DNA of 64,000 bases from an uncultured Flavobacteriales bacterium (GTDB lineage Bacteria > Bacteroidota > Bacteroidia > Flavobacteriales > Flavobacteriaceae): the NCBI GenBank assembly GCA_913058295.1, contig CAJXRD010000007.1:15771-79770 (forward strand). Reading direction: 5' to 3'. The notes under the pieces were generated by a model. It ran no database searches, had not been told where the DNA came from, and saw nothing but the letters and a program-made list of their open reading frames with translations. The translations under genes were made by a program, and so were the position numbers. Positions 1 through 64,000 of the stretch are shown one piece after another (position 1 is the stretch's first letter; each line of letters starts with the position of its first letter).

Positions 1-375
1 AATACTCAAAAAGCGAGACCTCTCCTAATTGAGAATGACAAAAGTCTTGAAGAAAAAATGGAAAGCGAACTTACCTTTAAAGGTATCACTGCTACTGCTG
101 GAGGGTTTTATGGCCCACAAGGAAGGGTTTTAAGGCTTGCTATAGAAGATCCAGATTTAAACCACAAAATTGATTCCTTTTCTAGTAATGGCCACCGGAT
201 TTCTAATTTAGAAATGGAAACTTCTGCTATCTATGGATTATCCAAATTATTAGGGCACCGTGCACTTTCTTTAAACGCTATAATAGCCAATAGAGCCAAT
301 GGTACTTTTAGTAAAGACCCTGGTTCGATAGTAGATCAACTCATAAAATATACTCTTGAAAAACTAGTAGAATGA
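1..375 (+). CDS. Nucleoside phosphorylase (uridine/purine phosphorylase family), 5'-truncated by the window edge
   Basis: Frame 1 is open from base 1 (NTQKARPLLIEND...) into the listed ORF. Contains TATAGGFYGPQGR and the NLEMETSAIY motif of the PNP/UDP family. Confidence 0.85.
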   Translation, partial: NTQKARPLLIENDKSLEEKMESELTFKGITATAGGFYGPQGRVLRLAIEDPDLNHKIDSFSSNGHRISNLEMETSAIYGLSKLLGHRALSLNAIIANRANGTFSKDPGSIVDQLIKYTLEKLVE

Positions 376-1229
376 AAAATTTCACTATTGGTGGAGTTCC
401 AGAACATTTTAATCTGCCTTGGTATTTTACCCTTCGGGATAAAAAATATACCAAAGAAGGAATAAATTTGCGATGGAAAGATTTTTACGGCGGGACAGGA
501 GAAATGTGTGCTGCACTTCGGAATAAAGAAATTGATATGGCGGTAATCCTAACCGAAGGGATTATACGAGATATCATTAAAGGGAACGAATGTAAAATTG
601 TTCAGGTATATATACAATCTCCATTAATCTGGGGGATTCACGTGGCTTCCAATTCTAATTACCATTCCGTTGAAGATTTAAAAGGCAGTGCTGCAGCCAT
701 TAGCAGATATGGTAGTGGTTCTCATTTAATGGCTTATGTTCATGCAGAGCAGAAGAATTGGAACTTAGAAAACGACTTAAAGTTTGAAGTAATTAATGAT
801 TTAAAGGGCGCTTTAGAAAACCTTCCTAATGGAAATGGTGATTATTTTATGTGGGAAAAATTTACAACCAAACCTTTTGTAGATAACAATACTTTAAGGC
901 TTGTTGGAGAATGCCCTACCCCCTGGCCATGTTTTGTAATTGCAGTAAGAAATGATATTCTTGAAAATGAAGAAGAAAGTATTAAAGCTATTCTAAAAAT
1001 AATAAACGAAACTTCAGTTGCATTTAAAAAGACTCCTTTATTGGAAACTCTAATTTCTGAACGATACGATCAAAAGTTAGAAGATGTAAAGCAATGGCTT
1101 TCTTTAACAGAGTGGTCTCAAAATCAAATTTCTGAAAAGAAAATAGATGAAATTCAGGAAACCTTATTGAATTTAAAATTAATTCTAAATACAATTCCTT
1201 CAGAAAAAATAGTACATAACTTAATCTAA
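372..1229 (+). CDS. Type 2 periplasmic-binding-fold protein (SsuA/THI5/CA3427-like), no signal peptide
   Basis: Motifs GGVPEHFNLPW, GGTGEM, AVILTEG, ISRYGSGSHLMA, FMWEKFTTKP, TPWPCF. Overlaps the upstream stop (ATGA). Confidence 0.75.
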   Translation: MKNFTIGGVPEHFNLPWYFTLRDKKYTKEGINLRWKDFYGGTGEMCAALRNKEIDMAVILTEGIIRDIIKGNECKIVQVYIQSPLIWGIHVASNSNYHSVEDLKGSAAAISRYGSGSHLMAYVHAEQKNWNLENDLKFEVINDLKGALENLPNGNGDYFMWEKFTTKPFVDNNTLRLVGECPTPWPCFVIAVRNDILENEEESIKAILKIINETSVAFKKTPLLETLISERYDQKLEDVKQWLSLTEWSQNQISEKKIDEIQETLLNLKLILNTIPSEKIVHNLI

Positions 1230-1244
1230 AATTAATGCATTTAT

Positions 1245-1284
1245 AAAAAAAGGCTGCTTAATTATATTTAAGCTGCCTTTTTTT
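1245..1284. terminator. Bidirectional intrinsic terminator between convergent genes
   Basis: A-run, GGCTGCTTAA, loop, TTAAGCTGCC, T-run (one mismatch in the stem). Confidence 0.8.
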
Positions 1285-1303
1285 ATTTTGGAAAGAAATT
1301 ATA

Positions 1304-3817
1304 TTAATATACAATTACCTTTTTGGTAGAAGTCCCTTTACTATTTACCACTTTTACAAAGTAAATTCCTTTAGCCGCATAAGAGATATCTACTTGGTGG
1401 CTTTTCTTAATATCTCTATTGTTTATCTGTGTAATTAATTCTCCATTAATATTATAGATAAATATTTTACTATTTAATTCATGATAAGTATCTACTATAA
1501 ATCTTCCTGTGGAAGGGTTTGGAAAAACTGTAAAATCAAATTTATTATCTCGAAATGGGTTATCAAAATCATTAAAACTCAAGATGATATCATTATCGAG
1601 AAGCGGTTCGTCTCCATATGAAACTAAATGACTTGATACAATTAGATGTGGATTAAAACCTTCATTACAATTACTACAAGTAGTACCCGTAATACAATCG
1701 GGGTTATTTGGATGACAATAATCTATATAATCTGTATCGAAAATATAATTTAATTGCATTGGTGTAGCAGTATTAACAGTCCCTAAATCATAATCGAACC
1801 ATTGTGCTATGGACCCAGGACACCAACCTGCTCTATCAAATTGCCATGTGCCATTTTGAGGGCTACAATCATCTGGATTGGGATTGCAATCGTACCAGTT
1901 GTCTTGCTCAAAAGTAGATTCTCCATCTACCCAAACATTATGTATATCGTGATGGAATTCTGCAGCATTTCCTGTATTGGTTGCTCCCCAACCATGTCCT
2001 GTTGAAACCAATTTAATTTTTGCAGCTTCTACATTATCTGCATAATCAATTTCATAGTTTTCACAAGGTTGTAAATTTCCAAGATCTCCAAATGCGTATG
2101 TATTGGACCAGAGGTTTGAAACGGTACTATAATTAAATGCTGGTTGACCTGCATTATAATCTAAAACTAAACTATATAGAAAACCATTCCCACTGGTACC
2201 AAGAGTAAACCTAAAATTAACAGTTCCTTGTAATAAAGACATAAAATCTGTTAAGTCTACTTCATGGTCACAGGCTACACCATAAGGTGTGATATATCTA
2301 ATTATTTCATGCCATTTCCCATCATGACCTTGAACTTCAATATGCGATACTCTATCCCAAGGATCACAACCTCCACTAGGGCATTCGATTATTAAGGTTG
2401 CATTTATAGAATCGTAAGCTCCCATATAACTAGGTAATGTAGCTTCTACTTCAGTAGAATATACATTGCTATACACCCAAACATCCGTTGCAGCATCTAC
2501 AAGAATGTCTTGTGCGGTATCTACTATTGTAATGGAATAGTTATCTACATTTTCATTTCCATAATTATTAGTCCCTGTAATTTCCACATCTTTTGCTCCA
2601 TAGGAATTTGGAGTCCACCAACCGGTATAAAAACCGTTATCGTAATCGGTTAGTACAACGGTTTCGTTTGCAATTTTTACTTCGACAGACTCTATTGAAA
2701 AAATATCTGGAAATTCAATAGAAGCCTTAGCAGAAACAAGAATTGCACCTAGTTCTGGAACAAAAACATCTCCAGGAACAGGGTTTGTTAAAATGATTTG
2801 TGGTAAAACATCGGCTGGATCTAATACCTGAAAAGAAGAAAAAACATCTTCTGCTGCATTATATGTTCCATTACCTGGCTGACTTGCTTTAATGATTACT
2901 TCTCCTAAAACACCATCTAAGGTTACGGTATTTCCAGAAACTGAAGCTGGTCCTGAAACAACCGTATAATCAACTTCTAGACCAGAACTAGTATACGCTT
3001 CCAAATCAAAAGGGACATCAAAAATTACTTTGTTTGCTATAGTTGGAAAATTTATTACTTGAAAATCCGCATCTAAAACTCCTCCAAAATTTGAAGTTAT
3101 CCCCTCTAAAGCAAAATTGTGCAATAAAGCATCCGTTTCTTCACCTCCTGTTTCAGAAAATAGATGTGTTATAAAAGTATTATCATCCTCTGGAATCCCT
3201 TGATTGAATTTATAATAAGCTACTAAACCAGATTCATCTCCAATTAATTCATCGTTCATAATATCTTGGATTTCACCTTGACTAAGTGCAATATCCCAAA
3301 GTGAAACTTCATCAGCTCTTCCTTTAAAAATAAAATTAAAGCCCGGCGCTATACTTTTTCCAATACCAAATGGTTTGGTTGTTCCAGTAAAAGTACCTGA
3401 AGCACTAGCAGTTCCAATAGAATCTCCATCGATAAATAACTCAATAGTACTTCCATTATAAACCCAAGTAACATATTGCCATGTCTCTGCTTGAATAGAT
3501 CCTGCTGGCGCAACAACCTGATATAAATTTCCATCTATAATAAGGCGACATTCAATTATTCCATCACTCAATTGAATTAAGTACATGGAATCTCCCTCTC
3601 CTTCACCTCTAAAACCAATCATTCCAGCTCCATAAATTAATTGGTCTGTATAAAACCAACCAGACATAGTGATTTCTGTAGTACCATCTAAAAGTGCTAC
3701 ACCGTTTTCTAATTCAACATAATCATCAATACCATCAAAATGTAAATATTGATTGGATTGTGAAAAGCCATAAAAATTAATGGCAATTAAAAATAATAAT
3801 GAGTAAAGGTTTTTCAT
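1304..3817 (-). CDS. Secreted LamG-like + peptide-N-glycosidase F-like protein with T9SS type A C-terminal sorting domain
   Basis: Signal peptide. LamG-like N-terminus (YLHFDGIDDYV...WQYVTWVYNG...FKGRADEVSLWD). PNGase F motifs CDPWDR, YITPYG, STGHGWG..AAEF, RAGWCPG. CTD reads FPNPSTG...GIYFVKV...KKVIVY. Confidence 0.85.
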   Translation of the reverse strand: MKNLYSLLFLIAINFYGFSQSNQYLHFDGIDDYVELENGVALLDGTTEITMSGWFYTDQLIYGAGMIGFRGEGEGDSMYLIQLSDGIIECRLIIDGNLYQVVAPAGSIQAETWQYVTWVYNGSTIELFIDGDSIGTASASGTFTGTTKPFGIGKSIAPGFNFIFKGRADEVSLWDIALSQGEIQDIMNDELIGDESGLVAYYKFNQGIPEDDNTFITHLFSETGGEETDALLHNFALEGITSNFGGVLDADFQVINFPTIANKVIFDVPFDLEAYTSSGLEVDYTVVSGPASVSGNTVTLDGVLGEVIIKASQPGNGTYNAAEDVFSSFQVLDPADVLPQIILTNPVPGDVFVPELGAILVSAKASIEFPDIFSIESVEVKIANETVVLTDYDNGFYTGWWTPNSYGAKDVEITGTNNYGNENVDNYSITIVDTAQDILVDAATDVWVYSNVYSTEVEATLPSYMGAYDSINATLIIECPSGGCDPWDRVSHIEVQGHDGKWHEIIRYITPYGVACDHEVDLTDFMSLLQGTVNFRFTLGTSGNGFLYSLVLDYNAGQPAFNYSTVSNLWSNTYAFGDLGNLQPCENYEIDYADNVEAAKIKLVSTGHGWGATNTGNAAEFHHDIHNVWVDGESTFEQDNWYDCNPNPDDCSPQNGTWQFDRAGWCPGSIAQWFDYDLGTVNTATPMQLNYIFDTDYIDYCHPNNPDCITGTTCSNCNEGFNPHLIVSSHLVSYGDEPLLDNDIILSFNDFDNPFRDNKFDFTVFPNPSTGRFIVDTYHELNSKIFIYNINGELITQINNRDIKKSHQVDISYAAKGIYFVKVVNSKGTSTKKVIVY

Positions 3818-3957
3818 GAGTTTATTATTAAAGTTTCTGATTTCTATAAATATACAATTTATTTCTATCCGAAAAATGAAACTTTATTTTGAAAATAAAC
3901 CAAACGCAACGCAACCTTTTATATTTATATACATCCTGTTAATGTTAATAAAGAATT

Positions 3958-4062
3958 ATGATCACATTTTTAATCATCCTGGGAACCTTATTAGTTACCA
4001 ACTTCTTGATACTTCAATTTAGTTGTAACGACCCAGAATCTCACATACCTGAAGACGAATAA
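3958..4062 (+). CDS. Unannotated 34-aa small membrane protein MITFLIILGTLLVTNFLILQFSCNDPESHIPEDE
   Basis: ATG at 3958 after an A-rich leader, TAA at 4060-4062. One hydrophobic helix followed by FSC and an acidic tail. Fills the gap between the T9SS gene and ung. Confidence 0.6.
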   Translation: MITFLIILGTLLVTNFLILQFSCNDPESHIPEDE

Positions 4063-4081
4063 GACCTAACCGTTTTAATTT

Positions 4082-4747
4082 TCACCAATGAATTGAATCC
4101 TTATGGGATTCATTCAAATATTCGTTTACTTCACTAAAATGCTTGTTGCCATACCAATAGCCTCTATTCGCACTTAATGGAGAAGGATGTCCTGTAGTTA
4201 GAACCAAATGTTTTTTCGTATTAATTTTTGAACCTTTTTTTTTAGCAAAACCTCCCCATAACAAAAATACTAGTCCTTCTTTTTCTTCGGATAGTTTAGA
4301 GATTACAGCATCTGTAAATTTCTCCCAACCTTTTTTTTGATGACTTCCTGCTTCTGAAGCTCTTACAGTTAAAGTAGCATTTAATAATAGTATTCCTTGC
4401 TTTGCCCAACGCTCTAGATTTCCACTTTGTGGATAAGGGATTAGCAAATCAGATTCGATTTCTTTAAATATGTTTATTAATGAAGGTGGATGTTTTATAG
4501 TATCCTTTACTGAAAAACACAAGCCGTTCGCCTGCCCTTCTCCATGATAGGGATCTTGCCCAATAATTACAATTTTCACCTTATCAAAAGGTGTATGATT
4601 AAATGCTGAAAAAATTAAATCTCCAGGTGGATAACAAGTATGTTCGATGTATTCCTGTTTTACAAATTGAGTAAGATCCGTAAAATAAGGTTTATCGAAT
4701 TCTTCTTGTAATTGTTCCTTCCAACTTGAGTCAATATTTACAGTCAT
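4082..4747 (-). CDS. ung: Uracil-DNA glycosylase (family 1)
   Basis: GQDPYH, HPPSL, LLLNATLTV and HPSPLS motifs. Confidence 0.98.
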   Translation of the reverse strand: MTVNIDSSWKEQLQEEFDKPYFTDLTQFVKQEYIEHTCYPPGDLIFSAFNHTPFDKVKIVIIGQDPYHGEGQANGLCFSVKDTIKHPPSLINIFKEIESDLLIPYPQSGNLERWAKQGILLLNATLTVRASEAGSHQKKGWEKFTDAVISKLSEEKEGLVFLLWGGFAKKKGSKINTKKHLVLTTGHPSPLSANRGYWYGNKHFSEVNEYLNESHKDSIHW

Positions 4748-4835
4748 AATTAGTACTTTTGAGCAAAATTAATATAAAAGAAAAAGTTTCAGCAATGCTA
4801 AGCTCTATTAATTTAATAAAAACATATATTCAATT

Positions 4836-6344
4836 TTGACTTCAAACCAGAAAAAAAATAAATTTCCGACTCCTCAAACGATATTATTGATTATTGCTGG
4901 ATTAGTAGCCATACTAACCTGGATGATTCCTTCAGGTCAGTACGATAGGCTGTCTTATGATAAAGTAGAAAATACTTTTGAAAGAACTCATTTAAAAGAA
5001 AAAATAACTCTTGAGGCAAGTCAGAAAACTCTAGATGAATTAAAAGTAAAAATCCCATTAGAGAAATTTACTAGCGGAGATATATGGAAACCTATTAGTA
5101 TTCCAAATACCTATCAAAAACTGGAACCCAAACCACAGGGGATAATAGAATACATTCAATCTCCATTAAAAGGAATTACGGAAGTTTCAGATATCATATT
5201 ATTAATATTAATCATTGGTGGTCTTATTGGAATTGTAAATTCTACTGGAGCTTTTGAAGCAGGGATATCTTGGCTAGGAAAAGCTCTTGAAGGAAAAGAG
5301 TTTATCTTAATAATTTTGGTTACTTCCTTAATAGCACTTGGAGGAACTACTTTTGGATTGGCTGAAGAAACTATTGCTTTTTACCCAATTCTTATACCCG
5401 TCTTTTTGGCTGCTCGATATGATGCTATAGTAGCTTTAGCGTCTATCTATATAGGATCGTCTATGGGAACTATGGCATCCACAGTAAACCCCTTCAGTAC
5501 TATAATAGCATCAGATGCTGCTGGTATTAATTGGACAGCTGGTCTTAATGGTAGGTTTGTTATGTTGGCCTTAGGATTGTTAATATGTATCATTTATATC
5601 ATTTGGTATGCACAAAGAGTAAAAAAGGACCCTACAAAATCTATTATTTATAGCCAAAAACAAGAAATTGATAATAGATTTGGTAATTTATCTAATAATA
5701 GTTCTGTACAGTTAACCTCAAGGTTAAGGTTGATCTTATTGGTTTTCGTTCTGTGTTTTGTGGTAATGATTTATGGGGTTTCAAAGTTAGATTGGTGGTT
5801 TTTAGAAATGACATCTGTATTTTTTGTAGGTGCCATATTAATTGGTTTCCTTTCTAGAACTAAAGAGCGAGTATTTGTAGATACCTTTATAAAAGGAGCC
5901 ACCGAATTATTAGGTGTTGCTTTTATAATTGGAATTGCACGAGGAGTTACGGTACTAATGGAAGATGGCCTTATTAGTGACACACTACTTTATTATTCTA
6001 GTAATTTAACAGATGGAATGAATAAAGGCCTGTTTATAAATACCATGTTATATATTTATGGTGGCTTATCCTTTTTTATTCCTTCCTCTTCAGGAATGGC
6101 TGTTTTAACTATGCCTATTATGTCTCCTTTAGCGGATGGTGTAGGCATAGGAAGAGAGTTTGTTGTAAACGCTTATCAATATGGCTTGGGTCTATTCGCC
6201 TTTTTAAATCCTACAGGACTTATTTTAGCATCCCTAGCCATTGTAAATGTGGGTTATGATAAGTGGTTAAAATTTGTCATGCCATTGGTAATTATTCTTT
6301 TATTACTCACCATGACGATACTTACAATTTCTGTTTATGTTTAA
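4836..6344 (+). CDS. YfcC/DcuC-family membrane transporter (basic amino acid antiporter-like)
   Basis: About 12 hydrophobic segments with PSGQY, GTTFGLAEE, TVNPFST, FFIPSSSG motifs. TTG start. Confidence 0.85.
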   Translation: MTSNQKKNKFPTPQTILLIIAGLVAILTWMIPSGQYDRLSYDKVENTFERTHLKEKITLEASQKTLDELKVKIPLEKFTSGDIWKPISIPNTYQKLEPKPQGIIEYIQSPLKGITEVSDIILLILIIGGLIGIVNSTGAFEAGISWLGKALEGKEFILIILVTSLIALGGTTFGLAEETIAFYPILIPVFLAARYDAIVALASIYIGSSMGTMASTVNPFSTIIASDAAGINWTAGLNGRFVMLALGLLICIIYIIWYAQRVKKDPTKSIIYSQKQEIDNRFGNLSNNSSVQLTSRLRLILLVFVLCFVVMIYGVSKLDWWFLEMTSVFFVGAILIGFLSRTKERVFVDTFIKGATELLGVAFIIGIARGVTVLMEDGLISDTLLYYSSNLTDGMNKGLFINTMLYIYGGLSFFIPSSSGMAVLTMPIMSPLADGVGIGREFVVNAYQYGLGLFAFLNPTGLILASLAIVNVGYDKWLKFVMPLVIILLLLTMTILTISVYV

Positions 6345-6365
6345 TTCTATAAAAATTAAAGGAGA

Positions 6366-8525
6366 ATGATTAACATCCCCAAAAAAGCATTAGAAAGTTT
6401 AGAATTCCCTTTGGTATTGCAACAGGTCTCTTCTTTTTGTATTACTGAATTAGGTAAAGAAAAAACGCTTGCTATTCTTCCCTTTTCTGAAGAAGAAAGC
6501 ATTTCCTCCGAATTACATCGAGTAAAAGAGTTTACAGCTTCCTTTAATAGTGACAGTCCGATACCTAATCACGGCTTTGAATCCATTAGTAGAGAACTAC
6601 ATTTATTATCTATTGAAAACAGTACTTTGGAAGTTACTGGGTTTAGAAAAATTCTTTCTGTAACCAATACAACTCAGGTCCTTTTAAAGTTTTTTAAAAA
6701 ATATGAAGAGTTTTATATTTATCTAAATTCATTTTCAGAACAAACCAACTATACAAGTCATATTTCAGAAGAAATAAATAAAAAAATAAATAAATATGGG
6801 GAAGTAAAAGACAATGCATCCGCTAATTTATCTGCTATACGAAGTAGGCTTAAAATAGTAAAAGCTAAAATTAATTCTTCTTTTTCAAAAGCACTAACTC
6901 ATTATTCTCAACAAGATTATTTAGATGACATAAGAGAGACAATCGTTGACAATCGAAGAGTTCTTGCTGTAAAAGCAATGTATCGCAAAAAGATTAGAGG
7001 TACGGTTTTAGGGAATTCTAAAACAGGAAGTTTGGTTTATATGGAGCCTCAAGAAACTTTGGAGTATGCAAATGAATTAAGCAACCTTATTTATGAGGAA
7101 CTCGAAGAAATAAAAAGGATATTAAAAGAGCTTACCGAGTTTACAAGACCCCACAAATACTTGCTGGAATCTTACCAAGACTATTTAACAACTATTGATG
7201 TTTTGCATGCGAAAGCAAAATATGCAATCGAAATTAATGGTGTCTTGCCTTTACTTACGAATAAGAAAAGGTTGTATTTAAAAAACGCCTTCCATCCTTT
7301 GCTTTTAGTAGCTAATAATGCTAGAAAGGAAATAACCTTTCCTCAAACTATAGAATTACATCCAGAAAACAGAATCATTGTAATTTCTGGTCCAAATGCT
7401 GGTGGAAAAAGTATTACTCTTAAAACAGTTGGCCTATTGCAAGTATTATTGCAATCTGGAATGCTGGTTCCTGTAGATTCATCGAGTGAATTTTGTTTTT
7501 TCAATAGAGTTCTTACCGATATAGGTGACAACCAGTCTATAGAAAATCAATTGAGTACTTATAGCTATCGTTTAAAAAAAATGAATCAGTTTTTAAAGAA
7601 GTGTAAGTCGGATACTTTATTTCTTATCGATGAGTTTGGTACTGGAAGTGATCCTGAATTGGGTGGAGCTTTAGCTGAAACCTTCCTGGAGGTGTTCTAT
7701 GAACGAGAGTCATTTGGTGTAATAACAACGCATTATACCAATTTAAAACTGTTAGCTAGCGAATTGCCTTTTGCAACCAATGCTAATATGCAATTTAATA
7801 ACCATTCTTTGGAGCCGATGTACCAATTGCTTTTAGGAGAAGCTGGTAGCTCATTTACTTTTGAAGTTGCTCAAAAAAACGGGATTCCTTATAGTTTAAT
7901 CAATAAAGCTAAAAAGAAAATAGAGAGTGGGAAGGTTCGATTTGATAAGAGTATTGCTAATCTTCAGAAAGAACGTTTTCAACTTCGAAAAACTTCAGAA
8001 CAACTTAAAACCGAAGAACAAAAAGCAAAAAAGAATAGTAAGCAATTGGAAGAAACCAATGTTAAGATTCAAGACAAATTGGAAAGTTACCAAGAGATGT
8101 TTGATTCAAATCAGCGCTTGATAAGCTTGGGCAAAAAAATAGATTCTTTAGCAAAGCATTATAACAATAATAAGAAAAAGAAAATCTTATTGGATGAGCT
8201 TTTTAAGGTGGTTTTAGTAGAAAACAGTAAAATTAAGAAAGTAACTCCTGCAGTAAAAAAGAAAGAAAAGGTAAAAATCCAAAAAGTAAAACAAGAAGTA
8301 GAAGCAAAAGTTAACGTTATTAGAAAACGCAAAAAGAAAGAAAAGGAAGAGGCTAAAAAAGCGCCACCACCACCACCTAAAGTTGCTTTAAAAATTGGAG
8401 ATCGAGTGCGTATGATCGAGGGAGTAGCAATTGGTACAATAGACAAGATAGAAAAAAAGAAAGCTATTGTGAATTATGGTACTTTTACGACTAATGTAAA
8501 TATGATGGAATTGGAGAAGGTATAA
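6366..8525 (+). CDS. mutS2: MutS2 family ATPase/endonuclease, no Smr domain visible
   Basis: LEF start motif, Walker A ISGPNAGGKS, DIGDNQSIE..LSTYS, LIDEFGTGSDP, TTHY. Ends in a KOW-like segment (GDRVR). Confidence 0.93.
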   Translation: MINIPKKALESLEFPLVLQQVSSFCITELGKEKTLAILPFSEEESISSELHRVKEFTASFNSDSPIPNHGFESISRELHLLSIENSTLEVTGFRKILSVTNTTQVLLKFFKKYEEFYIYLNSFSEQTNYTSHISEEINKKINKYGEVKDNASANLSAIRSRLKIVKAKINSSFSKALTHYSQQDYLDDIRETIVDNRRVLAVKAMYRKKIRGTVLGNSKTGSLVYMEPQETLEYANELSNLIYEELEEIKRILKELTEFTRPHKYLLESYQDYLTTIDVLHAKAKYAIEINGVLPLLTNKKRLYLKNAFHPLLLVANNARKEITFPQTIELHPENRIIVISGPNAGGKSITLKTVGLLQVLLQSGMLVPVDSSSEFCFFNRVLTDIGDNQSIENQLSTYSYRLKKMNQFLKKCKSDTLFLIDEFGTGSDPELGGALAETFLEVFYERESFGVITTHYTNLKLLASELPFATNANMQFNNHSLEPMYQLLLGEAGSSFTFEVAQKNGIPYSLINKAKKKIESGKVRFDKSIANLQKERFQLRKTSEQLKTEEQKAKKNSKQLEETNVKIQDKLESYQEMFDSNQRLISLGKKIDSLAKHYNNNKKKKILLDELFKVVLVENSKIKKVTPAVKKKEKVKIQKVKQEVEAKVNVIRKRKKKEKEEAKKAPPPPPKVALKIGDRVRMIEGVAIGTIDKIEKKKAIVNYGTFTTNVNMMELEKV

Positions 8526-8932
8526 TGAATATTCAACAACAACATAAAATTATATTATTTGATGGAGTTTGCAACCTTTGCAATACTTCTATCAATTTAG
8601 TAATCCGAAAAGATAAAAAGGATTGCTTTCGTTTTGCTGCTTTACAAAGTGAAATAGGAAAAAAATATATTTCAAAATTTAATATCAACCCCAAAGAAAC
8701 AGATTCGATTGTTTTAATTGATAAGGACACAATTTATATTAAATCTACTGCAGCTTTACATATTGCAAAGTCTCTTTCGGGTGCCTACCCCATACTTTTC
8801 GGTTTTATAATTATTCCCAGTTTTATACGCAATTGGCTTTATGATATTGTTGCAAAAAATCGATATAAATGGTATGGAAAAAAAGAAAGTTGTATGATTC
8901 CAACGCCAGAATTAAAAGCCAAATTTTTATAG
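8525..8932 (+). CDS. DCC family thiol-disulfide oxidoreductase (DUF393)
   Basis: FDGVCNLC motif and YDIVAKNRYKWYG. Confidence 0.93.
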   Translation: MNIQQQHKIILFDGVCNLCNTSINLVIRKDKKDCFRFAALQSEIGKKYISKFNINPKETDSIVLIDKDTIYIKSTAALHIAKSLSGAYPILFGFIIIPSFIRNWLYDIVAKNRYKWYGKKESCMIPTPELKAKFL

Positions 8933-9721
8933 CCCAATAATTCTAAAGTTATCAAAACCTCCAGTATCATCATCTCCATTTTGATGTATTCCTAGCGTAA
9001 GCCTAACATTTGTAGTGGTATCTGGTACATTTATTACTATAGTTCCACTTTCACTATAATCACTATTTCCTTCTATAAATAAGACAGGACCCTGGCCAAC
9101 ATCGTCTAAAAAGAGTTCGTAAAAAACATCATCTCCATTATCAAATTCAAATACCTCATAATTGAATGTTACTTGTACGTTGGTATAAGCAGAAACATCA
9201 ACGTTGTTAAAAGCAATTTCATGAACAAAATTTCCTCCTCCATTGGTATTATTTAAATCTCTACAACCTAAAAAATTTCCTGAGAAACCTGTGATATTTG
9301 CTAATGTAGTAACGATATCCCAAATGTCATTACCTACATTATAAAGAGAAGGATTTACAGTATAACTCCAGGTTTGATTAAAGTCAAAATCCTGAGTAGC
9401 TATATCAACTATAGCTGGAGTGATAATACAGTAAATATCTTCCCAGCTTGAGCCATTCCAAATCTGAAAACAAAAATCACTATTTATAGCATCACTTAAA
9501 AAAATAAGCAATCCTATGTCACTTATTCCAGGTTGTATGGTATTTCTTTCAGTTAAAGATGAAATTATTGGAGGTTTTAATCCTCCAAAATTAATACCAT
9601 CACTTGAACTATTTACATCCAAAACAGATGCTGAGCTTGGGTTGATTGTGTTTATTCCTACTTGGGGATACACTGAAAATTGTAGCAATAATAACAGGCA
9701 AAAAAGAGTGTATCTTTTCAT
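8927..9721 (-). CDS. Hypothetical secreted protein
   Basis: Signal peptide followed by QVGINTINP..SVLDVNS..GG, a common flavobacterial N-terminal module. The C-terminal half is acidic and beta-rich. Confidence 0.7.
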   Translation of the reverse strand: MKRYTLFCLLLLLQFSVYPQVGINTINPSSASVLDVNSSSDGINFGGLKPPIISSLTERNTIQPGISDIGLLIFLSDAINSDFCFQIWNGSSWEDIYCIITPAIVDIATQDFDFNQTWSYTVNPSLYNVGNDIWDIVTTLANITGFSGNFLGCRDLNNTNGGGNFVHEIAFNNVDVSAYTNVQVTFNYEVFEFDNGDDVFYELFLDDVGQGPVLFIEGNSDYSESGTIVINVPDTTTNVRLTLGIHQNGDDDTGGFDNFRIIGL

Positions 9722-9925
9722 ATTAATTATTTATTGCAAAATAGTATGGAGAGTAATTGGGAGGCTGCTAAAAGAATTAGCTAGTTCAAGTAACGATTTT
9801 ATCTTATGTGCTTTCAAATATTTCGATATGCTGTCCTATAAATTGGATGACATACACTTTTAATTTTTTTTTTTTTAGGCTTAAAAAGATTTGTTACTTT
9901 TATTTAAAATAAAACAATTTTAAAT

Positions 9926-10813
9926 ATGGGTAAATTACAACTAGAGTCAGAAAACATACAAGAAGGTATTGAAAACGTGCAAGAAAGCGTAGAGAGTATA
10001 CAAGATGACGCACAAGTGTGGATAGATAAGTTAATAGAGTTTGGATCTGAGTATGGATTAAAACTTCTTGGAGCTATTGCAATATGGATGATAGGTTCAT
10101 GGGTGATAAGGAGAATAAAAAGGTTGCTGGATAAAGCAATGGATAAGGTAGAATATGATGAAAGTTTAGAGAAATTTATTACAAGCCTTGTTGTTATTGC
10201 TTTAAAAATATTACTTGTTGTTATTATATTGGGTAATCTAGGGGTCGAGACAACTTCTTTCGCTGCTCTTTTAGCTGCAGGTGGTTTAGCGGTAGGCCTT
10301 TCTTTACAAGGTTCTTTATCCAATTTTGCTGGTGGAATATTAATATTGATATTAAAACCTTATAAAACAGGCGACTTTATTGAAGCTCAAGGGGAAACTG
10401 GACATGTAAAAGAGATTCAAATTTTCAATACCAAGATAAATACTATGGATAATAAAGAGGTAATTATTCCAAATGGAGCTTTGTCTAATGGAAATATAAC
10501 CAATTTTACTTCCGAAAAATTTCGTAGAGTAGATTTGGTAATAGGAGTTAGTTATAATTCAGACATTAAACAAACTAAGGATTTGCTTCTTAAAGTTTTA
10601 AAAGAAAATGCTAAGGTAGTTTCTGAACCTGCACCTATGATTGTTTTAGGTGAATTGGCCGATAGCTCTGTTAATTTTTATGTAAGACCTTGGGTACATA
10701 GTCCAGATTATTGGGATGTATATTTTCAGGTAATGGAAAGTTGTAAAATTGAATTAGATAAAGCTGGAATCGAAATTCCTTTTCCACAAATGGATATTCA
10801 TAAAAAGAGTTGA
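9926..10813 (+). CDS. mscS: Small-conductance mechanosensitive channel, copy 1
   Basis: TM3 motif AAGGLAVGLSLQGSLSNFAGG, GDFIE, IPNG, NIT, IEIPFPQ. Confidence 0.95.
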   Translation: MGKLQLESENIQEGIENVQESVESIQDDAQVWIDKLIEFGSEYGLKLLGAIAIWMIGSWVIRRIKRLLDKAMDKVEYDESLEKFITSLVVIALKILLVVIILGNLGVETTSFAALLAAGGLAVGLSLQGSLSNFAGGILILILKPYKTGDFIEAQGETGHVKEIQIFNTKINTMDNKEVIIPNGALSNGNITNFTSEKFRRVDLVIGVSYNSDIKQTKDLLLKVLKENAKVVSEPAPMIVLGELADSSVNFYVRPWVHSPDYWDVYFQVMESCKIELDKAGIEIPFPQMDIHKKS

Positions 10814-10834
10814 TAATAAGATTGATTTAAAAAC

Positions 10835-10870
10835 AAAGCCACTAATATTTATTAGTGGCTTTTTCTTTTT
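10835..10870 (+). terminator. Intrinsic terminator between the two mscS genes
   Basis: Perfect stem AAAGCCACTAAT / ATTAGTGGCTTT followed by a T-rich tail. Confidence 0.85.
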
Positions 10871-10921
10871 ATACTTTTTAATGTTTTGTTTCTTTGCAAA
10901 TTATTAACAAAACTAAATATT

Positions 10922-11740
10922 ATGGAAAACATTGATGTACAATTATGGGTGGATAAATTTAAAGCAATTGGTATTGAGTATGGACTAAAAATTTTGGGAG
11001 CTATTGCAATATGGTTTATAGGTTCTTGGATTATTAAAAGAATTAAAAGCCTGCTCGTCAAAGCCATGGACAAAGTGGAATACGATGAGAGCTTAGAGAA
11101 ATTTATTTCAAGTTTAATTGTTGGATTACTTAAAGTATTATTAGCTGTAGTTATTCTAGGTTATCTAGGTATAGAAACTACATCGTTTGCAGCAATATTG
11201 GCAGCAGGTGGTTTAGCTATTGGCTTATCACTACAGGGTTCTTTATCTAATTTTGCTGGTGGAGTTTTAATACTAATATTAAAGCCATTTAAAACTGGGG
11301 ATTATATAGAAGCACAAGGGCAAGCTGGAACCGTAAAAGAAATTGAAATATTTACTACTAAGCTTAATACTCCTGATAATAAAGAGATTATAGTTCCCAA
11401 CGGAATTTTATCTAACGGAAACATTACCAACTATTCTACAGAAAAACAAAGAAGAGTAGATATCGTTATGGGAGTGAGTTATGATGCAGATATTAAACAA
11501 ACCAAAGAGGTTTTAATGAAAATTTTAATGGACTGCGAAAAAACTCTTAAAGACCCTGCACCGGTAGTAAATGTAAGAGAATTAGCAGATAGCTCTGTTA
11601 ATTTTAATGTACGTCCTTGGGTATTAAGTGAAGATTATTGGGATGTGTATTTTGAATTAATGGAAACTTGTAAAATTGAATTAGACAAGGCAGGAATCGA
11701 AATTCCTTATCCACAAATGGATATTCATAAAAAGAATTAA
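10922..11740 (+). CDS. mscS: Small-conductance mechanosensitive channel, copy 2
   Basis: Same motifs as copy 1. I prefer the ATG at 10922 (A-rich leader) over the track's TTG at 10886. Confidence 0.95.
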   Translation: MENIDVQLWVDKFKAIGIEYGLKILGAIAIWFIGSWIIKRIKSLLVKAMDKVEYDESLEKFISSLIVGLLKVLLAVVILGYLGIETTSFAAILAAGGLAIGLSLQGSLSNFAGGVLILILKPFKTGDYIEAQGQAGTVKEIEIFTTKLNTPDNKEIIVPNGILSNGNITNYSTEKQRRVDIVMGVSYDADIKQTKEVLMKILMDCEKTLKDPAPVVNVRELADSSVNFNVRPWVLSEDYWDVYFELMETCKIELDKAGIEIPYPQMDIHKKN

Positions 11741-11760
11741 ATAAAAAATATCTAAATTGA

Positions 11761-11800
11761 AAAACCCGAAAACTGTAATTAAAAGTTTTCGGGTTTTCTT
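11761..11800. terminator. Bidirectional terminator between mscS2 and the symporter
   Basis: AAAACCCGAAAACT, 9-nt loop, AGTTTTCGGGTTTT. Confidence 0.85.
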
Positions 11801-11819
11801 TTATAAAGACGATTGGTTA

Positions 11820-13127
11820 TTATTTCACGTCCTCATAATTATCATCCCAATCTTTTACTTTAGGGTCTCCTAATTTACCTATAGATTTTGCAACTATCAT
11901 AGAAACAGCAGCATCCCCAGTAACATTTACAGTAGTTCTGCACATATCTAATGGTCTGTCTACAGCAAAAATTAGCGCAAGTCCTGCTTCTGGAATTCCC
12001 GCATAACCTAAAACTCCAACCAGCATTACCATTCCTGCTCCTGGTACCGCAGCAGATCCTATGGAAGCTAAAGTTGCAGTTGCTATAATTCCTAATTGTG
12101 TTCCAAATGATAAGTCCATACCAAAGGCTTGTGCTATAAATACTGCAGCAACTGCTTGATACAAACTTGTTCCGTCCATATTTATAGTAGCTCCTATAGG
12201 AAGTACAAAACTTGAAACCTCCTCCTCTACTCCTAAATGTTCAGTTACTCTTTCCATAGTTACAGGTAACGTTGCTGCACTAGAACTTGTAGAAAATGCC
12301 AATAATTGTGCAGGTGAAATTCCGTTTATGAAAAAATTTGGTTTTTTCTTAGTATATAAAAAGACAATTAAAATGTAAATCCCAATCATTAGAAGTAAAC
12401 CTAAAACTACTGTAAGTGCATACCAACCCAATGCTTTGAACAGATCTACACTAGGTGACTCTACTACTAAAGCTGCCAATAAAGCGAAAACTCCGTATGG
12501 AGCAGCTAGCATAATTAAATCTACCATTTTTAAGATGACTTCATTAAAGCCATCAAAGAATTTTTTTACGGTTTCTCCTTTTTCTTCTGGAATTAATATC
12601 AAGCCTATTCCGAAAAAGACAGCAAAGAAGATCACTTGTAACATATTACGGTTACTTGTAGCTGCTGCAAATATATTTTGAGGCACTAGGTCTTCTAAGG
12701 CTTGTAAAGGTCCAGATTCTTTTTGTTTTAATGCGGTTTCTTGATATTTAGCAGTATTGCCACTATAGTTTTCTACCATTTCAGTTCTAGTCTTTTCTGA
12801 AATAGCTTTCCCTGGGCTTATCGTATTTACCAAAATCAATCCTATAGAAACTGCAATTACTGTAGTCATTATATAAATAATAATGGTTCGTGTGCCCATT
12901 TTTGACAGCTTTGAAATGTCTTTTAAATCGGATACCCCTTTTATTAAAGCTGCTAATATTAATGGTATTGCAATTAATTTTAAAGAGTTAATAAATATTT
13001 TTCCGAAGGGTTTTATCCAATCCTGAACCATTTGCATTCCACCATCTACCATGGTCATTAAAAGTCCAACTATGACTCCTAAAGCCATTCCAATAAGTAT
13101 TTTCCAGTGTAATGCTAGTTTTTTCAT
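11820..13127 (-). CDS. Dicarboxylate/amino acid:cation symporter (GltP/DctA family)
   Basis: AFSTSSSAATLP, LPIGATINMDGT and DRPLDMCRTTVNVTGD motifs. ATG start at 13127. Confidence 0.95.
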   Translation of the reverse strand: MKKLALHWKILIGMALGVIVGLLMTMVDGGMQMVQDWIKPFGKIFINSLKLIAIPLILAALIKGVSDLKDISKLSKMGTRTIIIYIMTTVIAVSIGLILVNTISPGKAISEKTRTEMVENYSGNTAKYQETALKQKESGPLQALEDLVPQNIFAAATSNRNMLQVIFFAVFFGIGLILIPEEKGETVKKFFDGFNEVILKMVDLIMLAAPYGVFALLAALVVESPSVDLFKALGWYALTVVLGLLLMIGIYILIVFLYTKKKPNFFINGISPAQLLAFSTSSSAATLPVTMERVTEHLGVEEEVSSFVLPIGATINMDGTSLYQAVAAVFIAQAFGMDLSFGTQLGIIATATLASIGSAAVPGAGMVMLVGVLGYAGIPEAGLALIFAVDRPLDMCRTTVNVTGDAAVSMIVAKSIGKLGDPKVKDWDDNYEDVK

Positions 13128-13184
13128 ATTCAATGTCCGAGAAGTCGGAGAGCTTTTAATTAGTGTTTATATTTTATTCGGTTA

Positions 13185-13498
13185 CTTCGATACATTCCGA
13201 TTGTATCGGAACACTCAGCAACCTTTGCTATTCGTTATAAAGTACCCTGAGTGATTTCTTTCTTGAAATCGTATCGAAGGGTAATTAGTTTATTTCGATA
13301 CTTCAATAAAATTATCGCTAAAGCGATAATAACTCAGCAACCTTTGATTCTCTTTCGATTGGTACTCTGAGTGTCCCGATTATATTTTTAGGACCTATCG
13401 AAGCAACCTTTGCTATTCGTTATAAAGTACCCTGAGTGATTTCTTTCTTAAAATCGTATCGAAGGGTAATTAGTTTGTTTCCGCTCTGTTCAGTGACC
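13185..13498. repeat. REP/BIME-like mosaic of hairpin units (TTCGATAC-hairpin-ACTCAG in both orientations) containing a ~75-bp direct repeat
   Basis: Forward units at 13185-13218 and 13294-13337. Reverse units at 13247-13279, 13367-13403 and 13432-13464. Direct repeat 13217-13291 versus 13402-13476 with one mismatch. Confidence 0.85.
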
Positions 13499-13507
13499 AA
13501 TATATTG

Positions 13508-14572
13508 CTATAATTTGGCAGTTTTATTAATTAAAGTAAAATCTGCTAAAACCAATGCTGCCATAGCTTCTACTATGGGAACTGCCCTAGGAACAACGCA
13601 TGGGTCATGTCTACCCTTACCTTGCATTTCCACAATGTTTCCTTGATTATCTAAAGCCTTTTGTTTTTGAATTAATGTTGCAACAGGTTTAAATGCCACT
13701 CTAAAATAAATATCCATTCCGTTACTAATTCCACCTTGGATTCCTCCTGATAAATTAGTTTTGGTAGTACCATCTTCATTAAAAAGGTCGTTATGCTCGC
13801 TTCCTTTCATTTTTGTAGCACAAAATCCCGCTCCATATTCAAAACCTTTTACCGCATTAATGGATAGCATTGCTTTTCCTAATTGTGCATGAAGTTTGTC
13901 AAAAACAGGTTCTCCAAGACCAATTGGCACATTTTGCAGTACACACATCACCGTACCACCTATGGTATCTCCAGATTTTTTTATGGTTTCAATTTTAGAA
14001 ATCATTTTCTTTGCAGTTTCTTCATCTGGACAACGAAGCATATTGGATTCAATCTTATCAAAATCCAAATCTTGATATGGTTTATTTATATAAATATCTC
14101 CAACGGAAGATACAAAAGCATTTATTTTAATGTCTTTAACAAATTGTTTTGCTATGGCGCCAGCTGCTACTCTTGAAGCTGTCTCTCTTGCAGAACTTCT
14201 TCCTCCTCCTCTATAATCCCGATGTCCATACTTTTTATCGAAAGTAAAATCGGCATGGGAAGGTCGGTATACATCTTTTATATGGGAATAGTCTTTTGAT
14301 TTCTGATTGGTGTTTTCAATAATAAAACCGATTGGTGATCCTGTAGTTTTACCTTCAAAAATACCGGACAGAAATCGTACCTCATCTTCTTCTTTACGCT
14401 GAGTAGTAATTTTTGATTGTCCAGGCTTTCTTCTGCCCATATCTGCGTTTACAACAGCTAAGTCTATTTCTAAGCCAGCAGGACAGCCATCAATAATACC
14501 ACCTATAGCCTCTCCATGTGATTCGCCAAAAGTGGTGAGTTTAAATAAATTTCCGAAGGAATTACCAGCCAT
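13508..14572 (-). CDS. aroC: Chorismate synthase
   Basis: [33 protein letters not shown] and [11 protein letters not shown]. True start is the ATG at 14572. A TACATTTG -7 box lies just upstream (plus strand 14588-14595). Confidence 0.98.
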
Positions 14573-14647
14573 AGTTAGGTTTTCAACAAATGTAAATTTT
14601 AATAACAGAATAACCAAAAGATAATTAGATGGTGTTTTTATGTTTAT

Positions 14648-14765
14648 TGTCTTTACGAGCTTATTCAAGCGAAGTAATCTCATGAAATTTGTTATAATCA
14701 TGGGGTTGCTTCGGTCATTCGTGCCTCATTTTCTCGCAAAGACAAGTGCCTTTCTTGCAAAGACA
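14648..14765. repeat. REP-like palindromic element (TGTCTTTACGA...GAAGTAATCT...GGTTGCTTCG...TCGCAAAGACA) with a duplicated right end
   Basis: Arms match the elements at 43979-44051 and 44638-44698. An extra TTGCAAAGACA follows at about 14755-14765. Confidence 0.75.
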
Positions 14766-14771
14766 GAACAA

Positions 14772-17681
14772 TTACAACAATGCTTGCCGCAAAATACTAA
14801 TAGGATGCAAAGCGATTTTTTGGGTACCATCCTTAATTTGATGCCTGCAACTAGTACCGTTTGCCGCGATAATAACTTCTTCTGATGCATTTCTAACCGT
14901 TGGGAATAACTTTAACTCCCCTATTTGCATACTTATTTCGTACTTGTCTTTTTCAAAACCAAAACTTCCTGCCATTCCACAACAGCCAGAAGGAATAATG
15001 GTAGGTTTGTAATTAATTGGTAGATTTAATATATCGAAAGTTACTTTCTGATTGCTCAAAGCCTTTTGATGGCAATGGTTATGAATCTTTATTGCTTTTG
15101 ATTCTTTAGTGAATGATGAGGCGTTTATGTTTCCTATTTCTATTTCGGAAGCTAAAAACTCTTCCATTAGAAAAGAACTAGTTGCTATTTTTTTAGCAGA
15201 AGTGATGTCGTCTGCTAATCTTAGATATTCATCTCTAAACCCTAGTATTGCTGAAGGCTCAATTCCGAGTAAAGGCATTTCTTCTGAAACTTTATCCTTT
15301 AAAAATTCAATATTATAATTAATGGTTTCTTTTGCTTGAATAAGAAATCCTTTGGAAAGTAAAGCTCTAGCACTATCCAAACTATCAATTAGCCTAACTT
15401 TATATCCTAATTTCAGGAGTAATAAATAACTATCTTCTGCAATGTTTGCATCTAGATAATTACTGAATTCATCCACAAACAAAAAGACCTCTTTTAAAAC
15501 ACTATTTTCTTGTACTACAATATGTTGTGATAGTTTAGTGAAACTACTGGTTGACATAAATGGCAAGCTTCGTTTAGGAGCAATTCCACTAATATTTTTT
15601 ATAATTAAAGAAGCTATCGGATTACTAAATAAGGCATTGGATAAAACAGGGAATTTTGCAGCCATTTCATAATTCTTACTACTATTTCCAAAGAGCTTAT
15701 CTGCAAAGCTATGAGAATGGGTTTTATGATATTGGTATAAGAATTCTGCCTTTGCAGTTGCTATATCTACATTACTTGGACATTCGGTAGCACAAGCTTT
15801 ACAACTTAGACAAAGGCTAAAAGCCTCTTTTAGTTCTTTAGCATCAAACTTATTAAGCGCTTGGTTGTTGCTTAAGACTTCCCGTAAAACATTAGCTCTC
15901 CCTCTTGTAGTATGTTTTTCATTTTTTGTAGCTTGATAGCTTGGGCACATCGTCCCACTAGACTTTTCAGTTTTACGACAGTCCCCGCTTCCATTACACT
16001 TTTCAGCCAAACGAAGAATTCCTTCAGAATCATTAAAATTGATTATGGTATTAATTAGTGGGGCTTCTTTATCTGGAGTATATCGCAAATCCTCATCCAT
16101 AGGAAAAGCATCGATAATCTTTCCTGGATTAAAGATGTTATTTGGATCAAAGCTTGATTTAATTCGCTTCAGAAGTGCATAATTAATATCACCAATCAAT
16201 ATTGGTAAAAATTCTCCACGAACAATCCCATCCCCATGTTCTCCAGAAAATGAACCTTGATACTTTTTTACCAGCTTGGCAACTTCTGTTGTAATTTCTC
16301 TAAAATAACGTACTCCTTCAGATTCCTTAAGATTTAGTATAGGACGCAGATGCAACTCCCCTGCTCCTGCATGAGCATAATACACCGCTTTCTGCTGAAA
16401 ACGTTCCATTAGTTGGGTGAATTCCTGAATATACGATGACAGATCTGATAAGGCTACTGCAGTATCCTCAATACAGGCAACCGCTTTTTTATCTCCTACC
16501 ATATTCCCCAATAATCCCAAGCCTGCCTTGCGAAGTTCTAAAACTTTATGAATATCCTCTCCCTTTAATACAGGGTGAGCATCACTTAATCCAGAGTTTT
16601 TTAAGCTTAACAATAAGCCGTCAATTTGATTTTGTAAATCTTCTTCAGTTTCAGATTTTAATTCTAATAGTAATAATGCCTTGGGCTTACCTTCAATAAA
16701 AAAACGGTATTCTTTGTATTTTTTATTGTTCTTAGTACAATCCAAAATAAAATCATCCATCATTTCGCAAGTATGCAATGAGTGTTTCATCACATTAGTA
16801 ACATCGTTTAAGCAATTGAACAGGCTTTCATAATGGGCAACAACCATCGCAGCTTGGGATGATGGTAGATCGTCTAGCTGTAGTGTTATTTCTGTTGTAA
16901 AAGCTAAGGTTCCTTCACTTCCACAAAGTAATGCAGCGAGATTGATGTGTTTTTCTGAACCCCCAAATAATTCTGATTTTAATAAAGCATCTACAGCATA
17001 TCCGGTATTACGCCTATGAATTTCCCGTTTGGGAAACTGATTCCAAATTTCTTCTTGTGCTTCGGAAGATCTTAATTCTGAATAAATAGTATTATAAATA
17101 TTCCCTTCCAAAGTATTTTCTTTTGTTTTCTGAAGAAATTCTTCCGAAGTGAATTCCTTAAAGACAATTTCCTCTCCATTAGAAAGAATACATTTTAATT
17201 CTAGCACCTTATCTCTGGTCACTCCGTATTGAATAGAAGTAGTACCACTGGAGTTATTGCCAACCATCCCTCCTATCATACACCGGTTGGAAGTTGACGT
17301 GTTTGGTCCAAAGAAAAGGTTATAGGGTTTTAAGTATTGATTTAGCTCATCTCTAATGACACCTGGTTGTAAAGTAACAGTCTTATTCTTTGCATCAACT
17401 CTAATAATCTTAGTGAAGTGCTTAGAAACATCCACAACTATTCCCTCACCTACACATTGACCAGCTAAAGATGTACCTGCTGTGCGCGGAATTAAGGAAG
17501 TATTATGTTCTTCTGCAAAGAGTATTAATTGCTGTATGTCTTTTTCATCTTTAGGAAAGGCTACTGCTAAAGGAAGTTTTCGATATACAGAAGCATCTGT
17601 CGCATAAAGCATTTGGTACAAGGTATCGTCTTGGATTTCTCCCTGAAAATGTTTTTTGAAATCTGCTAGAGATTGTTTCAT
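14772..17681 (-). CDS. FAD-binding and Fe-S-binding oxidoreductase (FAD-linked oxidase, YdiJ/Dld-II-like)
   Basis: PRTAGTSLAGQ, GSEGTLAF, AHAGAGELH and SGEHGDG motifs. Fe-S motifs CNGSGDC, CPSY, CLSCKACATECP. C-terminal CCGMAGSFG. Confidence 0.92.
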   Translation of the reverse strand: MKQSLADFKKHFQGEIQDDTLYQMLYATDASVYRKLPLAVAFPKDEKDIQQLILFAEEHNTSLIPRTAGTSLAGQCVGEGIVVDVSKHFTKIIRVDAKNKTVTLQPGVIRDELNQYLKPYNLFFGPNTSTSNRCMIGGMVGNNSSGTTSIQYGVTRDKVLELKCILSNGEEIVFKEFTSEEFLQKTKENTLEGNIYNTIYSELRSSEAQEEIWNQFPKREIHRRNTGYAVDALLKSELFGGSEKHINLAALLCGSEGTLAFTTEITLQLDDLPSSQAAMVVAHYESLFNCLNDVTNVMKHSLHTCEMMDDFILDCTKNNKKYKEYRFFIEGKPKALLLLELKSETEEDLQNQIDGLLLSLKNSGLSDAHPVLKGEDIHKVLELRKAGLGLLGNMVGDKKAVACIEDTAVALSDLSSYIQEFTQLMERFQQKAVYYAHAGAGELHLRPILNLKESEGVRYFREITTEVAKLVKKYQGSFSGEHGDGIVRGEFLPILIGDINYALLKRIKSSFDPNNIFNPGKIIDAFPMDEDLRYTPDKEAPLINTIINFNDSEGILRLAEKCNGSGDCRKTEKSSGTMCPSYQATKNEKHTTRGRANVLREVLSNNQALNKFDAKELKEAFSLCLSCKACATECPSNVDIATAKAEFLYQYHKTHSHSFADKLFGNSSKNYEMAAKFPVLSNALFSNPIASLIIKNISGIAPKRSLPFMSTSSFTKLSQHIVVQENSVLKEVFLFVDEFSNYLDANIAEDSYLLLLKLGYKVRLIDSLDSARALLSKGFLIQAKETINYNIEFLKDKVSEEMPLLGIEPSAILGFRDEYLRLADDITSAKKIATSSFLMEEFLASEIEIGNINASSFTKESKAIKIHNHCHQKALSNQKVTFDILNLPINYKPTIIPSGCCGMAGSFGFEKDKYEISMQIGELKLFPTVRNASEEVIIAANGTSCRHQIKDGTQKIALHPISILRQALL

Positions 17682-17838
17682 ACAGCTTTTGTAAATGTAT
17701 TGCAAAAATTATCTATTAGCAATAGAGTATAAAAGCAAAAAGGACTTAATTTTCTAATTGAAGAATCCTTTAAAATATTTATATTTTGAAATGTAACTTT
17801 ATAAACCTTTATAACACTTATGATTAATGCATTTGTAA

Positions 17839-18765
17839 ATGAAAAAATATTTCCAATTACATTTTAAATTAATAAATAGGAGACTAATCGATTTTGGTTT
17901 GCCTCTTATTGTTGGCTATATACTTTTGTTATTGGTGTTTTATTTTGGGTCTGAATATCTATTTTCAAAAACAGAATTTGCTAAATACATTTATGGATTC
18001 GTAGCACTGGGATTCGTATCTAGGCTAAGTGAAGCGAAAAGAAACGATTTTATAAAATCTATCTTTGGGACTTCTGCTTTTCTAAAAATACGAATGCTAG
18101 AGAATTTAATATATGCATTCCCATTTGCATTATTTTTAATCTATAAGGAAGAGTTTGTTATGTCTTTTCTATTAATGGTTAGTAGCTTATTATTAGTAAT
18201 ATTCAATTTCAATGTAAATCTTAATTTTACAATTCCAACACCCTTTGGAAAAAAGCCTTTTGAGTTTGTCACAGGGTTCCGGAAAACATTTTTCATATTC
18301 CCATTTGCATACCTTTTAACTTATGCTGCAATTGACGTGAACAACTTTAATTTGGGTATTTTTTCTTTATTATTAATAGGCCTCATTTGCCTTTCTTACT
18401 ATATAAAACCTGAAAATGAATATTATGTTTGGAACTATAGTTTGACCCCAAAAGATTTTTTAATTGAAAAACTAAAAATTGGTTTGCTGTATTATACGGC
18501 ATTAAGCATTCCAATATTAATAGCCTTGGGTATTTTCTTTTATAATGAAATTGGAATCTTGTTAGTTTTCTTTATCATTTCCTATGCCTATATTATTGCT
18601 ATAATTTTAGCCAAATATTCAGCTTTTCCAGACGAAATGAGTTTGCCTCAAGGAATTCTAATTGCATTGAGTTTTATGTTCCCTCCTATTTTAATAGGAC
18701 TTATCCCTTATTTTTATTCACTGTCTGTAAAAAGATTAACAACACTATTGAATGATTCAAATTAA
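17839..18765 (+). CDS. Putative ABC transporter permease (polytopic membrane protein)
   Basis: About 9 hydrophobic segments. Overlaps the start of the downstream ABC ATPase. Confidence 0.7.
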   Translation: MKKYFQLHFKLINRRLIDFGLPLIVGYILLLLVFYFGSEYLFSKTEFAKYIYGFVALGFVSRLSEAKRNDFIKSIFGTSAFLKIRMLENLIYAFPFALFLIYKEEFVMSFLLMVSSLLLVIFNFNVNLNFTIPTPFGKKPFEFVTGFRKTFFIFPFAYLLTYAAIDVNNFNLGIFSLLLIGLICLSYYIKPENEYYVWNYSLTPKDFLIEKLKIGLLYYTALSIPILIALGIFFYNEIGILLVFFIISYAYIIAIILAKYSAFPDEMSLPQGILIALSFMFPPILIGLIPYFYSLSVKRLTTLLNDSN

Positions 18766-19429
18766 AAATTTATCCAAATCCTTTGGCAAGAATCAAGTTT
18801 TAAAAAATATTGATTTGGATTTTAAGAAGGGAAAAGTATATGGTATTGTTGGTGAAAATGGCGCTGGAAAAACAACCTTATTTAGATGTATCGCTGGGCT
18901 AGAAAAATACCAAGGGGAAGTTTCTTCCACTATAAATCCATTAAAAAACCATTTGGGGCTCTTATTGACAGAGCCATTCATTTTTTCTAAAATAACTGGA
19001 AAAGAATATATACGGTTACTGGTTAATGCAAGAAAAGTAGAAATTACAGATTTAGAAGAAAGAAATGTATTTGACCTTCCACTAAATCAATATGCTTCTA
19101 CCTATTCCACAGGAATGAAAAAGAAATTAGCCTTGACAGCTATATTACTTCAGCAAAACGATTTATTTATATTAGACGAACCTTTTAATGGTGTTGACAT
19201 TCAAAGTAATCAACTCATCACTGAAATCATCCACAAATTAAAAAGCTTAGATAAATTAGTAATCTTATCTTCTCATATTTTTTCAACTTTAGCAGAAACT
19301 TGTGATGAAATTTATCTAATGAAAGATGGGGAAATTATTAAGAAGGTTATGCAAGAAGATTTTAAAAAATTGGAGCAAGAAATGAAATCCTTTACAATTG
19401 GCAATAAATTAGAAAAGCTTGGACTTTGA
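18752..19429 (+). CDS. ABC transporter ATP-binding protein
   Basis: Walker A GENGAGKTT, signature YSTGMKKK, Walker B FILDEPFNG, SSH switch. Confidence 0.95.
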   Translation: MIQIKNLSKSFGKNQVLKNIDLDFKKGKVYGIVGENGAGKTTLFRCIAGLEKYQGEVSSTINPLKNHLGLLLTEPFIFSKITGKEYIRLLVNARKVEITDLEERNVFDLPLNQYASTYSTGMKKKLALTAILLQQNDLFILDEPFNGVDIQSNQLITEIIHKLKSLDKLVILSSHIFSTLAETCDEIYLMKDGEIIKKVMQEDFKKLEQEMKSFTIGNKLEKLGL

Positions 19430-19449
19430 TTAAGTCAATAATTATTTAA

Positions 19450-19476
19450 TGTAACCCAATATCCAAAATTATCGTC
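19450..19476 (+). promoter_or_regulatory. Candidate ECF-sigma promoter (TGTAACC...CGTC)
   Basis: AAC at 19453-19455, 17-nt spacer, CGT at 19473. Lies about 30 nt upstream of the serine hydrolase ATG. Confidence 0.5.
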
Positions 19477-19507
19477 TTAGGTTTATTAACATAAATCTAA
19501 AAAAATA

Positions 19508-20614
19508 ATGAAAACTACATCCATCTTAAAAAATCTTCTAGGAGTAATAATTATATCTTTATTATTATTTCAGACCAAATCCTTTGCACAAACCTTGGAA
19601 TCAAAAATGGATAGTTTACTTGCTGCCAAGTATCTACCATCAGATCCTGGAGGGGTTTTCTTGATTGCAAAAAATGGGAAACCAGTCTATAAAAAAGCTT
19701 TTGGAATGGCTAATATGGAATTAGAAGCGCCTTTAAAAACAGAGCATGTTTTTGAAATAGGATCTATGACCAAGCAATTTACAGCGGTTTCCATACTAAT
19801 GTTATTAGAACAAGGCAAATTAGACTTGAATGATGAAATCACAAAATACATACCCGATTATCCAACTCAGGGAAAAACCATTACCATTCATCATTTGTTA
19901 AACCATACTTCAGGAATTAAAAGCTATACCAGTGTTAAGGGCTTAATGGGTATTGCAAAAACAGATCTAACACCAATCGAACTCATTGATTTCTTTAAAA
20001 ACGAACCCATGGATTTTTCTCCAGGAGAAAAATTTAAATACAATAATTCTGGCTATATTATTTTGGGATATATCATCGAGTCCGTATCCGAAATGAGTTA
20101 TGGGGATTTTGTGGAAGAAAATATATTTAAAAAATTAAATATGAGCTCTTCCTATTATGCCAGTCATAGAAAAGTTTTTAAAAATAGAGTTTCAGGATAT
20201 CACCAACGAGATGGATTTACTAATGCCATGCATATAAGCTATACCCTACCCTATGCAGCTGGTTCCTTATTATCAAATGTTGACGATATGTTGCTATGGC
20301 AAAATGCATTAAGAGATAATACATTAGTAAGCAAAACCATTTTAGATAAGGCATTTACTAACTATACCCTAAATAATAATGAAGCTACCAACTATGGTTA
20401 TGGTTGGCATATAAAAGAAATTAATGAGACGAAAAGCTATCAGCATGGAGGAAGTATTTTTGGTTTTAAATCTATGGGTGTTTATCTCCCGGATGAAGAT
20501 ATTTATGTAATTGGATTAAATAATTGTGACTGTAATTCCCCTACAAAAATCACAAAGGAAATTGCAGAGTTATATCTTAATGAACTGAATAACAATCTAA
20601 GTAGCAAAAATTAA
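19508..20614 (+). CDS. Secreted serine hydrolase (beta-lactamase/AmpC family)
   Basis: Signal peptide, SxxK (SMTK), YxN (YNN), LLNHTSG, HGG. Confidence 0.92.
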   Translation: MKTTSILKNLLGVIIISLLLFQTKSFAQTLESKMDSLLAAKYLPSDPGGVFLIAKNGKPVYKKAFGMANMELEAPLKTEHVFEIGSMTKQFTAVSILMLLEQGKLDLNDEITKYIPDYPTQGKTITIHHLLNHTSGIKSYTSVKGLMGIAKTDLTPIELIDFFKNEPMDFSPGEKFKYNNSGYIILGYIIESVSEMSYGDFVEENIFKKLNMSSSYYASHRKVFKNRVSGYHQRDGFTNAMHISYTLPYAAGSLLSNVDDMLLWQNALRDNTLVSKTILDKAFTNYTLNNNEATNYGYGWHIKEINETKSYQHGGSIFGFKSMGVYLPDEDIYVIGLNNCDCNSPTKITKEIAELYLNELNNNLSSKN

Positions 20615-20709
20615 ATTTAACTTTATTATTGAAAAAGGTAATTGGAATGTTTTAGTATGGGATTGGAATAAAAAGTTGCAGGATTATTATTATCTTTAAT
20701 TTTAATTAA

Positions 20710-20738
20710 GAAGCCACATATACTGTGGCTTCCTTTTT
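20710..20738 (+). terminator. Intrinsic terminator
   Basis: GAAGCCACA, loop, TGTGGCTTC, then CTTTTT. Confidence 0.8.
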
Positions 20739-20786
20739 AAAATCAATAAACTAAATGCTTTTATCTAAGTTCCAGAACAATATAAA

Positions 20787-21371
20787 ATGAATACCAAACC
20801 CCTATTAGATTATATTAGTAAATACATCACTTTAACTGATGAGGAAGAAGTTTTTTTTATTTCAAAACTAACTTATAGAAAATATCTAAAGGGGCAATAT
20901 ATTGTTCAACAGGGAGACATCTGTGACAAAACTAGTTTTCTAATTTCAGGTTGTTCAAAGACATTTTATGTGGATGACAAGGGTCAAGAACATATTGTAT
21001 TGTTTGCTATAGAAGATTGGTGGGTATCCGATATTGGAAGTTTTATAACACAGACCCCTGCAGATTATAATGTCCAATGTATCGAAAACACAGAATTTAT
21101 TCAGTTTTCATATCAAGATCAAGAGTTATTATTAGATAAGATTCCAAAATTGGAACGCTTGTTTAGAAAAATGATTGAAAAGGCTTTAGTATCCACACAA
21201 AAAAGAATTGTTAGAGGATTTAGTTTAAATGCCAAAGAACAATATCTCTATTTTAAACAGCATTACCCTACTATCGAACAGCGTGTTCCACAATATATGA
21301 TTGCCTCTTATCTTGGAATTACAAAAGAATTTTTAAGTAAAATTAAAAGCCAAATCCTTCTCGAGCAATAA
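20787..21371 (+). CDS. Crp/Fnr family transcriptional regulator
   Basis: cNMP-binding beta-roll (YIVQQGDIC..FLISG) and C-terminal HTH IASYLGITKEFLSKIK. Confidence 0.92.
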   Translation: MNTKPLLDYISKYITLTDEEEVFFISKLTYRKYLKGQYIVQQGDICDKTSFLISGCSKTFYVDDKGQEHIVLFAIEDWWVSDIGSFITQTPADYNVQCIENTEFIQFSYQDQELLLDKIPKLERLFRKMIEKALVSTQKRIVRGFSLNAKEQYLYFKQHYPTIEQRVPQYMIASYLGITKEFLSKIKSQILLEQ

Positions 21372-21391
21372 ATGTTAATCTAGATTAACAT
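21372..21391. promoter_or_regulatory. Perfect 20-bp palindrome ATGTTAATCTAGATTAACAT, candidate operator of the Crp/Fnr regulator
   Basis: Exact dyad starting immediately after the regulator stop codon and upstream of the YceI gene. Confidence 0.6.
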
Positions 21392-21495
21392 GATTTTATA
21401 ATCTACTTTAATCCATATTTAAATAATGTTGCAGACATTTGCATCATAATAGTTAACACTATAAAATTTAAATAAATAATAATAAAATCAACAAA

Positions 21496-22074
21496 ATGAA
21501 AAACAATTTAAAAAATTTAGCTGCTATAGCAATCGTTGCTCTTATAGCATTTTCTTTTACTACTATTGAAGACACAAGAAAAGATATTAAATTAGAAAAC
21601 AGCGAAGTGAACTGGAAAGCATTTAAAGTTACTGGATCTCATGAAGGCACAATATCTTTAAAATCAGGATTTTTAACTTTTAAGGAAGAAGTTTTAACTG
21701 GTGGAGAATTTGTGATTGATATGACTTCTATTGCTTGTACAGATTTGGAAGGTGAATACAAAGGTAAATTAGAAGGACATTTAAAGTCTGATGATTTCTT
21801 TGGTGTGGAGGGGAATCCTACATCTACTTTAGTGATTACGAAGGTAAAATCTAACGGTAAAAATTCATACGAAGTAACTGGAGATCTTACCATTAAAGGA
21901 AAAACCAACCCAATTACTTTTGATTTCTCTGTTTACGGTCAAAAAGCAAGTGCTTCTTTAAAAATTGATAGAGCTTTATTTGATGTAAAATATGGTTCTA
22001 CTAGCTTCTTTGAAGGATTAAAAGACAAAGCAATTTATGATGAGTTTGATTTAAATGTAGCATTAGAGTTCTAG
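21496..22074 (+). CDS. YceI family lipid/polyisoprenoid-binding protein
   Basis: Signal peptide, SEVNWKAFKVTGSHEG, LEGHLKSDDFF, GDLTIKG, IDR. Confidence 0.93.
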   Translation: MKNNLKNLAAIAIVALIAFSFTTIEDTRKDIKLENSEVNWKAFKVTGSHEGTISLKSGFLTFKEEVLTGGEFVIDMTSIACTDLEGEYKGKLEGHLKSDDFFGVEGNPTSTLVITKVKSNGKNSYEVTGDLTIKGKTNPITFDFSVYGQKASASLKIDRALFDVKYGSTSFFEGLKDKAIYDEFDLNVALEF

Positions 22075-22105
22075 TAACAGCATTTTATATATTTATAGTT
22101 AGTTT

Positions 22106-22136
22106 AAAGCGCAAGTCAATTGACTTGCGCTTTTTT
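22106..22136 (+). terminator. Intrinsic terminator
   Basis: Perfect palindrome AAAGCGCAAGTCAATTGACTTGCGCTTT followed by a T run. Confidence 0.85.
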
Positions 22137-22175
22137 ATTATCTTTCGTTTCTCAAAAATTTAGAAGAAATAAAGA

Positions 22176-22601
22176 ATGATACGCAAACATACTCCTGAAG
22201 ATTTAGATTCAATTATGAATATCTGGTTGCACTCCTCTACTCTAGCCCATCCCTTTTTAGATGCTACTTTTGTAGATAAAGTAAACCATGATATGAGAAC
22301 GATGTATATCCCTGGATCTGAAACTTGGGTTTATATAGAAGACAACACCATCGTTGGTTTTATAAGCATGATTGGAAATGAAATTGGAGGATTATTTGTT
22401 TTACCAAATCACCACTCCAAAGGAATAGGATCACAATTAGTCAACTTTATAAAAGGATTCCATGAAGAATTGGAGGTAGAAGTTTTTGAAAAGAATGTAA
22501 TAGGAAGAGCTTTTTACGACAAATATGGTTTTAAACTATTGAATACCTATATGCATGATCAAAGTAATCAGGAGGTGATGCGCTTAAAATTTAACTATTA
22601 A
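22176..22601 (+). CDS. GNAT family N-acetyltransferase (YjaB/YiaC-like)
   Basis: FVLPNHHSKGIGSQL acetyl-CoA motif and N..GRAFYDKYGF. Confidence 0.9.
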   Translation: MIRKHTPEDLDSIMNIWLHSSTLAHPFLDATFVDKVNHDMRTMYIPGSETWVYIEDNTIVGFISMIGNEIGGLFVLPNHHSKGIGSQLVNFIKGFHEELEVEVFEKNVIGRAFYDKYGFKLLNTYMHDQSNQEVMRLKFNY

Positions 22602-22745
22602 AATAGATAGATTAAAAAAATAGTCTCCAGCTTTCTATTTATAGATTTCACATGAGTTTTCTTAAAGTTCACATGATTTATTTTGCATCCCAATCATAGC
22701 CATAACCAAAATATTAATTAACAACTTGTATCCTATAAGCCGAGA

Positions 22746-24176
22746 CTAATTGCTCATTTTATTTTTATAATTTCCACCTTCTTTATATCGATACACTTTT
22801 CCACTTCTATCTCTTTCAAAGACAAACTTAGCTCCTAACTCTCCATTTTCTTTTATTTGAATAAAAGTATCCTTCTCTAAGTATTTATAAAATTGCATTC
22901 CTCTTTTTGGAGAATTCTCAGGTAATTGCAAAACCACTAAATCTTCTCCCCAACTAGAAATGTACACTTCACTATTCCAAGGATTCATATCATAATACCC
23001 AGTATAATCTTCTAATCGGTATTCATTTTCAGGTTTTTCTATTGTAAGTTTTGCTCTTTCTAAAATTTGTTTGATCCCATTTGAATATTTAAAAGTTGCT
23101 ACTCTATTAGCATTTACCATAATCACAACAGCCATTTTTGTGCTTAGATTTAATTGTAGTAAAGACACAAAACCTGGACAAGTACCGCCGTGCGACACCC
23201 AATCATCACCATTCGAGCTTTTTATAACCTCAAAGCCAAGCCCCCAAGTAGAATATCCATCTTTACTAGTGATTTTTGCTTGATGCATGGTTTTTAAAGT
23301 TGCAGATTTTAAAACTTCTGTTGTATTAGCATCTTGCAATCGAAACTGCCATGAAGCATATTTTCCTAAATCTGAAATAGATGACCATAGACCCATAGCT
23401 GGAGTCATAGCTTTAGTTTCAAATAGATTTACGTTATTACGGTTTCTATTTCTATTTATGGCTGTATAACCACTAGCCTGCTTATTATTATCTATTATTG
23501 AATTAGCTCCTATAAAAGTATTGTTCATTTTTAATGGAAGTAATACTTCATTCATGAGGTAAGTTTCATAAGGCATTCCTGAAACTTTTTCTATTATTTC
23601 GCCTAATAAGGCATAGCCTATATTGCTATAACTAACATCTGACCCTACTTCACTTTCAGTCTCTAAATCCTTAAAAATGGAACGAAATTCATTTTGTGAA
23701 GGAAAATTAAATTTGGGACCACTAAAATAACTATGTATTGTATTTCCTGGTAAACCCGATGAATGAGAAAGTAAAGATCCTATGGTAATTGCTCCGCCTT
23801 CCGGAAAATTTTGTTGAACTTTATAAAAAGGCAATAAATCTTTTACTTCATCTTCTAAGTGAAGTTTACCTTCGTCAACCAATTTCATAATTGCTACAGC
23901 AGTAAATGATTTTGTAATAGAACAAATACTACATATTGAGGATAAGTTTATATTCTTATTTTGTTCAATATTGGCTTTTCCAAAAGCACCAGCCCAAGCT
24001 ATTTCTTGATCATCAATAACCATAGCAATCATCCCTGGAATTCCTTCAAAATCTTTTTGAGCCTCCAACCAGACTTCTATTAATTTAAAAGCATCTTCAT
24101 AATTTTTTTTGTTTTCTTGAGAGATTCCTTGAATTGAAATAAAAAGGAAAATTATAAGTATGGCAAACTGTTTCAT
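22746..24176 (-). CDS. Secreted serine hydrolase (beta-lactamase family) with C-terminal extension
   Basis: Signal peptide, SITK, LLSHSSG, YSN, SHGG. Confidence 0.9.
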   Translation of the reverse strand: MKQFAILIIFLFISIQGISQENKKNYEDAFKLIEVWLEAQKDFEGIPGMIAMVIDDQEIAWAGAFGKANIEQNKNINLSSICSICSITKSFTAVAIMKLVDEGKLHLEDEVKDLLPFYKVQQNFPEGGAITIGSLLSHSSGLPGNTIHSYFSGPKFNFPSQNEFRSIFKDLETESEVGSDVSYSNIGYALLGEIIEKVSGMPYETYLMNEVLLPLKMNNTFIGANSIIDNNKQASGYTAINRNRNRNNVNLFETKAMTPAMGLWSSISDLGKYASWQFRLQDANTTEVLKSATLKTMHQAKITSKDGYSTWGLGFEVIKSSNGDDWVSHGGTCPGFVSLLQLNLSTKMAVVIMVNANRVATFKYSNGIKQILERAKLTIEKPENEYRLEDYTGYYDMNPWNSEVYISSWGEDLVVLQLPENSPKRGMQFYKYLEKDTFIQIKENGELGAKFVFERDRSGKVYRYKEGGNYKNKMSN

Positions 24177-24225
24177 ATATAAATGTTTTTATATTGATTA
24201 TTTTGTTATTAATAAATTTGATAGG

Positions 24226-24249
24226 ATACTAAGAAGGATTTCTTAGTAT
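24226..24249. other. Perfect 10-bp hairpin/dyad ATACTAAGAA-GGAT-TTCTTAGTAT in an intergenic gap
   Basis: Directly visible. Lacks a U-tail on the minus strand, so it could be an operator or a weak terminator. Confidence 0.4.
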
Positions 24250-24270
24250 TTAAAAAAAGGAAATATACTT

Positions 24271-25632
24271 TTATAAACTTTTAATTCTTAAATTTTCCCA
24301 AGGAATATCATAAATCTGCATGACACTCGAAAGGGATTTTATTTTCACAAAAGGAACATTATTTTTTAATGGTGAGTTATTTATTATCTGCTTTCTAGGG
24401 TTGTTCTCTAGAGTTTTTAAAGAAAATTTTTCTGGGTGAATTAACTTAGACTCTATTCCTTCATATTGCAAGTTATAAATACTATCAGGTAGTTTTACCC
24501 AAACCTTTTTACTATCCTCTACATCAATATTGATATATTTTACTTTAGAAGAAACTGCAACACTCAGCATTTTAAAATTTCCTTGGGCATCGATACTTTC
24601 GGTAATATTATCAATAGATACTGTTGAAGTATTGGATATTATATGCATGTTTTTCACTTCATTTATCAATACAAAGTCTGAAAATAAAACATCAAGTTTT
24701 CCATTATTCCATTGATTAATTTCAAAGTTGGAATACGATCCCTTTATGGAAGTATTGATTCCATTAATCTTATTTGCTTGAAATAACACATAATTTAAAT
24801 CTGCTTCTAGGTTTTTGATTTCTTCAGAAAACACCACTTTACCATGCCTTACATTAATACGAAGTTTGGCATTTCTTGGAATTTTTATTTTTAGTGTTTT
24901 TTGGACAATTGCTCGTTTTGTTGATAAGGCACGTACATTTGTTGATGGTAGCTTACTCTTGCTTTTAAGTGTTGCTTTATTTACAATTTCTGGTTGTGTA
25001 TCTAGACTCGGCAAAGGTTCTTTTTTAGGTTTTCTTAATAGTATTCTCTCTTCCTTTGTCTTGTTATAGAACCGCCTTCCAATTTTTTCATTATTCTCTT
25101 TCTCCCACTGTTCTATATAAGTATTGCCTTTTTCTATATATGTATCAAAATCAAATTCTCCTTGGCTTTTGGACTCTTCATTATAATTCTTATTGTGATT
25201 GAGTGTTGAACTTCCCATACCCTTTTTTAAGGCTTCTATTTCTATTTTGGTAGTATTTAATTCCTCTGTATTTAAAAAATATCCTTCATAATATCCATGT
25301 TTTTTTAAATCAATATCTGTATTATTATTAGAAAAGGAACTTATCACTATTTTATTTTCATTTTTTTCAGAATTAAAATTCCACTCATAAAAATATGCTT
25401 CCACTTCTTTTTGGGATAAACCTTCTACCTCTAATAATGCTTCTACTATAACTACATCTTTGTCTGTTAATTCAAATTCTACATTGGTATACTTACTATC
25501 AAGCTCTATACTAACATTTTGATCAACTTGATACTCCTGCTGTTTCGATTTGCTTATCACCTGCCCAGAGGCATTTGTAATAATTACTACTAATGCTAAA
25601 ATTAGGAATATATTTCTTTTAAATAGTTTCAT
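24271..25632 (-). CDS. Hypothetical secreted protein of the ECF sigma cluster (adhesin/DUF4097-like beta-rich C-terminus)
   Basis: Signal peptide and LKIKIPRNAKLRINVRHG segment. Third gene of the overlapping sigma/anti-sigma cluster. Confidence 0.65.
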   Translation of the reverse strand: MKLFKRNIFLILALVVIITNASGQVISKSKQQEYQVDQNVSIELDSKYTNVEFELTDKDVVIVEALLEVEGLSQKEVEAYFYEWNFNSEKNENKIVISSFSNNNTDIDLKKHGYYEGYFLNTEELNTTKIEIEALKKGMGSSTLNHNKNYNEESKSQGEFDFDTYIEKGNTYIEQWEKENNEKIGRRFYNKTKEERILLRKPKKEPLPSLDTQPEIVNKATLKSKSKLPSTNVRALSTKRAIVQKTLKIKIPRNAKLRINVRHGKVVFSEEIKNLEADLNYVLFQANKINGINTSIKGSYSNFEINQWNNGKLDVLFSDFVLINEVKNMHIISNTSTVSIDNITESIDAQGNFKMLSVAVSSKVKYINIDVEDSKKVWVKLPDSIYNLQYEGIESKLIHPEKFSLKTLENNPRKQIINNSPLKNNVPFVKIKSLSSVMQIYDIPWENLRIKSL

Positions 25633-26161
25633 GTTCTTTATTGTTTAATGGGATCATTTCAGTTTTTAATGTTTGCAATAATTCTAATTGCATTTTTAAG
25701 TTATTTATCAAAGCGTTTATGCTTCTTGTATTAGGGCCTTCTTCATTTATTTCGATTACCAATTTTTTATATTCTCTTTTAAGAATTGAAAAACGATTCA
25801 TATATCGGTTAAAAATTGATTTGCCTTCCTTATTATCTTGTACCTCTAATAATGTGAGATTTATATTGGTTATATAGAAGTCTTCTATTTCTTCCAATTC
25901 TGGAGAAATAGCGCTCAAAATGAATTCAGATTGTATTGTTTTTTTATCTTGATTTATTGGATTAATTAATAAATATGAAGTGGTACCTAATGCTACAAAA
26001 AGCAATATGGATGCTGCAATTTTAAAAATTTCAAACGTATTGCGCTTTTTTACAGGTAATTCAGTATATAATCTTTCGATGAATAGATCTTCATGGTCCT
26101 TTCTTCGCGGATGATTTACTAAACGATCCTTTTCAAATAGTTTTTTAAGATTCTGTCCCAT
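25619..26161 (-). CDS. Putative anti-sigma factor (single TM helix)
   Basis: HEDLFIERL..L motif, IAASILLFVALG TM helix, helical C-terminus. Overlaps the ECF sigma stop. Confidence 0.65.
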   Translation of the reverse strand: MGQNLKKLFEKDRLVNHPRRKDHEDLFIERLYTELPVKKRNTFEIFKIAASILLFVALGTTSYLLINPINQDKKTIQSEFILSAISPELEEIEDFYITNINLTLLEVQDNKEGKSIFNRYMNRFSILKREYKKLVIEINEEGPNTRSINALINNLKMQLELLQTLKTEMIPLNNKEHETI

Positions 26162-26696
26162 ATCCTTTTTGTTTTAATAATTCTCTTAATTTAATTTTTC
26201 CTCGCATAAGTTGTGTTCTGGAAGCTATTATAGAAATATTCAAAATTTGTGAAATCTCTTCATGATCATATCCTTCTATTAAATAGAGCATCACTACAAA
26301 TTTGTATTTATCTGGAAGTTTGCTTATTTCTGTTTTAACATCTTCTAAAACTAGTTCTTCCTCAAAATTCCAGTTGTCATCATTATCCCCTTCAAAAGGA
26401 ATTACATTTACTTCTTCTAAAGCAACCACTTCCAACTGTTTCTTTTTTAAGTGATTTATGCAATTGTTTACAACGATTTTTTTTAGCCATGCGCCAAAAG
26501 TCACCTCTGCTTTAAACTGAGAGATATTTTTAAATGCGCTTAAAAAGGATTCTTGAATTATATCTTCGGCATTTTCTGAGTTCTTTAAAAATCGAATTGC
26601 TACATTATACATCCCTTGGTTATAATTCCTGTATAGCTCAATTTGAGCACGCTTGTTATTTAATTTACATTCTTTTATTAAATGAATATGTTGCAT
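26145..26696 (-). CDS. ECF RNA polymerase sigma factor
   Basis: AEDIIQESFLSAF, FGAWLKKIVVN (region 2), LPDKYKFVVMLYLIEGYDHEEISQIL (region 4). Confidence 0.95.
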   Translation of the reverse strand: MQHIHLIKECKLNNKRAQIELYRNYNQGMYNVAIRFLKNSENAEDIIQESFLSAFKNISQFKAEVTFGAWLKKIVVNNCINHLKKKQLEVVALEEVNVIPFEGDNDDNWNFEEELVLEDVKTEISKLPDKYKFVVMLYLIEGYDHEEISQILNISIIASRTQLMRGKIKLRELLKQKGYGTES

Positions 26697-26743
26697 ATTG
26701 GTTTGCTAATTTGTTCGATATAAAAACACTTCCTATTAAGAAA

Positions 26744-26769
26744 GACAGCGCATAATTTAATGCGTTGCA
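26744..26769 (-). promoter_or_regulatory. Candidate autoregulatory ECF promoter (TGCAAC-N16-TGTC)
   Basis: Minus strand reads TGCAAC gcattaaattatgcgc TGTC, about 50 nt upstream of the sigma ATG. Confidence 0.5.
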
Positions 26770-26862
26770 AAAAAATGTAAAATAGTTCTATTTTTAATGT
26801 ATCTTTTGTAATTCAAGGCATAGTAATAAAAAGAAAAACAACTATTTATCTTCTTAAAAAAA

Positions 26863-28239
26863 CTAATTTTTAAATAGCAATGAAAAGGAAGTGTATTTAC
26901 CAACTTCAGAGCTGACCAATAAATTCCCACCATGTTTCTTTAATATGTTCTTAGAAAGGCTTAAACCTATTCCAGATCCATTCTTTTTTGTAGTATAAAA
27001 TGGAATGAATACCTGATTCATAATTTGTTCTTCGATTCCTATTCCATTATCGGTAAGTTGAAGCATCTTTTTATCTTTTAGCACTTCATAATTAAGAGTA
27101 ATCATAGGTGCTTCCCTACCCTGTAATGCGTGTATGCTATTATTAATAAGATTGATCAATACCTGTTCTATTAGCTTGCTATCTATTTCGATGCTAGCAT
27201 TTTTTGGAATCGGCAATATTTTTAAGTCGATGTTAGCTTTTTCTAAAGCAGGCTTCATTAGCAATTCTATACTCGATAAAAATTGTTTAACAATTACTTT
27301 TTGAGTCTTGGGTATAGGCACACTAGATATGGTTCTATAATCTTTTACAAATTCCAAGAGGCCTTCAGAACGTTTTTTAATGGTGGCAGCCGCCATATTA
27401 ATATCTTGAATGTCTTCATTATCCAATTGATCTGATCTTATCAATTCTCCTTTCTCATCTTCGGTTAAGGCTTTCATGGTAGAAGCCAAAGAACTTACTG
27501 GAGTAAAGGAATTGAGCATTTCATGAGCTAATATTCGAATTACATTATGCCAAGCTTCAATTTCCTTTTGTTCTATTTCGGAACGGATATCTTGAAAAGT
27601 AATAATTAAATATGGGATGTTTAATAATTGAATTTCTATAACCTCCAATGACAATTGTTTCCTTTCCGATTCATCTCCAAAATCGACTAAAGTTTTTCCT
27701 CCATCCGATAGTTTTTCAATCTCTTTAACTAACCATGACACTTGATTGGCTAAGCGATGCCAATATTTATGTTGTGGCTGCTGCAAAATATCACAGGCTG
27801 CTTTATTCAAAAATAAAATCTCTTCATTGGAAGTAGCATCGTATAAATCGTTCTTGTTAATGGAAATGATACCTAGATTTACATGTTCTAGGATATATTG
27901 AAAATATTTAAATTGGGCTTCTTTTTCAATTTTATTCCGTTTAAATATCTTGATAATCAGATTGAAATCATCGTATACTTTTACAAAGGAATCCCCTTTA
28001 TTGCTGGGTGAGAAATAAACCGAATAGTCTTCGTTTTTTAATGCTTCCAAGAATTTCACCAAAGAATAGTTGGTATTGTTCACATATCGAATTAAAAATG
28101 CGACCAAAAGAATTATGACTACCCCTATTCCAGCAGCAGAAAACCAAATCCCTTTTAATAAAAAGTGTGAGAAAAGTACACATAGTATTAGAATACTAAA
28201 AATTCGAAGGGCAACTTGTATGGTAAATCGTTTTATCAA
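26863..28239 (-). CDS. Sensor histidine kinase (NtrY-like)
   Basis: Two N-terminal TM helices, H-box LAHEMLNSFTP, N-box QVLINLINNS, DNGIGI, FIPFYTTK, GSGIGLS. Confidence 0.95.
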   Translation of the reverse strand: MIKRFTIQVALRIFSILILCVLFSHFLLKGIWFSAAGIGVVIILLVAFLIRYVNNTNYSLVKFLEALKNEDYSVYFSPSNKGDSFVKVYDDFNLIIKIFKRNKIEKEAQFKYFQYILEHVNLGIISINKNDLYDATSNEEILFLNKAACDILQQPQHKYWHRLANQVSWLVKEIEKLSDGGKTLVDFGDESERKQLSLEVIEIQLLNIPYLIITFQDIRSEIEQKEIEAWHNVIRILAHEMLNSFTPVSSLASTMKALTEDEKGELIRSDQLDNEDIQDINMAAATIKKRSEGLLEFVKDYRTISSVPIPKTQKVIVKQFLSSIELLMKPALEKANIDLKILPIPKNASIEIDSKLIEQVLINLINNSIHALQGREAPMITLNYEVLKDKKMLQLTDNGIGIEEQIMNQVFIPFYTTKKNGSGIGLSLSKNILKKHGGNLLVSSEVGKYTSFSLLFKN

Positions 28240-28250
28240 AATAAAAATTA

Positions 28251-29633
28251 TTATAGATTAAATTTTTCCAATCTGCGGTACAATGCAGCTCGAGTCAAGC
28301 CTAATTCTTTTGCAGCTTTCGAAATATTTCCTTCATATTTATCCAAAGCCTTTTGTACTAAAAGCTTTTCAATATCCTGAAGGTTTAAATTATCGTATTC
28401 ATTAGAATAATCCTTTGATTCCGGATTCTGGGTTGACAAATTAAAATCGGAAGGTTTAATTTCATGATCATCAGACATAATAACGCCACGTTCTATGGTA
28501 TGCTGAATTTCACGAACATTACCTGGCCATTTATGGTTTTGTAATATCGTTAAAGCTTCTTCATTTACTATTAAATGTGATTTATGGTATTTCTCTCTAA
28601 ACATTTGTAAATAGAGTTCTATAAAGTCTTTTATATCTTCAGGTCTTTGCCTCAATGGTGGAATGGTAATTTCAACCGTATTAATTCTAAACATCAAATC
28701 TTGCCTAAACTTCCCCTCTTCTACCCATTGATTTAATGGTGCATTGGTAGCAAACAAAAGTCTTGCATTAAAAGGACGCTCAATACCTTCTCCAAGCCTA
28801 GATACTTTACGATCTTGAAGAACGGTTAGCAACTTGGATTGTAAATTATAAGGAAGGTTTCCTATTTCATCCAGAAAAAGAGTACCGTTTTCTGCCATTT
28901 CAAAACGACCCGGTTTATCTTCCAAAGCATCAGTAAAAGCACCTTTCTTATGTCCAAAAAGTTCGCTTTCGAAAAGGTTTTCAGAAAGAGATCCTAAATC
29001 CACATGAATAAATGGTCCTTTAGAAAATACGGAACGTTTATGAATTTCTCTTGCAAGATGTTGTTTTCCAGTACCATTTTCACCTAAGATTAGAATACTA
29101 GCATCGGTAATACTAACCTTTTTTATGGTATTCATTACCTGTTTCATGGCTGGTGATCCTCCTATTATAGGGCCAAATTTTTGATCGTTATTATTTTGCA
29201 ATACTTCATTGGTATGTTCTAAAATTGCGATCTTTTTATTCGAATTGCTTAAAACTAATGCAGCATTAATAGTTGCCAAGAATTTTTCGTTGGACCAAGG
29301 TTTTAGGATAAAATCGAATGCCCCCATTTTAATGGCATTAACAGCCAACTCTACCTCTCCATAGGCGGTCATTAAGATAATCACCATTTGTGGATTGATA
29401 CTTAAAATATGCTTTAACCAATAAATGCCCTCTTTTCCATCATTAAATCCTATTCTATAATTCATATCCAAAACAATCACGTCGATATCTTCTTTAGATA
29501 TAATTTGATTGATCTCTTTAGGATTATTGCGGGTAATTACTTTTTCGAATTGTTTTTTCAATAATAGTTTTGCCGACAGTAAAACATCTTCATCGTCGTC
29601 AATAATTAATATGGTTGCATTGGTTTTTTGCAT
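28251..29633 (-). CDS. Sigma-54-dependent response regulator (NtrC family bEBP)
   Basis: Receiver domain (IIDDD, LDMN, MTAYG, KP), AAA+ GENGTGK, GAFTDA loop, FLDEIG, WPGNVRE, Fis-type HTH. Confidence 0.96.
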   Translation of the reverse strand: MQKTNATILIIDDDEDVLLSAKLLLKKQFEKVITRNNPKEINQIISKEDIDVIVLDMNYRIGFNDGKEGIYWLKHILSINPQMVIILMTAYGEVELAVNAIKMGAFDFILKPWSNEKFLATINAALVLSNSNKKIAILEHTNEVLQNNNDQKFGPIIGGSPAMKQVMNTIKKVSITDASILILGENGTGKQHLAREIHKRSVFSKGPFIHVDLGSLSENLFESELFGHKKGAFTDALEDKPGRFEMAENGTLFLDEIGNLPYNLQSKLLTVLQDRKVSRLGEGIERPFNARLLFATNAPLNQWVEEGKFRQDLMFRINTVEITIPPLRQRPEDIKDFIELYLQMFREKYHKSHLIVNEEALTILQNHKWPGNVREIQHTIERGVIMSDDHEIKPSDFNLSTQNPESKDYSNEYDNLNLQDIEKLLVQKALDKYEGNISKAAKELGLTRAALYRRLEKFNL

Positions 29634-29671
29634 TATTTAGAAATAATAAGAATTTTCACGAAAGTACAAAA

Positions 29672-29709
29672 TGTTCGATAATGAACAATAAAATGTCCGA
29701 AAATGAACA
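29672..29709. promoter_or_regulatory. Two tandem dyad enhancer (UAS) sites TGTTCGATAATGAACA and TGTCCGAAAATGAACA
   Basis: Sites at 29672-29687 and 29694-29709, 22 bp apart, between the bEBP gene and the sigma-54 box. Confidence 0.7.
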
Positions 29710-29732
29710 CTTCTATATTCTTGCTAAAATTA

Positions 29733-29745
29733 TAAAACACTGATA
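29733..29745 (-). promoter_or_regulatory. IHF-like binding site
   Basis: Minus strand TATCAG-TGTT-TTA matches the WATCAR-N4-TTR consensus. Lies between the UAS sites and the -24/-12 box. Confidence 0.5.
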
Positions 29746-29773
29746 TTGTGATATATAACAAATTTTACTTTTT

Positions 29774-29788
29774 TGGCACATCGATTGA
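29774..29788 (+). promoter_or_regulatory. Sigma-54 (-24/-12) promoter TGGCAC-ATCGA-TTGA
   Basis: Correct GG-N10 spacing. The -12 element is GA instead of GC. Points toward the small ORFs and the exporter. Confidence 0.7.
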
Positions 29789-29832
29789 AAAGGGTTTATC
29801 AGAAATCATTTAATAAATAAAATATAGAAATT

Positions 29833-29919
29833 ATGAGAACTTTAAACAACAATCAATTATCAGGAACAACAAGAAGCACTAAAAGTTTTGTTTGGAATAG
29901 CAAAAGAAGCTTTAGATAA
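29833..29919 (+). CDS. Unannotated 28-aa cationic peptide MRTLNNNQLSGTTRSTKSFVWNSKRSFR
   Basis: First ATG after the sigma-54 box, with an A-rich leader. TAA at 29917-29919. Confidence 0.55.
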   Translation: MRTLNNNQLSGTTRSTKSFVWNSKRSFR

Positions 29920-29959
29920 AATTCCATTTAAAAAACTAATCAATCAAAAAACGAGCATT

Positions 29960-30076
29960 ATGACAACATCTATTTTAAATACTCAAATTGAACAAAAAAA
30001 TTTAGGTTTTTTATTAAATATAGAAATCAGTAAAAGATCGCGTTGGTCAAAATTAAACATTCGTCAATCAAACTAA
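29960..30076 (+). CDS. Unannotated 38-aa peptide MTTSILNTQIEQKNLGFLLNIEISKRSRWSKLNIRQSN
   Basis: ATG at 29960 after AATCAATCAAAAAACGAGCATT. It is the 3' part of the track ORF 29888..30076. Confidence 0.55.
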   Translation: MTTSILNTQIEQKNLGFLLNIEISKRSRWSKLNIRQSN

Positions 30077-30090
30077 TAAAATCAATCAAA

Positions 30091-30156
30091 ATGATATCCA
30101 TAATTATCGCAATCGCAAATTTTATTCTAAAAACAGTTCTACCCTTTTTATTTTAA
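30091..30156 (+). CDS. Unannotated 21-aa hydrophobic peptide MISIIIAIANFILKTVLPFLF
   Basis: ATG at 30091 after AAAATCAATCAAA. TAA at 30154-30156. Confidence 0.5.
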   Translation: MISIIIAIANFILKTVLPFLF

Positions 30157-30196
30157 AAACATAACAATAACAACAATCAACAATTAAATCACCGCC

Positions 30197-31456
30197 ATGA
30201 AGCAACTGGGAATGGATAAAAGAATAGAAAAAAAGAGTTGGAACCGAACTAAGACCTTATACCTAGCGGGTATAATAGTATTTATCATACTTGCCTTTTT
30301 TGGTTTTAAAACTATGAATAGAAAGATCTATAAAATAGATGAGTCTAGAATAACCGTAAAGAAAGTAACTGCAGGAGATTTTCAAGATGTCATCCTTATC
30401 GATGGAGATGTAGAACCTATAAACCTTGTATTGGTAAATACGCTAGAAGGTGGTATTGTAGAAGAGATATTTATAGAGGATGGAATTTTTGTTGAAAAAG
30501 GAACTCCAATATTATTGCTTAGTAATCCAGCAGTAACCTTGAATTATATGAACCAAGAAACTGCAATTATTGAACAAATTAACAACCTGAGAAGTTTAAA
30601 GCTTTCTTTAGAAAAAGACCAAAGAGATTTAAATGAATCCTTGATCGATAGTGAAAATAGCTTGGCTGATGAAGAACGTTCTTATAAGGTAGATTCCGTA
30701 TTATATACTAAAGATGTTATTGCGAGGAATGACTATGTGGACAGACAGGAATCTTATAAGTACTTAAAAAACAAGCGTGATTTTATGGAGAATAACGTGA
30801 ATAAAAGCGCCAAGGATAATAGAATTCAAATTCAACAAATCAATACTTCTATTTCATTGATGCAGCGAAATTTAGAATTCATTCACGAAAATATTGAAAA
30901 GATGTTGGTACGTGCTCCTGTTTCTGGAATGTTATCTTCTTTCGATCCTGTGATTGGAGAATCCTATATTCAAAATCAAACCGTTGCTAAAATTGATGTT
31001 CAGTCAGGATTTAAAATAAAAGGACAGGTAGACGAATATTATCTAAGTATGGTGAAACCAGGACAACTGGCACGCTTTTCTTTCGATGGAAATCTAATCG
31101 ATTTAAAAGTAAAAAAAGTACTTCCTGAGGTAGTCAACAGACGTTTTGAAATAGAGCTAGTATTTGTTGAAGATGCACCCGAATCGGTTACCATTGGACA
31201 ATCTTTACAAGTAAGATTGGAATTATCTAAAGCACAGAAATCATTATTGATCCCTAGAGGAAGTTATTTTCAATCTTCAGGAGGACAATTTGTATATGTA
31301 CTAGATGGAAATAATGAAGCCCACAAACGCTATATCAAGTTGGGAAGTCAAAACCCAAGTTACTATCAAGTATTAGAAGGATTAAGTGAAGGTGAAGAAT
31401 TGATTACCTCCTCTTATGATGCATATAAAAATTACGAATCAATCAAAATAAATTAA
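30197..31456 (+). CDS. Efflux periplasmic adaptor (membrane fusion protein, MacA-like)
   Basis: N-terminal TM, lipoyl halves (EGGIVEEIFIEDG; VRAPVSG), coiled-coil hairpin, LLIPRG, VLEGLSEGEELIT. Confidence 0.93.
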   Translation: MKQLGMDKRIEKKSWNRTKTLYLAGIIVFIILAFFGFKTMNRKIYKIDESRITVKKVTAGDFQDVILIDGDVEPINLVLVNTLEGGIVEEIFIEDGIFVEKGTPILLLSNPAVTLNYMNQETAIIEQINNLRSLKLSLEKDQRDLNESLIDSENSLADEERSYKVDSVLYTKDVIARNDYVDRQESYKYLKNKRDFMENNVNKSAKDNRIQIQQINTSISLMQRNLEFIHENIEKMLVRAPVSGMLSSFDPVIGESYIQNQTVAKIDVQSGFKIKGQVDEYYLSMVKPGQLARFSFDGNLIDLKVKKVLPEVVNRRFEIELVFVEDAPESVTIGQSLQVRLELSKAQKSLLIPRGSYFQSSGGQFVYVLDGNNEAHKRYIKLGSQNPSYYQVLEGLSEGEELITSSYDAYKNYESIKIN

Positions 31457-31473
31457 TATAAAAATCAAAAATC

Positions 31474-32169
31474 ATGATCAAATTAAGCAATTTATCAAAA
31501 GTGTACAGAACGGACGAAATTGAATCGACCGCATTAAATGAAGTTTCCTTTGAAATTAATGAAGGAGAGTTTGTATCCATCATGGGACCTTCAGGTTGTG
31601 GAAAGTCTACCCTACTTAATATTTTGGGAATGTTAGATAAACCAGAAAGTGGATCTTATCAGTTTTTAGATAATGAAGTAGCACAACTAAAGGAAAAGGA
31701 ACGTTCTGATGTTCGTAAAAAGAATATTGGTTTCATATTCCAAAACTTTAATTTGATCGATGAATTGACCGTTTTTGAAAATATTGAATTGCCATTGCTT
31801 TACAATAAAGTAAATTCTTCAGAACGTAAGAAAAGAGTGAATGAGCTTATTGAAAAAATAGGAATCTCGCATAGAGCATCACATTATCCACAACAACTTT
31901 CTGGAGGACAACAACAGCGTGTTGCCGTAGCTCGTGCTTTAATCACAAAGCCACCATTAATTTTAGCAGATGAGCCTACAGGTAATCTAGATAGCTCTCA
32001 TGGTAATGAAGTGATGGAATTGATGTGTGAATTAAATGAAGCAGGAACAACCATCATCATGGTGACACACTCTGCACACGATGCAAGTTATTCTAATAGA
32101 ATTATCAATTTATTAGATGGACAAGTTGTATCTGAAAAGAAAAGTAAATCGGTACAGGCTGCCATATAA
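31474..32169 (+). CDS. ABC transporter ATP-binding protein (MacB/LolD type)
   Basis: [37 protein letters not shown]. Confidence 0.96.
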
Positions 32170-32186
32170 TCCTAAAAAAAGAAAAA

Positions 32187-34592
32187 ATGTTTAAAAATTA
32201 TTTAAAAGTAGCCTTTAGAAGCCTCAACAAGAACAGAGTCTATTCCGTAATCAATATTTTAGGTTTGGCATTAGGCTTAACGGTAACCATTCTCGTTTTT
32301 ATGTTTATTAAAGATGAAACTAGTTATGAAAAACATTGGGATGGATATGAACGTGTTTATAGAACCGGAATAAAAGCGGATATGATGGGGCAGAAAATGG
32401 ATGCTCCAGTATCGCCAAGTCCTATGGCAAATGCACTACGAACCGAATTTACCGATGTAGAAACTGCCACTAGAATTAATACGATTAACCAAGAGATCAT
32501 GATGCGTCATGAGCAAACCAAAGTATATATACAAAAAGGAGTCTATGCAGACAGCACCTTCTTTAAAATATTTAACTATGAATTTGTTCATGGGGATCCA
32601 AATACGGTTTTAAAAGAAGATAATGCCATCGTTTTGACTGAAGAAACTGCCCGTAAATTATTTGGTGACAAAAGTGCTTTGGGAGAACTGGTTAATTATG
32701 ATAATAGACAAGACTATGTAGTTAAAGGGATTGTAAAGGAACCAAAAGGACATGCACATTTTCATTTTGATATGTTTATGGCTCAAAATAGTATTCGAAA
32801 TGTATGGATGCAAAATAATTTCCACACCTATGTGAAACTGAAAGAAGGTGCAGATTATACTGCTTTTGAAACGGAAATGAAACGTAACTTTATTAAAAAG
32901 ATCGAACCCGATGTGGAGCGATTCTTAAAAATTACGGTAGAAAAGTTTTTTGAGCAAGGCAACGCTTTCGAATATCAATTACAACCTTTAAAAGACATCC
33001 ATTTGTATTCGCATAAAGACTGGGAAATTGAACAAAATGGAAATATTATTTATATCTATGTGTTTATAGGTATTGCCTTATTGGTAATTTTAATAGCAGG
33101 GATTAATTTTATGAATTTATCCACTGCGAGAGCGGGTAAAAGAGCCAAAGAAGTTGGAGTTCGTAAGGTTACGGGTGCATCCAGAAAAATGTTGATTGTA
33201 CAGTTTTTAACCGAATCGATCATACAAAGCTTTATAGCACTTTTCTTAGCATTTATTTTGGTAGAATTGTTTTTACCAGGATTTAATAATATTATGGAGA
33301 CCAACCTGTATCTTTTTAATGATCATTTAGGAATGACCTTAGCTTTTTCTTTAGGAGTTACCTTGTTTTATGGATTGTTTGCAGGAAGTTATCCAGCATT
33401 CTTCCTCTCTGCTTTTCAACCTATAGCCGTATTAAAGGGAGATCTTACTAAAACTAAAGGAGGTACCTTATTAAGAAAATCTTTGGTTGTAATTCAATTT
33501 ACAGCTTCCACCATTTTAATTATTGGAATGATCATTATTTTTAAACAAATCTCATTCTTGCAAAATAAAGACATTGGATTTAATGGAGATCAGGTATTAG
33601 TGGTACCAATTCAAACAGATCCTATGGTAGAAAATTTCAGAAATTATAAAGACATTTTCTTAAAGAACAGCAATGTGTTAAGTGTTACTAGAGCTGACTA
33701 TTACCCTGGAGACACCCCTAACCAAAACATGTATGCTGTAGAAGGGAATGAAGAGCAGTTTCCTTTATGGAATTTGGGAGTTGACTATGATTTTTTCAAA
33801 ACCTTAAATGTGGAACTTCTGGAAGGAAGAAAATTTGAAAGAGAAAAAGAATCGGACTCTATCCCCTATTTTATTATAAATGAAACTGCTGTAAAGACTT
33901 TAAATTTAGAAAATACGGTAGGAACGAGACTTGGAACATTTATAAATCAAAACGGAGATATGGCTTATGGAAATATTATCGGTATCGTAAAAGATTTTCA
34001 TATAGAAGGATTTAACCAACCTATTCGACCTATGGTATTATCGATTAGCAATAATTTATGGTTTGCATCCTTTAAAATTGCGCCAAACGATATGAGTGCT
34101 ACTGTAGATTTTATTGAAAACGAATGGAATAAACTAGAACCTACGCATCCGTTTCGATATACCTATTTAGATCAGAAATTTGGAGCCTTATTACGACAAC
34201 AAGAGAATTTTGGAACCATGTTTCTATTCTTAACCATTCTTGCTATTATTATTTCAGCAATGGGATTATATGGCTTGGCTTCGTATACCGCCGAGCAAAG
34301 AACCAAAGAGATAGGAATACGAAAAGTATTGGGAGCTTCAGTTTCACAGATTATGAATATGCTTACCAAAGATTTTATCAAGTTGGTATTAATAGCTAAT
34401 ATTTTCGCTTGGCCTATCACCTATTTATTGGCTAAGAATTGGTTAACCAATTTTTCCTATCAAATAGATATGCCCATTATGCCATTTATTTTTGCAACCA
34501 TATTAGCATTGATAATCGCTATAATAACGGTGAGTTCTCAAGCTTATTTAGCTGCGAATTCAGATCCAGTAAAAGCATTGAAGTATGAATAG
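32187..34592 (+). CDS. ABC permease with duplicated MacB-PCD/FtsX modules
   Basis: Two FtsX halves: RAKEVGVRKVTGAS and RTKEIGIRKVLGAS. Ends in ANSDPVKALKYE. Confidence 0.95.
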   Translation: MFKNYLKVAFRSLNKNRVYSVINILGLALGLTVTILVFMFIKDETSYEKHWDGYERVYRTGIKADMMGQKMDAPVSPSPMANALRTEFTDVETATRINTINQEIMMRHEQTKVYIQKGVYADSTFFKIFNYEFVHGDPNTVLKEDNAIVLTEETARKLFGDKSALGELVNYDNRQDYVVKGIVKEPKGHAHFHFDMFMAQNSIRNVWMQNNFHTYVKLKEGADYTAFETEMKRNFIKKIEPDVERFLKITVEKFFEQGNAFEYQLQPLKDIHLYSHKDWEIEQNGNIIYIYVFIGIALLVILIAGINFMNLSTARAGKRAKEVGVRKVTGASRKMLIVQFLTESIIQSFIALFLAFILVELFLPGFNNIMETNLYLFNDHLGMTLAFSLGVTLFYGLFAGSYPAFFLSAFQPIAVLKGDLTKTKGGTLLRKSLVVIQFTASTILIIGMIIIFKQISFLQNKDIGFNGDQVLVVPIQTDPMVENFRNYKDIFLKNSNVLSVTRADYYPGDTPNQNMYAVEGNEEQFPLWNLGVDYDFFKTLNVELLEGRKFEREKESDSIPYFIINETAVKTLNLENTVGTRLGTFINQNGDMAYGNIIGIVKDFHIEGFNQPIRPMVLSISNNLWFASFKIAPNDMSATVDFIENEWNKLEPTHPFRYTYLDQKFGALLRQQENFGTMFLFLTILAIIISAMGLYGLASYTAEQRTKEIGIRKVLGASVSQIMNMLTKDFIKLVLIANIFAWPITYLLAKNWLTNFSYQIDMPIMPFIFATILALIIAIITVSSQAYLAANSDPVKALKYE

Positions 34593-34614
34593 TGAATAGA
34601 AAAGTTAATGTGAG

Positions 34615-34644
34615 AAAGCTCTTGAGAAATCAAGGGCTTTTTTT
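34615..34644 (+). terminator. Intrinsic terminator of the exporter operon
   Basis: AAAGCTCTTGA-GAAA-TCAAGGGCTTT followed by a T run. Confidence 0.8.
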
Positions 34645-34728
34645 GTTATTAAATCCCAAATCAACAATCTCCAATCTTTCTCCGTTAATAACCCTTCAAT
34701 AACAAGCATTCTCTCTTTACAAGACAAT

Positions 34729-35697
34729 CTACAAATCGGATAAAACACTATTCATCAAATTTAGGTTGTAGCTATTTATTTTTTGGTGTGAAGGCATCCA
34801 GCCTAATAAAAACCTGGTGAAATCTGTACATGCAATGGGATACATTTTTCTCCATTCCTGTTCAAATTCTTCGAAATCAATAAAAAATGTACTAGATTCA
34901 AGGGATTGTTTTAATTCAGAAAAATAGAATTCCAAAAGCTCGTCTTGATATAATTCACTTTCAGAATTGGAAAGGCAACTTCCTAAAAAGTAGGCAACAT
35001 CTTTCATTCCGCAACCACCACCAACATATTGAAAATCTACCGCAGCAACATTTTCGCCATTTTCAGAAAAACAAAAATTAGCAAGTTTTGCATCTCCGTG
35101 AACAATGGTTTGGTACTTGCATTGGCTTAATAAATCATCTATTAATGATGCCTTAGATTTTAACTCTTCATTTTTAATATTTTTAAATTCATCTGGTCGA
35201 GTTTTCAAATGCCAATAAGTACCAACATCCCATAAACCCTTAGGTTCGTGGAATAAGAAAGTAGCATGAAAATTTGCTAACCATTTTAAACAAACTTTAA
35301 CCTCTAATAAATTAAGTTGTTGTTTTCGTAAGGGAAAATTCACATTTAAATCTTCCAAAACAATCCATTGGTTATTACCTTCAGAAAATGAACCAACTAG
35401 TTCTGGAACTTTACAATTATTGATACATTGCTGACTCCATTTTTCATACCAATACGTTTCCACTTTATAAGACTTAACCTTTCTATCGTGAGAGTATTCA
35501 GTATTCCAACCTCTTGGATGTTCATTGACTTGATTTAAAGATATAAATTTTACTACAACTGAATTAAGTGATGCCTTGTGTAATTGATAACGAGAAATCC
35601 TACCATAATCGCTCCACAAAGATTGAATGATTTCAATTTCTTCACAGGCAGTTGCTTTGGTAACTTTTAAAAGGTAGTCTTTAAAATCTGAATTCAT
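34729..35697 (-). CDS. APH/choline/ecdysteroid-kinase-like phosphotransferase
   Basis: VHGDAKLANF and AVDFQYVG catalytic motifs, plus VVVK and VLEDL. Confidence 0.85.
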   Translation of the reverse strand: MNSDFKDYLLKVTKATACEEIEIIQSLWSDYGRISRYQLHKASLNSVVVKFISLNQVNEHPRGWNTEYSHDRKVKSYKVETYWYEKWSQQCINNCKVPELVGSFSEGNNQWIVLEDLNVNFPLRKQQLNLLEVKVCLKWLANFHATFLFHEPKGLWDVGTYWHLKTRPDEFKNIKNEELKSKASLIDDLLSQCKYQTIVHGDAKLANFCFSENGENVAAVDFQYVGGGCGMKDVAYFLGSCLSNSESELYQDELLEFYFSELKQSLESSTFFIDFEEFEQEWRKMYPIACTDFTRFLLGWMPSHQKINSYNLNLMNSVLSDL

Positions 35698-35877
35698 GAG
35701 TTAAAGCCTCTTTTATAGCGAATGTAGTATAAAAGTAATATTAAATCATAAAGATATCATTTATTTTAAAAAGGGAAAATTAAGCCCTAGATCTTTTAAA
35801 ATTCTTATCTTGTTTACATAGGTAGGAGATTGTAAATTTAAGTCGCCAAACAAACATTTGAGAAAAAAATACGCAAA

Positions 35878-36369
35878 ATGAAAACAGTTATAATTTCAGG
35901 AAGTTCGAGAAATGATGGAGATACCAAAGCTCTAACAAATGAACTGATAAAAAAATCAGATTGGGATTTGATAAACTTGAACGATTACAACTTCGGATAT
36001 TATGATTATGAATATCAAAATAAAAATGATGACTATATTAAGTTACTGCGAAAAATAATTGAAAAATATGATACACTGGTTTTTGCAACACCTGTTTACT
36101 GGTACTCCATGAGCGGTATTATGAAAGTGTTTTTTGATAGAATAACTGATTTATTAGAAATTGAAAAAGATCTTGGACGAAAATTAAGAGGAAAAAATAT
36201 GGCGGCGATTAGTTGTTCTATAGGAAACAATTTAGGGGATATTTTTTGGCTTCCATTTTCTGAAACTGCAAATTATTTGGGAATGGAATATCTTGGGAGT
36301 TTACATATGATTACAGGAAAGAAAAACGATTTGGAATTAGAGAATTTTATTAGCCTAATTGAAAAATAA
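35878..36369 (+). CDS. NADPH-dependent FMN reductase / flavodoxin-like protein
   Basis: GSSRNDGDT and FATPVYWYSMSGIMKVFFDR. Confidence 0.9.
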   Translation: MKTVIISGSSRNDGDTKALTNELIKKSDWDLINLNDYNFGYYDYEYQNKNDDYIKLLRKIIEKYDTLVFATPVYWYSMSGIMKVFFDRITDLLEIEKDLGRKLRGKNMAAISCSIGNNLGDIFWLPFSETANYLGMEYLGSLHMITGKKNDLELENFISLIEK

Positions 36370-36562
36370 AAGCATGCAGTAACGACAAAATAATAACAAA
36401 AGCCCTTATGCTTCATTTGAAAAACCTATTTAACTTACATAAATATCGATGATGAGTTGCCTTTAAAGGGTTTTAGCGAAACCCCAATACTTCCCTCCTT
36501 TTTGTTATCTTTAGTCTCTATGTAAAAACAAGCTAAATTTAAACCCTAAAAACCCAATCATT

Positions 36563-37816
36563 ATGATCAAAAACATACTGTTTCTTTTTGCATTTTTCAT
36601 TAATTTTTTTGCAATAAATGCCCAAAATACGGTGATTAAAGCAGGTCATTTTTTCGATGCTCGAAACGGTGAAATGTTGGAGAATCAAATTATAATTGTT
36701 AAGGATAGAAAGATAATAGAAGTTGGAGCCAATCCAAAATTTAGTGAAACAGATAGTATCATTGATCTATCCAATTCATGGGTATTACCAGGACTTATGG
36801 ACTGCCATGTTCATATAACTGCTAACTTGCCATATAGAAATCTTCAGATGGAACAGATGTACGCAAGTGAAAGTACATCTCTCCGTGCAATAAGGGGTAC
36901 AGTTGTTGCCAAACAGTTTTTAGACAATGGGTTTACGACTATTAAAGAAATTGGTAATGATGCAAACTACGCCACTGCAGATATCATCAAAGCAATTAAG
37001 AAAGGTTGGATTCAGGGCCCTACTATTATATATACAGGTAAAATTATTGCGCCTTATGGCGGGCAGTCTAGTGGTGTAAACCCCGAACATGAATATTATT
37101 GGAATTTTGAATATATAGATGCAGATACACCAGATGAAATAAAGAAAGCGGTTAGAAAGAATATTTATAACGGTGCCAATGTGATTAAAATGGTAACTGG
37201 TGACAATGGGATTTATAATGCTGAAGATATTAAAGCAGCAGTTGACGAAGCTAAAAAATACAACATAAAAGTTACCGTTCACGCGGCTGGAGGTTTAGCT
37301 GCAACCAATGTAATTTCAGGAGATGCAGCTGCCATCGAACATGGATTTCAATTAGACAATGAACAGCTTCAATTAATGAAAGATAAAGAGATATTTTTAG
37401 TGGGTACAGACTTTTCTTATGATAATTGGTATGCTTATGGCATGGATTCAGAAACAGCAACAGCATTAAATAATATGCTTGTGGACAGACTTAAAAGAGC
37501 ATATAAAATTGGAACACCAATGGCTTTTGGGACAGATATTATTGTTGATCTCCCAGAGTTAAATCGAGTAGAGTCCAGTCTTAAAGTATTAGAAACGTGG
37601 AAAGCAGCAGAAATACCGGCTTCCTATATTTTGCAAACCATGACTATTAATGCAGCTGAACTTTTAGGAATTGATAAAGAAAGAGGAATTTTAGAGCCTT
37701 CTTATTATGCAGACATAATCGCTGTTAAAAACAATCCTCTCGAAGATATTGAGTCTATTAATACCGTTCATTTTGTAATGAAAGAGGGCGAAATAATTAG
37801 GGATGATAAAGAATAA
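36563..37816 (+). CDS. Secreted metal-dependent amidohydrolase (Xaa-Pro dipeptidase-like)
   Basis: Signal peptide, PGLMDCHVH, IKMV, VHA, IEHG, FGTD. Confidence 0.88.
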   Translation: MIKNILFLFAFFINFFAINAQNTVIKAGHFFDARNGEMLENQIIIVKDRKIIEVGANPKFSETDSIIDLSNSWVLPGLMDCHVHITANLPYRNLQMEQMYASESTSLRAIRGTVVAKQFLDNGFTTIKEIGNDANYATADIIKAIKKGWIQGPTIIYTGKIIAPYGGQSSGVNPEHEYYWNFEYIDADTPDEIKKAVRKNIYNGANVIKMVTGDNGIYNAEDIKAAVDEAKKYNIKVTVHAAGGLAATNVISGDAAAIEHGFQLDNEQLQLMKDKEIFLVGTDFSYDNWYAYGMDSETATALNNMLVDRLKRAYKIGTPMAFGTDIIVDLPELNRVESSLKVLETWKAAEIPASYILQTMTINAAELLGIDKERGILEPSYYADIIAVKNNPLEDIESINTVHFVMKEGEIIRDDKE

Positions 37817-37850
37817 ATGCATAATACCTTTACACACAAAATAAAACCAG

Positions 37851-38186
37851 ATGAAAAAAAATTTTACCATTTTAGCAATTATCGTAGTATCATTAAATGC
37901 TATAGCACAAAAAGTCTATTCGGTAGATGCAGATTACAAAGCAGATGTTAAAGTTTTTGTAGTAGACGCAGATTACAAGGCGGATCTTTTAGTTTATAAA
38001 GTTAGTGCAGATTATAAAGCCAAAGGTAATGAGGGCAAATGGTTTTTTACGGATGCTGACTATAAGGCTAAAAAGAAAATATATTTTGTAGATGCAGATT
38101 ATAAAGCAGATCTAAAGATTTTCTTTGTAGAATCGGATTATAAATCAGGTTGGAAAAAAAGCTCAAAAATTCATTTAATGTATTGA
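37851..38186 (+). CDS. Secreted small repeat protein with (D/S)ADYKA repeats (DUF6150-like)
   Basis: Signal peptide, five ADYKA repeats and one degenerate SDYKS, separated by short hydrophobic beta strands. Confidence 0.75.
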   Translation: MKKNFTILAIIVVSLNAIAQKVYSVDADYKADVKVFVVDADYKADLLVYKVSADYKAKGNEGKWFFTDADYKAKKKIYFVDADYKADLKIFFVESDYKSGWKKSSKIHLMY

Positions 38187-38291
38187 AATTGTCATGACAC
38201 TCTTTGAAAGAGTTTCTTTCATTATACTAACTTAGTGCCAATACAAAAAACCATACTCAAATGCAGTATGCTTTATTATAATCTATAACCT

Positions 38292-39437
38292 ATGGACTTA
38301 ATAAATAATCCGATTTATGTATTAGCGACATTATGCTTTATGGTTATTTTAGCAGTGTATACTGGGAAAACTAAGTATGGCAAACAGTTTGGTGCAGCTC
38401 TATTGGTTATTATATTCTCAGCCATATTAGCAAATTTCAAAATTATTCCTTCTGCCTCCAATAGTATTCCATTGTATCATGGTATTTTTAAATATGTTGC
38501 TCCAATTTCTATTTTTTACTTATTGCTAAACGTTAATTTAACTTCTATTAAACGAGCAGGATTACCAATGATTGGCTTGTTTTTAATTGGTTCTCTAGCA
38601 ACTACAATAGGTATTCTCGCTTCTTGGTTTATGCTAACACCAGAAAGTGTTTTAGGTGAAGATGGGAAAGTCATAGCAGGTATGCTTACAGGCACATACA
38701 CAGGAGGTAGTGTCAATTTTAATGCTGTGGCATTACAATATGACTTTCAAGAAAAAGGAGCCTTATATGCTGGAACCATTGCAGTAGACAATGTGGTTAC
38801 TACCCTATGGATTATTGTAACTCTAGCATTTCCTATTCTTATAAAACGTTTTTGGAAAGGCAAAACAAATTTAAAATCCCAAATATCCAAAGAAAACAAA
38901 GAGCATCATCCAGAAGATGAAAATATCGATTCAATTTCGCTCATGTGGCTGCTTTTTTTTGGTCTTGCTGCTTATTTTGTATCTGATGTTATTAAAGAGT
39001 TGGTACCACAAATTCCTTCCATTGTAACCCTATCTACTATTGGTATCCTCTTAGCCCAAACAAAGTTTGTTGCAAACTTAAAAGGTAGTCATACTTTAGG
39101 CTTGTATTTGGTGTATTTATTTTTGGCCGTAATTGGAGCTTATTGTGAGCTTATAGCTGTAATAGAACTTAAAGAGCTTGGCATTACCTTATTGTTCTTT
39201 GCAGGATCTGCCGTTTTAATACATGGCATTATTATAATACTTTTAGGAGGTTTGTTTTATCGGGACTGGGAAATGATAGCAATTATTAGTCAAGCCAATA
39301 TTGGCGGTAGTACAACAGCTATCGCCTTAGCAGAATCGTTTAACCGAAAAGAATTAATATTACCAGCAATATTGGTAGGTTCCTTAGGAAATGCTTTAGG
39401 TACCTATTTAGGCTTTTTTATGATTTATATTCTTTGA
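38292..39437 (+). CDS. DUF819 family membrane protein
   Basis: GTYTGGSVNF, SQANIGG.TTA and GNALGTYLG motifs, multiple TM helices. Confidence 0.88.
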   Translation: MDLINNPIYVLATLCFMVILAVYTGKTKYGKQFGAALLVIIFSAILANFKIIPSASNSIPLYHGIFKYVAPISIFYLLLNVNLTSIKRAGLPMIGLFLIGSLATTIGILASWFMLTPESVLGEDGKVIAGMLTGTYTGGSVNFNAVALQYDFQEKGALYAGTIAVDNVVTTLWIIVTLAFPILIKRFWKGKTNLKSQISKENKEHHPEDENIDSISLMWLLFFGLAAYFVSDVIKELVPQIPSIVTLSTIGILLAQTKFVANLKGSHTLGLYLVYLFLAVIGAYCELIAVIELKELGITLLFFAGSAVLIHGIIIILLGGLFYRDWEMIAIISQANIGGSTTAIALAESFNRKELILPAILVGSLGNALGTYLGFFMIYIL

Positions 39438-39482
39438 AATAAATTGAATAATAAACAACGAAACTTATACTATACAAATACA

Positions 39483-40253
39483 TTATTCTTTGATTCCTTT
39501 CACAAAATTGCTAATACTTTCTTTTAAATTATTAGAATCTTTAATTGCTTTAATAAAGGCACTACCAATGATGGCACCTTCTGCATAATTACAAGCTGTT
39601 GTAAATGATTCTTTATTTGAAATCCCAAAACCAATTAATTTTGGGTTCTTAAACGAAAGACTTTTAATTCGTTTAAAATAATCGACTTGGTTTTGTTGTA
39701 AATTACTTTTAGAACCCGTGATAGCATAGGAAGAAACCAAATATAGAAAACCCGAACTTTCTTCATCTAAAAGACGTATTCGTTCATCTATAGTTTGAGG
39801 AGTAATTAAGAATATCATATCCAGTTCCAAATCCTTTAGAAGGCTTTTGTAATTTTTCTGATAGATATCTAGTGGTAAATCTGGGATTATAAACCCGTCA
39901 ACTCCTACCCTTTTTGCTTTTTCAAAAAAAGACTTGGCTCCATATTGCAATACTTGATTATAATAACCCATTAAGATAATAGGTATTGCAACCGTTTTTC
40001 TTATTTCTACAATTTGATTGAAAATAAGATCTAATGTGATTCCGTTCTTTATTGCAATTTCACTACTATTCTGTATGGTTGGCCCATCTGCTAATGGATC
40101 TGAAAAAGGCATGCCAATTTCAATCATATCCACTCCATTTCTAGCCAATTCTTGAACTATTTCTACAGTATCGTTTAGCTTCGGAAAACCAGCCGTAACG
40201 TAGATGTTAAGGATATTTGTTTTGGTTTGGAATGTATTTTTTATTCTTGTCAT
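39483..40253 (-). CDS. trpA: Tryptophan synthase alpha chain
   Basis: IEIGMPFSDPLADGPTIQ, GFGIS, IIGSAF. Confidence 0.98.
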   Translation of the reverse strand: MTRIKNTFQTKTNILNIYVTAGFPKLNDTVEIVQELARNGVDMIEIGMPFSDPLADGPTIQNSSEIAIKNGITLDLIFNQIVEIRKTVAIPIILMGYYNQVLQYGAKSFFEKAKRVGVDGFIIPDLPLDIYQKNYKSLLKDLELDMIFLITPQTIDERIRLLDEESSGFLYLVSSYAITGSKSNLQQNQVDYFKRIKSLSFKNPKLIGFGISNKESFTTACNYAEGAIIGSAFIKAIKDSNNLKESISNFVKGIKE

Positions 40254-40264
40254 AATTAATAATT

Positions 40265-40296
40265 TAATGAGATAATGTTCTAATGAGCTAATGAAT
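40265..40296. repeat. Four tandem 8-mers with a TAATG core in the trpB-trpA gap
   Basis: TAATGAGA TAATGTTC TAATGAGC TAATGAAT. Confidence 0.7.
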
Positions 40297-40316
40297 TAAT
40301 TCCTTCTTTCATTGAA

Positions 40317-41489
40317 TCATTGCAACCTTCTTATATACGTTTCCATGTCCTTATCTCCTCTTCCGGAAAGATTAACTACCACATTTTCATCGGCTTTAAA
40401 ATCAATTTTATGTAAAGCTGCTAGTGCGTGTGCCGATTCTAAAGCTGGTATAATTCCCTCTAGTTTTGTAAGCTCATAAGCAGCATCTAATGCTTCTTGA
40501 TCTGTAGCACCTAAAAAGATTCCTCTTCCGCTTTTAAATAAATGAGCGTGCAAAGGACCTACGCCAGGATAATCTAATCCCGCAGAAATAGAATAAGGCT
40601 CGGTTATTTGTCCTTCCTCATTTTGCATTAATAAGGTTTTACTACCATGAATAATTCCTTCACTACCTACTTGCGTAGTTGCTGCGGTCTCCCCTGTTGC
40701 TATTCCTAACCCATCAGCTTCAACTGCAATTAACTCTACCTTCTCATTTTCGAGATAATGATAAAAAGCACCTGCTGCATTAGATCCTCCTCCAATACAG
40801 GCAATAATTCTGTCTGGATAATCTCTACCCGTTTTCTCTTGTAATTGCAATTTCATTTCTTCAGAAATAATAGACTGAAAACGAGCAACCATATCTGGAT
40901 AAGGATGTGGTCCAACTACCGATCCTATTAAATAGTAAGTATCTACTGGATTTGCAATCCAATCTCTAATGGCTTCATTTGTGGCATCTTTAAGTGTTTT
41001 AGAGCCAGATATTGCTGGTCGTACTTCAGCGCCAAGCATTTTCATACGAGCAACATTTGGCGCTTGTCTTTTTATATCTACTTCCCCCATATAAACAATA
41101 CATTCCAAACCCATTAGTGCACAAACCGTAGCGGTTGCAACCCCATGTTGACCGGCACCAGTTTCCGCAATAATACGTTTTTTATTCATTTTTTTGGCCA
41201 CCAATATCTGCCCCACTGTATTGTTTATTTTATGTGCGCCTGTATGATTTAAATCTTCTCTCTTTAAGAATACATTTGTATTGTATTTTTCAGAAAGTCG
41301 TTTGGCAAAATATAAAGGTGTTGGTCTGCCCACATAATCTTTTAATAAATTAGAAAATTCCTTTTTGAAAGATTCAGATTCGATAATCTTTAAATAATTT
41401 TCTTTTAACTCATTTACATTATGATAAAGCATTTCTGGTATAAATGCTCCTCCAAAATCTCCATAAAACCCGTTATTTTCTATATTCAT
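40317..41489 (-). CDS. trpB: Tryptophan synthase beta chain
   Basis: [14 protein letters not shown] (PLP lysine), [31 protein letters not shown]. Confidence 0.99.
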
Positions 41490-42097
41490 CTTTGTAAACT
41501 TTGTTTAAATTTTTTAATTTTTTCAATATCCTTTAAAGCAGGCGCTATTTCGAAACCACTGTTAATATCAATGCCTGCAAACTTATCATGGCTTATGTTT
41601 AATATGCTTTCAGTCATGGTCCCGTCTAAACCTCCACTTAATAAAAATGGTGTTTGACCATTGTATTTCTGAAGTAAATTCCAGTTGAAGGTAATTCCAT
41701 TTCCTCCTGCATCTTTTCCAAATGCATCAAATAAAAAGTAGTTGCAAAAAGGCTCGTAATCACTCAACTTCTCAAAATCAAAGTCTTCAGAAATTTGGAA
41801 TGCTTTTATTATTTCAAACTCTTTCATTTTTAATTGCTGGCATTCTTTAGGAGTTTCATTTCCATGCAATTGAATCACATCTAATCCATAGTCTAAAACT
41901 TTTTCTCTTATAAATAATTCCTCCTTATCTACAAATACTCCTACTTTTTTTATAGTTTTCGGAAAATCTACATTCGAAATTTCCGATACATTTCTAGGAG
42001 ACTTTTTATGAAATATAAAGCCCATAAAGTCAGGCTGAAGTTTTATCAACTCGGTGATGTTTCTAGCATCTCTCATTCCGCAGACTTTTAGTTTCAT
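41486..42097 (-). CDS. trpF: Phosphoribosylanthranilate isomerase
   Basis: MKLKVCGMR start at 42097, QLHGNE, LFDA..GGNG, LSGG, DINSGFE. Confidence 0.95.
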
Positions 42098-42110
42098 TGT
42101 TTTATATTTT

Positions 42111-42149
42111 GAGATTGCCACATTTCGCTTAGCTCCATTCGCAATGACA
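42111..42149. repeat. Half REP-like element GAGATTGCC...TTCGCAATGACA in the trpC-trpF gap
   Basis: Matches the right arm of the 44638-44698 element. Confidence 0.7.
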
Positions 42150-42164
42150 TCTCGATTTATTAAT

Positions 42165-42977
42165 TTATTTATATTTTCCTTGAACATTTTCAAACTGATA
42201 AATATTCTCAATAAACTCTTTACATGCCAATGCAGGATTAGAAGTTTTCATAAAGTTTTCTCCAATTAAAAATCCTTCAAAGCCGTGCTTTTTTAATTCG
42301 ATAATATTTTCAAAGTCACTAATTCCACTTTCAGCTATTTTAATTGTTTCAAAAGGAAGTTGTGCTGCCAATCGTATAGAGTTTTCAAAATCTACTTTAA
42401 AAGTATTCAAGTCACGATTATTAATACCCACTAAATTTATTTCAGGAATGTATTTATCCAATTCCTCTTGGGTATGCACTTCCAATAAAACTTCTAAACC
42501 TAAATTATGTGCAAGACTTGTAAATTGTTGGATTTCATTTTTAGATAATACCGCTGCTATCAACAAAATTGCATCTGCACCAATAGATTTTGCTTCTATA
42601 ATTTGATATTCAGAAATAGTAAAGTCTTTTCTCAATATAGGTCCTAATCCCATTTTCTTTGCAGCTATAACATCTTCATTTTTACCTCCAAAGGATTTGG
42701 TATCTGTCAATATAGAAACACCTGAAGCACCAGCATTTAAATAACCTTTTACAGTTTCCGTAACCATTGCATTTTTATTAATAATGCCCTTGGAAGGAGA
42801 TTGTCGTTTAAATTCTGCTATAATTCCGCTTTTATCTTTTTGTTGTATCTGTTGTTTTAACGAAAAACCATCCGATTGAAAAAACAAACTTTTTTCTAAA
42901 ACTTTTACAGGGAATCTTTTAGCAAGTTCTCTAATTTCTTCTCTTTTGTAGTAAATTATTTTGTCTAAAATTGTCAT
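42165..42977 (-). CDS. trpC: Indole-3-glycerol phosphate synthase
   Basis: IAEFKRQSPSKG, SILTD, LRKDF, LLEVH, GINNRDL, AESGI. Confidence 0.98.
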   Translation of the reverse strand: MTILDKIIYYKREEIRELAKRFPVKVLEKSLFFQSDGFSLKQQIQQKDKSGIIAEFKRQSPSKGIINKNAMVTETVKGYLNAGASGVSILTDTKSFGGKNEDVIAAKKMGLGPILRKDFTISEYQIIEAKSIGADAILLIAAVLSKNEIQQFTSLAHNLGLEVLLEVHTQEELDKYIPEINLVGINNRDLNTFKVDFENSIRLAAQLPFETIKIAESGISDFENIIELKKHGFEGFLIGENFMKTSNPALACKEFIENIYQFENVQGKYK

Positions 42978-42980
42978 TTG

Positions 42981-43967
42981 CTATTTTATTACTTTATTTA
43001 GGGCTTGATATGCTTTCCCAGATTCTAAAGATTCATTAGCCATTGCAATGCATTCCTCAATAGATTTACTAGGTTCTAAGCATTTAAATGCAAATGAGGA
43101 ATTTGCTAAAACCACATTTTTTTGAGGTATAGTACTTTCATTCTTTAGCAGATTCACAAATATTTTTGCTGTTTCTTGAATAGTCTCTCCGCCAAATATA
43201 TCAGATGGATTTTGAGTATTAAACCCAATTAATTCAGGAGTATATAGGGTTTCTCCTGCATTTGAAATTGCTTTAAAATTCCCAGTTAATGAAATTTCAT
43301 CATAACCGTCTAGACTGTGAAGTATGGTATAATTCTTCTCACTATCTTGTAGTAAGTAATTATAGATTCTTGCAATTTCTAAATTGAAAACACCAACCAA
43401 TTGATTTTTTGGAAAACTCGGATTCACTAGTGGTCCTAACATGTTAAAAAAGGTTTTTATACCTAATTCCTTTCTTATAGGTGCCACGTTTTTCATAGCT
43501 GGATGGAACAAAGGGGCATGCATCATACAAAAGTTCGCTTCCTCTAATTGTCGCTTTAATATAGATTCTTCATTGGTGAATTTATAACCCAAATGCTCTA
43601 ATACATTAGAAGAGCCACAAGAAGATGAAACGCCATAGTTCCCGTGTTTCGCTACTTTATAACCTGCGCCAGCAACTACAAATGCTGAAAGTGTAGAAAT
43701 GTTAAATGTGTTTTTGCTATCTCCTCCAGTACCACAAACATCTATGGTATTAAAGTCTGATAAATCTATTTTATGGCATAAATCAAGCAGTGCATTTCTG
43801 AACCCTGTTAACTCTTCCACCGAAATATTTCGCATTAAATACACCGTTAAAAAAGCTGCAATTTGCGAAGGATTAAAATCTCCTGTACCAATTCTAGTTA
43901 AAATATCGTAGGCATCCTCTTGAGAAAGTTGCTGGTGTTGAAATAATTTATCTAATGTGTTTTTCAT
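42981..43967 (-). CDS. trpD: Anthranilate phosphoribosyltransferase
   Basis: DVCGTGGD..TFNIST, KHGN, GYDEIS. Confidence 0.98.
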   Translation of the reverse strand: MKNTLDKLFQHQQLSQEDAYDILTRIGTGDFNPSQIAAFLTVYLMRNISVEELTGFRNALLDLCHKIDLSDFNTIDVCGTGGDSKNTFNISTLSAFVVAGAGYKVAKHGNYGVSSSCGSSNVLEHLGYKFTNEESILKRQLEEANFCMMHAPLFHPAMKNVAPIRKELGIKTFFNMLGPLVNPSFPKNQLVGVFNLEIARIYNYLLQDSEKNYTILHSLDGYDEISLTGNFKAISNAGETLYTPELIGFNTQNPSDIFGGETIQETAKIFVNLLKNESTIPQKNVVLANSSFAFKCLEPSKSIEECIAMANESLESGKAYQALNKVIK

Positions 43968-43978
43968 GCTTATTAATT

Positions 43979-44051
43979 TGTCATTGCGAGGAACGAAGCA
44001 ATCTTTTCTAGAGATTGCAGCATCCCGAAAAAAACGGGATTCGCAAGGACA
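43979..44051. repeat. REP-like branched palindromic element in the trpG-trpD gap
   Basis: Outer arms TGTCATTGCGA / TCGCAAGGACA. Inner hairpins GCAATCT..AGATTGC and ATCCCG..CGGGAT. Confidence 0.85.
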
Positions 44052-44052
44052 G

Positions 44053-44625
44053 TTATATATTTAAAAAATTTGAAATCATCTCTTTTCCGTGTTCCGTTAG
44101 TATGGATTCTGGATGAAATTGAACTCCATATACTTTATACTCTTTGTGTTTTAAAGACATAATTTGATTGTTCTCTTCTACGGAAGTGATTTTTAATTCC
44201 TCAGGAAAATCTTCATTGGCAATTACCCAACTATGATATCTTCCTATCTGAAAGGAAGTCGGTAAATTTTTAAATAGCAAATCCTTTTTGTCAACTACAT
44301 CAATTGGTGTTGCTACGCCGTGAAAAACATTGTTAAGGTTTACTAGTTTAGCCCCAAAAACTTCCCCTATAGCTTGCATCCCTAAGCAAACTCCTAAAAT
44401 CTTTTTGGTGGGCGCATATTTTTTAATCAAGTCTTTTAATATTCCTGCATCACTTGGTAAACCTGGACCAGGAGAAAGTATAATCGTGTCGTAAATATTT
44501 ACGTATTCCAAATCAATTTCATCATTTCGAAAAACATCCACTTCATATTCTGGATTGGCTTCTACATAGTGAACCAAGTTATAAGTGAAAGAATCGTAAT
44601 TGTCTAATATTAATATCTTCTTCAT
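44053..44625 (-). CDS. trpG: Anthranilate synthase component II (glutamine amidotransferase)
   Basis: DNYDSFTYN, SPGPG, GVCLGMQ, RYHS, QFHPES. Confidence 0.97.
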   Translation of the reverse strand: MKKILILDNYDSFTYNLVHYVEANPEYEVDVFRNDEIDLEYVNIYDTIILSPGPGLPSDAGILKDLIKKYAPTKKILGVCLGMQAIGEVFGAKLVNLNNVFHGVATPIDVVDKKDLLFKNLPTSFQIGRYHSWVIANEDFPEELKITSVEENNQIMSLKHKEYKVYGVQFHPESILTEHGKEMISNFLNI

Positions 44626-44637
44626 GGTTTATTTTTT

Positions 44638-44698
44638 TGTCTTTACGAATGGAATGAAGTAATCTTTTGAAAAGATTGCTTCGTTCCTCGCAATGACA
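44638..44698. repeat. REP-like palindromic element in the trpE-trpG gap
   Basis: TGTCTTTACGA..GAAGTAATCTTTT-G-AAAAGATTGCTTC..TCGCAATGACA. Confidence 0.85.
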
Positions 44699-44704
44699 TA
44701 TTTA

Positions 44705-46102
44705 TTATATGTTCTCTGCTAATGCTAAAGCTTTCTTTAAAGCACCTAGTTTATTATTCACTTCTTGTAATTCGTTTTCTTCATTTGAATCGACCACTAC
44801 ACCAGCACCAGCCTGAAAAAACAAAGTGTTGTTCTTACTTAAAAAACTTCTTATAGTGATTGCATGGTTTACGGTTCCATCAAAGCCAAAAACTCCAATT
44901 GCGCCACCATAAAACCCCCTACTCTGATTTTCATACTCGTCAATTAATTGCATTGCTCTATATTTTGGAGCACCAGATAATGTTCCAGCCGGAAATGTAT
45001 CTGCATATACCTGTAAGGCATCTGAAGAGGAATTTAAATCTGCTTCTACTTCAGATACTAAATGGATAACGTGACTATAAAACTGTGTTTCTTTATAGGT
45101 CTTAACGGTAACGTTTTTTCCATGGCGACTTAAATCATTTCTAGCCAAATCTACCAACATCGTATGCTCTGCGTTTTCTTTGGGATCTTTGGCAAGCAGT
45201 TCTGCTAATTTTTTATCCTCAAAGTCATTACCCGTTCTTTTAAATGTTCCTGCAATTGGATTGATAGTCGCTATTCCACCACTTGCCTTTAACTGAGCTT
45301 CTGGAGAGGAACCAAAAAGTTTAAAATTTCCAAAATCAAAATAAAACAAATAAGGGGAAGGATTTACAGATCGTAACGAACGATATACATTAAAATCGTC
45401 TCCTGAAAATCCTTGAGAAAACTGACGGGAAAGTACGATTTGAAACACATCTCCTTTTTGACAGTGTTCTTTCCCCTTTTTCACCATATTTTTAAACTCT
45501 GTATCCGAAATATTCGTATCCTCCTGGCCTTTCAATTTAAAATGATATTGCGGATGATTGTTTCCCTTAACCAAATTTTCTAATTCCACCATTGTAGATT
45601 CCTTTCCCTCCACAACATTTTCTGTTAGAGTCATTTCATTTTTAAAATGATCAATTTGAATAATGTATTTAAAAAGGGAATAATGCATTAGCGGAGTGGA
45701 ATGCTTTTCTTCTTTAGGAGCTTTTATATCAATAGTCTCAAAATATTGAACCGCTTCATAATTAGTATAGCCGAAAAAACCATTAACCAGATCATTCTTT
45801 TCAATACTGAAAGTGTCAATTAAATTTTGAAGTTCGGAGATCACCTGCTTTCTTTCATTGATTTTATTTTTTTTATCTAATCCCAATCCATTAATATTTA
45901 TAGACTGATTTTCTACTACAAAAGAAACTAAAGGCTCCAGACAGATAAATGAGAAATTATTGTCATTTCCGTGATAGTCGGAACTTTCTAATAAGCATGA
46001 ATTATAAAACCGATCTCTTAACTTTAAATATAAGCCAACAGGAGTCACTGTATCGGAAAGCATTCTTTTATTTATTGTGTTAATGGAAATATTGTCTATC
46101 AT
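44705..46102 (-). CDS. trpE: Anthranilate synthase component I
   Basis: LLESSD, NPSPY, PIAGT, EHTMLVDLARND, FPAGTLSGAPK, QAGAG. ATG start at 46102. Confidence 0.98.
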   Translation of the reverse strand: MIDNISINTINKRMLSDTVTPVGLYLKLRDRFYNSCLLESSDYHGNDNNFSFICLEPLVSFVVENQSININGLGLDKKNKINERKQVISELQNLIDTFSIEKNDLVNGFFGYTNYEAVQYFETIDIKAPKEEKHSTPLMHYSLFKYIIQIDHFKNEMTLTENVVEGKESTMVELENLVKGNNHPQYHFKLKGQEDTNISDTEFKNMVKKGKEHCQKGDVFQIVLSRQFSQGFSGDDFNVYRSLRSVNPSPYLFYFDFGNFKLFGSSPEAQLKASGGIATINPIAGTFKRTGNDFEDKKLAELLAKDPKENAEHTMLVDLARNDLSRHGKNVTVKTYKETQFYSHVIHLVSEVEADLNSSSDALQVYADTFPAGTLSGAPKYRAMQLIDEYENQSRGFYGGAIGVFGFDGTVNHAITIRSFLSKNNTLFFQAGAGVVVDSNEENELQEVNNKLGALKKALALAENI

Positions 46103-46112
46103 AGTTTTAAGC

Positions 46113-46147
46113 AAAAAAAAAGACTTGTCGTAATCGACAAGTCTTTT
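46113..46147 (-). terminator. Attenuator terminator hairpin of the trp leader
   Basis: Minus strand AAAAGACTTGTCG-ATTA-CGACAAGTCTTTTTTTTT, ending just upstream of trpE. Confidence 0.9.
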
Positions 46148-46187
46148 GAATATTTTATATACAGAAGTTTTAGATTACGTTTTTAGT

Positions 46188-46229
46188 TTAACGAATCCAC
46201 CACCAACTTGTATTTATTGTAATTTTCAT
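46188..46229 (-). CDS. trpL: trp operon leader peptide MKITINTSWWWIR
   Basis: 13-aa ORF with three consecutive Trp codons, followed by antiterminator and terminator segments. Confidence 0.9.
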   Translation of the reverse strand: MKITINTSWWWIR

Positions 46230-46236
46230 ATCTGTA

Positions 46237-46269
46237 CAAATATATAAGAATATTTTTGAGAATTGCAAA
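46237..46269 (-). promoter_or_regulatory. Bacteroidota housekeeping promoter (-33 TTTG / -7 TATATTTG) for the trp leader
   Basis: TTTG, 21-nt spacer, TATATTTG. Ends 7 nt before the leader ATG. Confidence 0.75.
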
Positions 46270-46340
46270 TTAATTTCAATTTGTAAAAATCTTGTATATT
46301 TAAACAACAGGGGAAGAATATCTGAAATAAATAATTGAGT

Positions 46341-47258
46341 ATGAAAAATAAAGCTAAAATTGCTGCTGCACAACTTAGTCCCGTATTTTTAAATAAAACG
46401 GAAACCGTTAAAAAAGCTTGTAAAGCTATTGAGGAAGCTGGGAAAAATGGAGCTCAATTAATAGTCTTTCCAGAGGCTTTTATTTCTGGATATCCTGACT
46501 GGGTATGGCTTATTCCAAATAGTAAGGGAGCTCAATTAAATGAACTTTATATTAGATTAGTAGAAAATGCAATATCGGTACCAGACGATTCCACTGCACT
46601 ACTTTGTAAAGCAGCCAAAAAAGCAAAAATTCATGTGATAATGGGGATGCATGAAAAAAACTCAGAAACTAGTAACACTAGTCTTTTTAATAGCCTCTTA
46701 TTTATTGATAATGATGGGGAAATTATAGGAAAACACAGAAAGTTAATCCCTACCGGAGGGGAACGCTTAATTTGGGCACAGGGTGATGGAAGTACTTTGA
46801 AATCATATAAAACTCCTTTTGGTAAGATAGGAGGCTTGATTTGTTGGGAATCTTTTATGCCATTAGTGAGAAATGCCATTTATGAAGAGGGGACTCAAAT
46901 TCTTGCTGTTCCAACTTGGGATAAAAGTGTTAATTGGCTTATTAGTATGCAACATATTGCTAGAGAGGGCGGAATATTTATTATTAGTACTTGTATGGCG
47001 ATTAGAAAAAAGGATATCCCAGAAGAACTTAATTTTAAACATCTTTATCCTGAGGATAGAGAATGGATCAATACTGGAAATAGTTGCATCATTGCACCAA
47101 ATGGTAAAATTATAGCTGGCCCAATTTCATCTTCTGAAGAAATAATATACGCGGATATTGATTTAAATCAAATTATTGAAGTAAAAAGAATGTTTGATGC
47201 TGTTGGTCATTATTCACGACCCGATGTTTTTAATTTTTCTGTTAAAAAAGATATTTAG
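46341..47258 (+). CDS. Nitrilase (carbon-nitrogen hydrolase branch 1)
   Basis: Catalytic triad motifs VFPEAF (E), HRKLIPT (K), ICWESFMPL (C). Ends FDAVGHYSRPDVF. ATG at 46341. Confidence 0.9.
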   Translation: MKNKAKIAAAQLSPVFLNKTETVKKACKAIEEAGKNGAQLIVFPEAFISGYPDWVWLIPNSKGAQLNELYIRLVENAISVPDDSTALLCKAAKKAKIHVIMGMHEKNSETSNTSLFNSLLFIDNDGEIIGKHRKLIPTGGERLIWAQGDGSTLKSYKTPFGKIGGLICWESFMPLVRNAIYEEGTQILAVPTWDKSVNWLISMQHIAREGGIFIISTCMAIRKKDIPEELNFKHLYPEDREWINTGNSCIIAPNGKIIAGPISSSEEIIYADIDLNQIIEVKRMFDAVGHYSRPDVFNFSVKKDI

Positions 47259-47264
47259 TTCCGC

Positions 47265-48398
47265 TTATATAGAAATGCTTTCTAAAGCCTTTTCATAAAC
47301 TTCTTCATATAAAGGAACAATATTTTTTGTTTCAAACTTCATCGCAGTTTTCTTAGCATTTTGTTTGAATTTAAGATGCGTTTCAGGGTTTTCCAGTATT
47401 TTTAATGCGTTATTAGACATATCATCTACATCCCCAATATCGCTTAAATAACCACTAATTCCTTGAATGTTAACTTCTGGCAATCCTCCAGCATTACTAG
47501 AGATTACAGGAACTCCACATGCCATTGCCTCTAAGGCTACTAACCCAAAACTTTCATGTTCTGAAGGCAATAAAAACAAATCACTAAAACATAATATTTT
47601 ATCTACCTCATGACTATTACCAACAAAAAGAACATTATCAATAATGCCCAATTCTTCACATAACTTTTGAGTAGGATCTTTTTCTGGTCCTTCACCAACA
47701 ATAATTAATCTTGCAGGCATCTTTTTTAAAATTCGATCAAATATTTCAATAACATTATCAATTCGTTTTACCTTTCTTAAATTACTGATATGCGTAATTA
47801 TTTTTTCATCTTTATGTGCGATTAAATCTCGTTGACATTCAGAAAATGGATTGTTATATTTTTCAATATCTATAAAATTAGGAACCACATCGATTTCTCT
47901 TTTAATATCAAAAAGACGCAAAGTATCTTCCTTTAAGCTTTCCGAAACCGAGGTGACAGCATCGCTATTATTAATACTGAAAGTTACCGCTGGCTTATAA
48001 AAAGGGTGGCTACCAACTAAAGTAATATCGGTACCGTGTAAAGTAGTAACCATAGGAATATATATTCCTTCTTCTTCCAACATTTTTTTCGCCATATATC
48101 CCGCGTAAGCATGTGGAATAGCATAGTGTACATGTAAAAGCTCTATACCATGAAGCTTTACCATATCGACTAATTTACTTGATAATGCCAATTCGTATGG
48201 CTGGTAATGAAATAAAGGATAACTAGGCACAGTAACTTCATGATAATGCACATTGCTATGTAGTAATTGTAGACGTACGGGTTGCTTATAGGTAATAAAA
48301 TGAACCTCGTGACCATGTTCGGCTAAAGCAATTCCTAATTCGGTTGCTACTACTCCACTTCCCCCAAAAGTTGGGTAACATACTATGGCAATTTTCAT
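47265..48398 (-). CDS. bshA: N-acetyl-alpha-D-glucosaminyl L-malate synthase (bacillithiol biosynthesis)
   Basis: CYPTFGGSGVVATELG, HVHYAIPHA, TTLHGTDITLVG, ESFGLVALEAM. Confidence 0.93.
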   Translation of the reverse strand: MKIAIVCYPTFGGSGVVATELGIALAEHGHEVHFITYKQPVRLQLLHSNVHYHEVTVPSYPLFHYQPYELALSSKLVDMVKLHGIELLHVHYAIPHAYAGYMAKKMLEEEGIYIPMVTTLHGTDITLVGSHPFYKPAVTFSINNSDAVTSVSESLKEDTLRLFDIKREIDVVPNFIDIEKYNNPFSECQRDLIAHKDEKIITHISNLRKVKRIDNVIEIFDRILKKMPARLIIVGEGPEKDPTQKLCEELGIIDNVLFVGNSHEVDKILCFSDLFLLPSEHESFGLVALEAMACGVPVISSNAGGLPEVNIQGISGYLSDIGDVDDMSNNALKILENPETHLKFKQNAKKTAMKFETKNIVPLYEEVYEKALESISI

Positions 48399-48417
48399 AT
48401 AGTGTTTTTATATTATC

Positions 48418-51333
48418 TTATTCTTCAATGGCATGATAAATCAATTCTTGTATATCTGACCTTAAATTATTTTTTATAATCTTTCTGTTTTCTGCATTTG
48501 GATAAGTCCTATTCGATAAAAAGACATAAACTATTTCTTGTTCTGGATCTGCCCAAGTAAATGTTCCTGTAAAACCACTATGACCAAAACTTAACATCGA
48601 TACACAACCACAGGTTGGACCAACATCTCCTAATTGTGGTTTGTCGAAACCTACTCCTCTCCTAACATCATCATCACAATAATAACAGGTATTAAATTGA
48701 TCTAAGGTTTCAGGTTTTAAATACTCTCTTACACCATAGTTTCCTTTCCAAAGATACATTTGCATAATCTTTGCAACATCGTTAGCATTGCTAAACAATC
48801 CTGCATGACCACTTACCCCTCCTACCATTGCTGCTCCTTGGTCGTGAACATAACCTTGAACTTTCTGCATTCTAAAATAGTTATCATCTTCGGTGGGAGG
48901 AATACTGTTTATTGGAAACTTCTCTAAGGGTAAATAGGTAGTATGATCTGCACCAAGAGTTCTGTAAAGTCTATGCTGAACTATATTTTCTAATTTATAA
49001 TTGTAATATTCTTCCAAATACTTTTTCATTAGATAATATGGCAAATCACTGTATTTATATCGTAATTTATCATAAAGTTCACTCTCTTTTATCTGAAGAT
49101 AAATGCTATCAGTCATATCTTTTCTGATATACAAATCCTTAGCTACTTGAACGCTATATTTTTTGTCTTTTACTTTTGAATAATACTGTTTATCAGGTTG
49201 TTTTAGGCTATCCAAAGTATTAATGTAAAAAGGGATCCATGCCTTAAGGCGTGCATAATGAGAAAGGATTTTTTGAAGGGTTATATCCGCTTTGTCTGTA
49301 CCCGAATATTCTGGTAGCATTTCAGATAAGGTAGTATCCATACTTATTATATCCTTATCGACTAACTCCATAATCATTGGAAGAGTTGCCAGTATTTTAG
49401 TTAAAGATGCTACATCATAAATATCGTTATCAGATACTTTTATTTTCTTTTCTTGCGTGTGGTATCCAAAGTTTTTTTGGTAAATAACTTTCCCCTTTCT
49501 TGTTACTAATATTTGTGCTCCTGGCATCATGTCTCCTTCTATACCTAGTTTGGCAAGGGAATCAATTTTTAATAATTTTTCTGAATTTACTCCAACACTT
49601 TCTGGTGTACCATATTGAAGACGCTTTAACCTTCTTGTAAAATGTGTAGTTTTCAAAGGGAATTCTTCTCCTAGAGAAACAGGTAAAACTCCTTTTGCAT
49701 CTCTAGCTCCAAAAATTAGTTGTGCCGAAACTTCTTGGGATATCTCACTGTTTTGATAAGATAGAATTATCCCCTCAATATTAGCGGTAGTTTTTAAATC
49801 TAATAATGAATATGGCATAGCAAAAACATCCAAAATAACCTTATTATTTCTTGCTATTTCATAAATCCAAGTAAGTTCCTTATTCGTAAATTTATAGCCT
49901 TTCCAAGGATTTGCATTCGATTTATGAAAGCCAATTATCACAAGATTATATTTTTTTAACTTTTTTATATATTCATCGAGACTGCTTGCTTCTATCCAAT
50001 CTACTTTTGAATATTTTTGCAATTGCTTTAAAAAGCTATCTCCAGAATCGTCTCCTAAATTAACATAGGCAATTTTTGAATCCTCTAATTTTTTTATAGG
50101 GAGTATTTGATTTTCATTTTTTAGAACTGTTAAAGCCCTATCTATAGCTTCTTCATACAAAGCTTTGTCTTCTGGAGTATTTAAATCTTCAATTAAATTT
50201 TCGGAATCTACAGGTTGGTAATTATGAAGTCCAACCTTATATTTTGCTAATAATATTTTTCTTACTGAATGTTTTAATCGCTCTTCAGAAATAGTTCCAT
50301 TATAATAATTGTCCATCAATAATTGATGTGCTTTGGGAATATCTTCAGAAATTAATAGAACATCATTCCCAGCTAAAAATGCTGCCAAATCTATTTCGCC
50401 TGGCTCTGTGAAATCAGCAGCTCCTTTCATATTAAGAGCATCTGTAAACACCAAACCATTAAAACCTAATTTTCCTTTTAATAAATCGGTTACAATATTT
50501 TTAGAAATGGAAGAGGGATAATTTAATCTTTCTTCTAGAGCAGGAACATTAAGATGAGCCACCATAACACTAGTCAATCCCCCTTGAATCATTCTTTTGT
50601 AGGGTTGAAGCTCTACACTGTCTATTCTTTCTTTTGTAAAGGATATGGTAGGTAAGGTTTTATGAGAATCTTTTTCGGTATCTCCATGACCTGGAAAATG
50701 CTTTGCATTAGCAAGTACCCCTGCACTTTGCAATCCTTCCATAAATGCTAATGATTTATATGTCACATTGGTTTTGTCTTCCCCAAAAGAGCGGTTACCA
50801 ATTATAGGGTTATTTGGATTAGTATTAATATCTACAACTGGTGCAAAATTAATATGCATCCCCATTCGCTTGGTGTGTTCCCCTATTCTATACCCTATTC
50901 TTTTAATTATCTGATCGTCTGAAATAGCTCCCAAAGTCATATTCCAAGGATAAGCAAAAGTAGAATCCAATCGCATTGCTAGACCCCATTCTGCATCCAT
51001 AGCCATAAGTAATGGCATTTTTGAAAGGTCCTGAAAGTGATTGTTAATCTTAGCTTGACGTTTTGGACCACCTTTCGAAAAGATAACTCCCCCTATATGT
51101 TGGTTTTTAATTAAGGAATCTACCTTATCAATTTTTGATTTAGGGTCACTAGAAAAAACATCGACCATAAATAGTTGCCCAATTTTTTCTTGAAGCGTCA
51201 TCGAATTATAAATACTGTCTACCCATTTTTTTTGATTTACTAAATCGTTTTCTACCAACAATGGATTTATTTGTTGAGAAAATATGGTTAAAGTAAATAT
51301 TAAAAAAAGGGAGGTTGTCAGTTGTTTTTTCAT
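48418..51333 (-). CDS. GH3 beta-N-acetylglucosaminidase fused to a beta-lactamase-like serine hydrolase
   Basis: DAEWG, APVVDIN, KHFPGHGDT..SH, VFTDALNM. C-terminal SLTK, YSD, GHAGLF, GHSGFTG. Confidence 0.92.
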   Translation of the reverse strand: MKKQLTTSLFLIFTLTIFSQQINPLLVENDLVNQKKWVDSIYNSMTLQEKIGQLFMVDVFSSDPKSKIDKVDSLIKNQHIGGVIFSKGGPKRQAKINNHFQDLSKMPLLMAMDAEWGLAMRLDSTFAYPWNMTLGAISDDQIIKRIGYRIGEHTKRMGMHINFAPVVDINTNPNNPIIGNRSFGEDKTNVTYKSLAFMEGLQSAGVLANAKHFPGHGDTEKDSHKTLPTISFTKERIDSVELQPYKRMIQGGLTSVMVAHLNVPALEERLNYPSSISKNIVTDLLKGKLGFNGLVFTDALNMKGAADFTEPGEIDLAAFLAGNDVLLISEDIPKAHQLLMDNYYNGTISEERLKHSVRKILLAKYKVGLHNYQPVDSENLIEDLNTPEDKALYEEAIDRALTVLKNENQILPIKKLEDSKIAYVNLGDDSGDSFLKQLQKYSKVDWIEASSLDEYIKKLKKYNLVIIGFHKSNANPWKGYKFTNKELTWIYEIARNNKVILDVFAMPYSLLDLKTTANIEGIILSYQNSEISQEVSAQLIFGARDAKGVLPVSLGEEFPLKTTHFTRRLKRLQYGTPESVGVNSEKLLKIDSLAKLGIEGDMMPGAQILVTRKGKVIYQKNFGYHTQEKKIKVSDNDIYDVASLTKILATLPMIMELVDKDIISMDTTLSEMLPEYSGTDKADITLQKILSHYARLKAWIPFYINTLDSLKQPDKQYYSKVKDKKYSVQVAKDLYIRKDMTDSIYLQIKESELYDKLRYKYSDLPYYLMKKYLEEYYNYKLENIVQHRLYRTLGADHTTYLPLEKFPINSIPPTEDDNYFRMQKVQGYVHDQGAAMVGGVSGHAGLFSNANDVAKIMQMYLWKGNYGVREYLKPETLDQFNTCYYCDDDVRRGVGFDKPQLGDVGPTCGCVSMLSFGHSGFTGTFTWADPEQEIVYVFLSNRTYPNAENRKIIKNNLRSDIQELIYHAIEE

Positions 51334-51353
51334 ACACGGTAAGATAACAAAAA

Positions 51354-51839
51354 CTATGCTAAAAATCTACTGTGCCAACTCTCGCTTGCAGGTACTTCCC
51401 AGTTTTCTAGGTAATCTTCTTTGGTAACTACCAGATTATTAAACACTACGGTATTTGGAGATACTGAGCGAGCTTTTGCCATTTTTTTAAAATCTGCTAA
51501 AGTTTTATGAGCTATAAAATCCCCATTATAAAAAGTAACATTCATTTTATCCATTAAATCCAATCCATATTCTTTTTCCAAAGACTGGATAAAATATACG
51601 GAAGCATCAATACTACAACCTGAAGCAGAAGCATTTTCTTGATTAAGTGCTATAACAATAAATCGATTGTATTTAATTTCAAAACCAGCTTCTAAATTTT
51701 GACCATGAGCTGTCCATTGTTCTAAAAAGGACTCGGTTTTAGTAGTAATTTCTGAAACTTCAGTATCGCTTAGTTTTCTATTAGATTGATATATCCAAAT
51801 TCGGGAATCATCGGGTAAATTTTTAAAATCGGTAACCAT
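51354..51839 (-). CDS. Conserved Bacteroidota hypothetical protein
   Basis: RIWIYQS, WTAHG and ASGCSID motifs. No Walker motifs. Confidence 0.75.
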   Translation of the reverse strand: MVTDFKNLPDDSRIWIYQSNRKLSDTEVSEITTKTESFLEQWTAHGQNLEAGFEIKYNRFIVIALNQENASASGCSIDASVYFIQSLEKEYGLDLMDKMNVTFYNGDFIAHKTLADFKKMAKARSVSPNTVVFNNLVVTKEDYLENWEVPASESWHSRFLA

Positions 51840-51841
51840 AA

Positions 51842-52633
51842 TTATATATCTTCAGCATTAATAATCATTTCGGCAATATCCAAGACTTCAATTTCACCTT
51901 CTTTTTCTTTAGCTTTTACACCATCGGTCATCATAGTATTACAAAATGGACAAGCAGCAGCAATTATAGAAGGTTTTACTTTTAAAGCATCTTCTGTTCG
52001 TTCAACATTTATATCTTTATTTCCAGGTTCTGGTTCTTTAAACATTTGTGCTCCACCTGCACCACAGCATAAACCGTTAGATTTACAACGATTCATTTCG
52101 ATAAGTTCCACTTCTAGTTTTCGCAATAACTCTCTAGGAGCTTCATATTCATTATTTGCTCTTCCTAAATAACAAGGGTCATGAAAAGTAATTCGTTTTC
52201 CTTTATATTTTCCACCCTCCACTTTTAATCTACCTTCATTTAGCATATCCTTTAAAAACTGAGTATGATGCATAACTTCATAATTCCCACCTAAGTCTGG
52301 ATATTCATTTTTTAAGGTATTAAAACAATGCGGACAAGTAGTTACAATTTTCTTAATATTATAACCATCCAATACTTGAATATTCATCATGGCTTGCATC
52401 TGATATAGGAACTCATTCCCAGCTCTTTTTGCGGGGTCTCCTGTACAGCTTTCTTCTGCACCTAATACAGCAAAGTCAATATTAGATTTATTAAGAATTT
52501 TCACAAAAGCTTTGGTTATTCTTTTTGCTCTATCATCAAAACTTCCAGCACATCCAACCCAAAACAATACTTCAGGTTGCTTTCCTTGTGCCATATATTC
52601 AGCCATTGTGGGCACTTTTAATGTATCACTCAT
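51842..52633 (-). CDS. CCG-domain Fe-S protein (FadF/GlpC C-terminal half)
   Basis: FWVGCAG, ESCTG, TCPHC, HDPCYLGR, CCGAGG, ACPFC. Confidence 0.9.
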   Translation of the reverse strand: MSDTLKVPTMAEYMAQGKQPEVLFWVGCAGSFDDRAKRITKAFVKILNKSNIDFAVLGAEESCTGDPAKRAGNEFLYQMQAMMNIQVLDGYNIKKIVTTCPHCFNTLKNEYPDLGGNYEVMHHTQFLKDMLNEGRLKVEGGKYKGKRITFHDPCYLGRANNEYEAPRELLRKLEVELIEMNRCKSNGLCCGAGGAQMFKEPEPGNKDINVERTEDALKVKPSIIAAACPFCNTMMTDGVKAKEKEGEIEVLDIAEMIINAEDI

Positions 52634-52636
52634 TAT

Positions 52637-53056
52637 TTATATTTTTCTTTGCCAATATTGTGTTCTTCCAAGAAGGGAAAAGCCAATATAGCCTCTTAAT
52701 TTTAATTTATTATTTTCTTCTAACTCTAAATAACATTTATAGGTTTTACCATTCTTAGGATCTAAAATACTTCCTTCATTAAACTCATCTCCATCTTCTA
52801 TTAAATCTTCAATAATCACCAAACCAACTACCGGTTTATTAAAATTATCTCCTTCACATTGTTCGCAAACAGAATCCATTGGATCCTCAAATAAATGAAT
52901 AATCTTTCCAAAATAATTGTCTCCTATTTTATAAATTTCGACAACCGATAATTTATCTCCTGTTATGTCATCAAACGTTTCCCATTCTCCAATAATTGAT
53001 TGTGCATTTAATAAGGAACAGAAACATATAAAAAATGAAATTGTGATGTTTTTCAT
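52637..53056 (-). CDS. DUF2147 family secreted protein
   Basis: Signal peptide, GSILDPKNGKTYKC and LRGYIGFSLLGRTQYW. Confidence 0.88.
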   Translation of the reverse strand: MKNITISFFICFCSLLNAQSIIGEWETFDDITGDKLSVVEIYKIGDNYFGKIIHLFEDPMDSVCEQCEGDNFNKPVVGLVIIEDLIEDGDEFNEGSILDPKNGKTYKCYLELEENNKLKLRGYIGFSLLGRTQYWQRKI

Positions 53057-53067
53057 AACAAAATCAA

Positions 53068-53502
53068 CTAATCTTTAAAAACCTGTATCGTTACTTTCTT
53101 ATTTACCAAATCTGTAAATTTCCCTTTAAATTGAGTAGCTTTCACTAAATGATTATCCACCCAATGGTAATTACCTCCGCGAGGTTTTCCCATTAATAGA
53201 GAATGGTATTTAAAACCATGTTTCTTTAACCAAATCTCGGTATACTCTCTATGTACTTCGGTTCTGGATGTAAAAAAACATATTATATGTCCTTCATCAT
53301 ACCACTTATTTAAAGTTTCTAAAGCATCCGGGTAAACTTCTGCAGTTAGCATTCTCTCGGGTTCTTCATTTGGTATATCATCACAAACGGTTCCATCGAT
53401 ATCTATTAGATAATTTTTTATTCCTTCAGGAAGTATTGGACTTACATGTTCACCTTCCTCAACCTTTTCGTGCAATAATTTTTCTACTTCTTCTTTCTTC
53501 AT
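53068..53502 (-). CDS. HAD-superfamily (LNS2-like) small phosphatase
   Basis: YLIDIDGT motif I, FTSR motif II, GKP. ATG at 53502. Confidence 0.8.
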   Translation of the reverse strand: MKKEEVEKLLHEKVEEGEHVSPILPEGIKNYLIDIDGTVCDDIPNEEPERMLTAEVYPDALETLNKWYDEGHIICFFTSRTEVHREYTEIWLKKHGFKYHSLLMGKPRGGNYHWVDNHLVKATQFKGKFTDLVNKKVTIQVFKD

Positions 53503-53503
53503 A

Positions 53504-54802
53504 TTATTCATCTTTCCAATTCAATCTGTCCATTTGGTTATAAGGCCATGGAGCCCCATTGTTTTCTATATTTGTTAATGAAATATTTAATTCATTTGGT
53601 GCAGCAGATTGTTCCATTACCAAATATTGTCTCATATCCATAATTATTGAAAGAGGATCAATACTTATTGGACAAGCTTCAGTACATGCATTACAAGTAG
53701 TACAAGCCCATAGCTCTTCATTTGTAATATAATCTCCTAATAATTGTTTTCCATCAAGTTTAAACTCTCCATTTTCATCAATGTTTTTCCCTACTTCTTC
53801 TAGTCTGTCTCTGGTATCCATCATAATCTTACGAGGAGACAATTTTTTACCTGTTTGATTCGCAGGACAATTACTAGTACAACGACCACATTCAGTACAA
53901 GTATAGGCATTAAGCAATTGTGTGCGATTTAAATCCATTACATCACTAGCCCCAAATTTACCAGGCTCTTCAGCTCCTTCTGCAGGTGCAGCAAATGGAT
54001 CGGCTGTAGGATCCATCATTAATTTGACTTCTTTAGTAACAGACTCTAAATTTTTAAATTTCCCTTTCGGATTTACATTTCCATAATAAACATTCGGAAA
54101 TGCTAATAATATATGTAAATGCTTAGAAAAGTATAGGTAATTTAGAAAAGCTAAGATTCCTAAAATATGTATCCACCATGCTGATCGTTCTATAATATGA
54201 ACTGTTCCTTCGCTTAAATCTGAAAATAAAGGCGCTATAAACTGGCTAATAATATTTCCTGAATTCATTTCTTGAAAATGAATATCTGTTGCATTCATTA
54301 TTAAAAATAAAGACATCAATACCATTTCAAAATAAAGGATGATTAATGCATCATTTTTTGGCCATTTGGTCATCTCTTTATTCCAAAAACGAGGAACACG
54401 AATGATCATTCTTCTTATCCAAAATACACATACAGATATCAAAACTAGGAGTGCTAAAATTTCAAAAGAACCTATTAAGAATCCATAGATACTTCCTAAG
54501 AATGAAAATATACGGTGCGTTCCAAATAGACCATCAATTATAATTTCTAATACTTCTAAGTTAATGATTATAAAGCCAGCATATACAATTATATGAAGTA
54601 ATCCTGAAACTGGTCTTACTACCATTTTAGATTGTCCTAATGCAATTCGAATTACATTATTCCATCGTTCTTTTTTATGATCTGAAGCATCTACCTTTTG
54701 ACCAAGCTTAATGTTTCGAAGTATTTTTCTACTATTTTTTATAAAAAAACCAAATCCAATTATTAAAGCTGCTAAAAATATAATGTTGGGAATATATTGC
54801 AT
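53504..54802 (-). CDS. Membrane Fe-S oxidoreductase (FadF N-terminal half, 4Fe-4S dicluster)
   Basis: About 5 TM helices, FSKHLHI, CTECGRCTSNCP and CTTCNACTEACP. Confidence 0.9.
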   Translation of the reverse strand: MQYIPNIIFLAALIIGFGFFIKNSRKILRNIKLGQKVDASDHKKERWNNVIRIALGQSKMVVRPVSGLLHIIVYAGFIIINLEVLEIIIDGLFGTHRIFSFLGSIYGFLIGSFEILALLVLISVCVFWIRRMIIRVPRFWNKEMTKWPKNDALIILYFEMVLMSLFLIMNATDIHFQEMNSGNIISQFIAPLFSDLSEGTVHIIERSAWWIHILGILAFLNYLYFSKHLHILLAFPNVYYGNVNPKGKFKNLESVTKEVKLMMDPTADPFAAPAEGAEEPGKFGASDVMDLNRTQLLNAYTCTECGRCTSNCPANQTGKKLSPRKIMMDTRDRLEEVGKNIDENGEFKLDGKQLLGDYITNEELWACTTCNACTEACPISIDPLSIIMDMRQYLVMEQSAAPNELNISLTNIENNGAPWPYNQMDRLNWKDE

Positions 54803-54805
54803 ATA

Positions 54806-55756
54806 CTAGTTATTGTTTTCTTCTGAAGAATCATAAGGTTTTGCTTTTTTACCAAAAACAGAGATATTTACATATCGCTTAGGATTCTCTTTTAAATCTC
54901 TTAGTAATTCTTCTAATTCTTTTGAAGCACCTTCCAGGTTTTTATATAACTCGTCATCATTAACCAATTTTCCAATACTTCCTTCTCCATCATCAATTTT
55001 AGCCATTACAGAATCAAAACTAGATAAAGTACTTTCTAGACTAGTTGCTAAACCTTTGATATTTACTTCGGCTAAGGAGTCTGAAAATTGTGCTAAATTC
55101 TCTGTAGTTATTTCTAAATAAGTGAAGGTACTGTCTAGTTTTGGCTTATTTTCATCTAAAAGCGCATCCAAATTTGCAGAAGCCCCTTCAAAGGATTTCA
55201 TCGTTTTATTTAAACTTGCAATCGCTTCTTTTAGATCTCCCTTAGTAGTATCGTTTAGAATAAGATTAAAATTATTTAATAATGTGTCGAGACCAGATAA
55301 GGTATTATAGATTCGTTTTTCAAGTGGCTTTAATCCACTTGTCACTGTTTCTAACATTCCCTTTTGTATATTTCCTTTAAGCGTATCTCCATCTTTAGCC
55401 ATTTCATTTCCTTCATAATCTGGCAAGATTGCCAAAGCGTTACCACCAATGAAGCTTGTACTATAAATTTCCACGGTACTTAATTTAGAAAAATCAAATT
55501 CTTTTTCCAAAACAAAGGTTACAATAAGTCCTCCTTGGTTATCTGCAAAATCAATTTTCATAACTTTACCAACCACATACCCATTGATTGTAACGGGTGC
55601 AGAAACTGGTAATCCAGCAACATTCTCATATTTTGCATGAAATTCTCTGCTTTTTGAAAAAAGATTCGATCCCTTTAGAAAACTATAGCCATAAATGAGT
55701 AAAAATATTGCACCTAATGCTAGAATTCCAGTTTTAACTTCTTTTGATAAATTCAA
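54806..55756 (-). CDS. mlaD: MlaD/MCE family protein
   Basis: N-terminal TM, GLPVSAPVTINGYVVGKV MCE motif, helical C-terminus with DLKENPKRYV. Confidence 0.88.
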   Translation of the reverse strand: MNLSKEVKTGILALGAIFLLIYGYSFLKGSNLFSKSREFHAKYENVAGLPVSAPVTINGYVVGKVMKIDFADNQGGLIVTFVLEKEFDFSKLSTVEIYSTSFIGGNALAILPDYEGNEMAKDGDTLKGNIQKGMLETVTSGLKPLEKRIYNTLSGLDTLLNNFNLILNDTTKGDLKEAIASLNKTMKSFEGASANLDALLDENKPKLDSTFTYLEITTENLAQFSDSLAEVNIKGLATSLESTLSSFDSVMAKIDDGEGSIGKLVNDDELYKNLEGASKELEELLRDLKENPKRYVNISVFGKKAKPYDSSEENNN

Positions 55757-55809
55757 TGAATAGTAGTTTTGATATTAAACAAATTTAGAAATAAATTGAT
55801 GATAAACGC

Positions 55810-56931
55810 TTATTTGTCTTCAGAATTTAAAACATCGGAAAGTTTTAATTTTTTGCCATTTTTAAAAGCAACGATATAACAAGATTCATAACCCTTTTCT
55901 TTGGCAAATTTTTTCATTAATTGGATTTCATTATAATCAGATGTTTCTCCGTAATAATACTTATTCAAATCCCCTTCCTTTATTCTGTTAACGCCTATTA
56001 AACCTTTAAAATTTGATGGCTTTGTGTTTATTTTTCTGCCAACTGCAGCCAGCTGAACTTTAAATAAAATATCCTTATAAATTCGTTCTTCTGTAGCTTC
56101 AATTGCCTCATCAATTTCCTCTTGAGTGATAACTGGGTTTTGTGTATCTGTAGATGCTAATGAAATACTATTTCTATAAGATATAATACCATTGGCAATT
56201 TCTTTTGCCATTTCTAGCTGTCCTTTTTTTGAATTAAGATATGCCCCTTCATTTTTATTGGTTAAAAAACCTGTTTCCACCAAAACACTAGGCATATAAC
56301 TTTTATAAAGAACCATAAAACCTGCTTGCTTAACACTACGATCTTTACGCTTTAGGTTGTTCGTAAAATTATTCTGTATCAAACTTGCAAGCAAAATACT
56401 TTGATCTAAATATGCTTCTTGCATTAAAGTCATACCAATTAAGGATTCGGGAGAATTTGGATCAAATCCCGCATAATTTTCTTCGTAATTTTCTTCCAGA
56501 AATATTACTTCATTTTCTCTTTTGGCAACTTCAAAATTAGCTTGAGATCTATGCAATCCCAAAACAAAAGTGCCTGCGCCATAAGCATTGTTAGTAAAGG
56601 CGTCGCAATGCACAGAGACAAATAAATCTGCATCTGCCTTATTTGCTACTGGAGCTCTTTCATGTAATTTGATAAACACATCTGTTTTTCTGGTATATAG
56701 TACTTTAATATTTGGATCTTTTTCAAGAATTTTTCCTATTTCTAAAACAATTTTTAAGGCAATTTCTTTTTCTTTATAACCGTTACCCATATTTCCAGGA
56801 TCATGCCCTCCATGACCAGCATCTAAAACAACTATAAAGGGTTTTGTGGATGTATTCTTGCCTTTTAGAAAAGATGAAAAAATAAAAACACCAATAAACA
56901 GTAGTAAAATAGAGACGATTTTTGCTTTCAT
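55810..56931 (-). CDS. N-acetylmuramoyl-L-alanine amidase (Amidase_3)
   Basis: LDAGHGGHDPG, EKEIAL, FVSVHCD, SVLVETGFLTN. Confidence 0.95.
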   Translation of the reverse strand: MKAKIVSILLLFIGVFIFSSFLKGKNTSTKPFIVVLDAGHGGHDPGNMGNGYKEKEIALKIVLEIGKILEKDPNIKVLYTRKTDVFIKLHERAPVANKADADLFVSVHCDAFTNNAYGAGTFVLGLHRSQANFEVAKRENEVIFLEENYEENYAGFDPNSPESLIGMTLMQEAYLDQSILLASLIQNNFTNNLKRKDRSVKQAGFMVLYKSYMPSVLVETGFLTNKNEGAYLNSKKGQLEMAKEIANGIISYRNSISLASTDTQNPVITQEEIDEAIEATEERIYKDILFKVQLAAVGRKINTKPSNFKGLIGVNRIKEGDLNKYYYGETSDYNEIQLMKKFAKEKGYESCYIVAFKNGKKLKLSDVLNSEDK

Positions 56932-56972
56932 GTATGTAATAACGTGTTGTTTATAGTACTAGTATTAAATTA

Positions 56973-59777
56973 TTGCAAATAAAAAATATAGCACAAAAAA
57001 TATGCTTAATTTTGAATCTTACTGCCATAAAGGGTAGCATAGCAATAACTAAGTCAAATTTACATAAAAATAGTATCGTAGCGTTGCAAACATTCAGGCA
57101 ATTTTTATTACTAACTACAACTATTCTGCTATTATGTGGCACGTCTTTGTATTCGCAAGATATTCCTCCAAAAACAGAAACAAATATTCCAGTTAAAGAA
57201 AAGCAAGATTCTTTAAATATTTCGATTTCTAATCCAATCTCTGAAATAAATGAAGCTATATTAGATACTATAAAAACAGATACTATAAAGCCAAAAGAGG
57301 AAATGCTTACTAGCGTAATTGACTATTACGGTGAAGACTATGTCTATTTAGATAAACTGAAAAATAAAGTATATTTATTCAATAATGCATATATCACTTA
57401 TGAAGACATGCGTATTGAAGCTGGATACATTATTCTGGATTATAATACAAACGAAATATATGCCAAAGGAATTGATAGTGCTGGAGTATATTCACAAAAG
57501 CCTGTATTTACACAAGCAAGTAATGAAGTAATACCAGATTCTATCCGTTTTAATATGGATACTGAAAAAGCGGTTATTTATAATTCTAGGTCTGGATCAG
57601 GTGACGTTAACTATATCGCAGAAGTATCCAAAAAGGTTAATGATTCCGTATATTTTCTAAAAAACATAAAGTTTACCACTTCAAAAGATATTGATGATCC
57701 TGAATATTATTTTTATACTAGACGTGCAAAAGTAGTTCCTCAGAAAAAAATTGTGACTGGTTTCACCAATATGTATATTGCAGATGTACCACTCCCCCTA
57801 GGACTTCCATTTGCTTTTTTTCCGCTTACTAAAGATCGAACTTCAGGGTTTATAATTCCTAGCATTGGTGATAATAATGATAGAGGTTTTTTCTTTCAAA
57901 ATGGGGGTTACTATTTTGCTATAAATGACTATTTTGATTTAACCATTTTAGGAGATTATTATACCAATGGAAGCTATGCTTTACGGATGGAGTCTTCTTA
58001 TGCTACACGTTATAGGTTTAGCGGAAACCTTAGTCTACGTTACGAAAACCTAATAAGTAGTGAACGAGGATTCCCAGATTTTAGTGAGAGTTCTGTATAC
58101 AATATTCGTTGGACGCATAGCCAAGATTCTAAATCTAGTCCAAGTTCAAGGTTTTCTGCCTCTGTAAACTTAGGAAGTAGTGAATATTATAGTGAATCGA
58201 TTAATCAAACTAATAATGCGAGTTCTTTAATTAACACATTAAATTCTTCCATTTCCTATTCAAAGACCTTTGAGGGCGAACCACAAGTAAACTTCACCGT
58301 TGCTGGTACTCATTCTCAAAATACCAATACAGAAGAAATTGATATGTCCTTGCCCAACATTAATGCAAGTATATCCCGTATTTTTCCTTTTGAACCTAAA
58401 ATTGGTACTAAGAAAGGAATTCTAGAAAATATTAATTTACAATACAATTTAGCTGCGGAAAATAGAATTACAACAACCGACTCCTTGTTTTTTAAATCTG
58501 AAATGTTTGATGACGCTCAATTTGGAGCCCAACATACTATTCCAATCAGCACAAATTTTAAAGTTCTAAAATACCTAAGTGCTTCTGCAAGTACTACCTA
58601 TCAAGAAACTTGGGCCTTTAAAACTATAGAAAAAGATTACGATGATGAGTTAAATGAAGGCTTAGGAGGAGTTGCTCAGGACACCATAAATGGATTTGAT
58701 AGTTATCGTACTTATAATTTTTCAACAAGTTTGGGTACTACCATGTATGGGATGTTTAATTTTGGGAAAAACAAGAAATTTCAAGCCCTAAGACATGTCT
58801 TTAGACCATCTATAAGTTACAATATAAACCCTTCATTTGATCAATATTATGATACTTATGAAGACCCTAACCAAGATGAACCTGTTTACTATTCTAGGTT
58901 TGAAAACACTCTTTATGGAGCTCCAGGAAGAGTTAGATCAAGCAGTATTGGTTTGTCTATGAGCAATACCTTTGAAGCCAAGGTAAGAGACAGAGATTCA
59001 ACTGCTACAGATCCTAAAAAAATAGTCTTACTAAATAATTTAAACTTTCAAACTGCTTATAACATCGCTGGTGATTCTTTAAATTGGAGTCCTTTGCTAG
59101 TTTCTGGGAGTATTCCAATAGTAAAAAAGCTAGACTTTAATTTTAATGGAATTTTAGATCCTTATGCTTTAGACAATAGTAACAATCGTGTGGATGATTT
59201 TAACATTAATAATGGCGGAAGTTTATTTAGATTAACAAGAGGAAACATCAGTATTAATTATTCTTTTTCTAGTAAAGATTTTGAAGGCAAAAGAAATGAT
59301 GAAGATGATTTTAACACAGATACTTTTAGGAATGGTGGAAGACCGGATGATTTATTTGGAGACTCCACTCCAATAAATGATAGAAGTAAATATGAGGAGG
59401 ATGAATCGCGATCTACCGATGATTATGAATGGTATAATTTTTCCGTCCCCTGGGATTTAAGATTAGCCTATACCGTAACATACAACAATGCACAAAGGCA
59501 AGATGAAATATCATCCCAATCCATAATGTATAGCTCTAATATCGAATTTGCTCCAAGATGGAAAGTAGGTGTTTCTTCGGGTTACGATTTTAAAAATAAA
59601 GGGGTTACCCTAACACAATTTAGATTTCAAAGAGATTTAGAAAGTTGGCGAATGTCATTTAACTGGACACCAATTGGGAGTACACATACTTCCTGGTACT
59701 TTTTTATAGGAATTAAGTCTTCCATGCTTAGTGACATTAAATATGAGAAACGTAGAGAGCCAGACAAGAGTTTGTAA
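56973..59777 (+). CDS. lptD: Putative LPS-assembly outer membrane protein LptD (start codon uncertain)
   Basis: OstA-like N-terminal region, KFTTS, ..PLGLPFAFFP, GFFFQNGGYY, beta-barrel, C-terminal RDLESWRMSFNW. Confidence 0.85.
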   Translation: MQIKNIAQKICLILNLTAIKGSIAITKSNLHKNSIVALQTFRQFLLLTTTILLLCGTSLYSQDIPPKTETNIPVKEKQDSLNISISNPISEINEAILDTIKTDTIKPKEEMLTSVIDYYGEDYVYLDKLKNKVYLFNNAYITYEDMRIEAGYIILDYNTNEIYAKGIDSAGVYSQKPVFTQASNEVIPDSIRFNMDTEKAVIYNSRSGSGDVNYIAEVSKKVNDSVYFLKNIKFTTSKDIDDPEYYFYTRRAKVVPQKKIVTGFTNMYIADVPLPLGLPFAFFPLTKDRTSGFIIPSIGDNNDRGFFFQNGGYYFAINDYFDLTILGDYYTNGSYALRMESSYATRYRFSGNLSLRYENLISSERGFPDFSESSVYNIRWTHSQDSKSSPSSRFSASVNLGSSEYYSESINQTNNASSLINTLNSSISYSKTFEGEPQVNFTVAGTHSQNTNTEEIDMSLPNINASISRIFPFEPKIGTKKGILENINLQYNLAAENRITTTDSLFFKSEMFDDAQFGAQHTIPISTNFKVLKYLSASASTTYQETWAFKTIEKDYDDELNEGLGGVAQDTINGFDSYRTYNFSTSLGTTMYGMFNFGKNKKFQALRHVFRPSISYNINPSFDQYYDTYEDPNQDEPVYYSRFENTLYGAPGRVRSSSIGLSMSNTFEAKVRDRDSTATDPKKIVLLNNLNFQTAYNIAGDSLNWSPLLVSGSIPIVKKLDFNFNGILDPYALDNSNNRVDDFNINNGGSLFRLTRGNISINYSFSSKDFEGKRNDEDDFNTDTFRNGGRPDDLFGDSTPINDRSKYEEDESRSTDDYEWYNFSVPWDLRLAYTVTYNNAQRQDEISSQSIMYSSNIEFAPRWKVGVSSGYDFKNKGVTLTQFRFQRDLESWRMSFNWTPIGSTHTSWYFFIGIKSSMLSDIKYEKRREPDKSL

Positions 59778-59855
59778 TTTGTCTTCTTTAGCTATAAATC
59801 AATTTATACTCTCAATTTTGTTTTATATAAATGAAGAGAGAAAAATATTTTTAAA

Positions 59856-60236
59856 ATGAAAAAAATTATAACTACAAAAAATGCCCCTGCTCCTATTGGA
59901 CCCTATAATCAAGCAGTATTAAAAGGGAATATGTTGTTTACATCAGGGCAAATAGCAATCGATCCTGTAACAGGTTTGTTGAATACAGGCGATATTAAAG
60001 AAGAAACAAAAACTGTAATGGAAAACATAAAAGCTGTTTTAAAAGAGGCGGATATGTCTTTTGAAAATGTACTGAAGACTTCTATCTTTATTTCTGACAT
60101 GAATAATTTCGCAGCTATAAATGAAGTCTATGCCACTTATTTTAATGAAGCTACTGCGCCAGCTCGCGAAACAGTTGAAGTTGCAAACCTCCCAAAATAT
60201 GTGAATGTAGAGATTTCTGTAATTGCAGCTTTATAG
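59856..60236 (+). CDS. ridA: RidA/YjgF/YER057c family enamine deaminase
   Basis: APAPIGPYNQA, FTSGQIA, PARETVEVANLP, VEISVIA. Confidence 0.95.
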   Translation: MKKIITTKNAPAPIGPYNQAVLKGNMLFTSGQIAIDPVTGLLNTGDIKEETKTVMENIKAVLKEADMSFENVLKTSIFISDMNNFAAINEVYATYFNEATAPARETVEVANLPKYVNVEISVIAAL

Positions 60237-60239
60237 TCA

Positions 60240-63200
60240 TTAATTTTCTTCTTTATTTTCTTTAGATTTAAAAAGGACTGGAGCACTATTATCATCTGGA
60301 ACAACATCTTCTAATGAGGATTCTAATTCTATATCTGTACCAAATATTATTTTAATTAGTTCTTTAAGTGTATCAAAATCTACAGAGTAAGAAACTCCAG
60401 CACCTTGTTCAAAGGTTTGGTCCTCTCCAATAAATTGCAATTCTGCTTGACGGTTAAAAAACTTTACTCTTAAGCTTCCATCTTCATTTACTAACCATTG
60501 TACCTCCACATCTCCAGCAACTCTTGAATCATTTATTCCACCAACAGGAATCCCTACTTTTCCATTTACTATGACTCGCTCGCTCAATTGACTTGAAAAC
60601 TGAACTCCAATTTCATCTTCTGTTTCTAACTCAACAGTATCTACTCCCATATCATAATAAGGTACAATATTTATAAGCGCATCTTCATCTTCAAGTATTT
60701 GAGCTAAAAGAGTATTAATCCCACCAGTTAAGGTACCTGAAACAGCATTTTGCCCAGCAGCATCACTTATAAATGAATCGGTTGTTATTAAAAACAATGC
60801 TTGCTTTTCTCTTTCCTCAGGAGTTTGCAATTTATATTCTAATTCACTTTTTACTGTAGAACTTACTTCAGGGAATTCAATATCAAAAGTCAGTTCTGGT
60901 TGGCTAATATCCTCATTTAAATCTATCATTACTTCCACAGGAATTTTTCTATTTATGGAAGGGTCATCCAATAATGCAGAGGGATTTGCTCTTGTTTTAT
61001 AAATTGCCTTTAAATTTAATTCCGCTTTGCCAGGAAGTCCATCCCAAGTTATAGTACCATCCCGCTCTACTTCTATTTCTTTTTTAATAATTTTTCCATA
61101 CCTAAAATCGTAAAACCCTTCATAAACAATAAAATCACCCCACATATTAAATTTACCCAAAGTGTTTATTTCTAATAGTAAAGTCCCAGCACCACGCCCT
61201 CTAATAGCCGATTTATTAACTTGATCGATAACAATCTCTACTTCGGCATTTCTATTTATATCCAATTCAAAATTTAAGGTCAATCCAGTTAAGTCTTCAT
61301 AGATTAATTCTTCCCCTCGCAATCTTGCTTCTTTTTCTTTTGGGGATAAAAATTTAATAAACGAATCATCCCCAATAGATTCTGTATCACTCAAAGGAAT
61401 CTTAAAACTCGTGTTTTCCTCTGTTTTAGCAACTACATCAATTACAAGTTCATCCAAGGGGCCAGATATATCTGCTCTTCCACTAATAAAAGCATTTCCA
61501 TAAAATAATTTATCCTCTTCTAATTTAGTGTCCAGCACCACTAAATTATCTGTGGTTACATTCAGGTCTAGTTTCCAATCCTCAAAATTATTATGAGTTG
61601 CATTTCCAGATAATATCCCTACTGTATTAAATTTTGTATCTGTGATTTGGGAAGGCAATATCTCTATCTTATCTTTAGTAGCAATTAGGTTTGTTCTATC
61701 GTCTAAATCTAAATCTACATTCAAGTATGGAATAGTTAATCCACTATCTTTTAATTCAAAATTTCCTAATATATTAGGAGCACTTATATTTCCTGTAATT
61801 TGCGCGCTTCCAGTAATCAAGCCTCGAATATTCGTAATAACATCTCCTCCAAATGGACTTATTGCCATTAAATTTAATTCGTTAAGATCGACATTTAATT
61901 GTATTTTAGGTTGTTCCGGAGACACATCTATATTTCCAACTGCATTAAAAGATTTTACATTTTCATGAGTTAAACTAGCAATTAAATCATAAAATGTTAA
62001 ATCGTTATTTCCAATGAATTTTATATCTAAATCACCATAATCTACTTCATTAACCGAAATATTATCAATTATTACTGTGGCATCTGGAAAATAAAGTCCA
62101 TCATTTTGATTAATATTTAATTCTCCATTTACATTTCCTTTTAGTCTTAAGCTATCTATATGAGGTGTAATATTACCTATGTTTACATCTCTAAATTGAA
62201 CTTGTAAGTTTTTATGAGTACTATCTATTACAGATCCTGCAAATTGAATGTATTCATTATTATGATTTAATACTATAGAGTCAAACTGGATCTTTTTAAA
62301 ATCATTATCAAAAACAATTTTATTTAAATTATTATTCTTTTCATTTAAGTACCAATCCTTTTCTTTATAAGTAATTGTCGATCTCTTTACTCCTACTACA
62401 GAATTACCATCAGAATCAATTGTATGATATAAAGAAAGGTCAAAAAGGTCCTCCTTTTTTTCTCCACCGCTAAAAGTAGATTGTATGTATAAGGTATCGT
62501 TTAATGTTTTGTTTATAAAGTTTATATCTTTTAAGTTATATACTCCATTATACAATGAGTCAATTGATATATAGGTGTTATACAATGGGTTATTGTTATC
62601 CACTTGAAGATTAACTTTACCAAAATAATTATCGAATAGTAATATTTCAGGAGATCTAAAATCTAATTTAAATTTTGTGTCATCAGAGTAAACAGAACCT
62701 TTTATTCTGGTATTATCCCCAAATTGAATATCGGGAACAAACACTTCAATCATTTTATTATAAATCTCAAAATTATAATCTATATATTGATTTGAAGTTA
62801 CTTCTTCAGGGATATAATTTGCATAGTTCATTCCAATACCATTTTTAAATAGGTAAGGAATGTCTTCTAATAAAAACTCTCCTGAAATACTCCCGGTTAT
62901 AATGTCTGGCGAATTTATCTCGATTGCCCTTTTTATCCCTTCTTTCTTAGTAGTAATATTAAAGTCATCAAAGTAAAAGTCATTTGTCTCATTTTGATAA
63001 AAAGTTTCTTTAAATGAAATAGAACCTTGTGTGTTATCTATTGAATTACCCTCCATCTTCATCACAATTTTACCTGCAAATACAGAAACACTATCTCTTT
63101 GCACTAAGTTTAATTGGTGTAATTCTGCATAATCCACATCCGCCTCAAAATCAAATTGATTTAGTTCTTTAGATACATCTACCAAGCCTTTAAAATCCAG

Positions 63201-64000
63201 CTTTAAATTTGGATCATCGATAGTTAAGACTCCATCAAACAATGGATGCTGTAATCCACCTGAAAGTGATATATTTTTATAATCGTAGTTTTCATATATA
63301 AAAGAAGATATTGTCCCTGTGATTTTTGTATTTAAAGATTCTTGTGTAAAGCCCACTCCCTCTATATGTATGTCTGTTGTTACTGTGCCCAGCTTATCAT
63401 ATTTTACAAGCTTTCCAAGGTTGAAATTAGTAAGAAGAATATCCCCTACATAAGTAGCTTTTTCTGAATTGCTAATATCTTTTATTTCAATATTGGTTTT
63501 TACATAACCCAGAGAACTACTCAAAGTACTATTTGTTAAAAAAGTATTTTTTGTAATGCTTGTGTTTCCTTTAAATTTGATTGCACCCAAATACATGATC
63601 TCTTCTGGCAAATTACCCCCAATCACCCTAGGCATGAATCTTCGCAAGGCTTTAGAGCTTGTTGTAATCGCATGATTATTAGCCTGTATTAGAAAGTCTT
63701 CATCTGCTTTTAGCAAATCCTTAAAAACAAAATCTCCAACTAAATTTATCCCATTAGTTTTTAAATGTGCATTGCCAAAAATAAAATCATTAAGAGTTCC
63801 ATTTATATCCCCATTTACTTGGATGATTTTATTCTTAACAAATTCATTATAAAATGCATTTAAATCATTGGTTGAAACTTGTGTGTCTACTAAAACAGCA
63901 GAAATAGTCACATTATTTGAAAAATCTGACATTCCATTTTCAGGTAGATAACTCATTTTAATTTCCCCCTTTATAGCAGATTGTTCAGTAAGTAAATTTA
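60240..64000 (-). CDS. tamB: Translocation/assembly module TamB-like protein (DUF490), 5'-truncated by the window edge
   Basis: Frame is open to the window end (...NLLTEQSAIKGEIKMSY...). Long beta-taco repeats and a DUF490-type C-terminus (GDVEVQWLVNEDG, QGAGVSY). Confidence 0.88.
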   Translation of the reverse strand, partial: NLLTEQSAIKGEIKMSYLPENGMSDFSNNVTISAVLVDTQVSTNDLNAFYNEFVKNKIIQVNGDINGTLNDFIFGNAHLKTNGINLVGDFVFKDLLKADEDFLIQANNHAITTSSKALRRFMPRVIGGNLPEEIMYLGAIKFKGNTSITKNTFLTNSTLSSSLGYVKTNIEIKDISNSEKATYVGDILLTNFNLGKLVKYDKLGTVTTDIHIEGVGFTQESLNTKITGTISSFIYENYDYKNISLSGGLQHPLFDGVLTIDDPNLKLDFKGLVDVSKELNQFDFEADVDYAELHQLNLVQRDSVSVFAGKIVMKMEGNSIDNTQGSISFKETFYQNETNDFYFDDFNITTKKEGIKRAIEINSPDIITGSISGEFLLEDIPYLFKNGIGMNYANYIPEEVTSNQYIDYNFEIYNKMIEVFVPDIQFGDNTRIKGSVYSDDTKFKLDFRSPEILLFDNYFGKVNLQVDNNNPLYNTYISIDSLYNGVYNLKDINFINKTLNDTLYIQSTFSGGEKKEDLFDLSLYHTIDSDGNSVVGVKRSTITYKEKDWYLNEKNNNLNKIVFDNDFKKIQFDSIVLNHNNEYIQFAGSVIDSTHKNLQVQFRDVNIGNITPHIDSLRLKGNVNGELNINQNDGLYFPDATVIIDNISVNEVDYGDLDIKFIGNNDLTFYDLIASLTHENVKSFNAVGNIDVSPEQPKIQLNVDLNELNLMAISPFGGDVITNIRGLITGSAQITGNISAPNILGNFELKDSGLTIPYLNVDLDLDDRTNLIATKDKIEILPSQITDTKFNTVGILSGNATHNNFEDWKLDLNVTTDNLVVLDTKLEEDKLFYGNAFISGRADISGPLDELVIDVVAKTEENTSFKIPLSDTESIGDDSFIKFLSPKEKEARLRGEELIYEDLTGLTLNFELDINRNAEVEIVIDQVNKSAIRGRGAGTLLLEINTLGKFNMWGDFIVYEGFYDFRYGKIIKKEIEVERDGTITWDGLPGKAELNLKAIYKTRANPSALLDDPSINRKIPVEVMIDLNEDISQPELTFDIEFPEVSSTVKSELEYKLQTPEEREKQALFLITTDSFISDAAGQNAVSGTLTGGINTLLAQILEDEDALINIVPYYDMGVDTVELETEDEIGVQFSSQLSERVIVNGKVGIPVGGINDSRVAGDVEVQWLVNEDGSLRVKFFNRQAELQFIGEDQTFEQGAGVSYSVDFDTLKELIKIIFGTDIELESSLEDVVPDDNSAPVLFKSKENKEEN

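Follow-up and report, generated by a model that had tools for sequence, protein, structure and literature searches.

Three micro-ORFs missing from the annotation of a Flavobacteriaceae genome, here called P1, P2 and P3, are shown by comparison of orthologous loci to be genuine and evolutionarily maintained protein-coding genes, situated in what appears to be the transcribed leader of an ABC pump operon dependent on sigma-54. P1 and P2 are likewise shown, by the relatives that can be recognized in other genomes, to be copies of very basic mini-proteins that form a large, family-wide and hitherto undescribed set in marine Flavobacteriaceae. P3, judging from its sequence, is a membrane mini-protein consisting of one helix and specific to this pump operon. 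The locus lies within a 64,000-nucleotide stretch of DNA from an uncultured Flavobacteriales bacterium, referred to here as the window, and its features are listed in Table 1.

Table 1. Features of the pump locus, in positions of the window
Feature	Position	Strand	Description
Sensor histidine kinase	26863..28239	-	Pfam HATPase_c; PAS-like cytoplasmic region followed by HATPase domain
NtrC-type response regulator	28251..29633	-	Pfam Response_reg, Sigma54_activat, HTH_8
Putative enhancer dyads	29672..29709		TGTTCGATAATGAACA (29672-29687) and TGTCCGAAAATGAACA (29694-29709); starts 22 bp apart
Predicted sigma-54 promoter	29774..29788	+	TGGCAC-N5-TTGA; -12 element is GA in place of GC
P1	29833..29919	+	28-aa basic mini-protein; starts MRTLNNNQ..., ends ...WNSKR.FR
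P2	29960..30076	+	38-aa basic mini-protein; relatives are peptides of 36-37 aa
P3	30091..30156	+	21-aa hydrophobic single-helix mini-protein
HlyD-type periplasmic adaptor	30197..31456	+	Pfam HlyD_3
ABC ATPase	31474..32169	+	Pfam ABC_tran; 231 aa
Duplicated MacB_PCD/FtsX permease	32187..34592	+	Pfam MacB_PCD, FtsX; 801 aa

Regulators, promoter and pump

Hydropathy places two membrane helices within approximately residues 1-56 of the kinase, separated by a loop of about 4 residues, an arrangement of the intramembrane-sensing type that is kept in 15 orthologues. The regulator is composed of a receiver, a sigma-54 AAA+ activator domain and a Fis-type helix-turn-helix, and a gene of this NtrC type adjoins the adaptor gene in 34 loci. 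A preliminary description of this DNA had placed the pump operon under sigma-54 and two-component control, and the sequence agrees with this assignment: the putative promoter has -24/-12 spacing and upstream dyads, the genes for an AAA+ activator and a kinase are adjacent, and rpoN is present in the genome (contig C14; Sigma54_DBD, 172 bits). In the window the second dyad starts 80 bp before the promoter, and 409 nt separate the promoter from the ATG of the adaptor gene. The GA version of the -12 element is shared with most orthologues, and GC is found in some. The pattern TGGCAC-N5-TTG[CA] occurs only four times in the 3.07-Mb assembly, both strands counted, and one of these occurrences is the promoter of the window.

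The pump consists of an adaptor, a separate ATPase and a permease with 8 predicted membrane helices that is ADOP- or DarB-like. The best named relative of the adaptor is the darobactin-export adaptor DarC (NCBIfam, 190 bits, cut-off 450), and the ATPase is the genome's best DarD-like match (NF038007, 290.6 bits, cut-off 375); the permease scores 291 bits with the ADOP model, under its cut-off, and 142 bits with DarB (cut-off 700). The DarB, DarC and DarD matches are full length and under their cut-offs; the two exporters would belong to the same subfamily without being equivalogs. MacB entries (5lil and 5nik) are the nearest solved structures for the permease, and the pump resembles MacAB-TolC in its HlyD adaptor, MacB periplasmic core domain and FtsX membrane domains. 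It differs from that system in that its ATPase forms a polypeptide of its own, its permease contains an internal duplication, no TolC or other outer-membrane channel gene is found in the locus, and MacA/MacB equivalog scores fall far under the cut-off. The other MacB-like operons of the genome (C37 and C44) lack a sigma-54 promoter, and two-component genes were not noticed in linkage with them.

The genes for the kinase, regulator, adaptor, ATPase and permease are syntenic in approximately 29 to 34 loci with varying flanks, and no conserved extra gene was seen at the orthologous pump loci. Cultured carriers of the locus include Ichthyenterobacterium magnum DSM 26283, Lacinutrix jangbogonensis PAMC 27137, Lutimonas saemankumensis, Lutimonas halocynthiae and Jejuia spongiicola; of these, L. 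jangbogonensis has P2, P3 and three copies of P1, and L. saemankumensis has P2 and P3. Upstream DNA was readable at 33 to 34 orthologous loci, and 34 were scanned for dyads. The 80-bp distance from dyad to promoter recurs in 33 of the 34 loci scanned, and both dyads, again 22 bp apart, were matched in 30 of the loci with this spacing. The geometry of enhancer and promoter is fixed, whereas the distance from promoter to pump ranges from 30 to 748 nt and tracks the number of micro-ORFs. Several pump loci have P3 alone, at least three have no recognisable micro-ORF, and at pump loci that lack P1 and P2 the architecture of promoter and enhancer is unchanged. Among four distant pump homologues (about 34% identity) a sigma-54 promoter is present in two, and in these two the DNA ahead of the adaptor gene showed no array of micro-ORFs.

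Coding capacity of the operon leader

The preliminary description had read three co-oriented micro-ORFs in the gap between promoter and adaptor gene, each with an ATG preceded by an A-rich leader. All three are present with the coordinates and translations given at the time, are unannotated, and carry an A at -3 in addition to the A-rich leader. In the ORF listing P2 extends upstream to a TTG at 29888; the orthologues favour the internal ATG. Over 22 leaders, ORFs of at least 18 aa that begin with ATG cover 65% of the plus strand, compared with 20% of the minus strand and 13% of shuffled sequences, and all three peptide families are found again, in frame, in other genera with an adaptor that is 70-96% identical; on both counts the micro-ORFs exceed what is expected by chance. 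Their length, frame and residues are conserved, and the conservation is accompanied by synonymous variation. A check of orthologous gaps for frame-conserved micro-ORFs, which had been suggested at the outset, recovered P3 at 30 loci in addition to the window, P2 at about 21 and P1 at 6, with three P1 copies in two of those six. P3 is frameshifted in one further locus and missing from a few.

None of the three peptides has a match in Pfam (E up to 10) or NCBIfam (E up to 1), and full-text literature searches found neither the peptide strings themselves nor, for Flavobacteria, any account of darobactin-like or sigma-54/FtsX/HlyD systems. P1, P2 and P3 showed no signal peptide, no motif for leader cleavage and no double-glycine (GG) motif, and no immunity gene was seen at the locus. 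The earlier statements that the locus has no terminator before the exporter, no RiPP-modifying enzyme and no double-glycine leader were confirmed, in that no such element was seen there. A double-glycine or class II bacteriocin locus was considered and rejected on the missing GG motif, an ATPase that lacks a peptidase domain and the lack of a conserved extra gene. A known RNA element or riboswitch was also rejected, as the leader is unstructured (less structure than shuffled sequence, z +2.37) and comparison with Rfam gave chance-level matches alone, in the window and in five array loci.

P3 is always 20-21 aa long, and its second codon position is the most conserved. Its mean Kyte-Doolittle hydropathy is 2.19 in the window, and over 29 sequences a mean <H> of 0.71 is combined with a muH of 0.31, values that are transmembrane-like. 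The strong hydrophobicity ascribed to P3 in the preliminary description is therefore upheld, and the suggested likeness to modulins is not: with high hydrophobicity and a low moment, an amphipathic peptide of the phenol-soluble-modulin type is rejected. P3 shares with the phenol-soluble modulins and their Pmt exporter a length of about 21 aa, the lack of a signal peptide and the proximity of an ABC exporter, although the two exporters belong to different ABC classes. Among small membrane proteins, MgrB and AcrZ are known as modulators of a sensor (PhoQ) and a pump (AcrB), respectively. P3 is comparable to these in being a predicted single hydrophobic helix, encoded inside a putative kinase regulon and beside pump genes, although it is shorter and has no sequence relationship to them.

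The P1 and P2 families

The composition first reported for P1 (a net charge of +6, no acidic residues and 9 Ser/Thr) was reproduced on recomputation, and its pN/pS is 0.375. Among 55 distinct copies P1 is exactly 28 aa long with a Trp fixed 7 residues from the end, and its conserved residues show synonymous codon variation. Family matches occur in 154 of 401 Flavobacteriaceae genomes and in 116 of the 302 genera sampled, and the genome of the window has six copies at five sites. P1 and P2 had been taken as belonging to this pump, and in this respect the preliminary description does not hold. P1 is usually found in tandem arrays that follow a near-invariant ECF-type promoter; in the Flavobacteriaceae such arrays combine the 28-aa basic peptides with a 44-aa companion, and an ECF-promoter array of 28-aa peptides is found on contig C71 of the same genome. 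In other genera, relatives of P2 with 36-37 aa also form tandem arrays, behind the same ECF-type promoter. The distributions of P1 and of the pump are independent of each other; a genome of the same genus has five P1 copies and lacks the adaptor orthologue, and three of five pump genomes without local P1 or P2 have no P1 anywhere.

The SKRS sequence next to a Trp that had been noticed in both P1 and P2 is real, and is part of a wider NSKR...W motif shared by the two families. Profile comparison of the P1, P2 and 44-aa families gives probabilities of 1-6% for what are very short peptides, and the link between these families is drawn from their shared motifs, shared promoter and shared array slot. 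AlphaFold2 predicts a single helix for P2 with moderate confidence (pLDDT 72), and the database relatives of the 44-aa companion are all annotated as 'hypothetical protein', with no Pfam domain.

Although its P1 is a member of the 28-aa family, the cassette of the window differs from the ECF-promoter arrays in that it stands under a putative sigma-54 promoter, is fused to a pump operon, includes P2 and the pump-specific P3, and lacks a terminal hairpin. Outside the pump operon a hairpin of 12-13 bp is found at the end of P1 in about 10 of 22 loci, usually at the last copy; its loop contains the stop codon, a U-run follows, and compensatory changes are in evidence. The P1 of the window and the other pump-linked copies have no strong stop-codon hairpin, and the 3′ end of P1 folds with -1.5 kcal/mol in the window compared with -12 to -17 kcal/mol in the hairpin-bearing loci outside the pump operon. 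The pump-linked P1 copies form no single clade; at two pump loci (L038 and L045) the P1 copies have their closest counterparts in the ECF arrays of other genomes, and a 44-aa companion of the ECF-array type is also present at L038. This pattern suggests that P1 cassettes may have been recruited repeatedly into the pump operon.

Interpretation of the locus

The reading that we favour, tentatively and at somewhat less than even likelihood, is that of one sigma-54 operon encoding three small proteins together with the pump, in which P3 would be a membrane partner and P1 and P2 recruited stress mini-proteins, perhaps serving as pump cargo. That promoter, micro-ORFs and pump form one operon is argued from the fixed geometry upstream of a leader of variable length, from the lack of a terminator-like site between promoter and pump, from the unstructured leader and from the pump-linked P1 copies, which lack the stop-codon hairpin. 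For sensing, the Bce-type modules of Firmicutes (BceAB-BceRS) offer the closest analogy, since a kinase with two helices and a tiny loop, conserved among its orthologues, adjoins an FtsX/MacB-type pump. In both cases the transporter operon is the regulator's target, here as predicted from the sequence, and in both an FtsX-domain permease with a large external domain is found. The present locus departs from the Bce type in that its regulator is an NtrC-type sigma-54 activator and not of the OmpR type, the pump includes an HlyD adaptor, which a diderm would be expected to have, a duplicated MacB_PCD/FtsX protein takes the place of the 10-helix BceB as permease, and the operon leader holds three micro-genes.

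By this analogy a signal would be perceived in the membrane by the kinase, through the pump, with P3 in the kinase/pump complex as a partner or feedback connector, and would lead to phosphorylation of the NtrC-type regulator. The regulator would bind both dyads and fire the sigma-54 promoter, so that a single unstructured mRNA would yield P1, P2, P3 and the pump together. Recruitment of the P1/P2 cassette into the operon in this lineage would mean that basic mini-proteins are made along with the pump. They would most likely be cargo, leaderless and unmodified, which the pump removes from the cytoplasm or the inner membrane; otherwise they may be stress effectors that are kept in the cell and are merely co-induced. 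The connection between peptides and export is drawn from the DarB, DarC and DarD relatives, which export a ribosomal peptide, from the apparent repeated recruitment of P1, from the position of another P1 copy beside a second ABC transporter, and from the amplification of P1 to three copies within the pump operon. Counted against the proposal are the independence of P1 and pump, the peptide-free pump loci, the lack of export signals, the lack of an exporter at the ECF arrays and the lack of an outer-membrane channel gene.

The possibility that P1 and P2 are cytoplasmic stress mini-proteins (for example, binders of nucleic acids, of the ribosome or of the inner-membrane face), which are co-induced and neither exported nor involved in regulating the pump, with P3 alone tied to the pump or the kinase, is considered rather unlikely. 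It gains from the fact that relatives of P1 and P2 are mostly stand-alone ECF-promoter arrays, at which no linked exporter was seen, from the independent distribution of P1 and pump, and from the very basic and polar character of two peptides that have no export signal; other P1 copies moreover precede unrelated genes, including those for a CMD-family protein and an acetyltransferase. It accounts less well for cassettes that were apparently captured more than once by the pump operon and for a second conserved linkage, in which another P1 copy of the genome is flanked by two CPBP-type proteases and by a different ABC transporter, an arrangement kept in three genera. The cell envelope is the usual remit of ECF regulons, a further point against effectors that remain in the cytoplasm.

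Ribosome-stalling leader peptides that tune exporter expression had been raised as an alternative from the start; acting in cis as leader or arrest peptides, P1 and P2 would cause stalling at their conserved W..KR..[FY] end and tune transcription or translation of the pump. The location of the micro-ORFs in the 5′ leader of the operon is in keeping with such a role, as are the constant length of P1 with its fixed Trp, the stop-codon-loop hairpin at part of the P1 loci outside the pump operon and the position-specific choice of codons (CGT or CGC for R26, AAC for N5 and N6). The alternative is nevertheless weakened to the point of being quite improbable, since the leader of the window has neither a terminator nor a stable structure, intact P1 genes stand solitary on C59 and C32 with no co-oriented gene downstream, many arrays end against a convergent gene, each tandem copy has its own start context, promoter and enhancer are identical at pump loci without P1 and P2, and no single regulatory codon is repeated in a run. 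An attenuator is likewise disfavoured, as the leader holds no structured switch and a co-oriented downstream gene is not always present.

A secreted hydrophobic pheromone is judged very improbable; here P3, alone or with P1 and P2, would resemble the streptococcal SHP peptides, which are short hydrophobic pheromones, and would be exported by the pump and sensed in the membrane by the kinase in an autoinduction loop. Peptide genes, exporter and two-component system do form one conserved module, the kinase appears able to sense within the membrane only, and P3 has about the length and hydrophobicity that are called for, with a position 14 that is often acidic or polar. That hydrophobicity is equally well explained by a stable membrane helix, however, and neither a processing protease nor an import system is linked to the locus; P3 is also missing from a few pump loci, and cell-density control is without an experimental hint.

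It is extremely improbable that P1 and P2 are RiPP precursors of the darobactin or dynobactin kind, with a modifying enzyme encoded at another site and the DarBCD-like pump as their exporter. The darABCDE cluster of Photorhabdus (PMC9055067) is similar in having a small ribosomal peptide gene followed by an adaptor/ATPase/permease exporter that probably belongs to the subfamily of the present pump, for which DarB, DarC and DarD are the best named matches. At the C-terminus of P1, moreover, W-N-[S/T]-K-R-x-F and the short follower behind it resemble the DarA core WNWSKSF with its QEI. The darobactin core is of the type W-N-W-x-K-x-F, in which two Trp and one Lys are needed for two cross-links (PMC9055067), whereas the core of P1, W-N-[S/T]-K-R-x-[F/Y], has a single Trp and thus lacks the second one that both cross-links require. 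The peptides of the window further differ in length (28-38 aa vs 58 aa) and in their putative sigma-54 control, and they match no NCBIfam or Pfam precursor. A DarE-like radical-SAM/SPASM enzyme is missing from the locus, a radical-SAM or other modifying gene was found in none of 36 loci, and the genome, which is 97.6% complete, gave no SPASM match; its 14 radical-SAM genes are all on other contigs and, by length and N-terminus, appear to be mostly housekeeping-like. With the enzyme missing and the core wrong, a daropeptide cluster was rejected.

Returning to the favoured operon of three small proteins and a pump, an extended version of it, which is unlikely as it stands, would be an export and sensing circuit of new design in the Bacteroidota. 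Unmodified, leaderless and very basic mini-proteins, drawn from a superfamily that would be family-wide and stress-induced, would be the cargo of the DarBCD-like MacB pump. A loop-less kinase, together with a dedicated membrane mini-protein of 21 aa, would read the activity of the pump within the membrane, and the sigma-54 activator would feed it back.

Three gene families that annotation pipelines have missed thus turn out to be conserved, and the locus is the first in which these mini-proteins are wired to recognisable machinery, namely a putative two-component/sigma-54 system and a peptide-type ABC pump. It provides a first functional context for the P1 family, the function of which becomes directly testable, and it points to a Bce-like design of pump and loop-less kinase in a diderm phylum, using sigma-54. 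We know of no description of peptide-based signalling or of envelope-active peptide secretion in the Bacteroidota; if the export and sensing circuit were true, it would bring one or the other to this phylum and would give a first function to the mini-protein arrays of about 40% of Flavobacteriaceae genera.

Layout and conservation of the pump locus

Three micro-ORFs (P1, P2 and P3) lie between a sigma-54 promoter and the genes of an export pump, and a histidine kinase and an NtrC-type regulator are encoded divergently upstream. The coordinates and lengths given for the three in the preliminary description are correct, as is its remark that each begins with ATG after an A-rich leader; all three have an A at position -3. 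No terminator-like site is seen between the promoter and the pump genes, in line with the earlier remark that no terminator is evident.

Features of the pump locus in the window
Feature	Position	Strand	Description
Histidine kinase	26863-28239	opposite to P1-P3	
NtrC-type regulator	28251-29633	opposite to P1-P3	receiver, sigma-54 AAA+ and Fis-type HTH domains
Sigma-54 promoter	29774-29788		TGGCAC-N5-TTGA
P1	29833-29919	+	28 aa, ATG start
P2	29960-30076	+	38 aa, ATG start
P3	30091-30156	+	21 aa, ATG start
HlyD adaptor	30197-31456	+	
ABC ATPase	31474-32169	+	
MacB_PCD/FtsX permease	32187-34592	+	801 aa

In a scan of one genome per species, 36 loci encode the adaptor at 70-96% identity, and these come from many genera of Flavobacteriaceae, including Ichthyenterobacterium, Jejuia, Flaviramulus, Wocania, Kordia, Psychroserpens, Lacinutrix, Gilvirhabdus, Lutimonas, Lutibacter and Urechidicola. 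The block kept across orthologous loci consists of kinase, regulator, adaptor, ATPase and permease; its flanks vary from locus to locus, and no other conserved gene was found in these loci. In the window, the kinase gene adjoins an ECF sigma factor gene (26145-26696, minus strand) that overlaps a 180-aa ORF (25619-26161, minus strand), a possible anti-sigma factor without a Pfam match, and this neighbourhood is not kept at orthologous pump loci. An ecdysteroid-kinase-like/APH-family phosphotransferase gene (34729-35697, minus strand), convergent with the permease gene, is likewise not kept beside the pump elsewhere.

Hydrophobic P3-type peptides of 20-21 aa are encoded at 30 loci besides the window, and one further locus carries a frameshifted copy. 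Peptides of the P2 type (35-41 aa) are encoded at about 21 loci besides the window and those of the P1 type (28 aa) at six, two of which carry three tandem P1 copies. P3 precedes P2 in the Lutimonas group and its relatives. ORFs of at least 18 aa cover 65% of the leader plus strand, versus 20% of the minus strand and 13% of shuffled sequence. P1 has a summed pairwise pN/pS of 0.375, P3 of 0.57 and P2, at saturating divergence, of 0.73; for peptides this short, pN/pS, trees and profile comparisons all have low power. In P3 it is the second codon position that varies least, and among 55 distinct P1 sequences the invariant residues T3, S18 and R26 are each written with four synonymous codons, with the codons of N22 split 31:24. 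These measures speak for the micro-ORFs being genes, and on evolutionary grounds it is nearly certain that all three are translated.

The promoter and the type of module

Only four sites in the 3.07-Mb assembly strictly match the promoter motif, this one among them, and RpoN is encoded in the source genome. Of the 34 loci whose upstream DNA can be read, 33 have a TGTTCG-N4-CGAACA dyad that starts exactly 80 bp upstream of the -24 element, and 30 of those 33 have a second dyad 22 bp farther upstream. The distance from promoter to adaptor ATG varies from 30 to 748 nt across orthologous loci, and it is this variable space that the micro-ORFs fill. The leader of the window is unstructured (z +2.37).

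The kinase has two N-terminal membrane helices with about four residues between them, an arrangement kept in 15 orthologues, so its sensing must take place inside the membrane or by way of a partner. The Bce modules of Firmicutes follow the same logic of a membrane-sensing kinase beside an FtsX/MacB-type pump; unlike these, the module of the window has an NtrC-type sigma-54 regulator and an HlyD adaptor. P3, which had been described as modulin-like, has a hydrophobicity and a low hydrophobic moment that fit a membrane-spanning helix and not a modulin.

The solved structure nearest to the pump is MacB. Of named proteins, those of the darobactin exporter are the closest to the pump: DarC scores 190 bits over the full length, DarB 142 bits and DarD 291 bits, all below the family cut-offs. 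In addition, P1 ends in W-N-S/T-K-R-x-F plus one residue, which is reminiscent of the DarA core WNWSKSF with its follower. Membership in the darobactin clusters was nonetheless rejected: none of the loci examined has a linked radical-SAM gene, in agreement with the earlier statement that no RiPP-modifying enzyme is nearby, no SPASM domain was found in the 97.6%-complete genome, and P1 lacks the second Trp required for both cross-links. Three radical-SAM genes (461-506 aa) with N-termini resembling the B12-binding class stand within 13 kb on another contig (C14, 39540-52179), unlinked to the peptide loci. No entry matching the peptides or the module was found in Pfam, NCBIfam, Rfam or a full-text search.

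P1 and P2 relatives outside the pump operon

In genome samples that are draws and not censuses, a P1 profile finds matches in 154 of 401 Flavobacteriaceae genomes and 116 of 302 genera. The matches usually span all 28 residues, with E about 1e-13 to 1e-17, and often there are two to four tandem copies 120-160 nt apart. The source genome itself has six copies at five sites, and 18 of the 20 best P1 loci are nowhere near the pump. Typically, one to three P1 genes form an array, with a 43-45-aa companion after them and, in front, a near-invariant promoter region with the ECF-sigma-type motif GTAAC-N16-CGTC. The source genome's own array (contig C71, about 5352-5560, minus strand; locus L088) has this motif, next two P1 paralogues (28 and 29 aa) and last a 44-aa ORF, whose database relatives are all hypothetical proteins, none with a Pfam domain. 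Outside the pump operon, about one-third of the P1 loci examined have a 185-aa ExbD/TolR-family gene 3′ of the array on the same strand; it was seen at the ECF-promoter loci L072, L073, L082-L084, L094 and L097, most of which also encode, divergently upstream, a conserved protein (about 225 aa) whose N-terminus looks like a signal peptide and which matches nothing in Pfam.

A P2 profile matches 37 of 301 genomes, the five best matches being pump-linked. The others examined are basic 36-37-aa peptides with the core consensus ...PTES[RK]...FS.F[KR]NSKRV.W...RN[YF]..., and up to five nearly identical ones stand together in a tandem array; they belong to other genera of the family (loci L134-L158, e.g. 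L141:1501-2425). The ECF-type motif of the P1 arrays occurs within 400 nt upstream of 12 of the 16 such arrays examined. P1 and P2 are therefore regarded as a single functional set of basic 'NSKR...W' mini-proteins with two branches, the peptides being too short for homology to be demonstrable by formal comparison.

About 10 of 22 P1 loci outside the pump operon have a strong hairpin of 12-13 bp over the last P1 codons, with the stop codon in the loop, a U-run after it and compensatory changes between genera. This hairpin may act as a leaky terminator or as an attenuator sensitive to translation. It is formed by codons 24-27 and sequence just past the stop (-12 to -17 kcal/mol, z about -6), at the 3′ end of one P1 copy, in most cases the last (L072, L073, L080, L082-L085, L094, L096). 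Every pump-linked copy lacks it, as expected if those copies must be read through. Across all loci the P1 codon for R2 is AGA without exception; N5 and N6 nearly always have AAC, N7 has AAT, and R26 is CGT or CGC where R25 and R28 are AGA; such position-specific choice points to RNA-level constraints (start-region sequence, hairpin arm) besides that on the protein.

Association with the pump and candidate roles

P1 and the pump are distributed independently, so neither requires the other. Five P1 copies occur without an adaptor orthologue in a complete genome from the same genus, all 24 genomes sampled from that genus lack a close one, and three of the five pump-bearing genomes whose operon is without P1 and P2 have no P1 anywhere. 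Nevertheless, their association is no accident. The P1 copies linked to the pump do not group into a single clade; those of locus L038, which also has a 44-aa array-type companion, are closest to ECF-array copies of another genome, and those of L045 to array copies of two others, which suggests repeated capture of P1 into the pump operon. The lack of the stop-codon hairpin in every pump-linked copy also speaks for a real association. A further copy in the source genome (contig C22, 11646-11732; locus L087:550-7310) lies between two Rce1/CPBP-type membrane proteases and genes for an ABC ATPase and a 1184-aa ABC-2 permease fused to an M1 peptidase. The arrangement extends to two other genera (L100, L101), with a P1 gene at the equivalent place in three of the eight orthologous loci that are closest, and this may be a locus of peptide processing and export.

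The firm parts of the picture are real genes, a fixed enhancer-promoter geometry, an unstructured, terminator-free leader and module synteny. The kinase would be activated in the membrane, probably via the pump and with P3 in that complex; the regulator would then bind the dyads and open the sigma-54 promoter, and a single mRNA would yield P1, P2, P3 and the pump. That the micro-ORFs act purely in cis on this expression is unlikely, because intact P1 genes stand alone on two other contigs of the source genome (C59 and C32), many P1 arrays end against convergent genes, and the promoter is unchanged in pump operons without P1 and P2. P1 and P2 may be cytoplasmic stress mini-proteins that are simply co-induced with the pump, a role that the evidence does not separate from that of cargo. 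As a candidate role, P1 and P2 are most likely the unmodified cargo of the pump.
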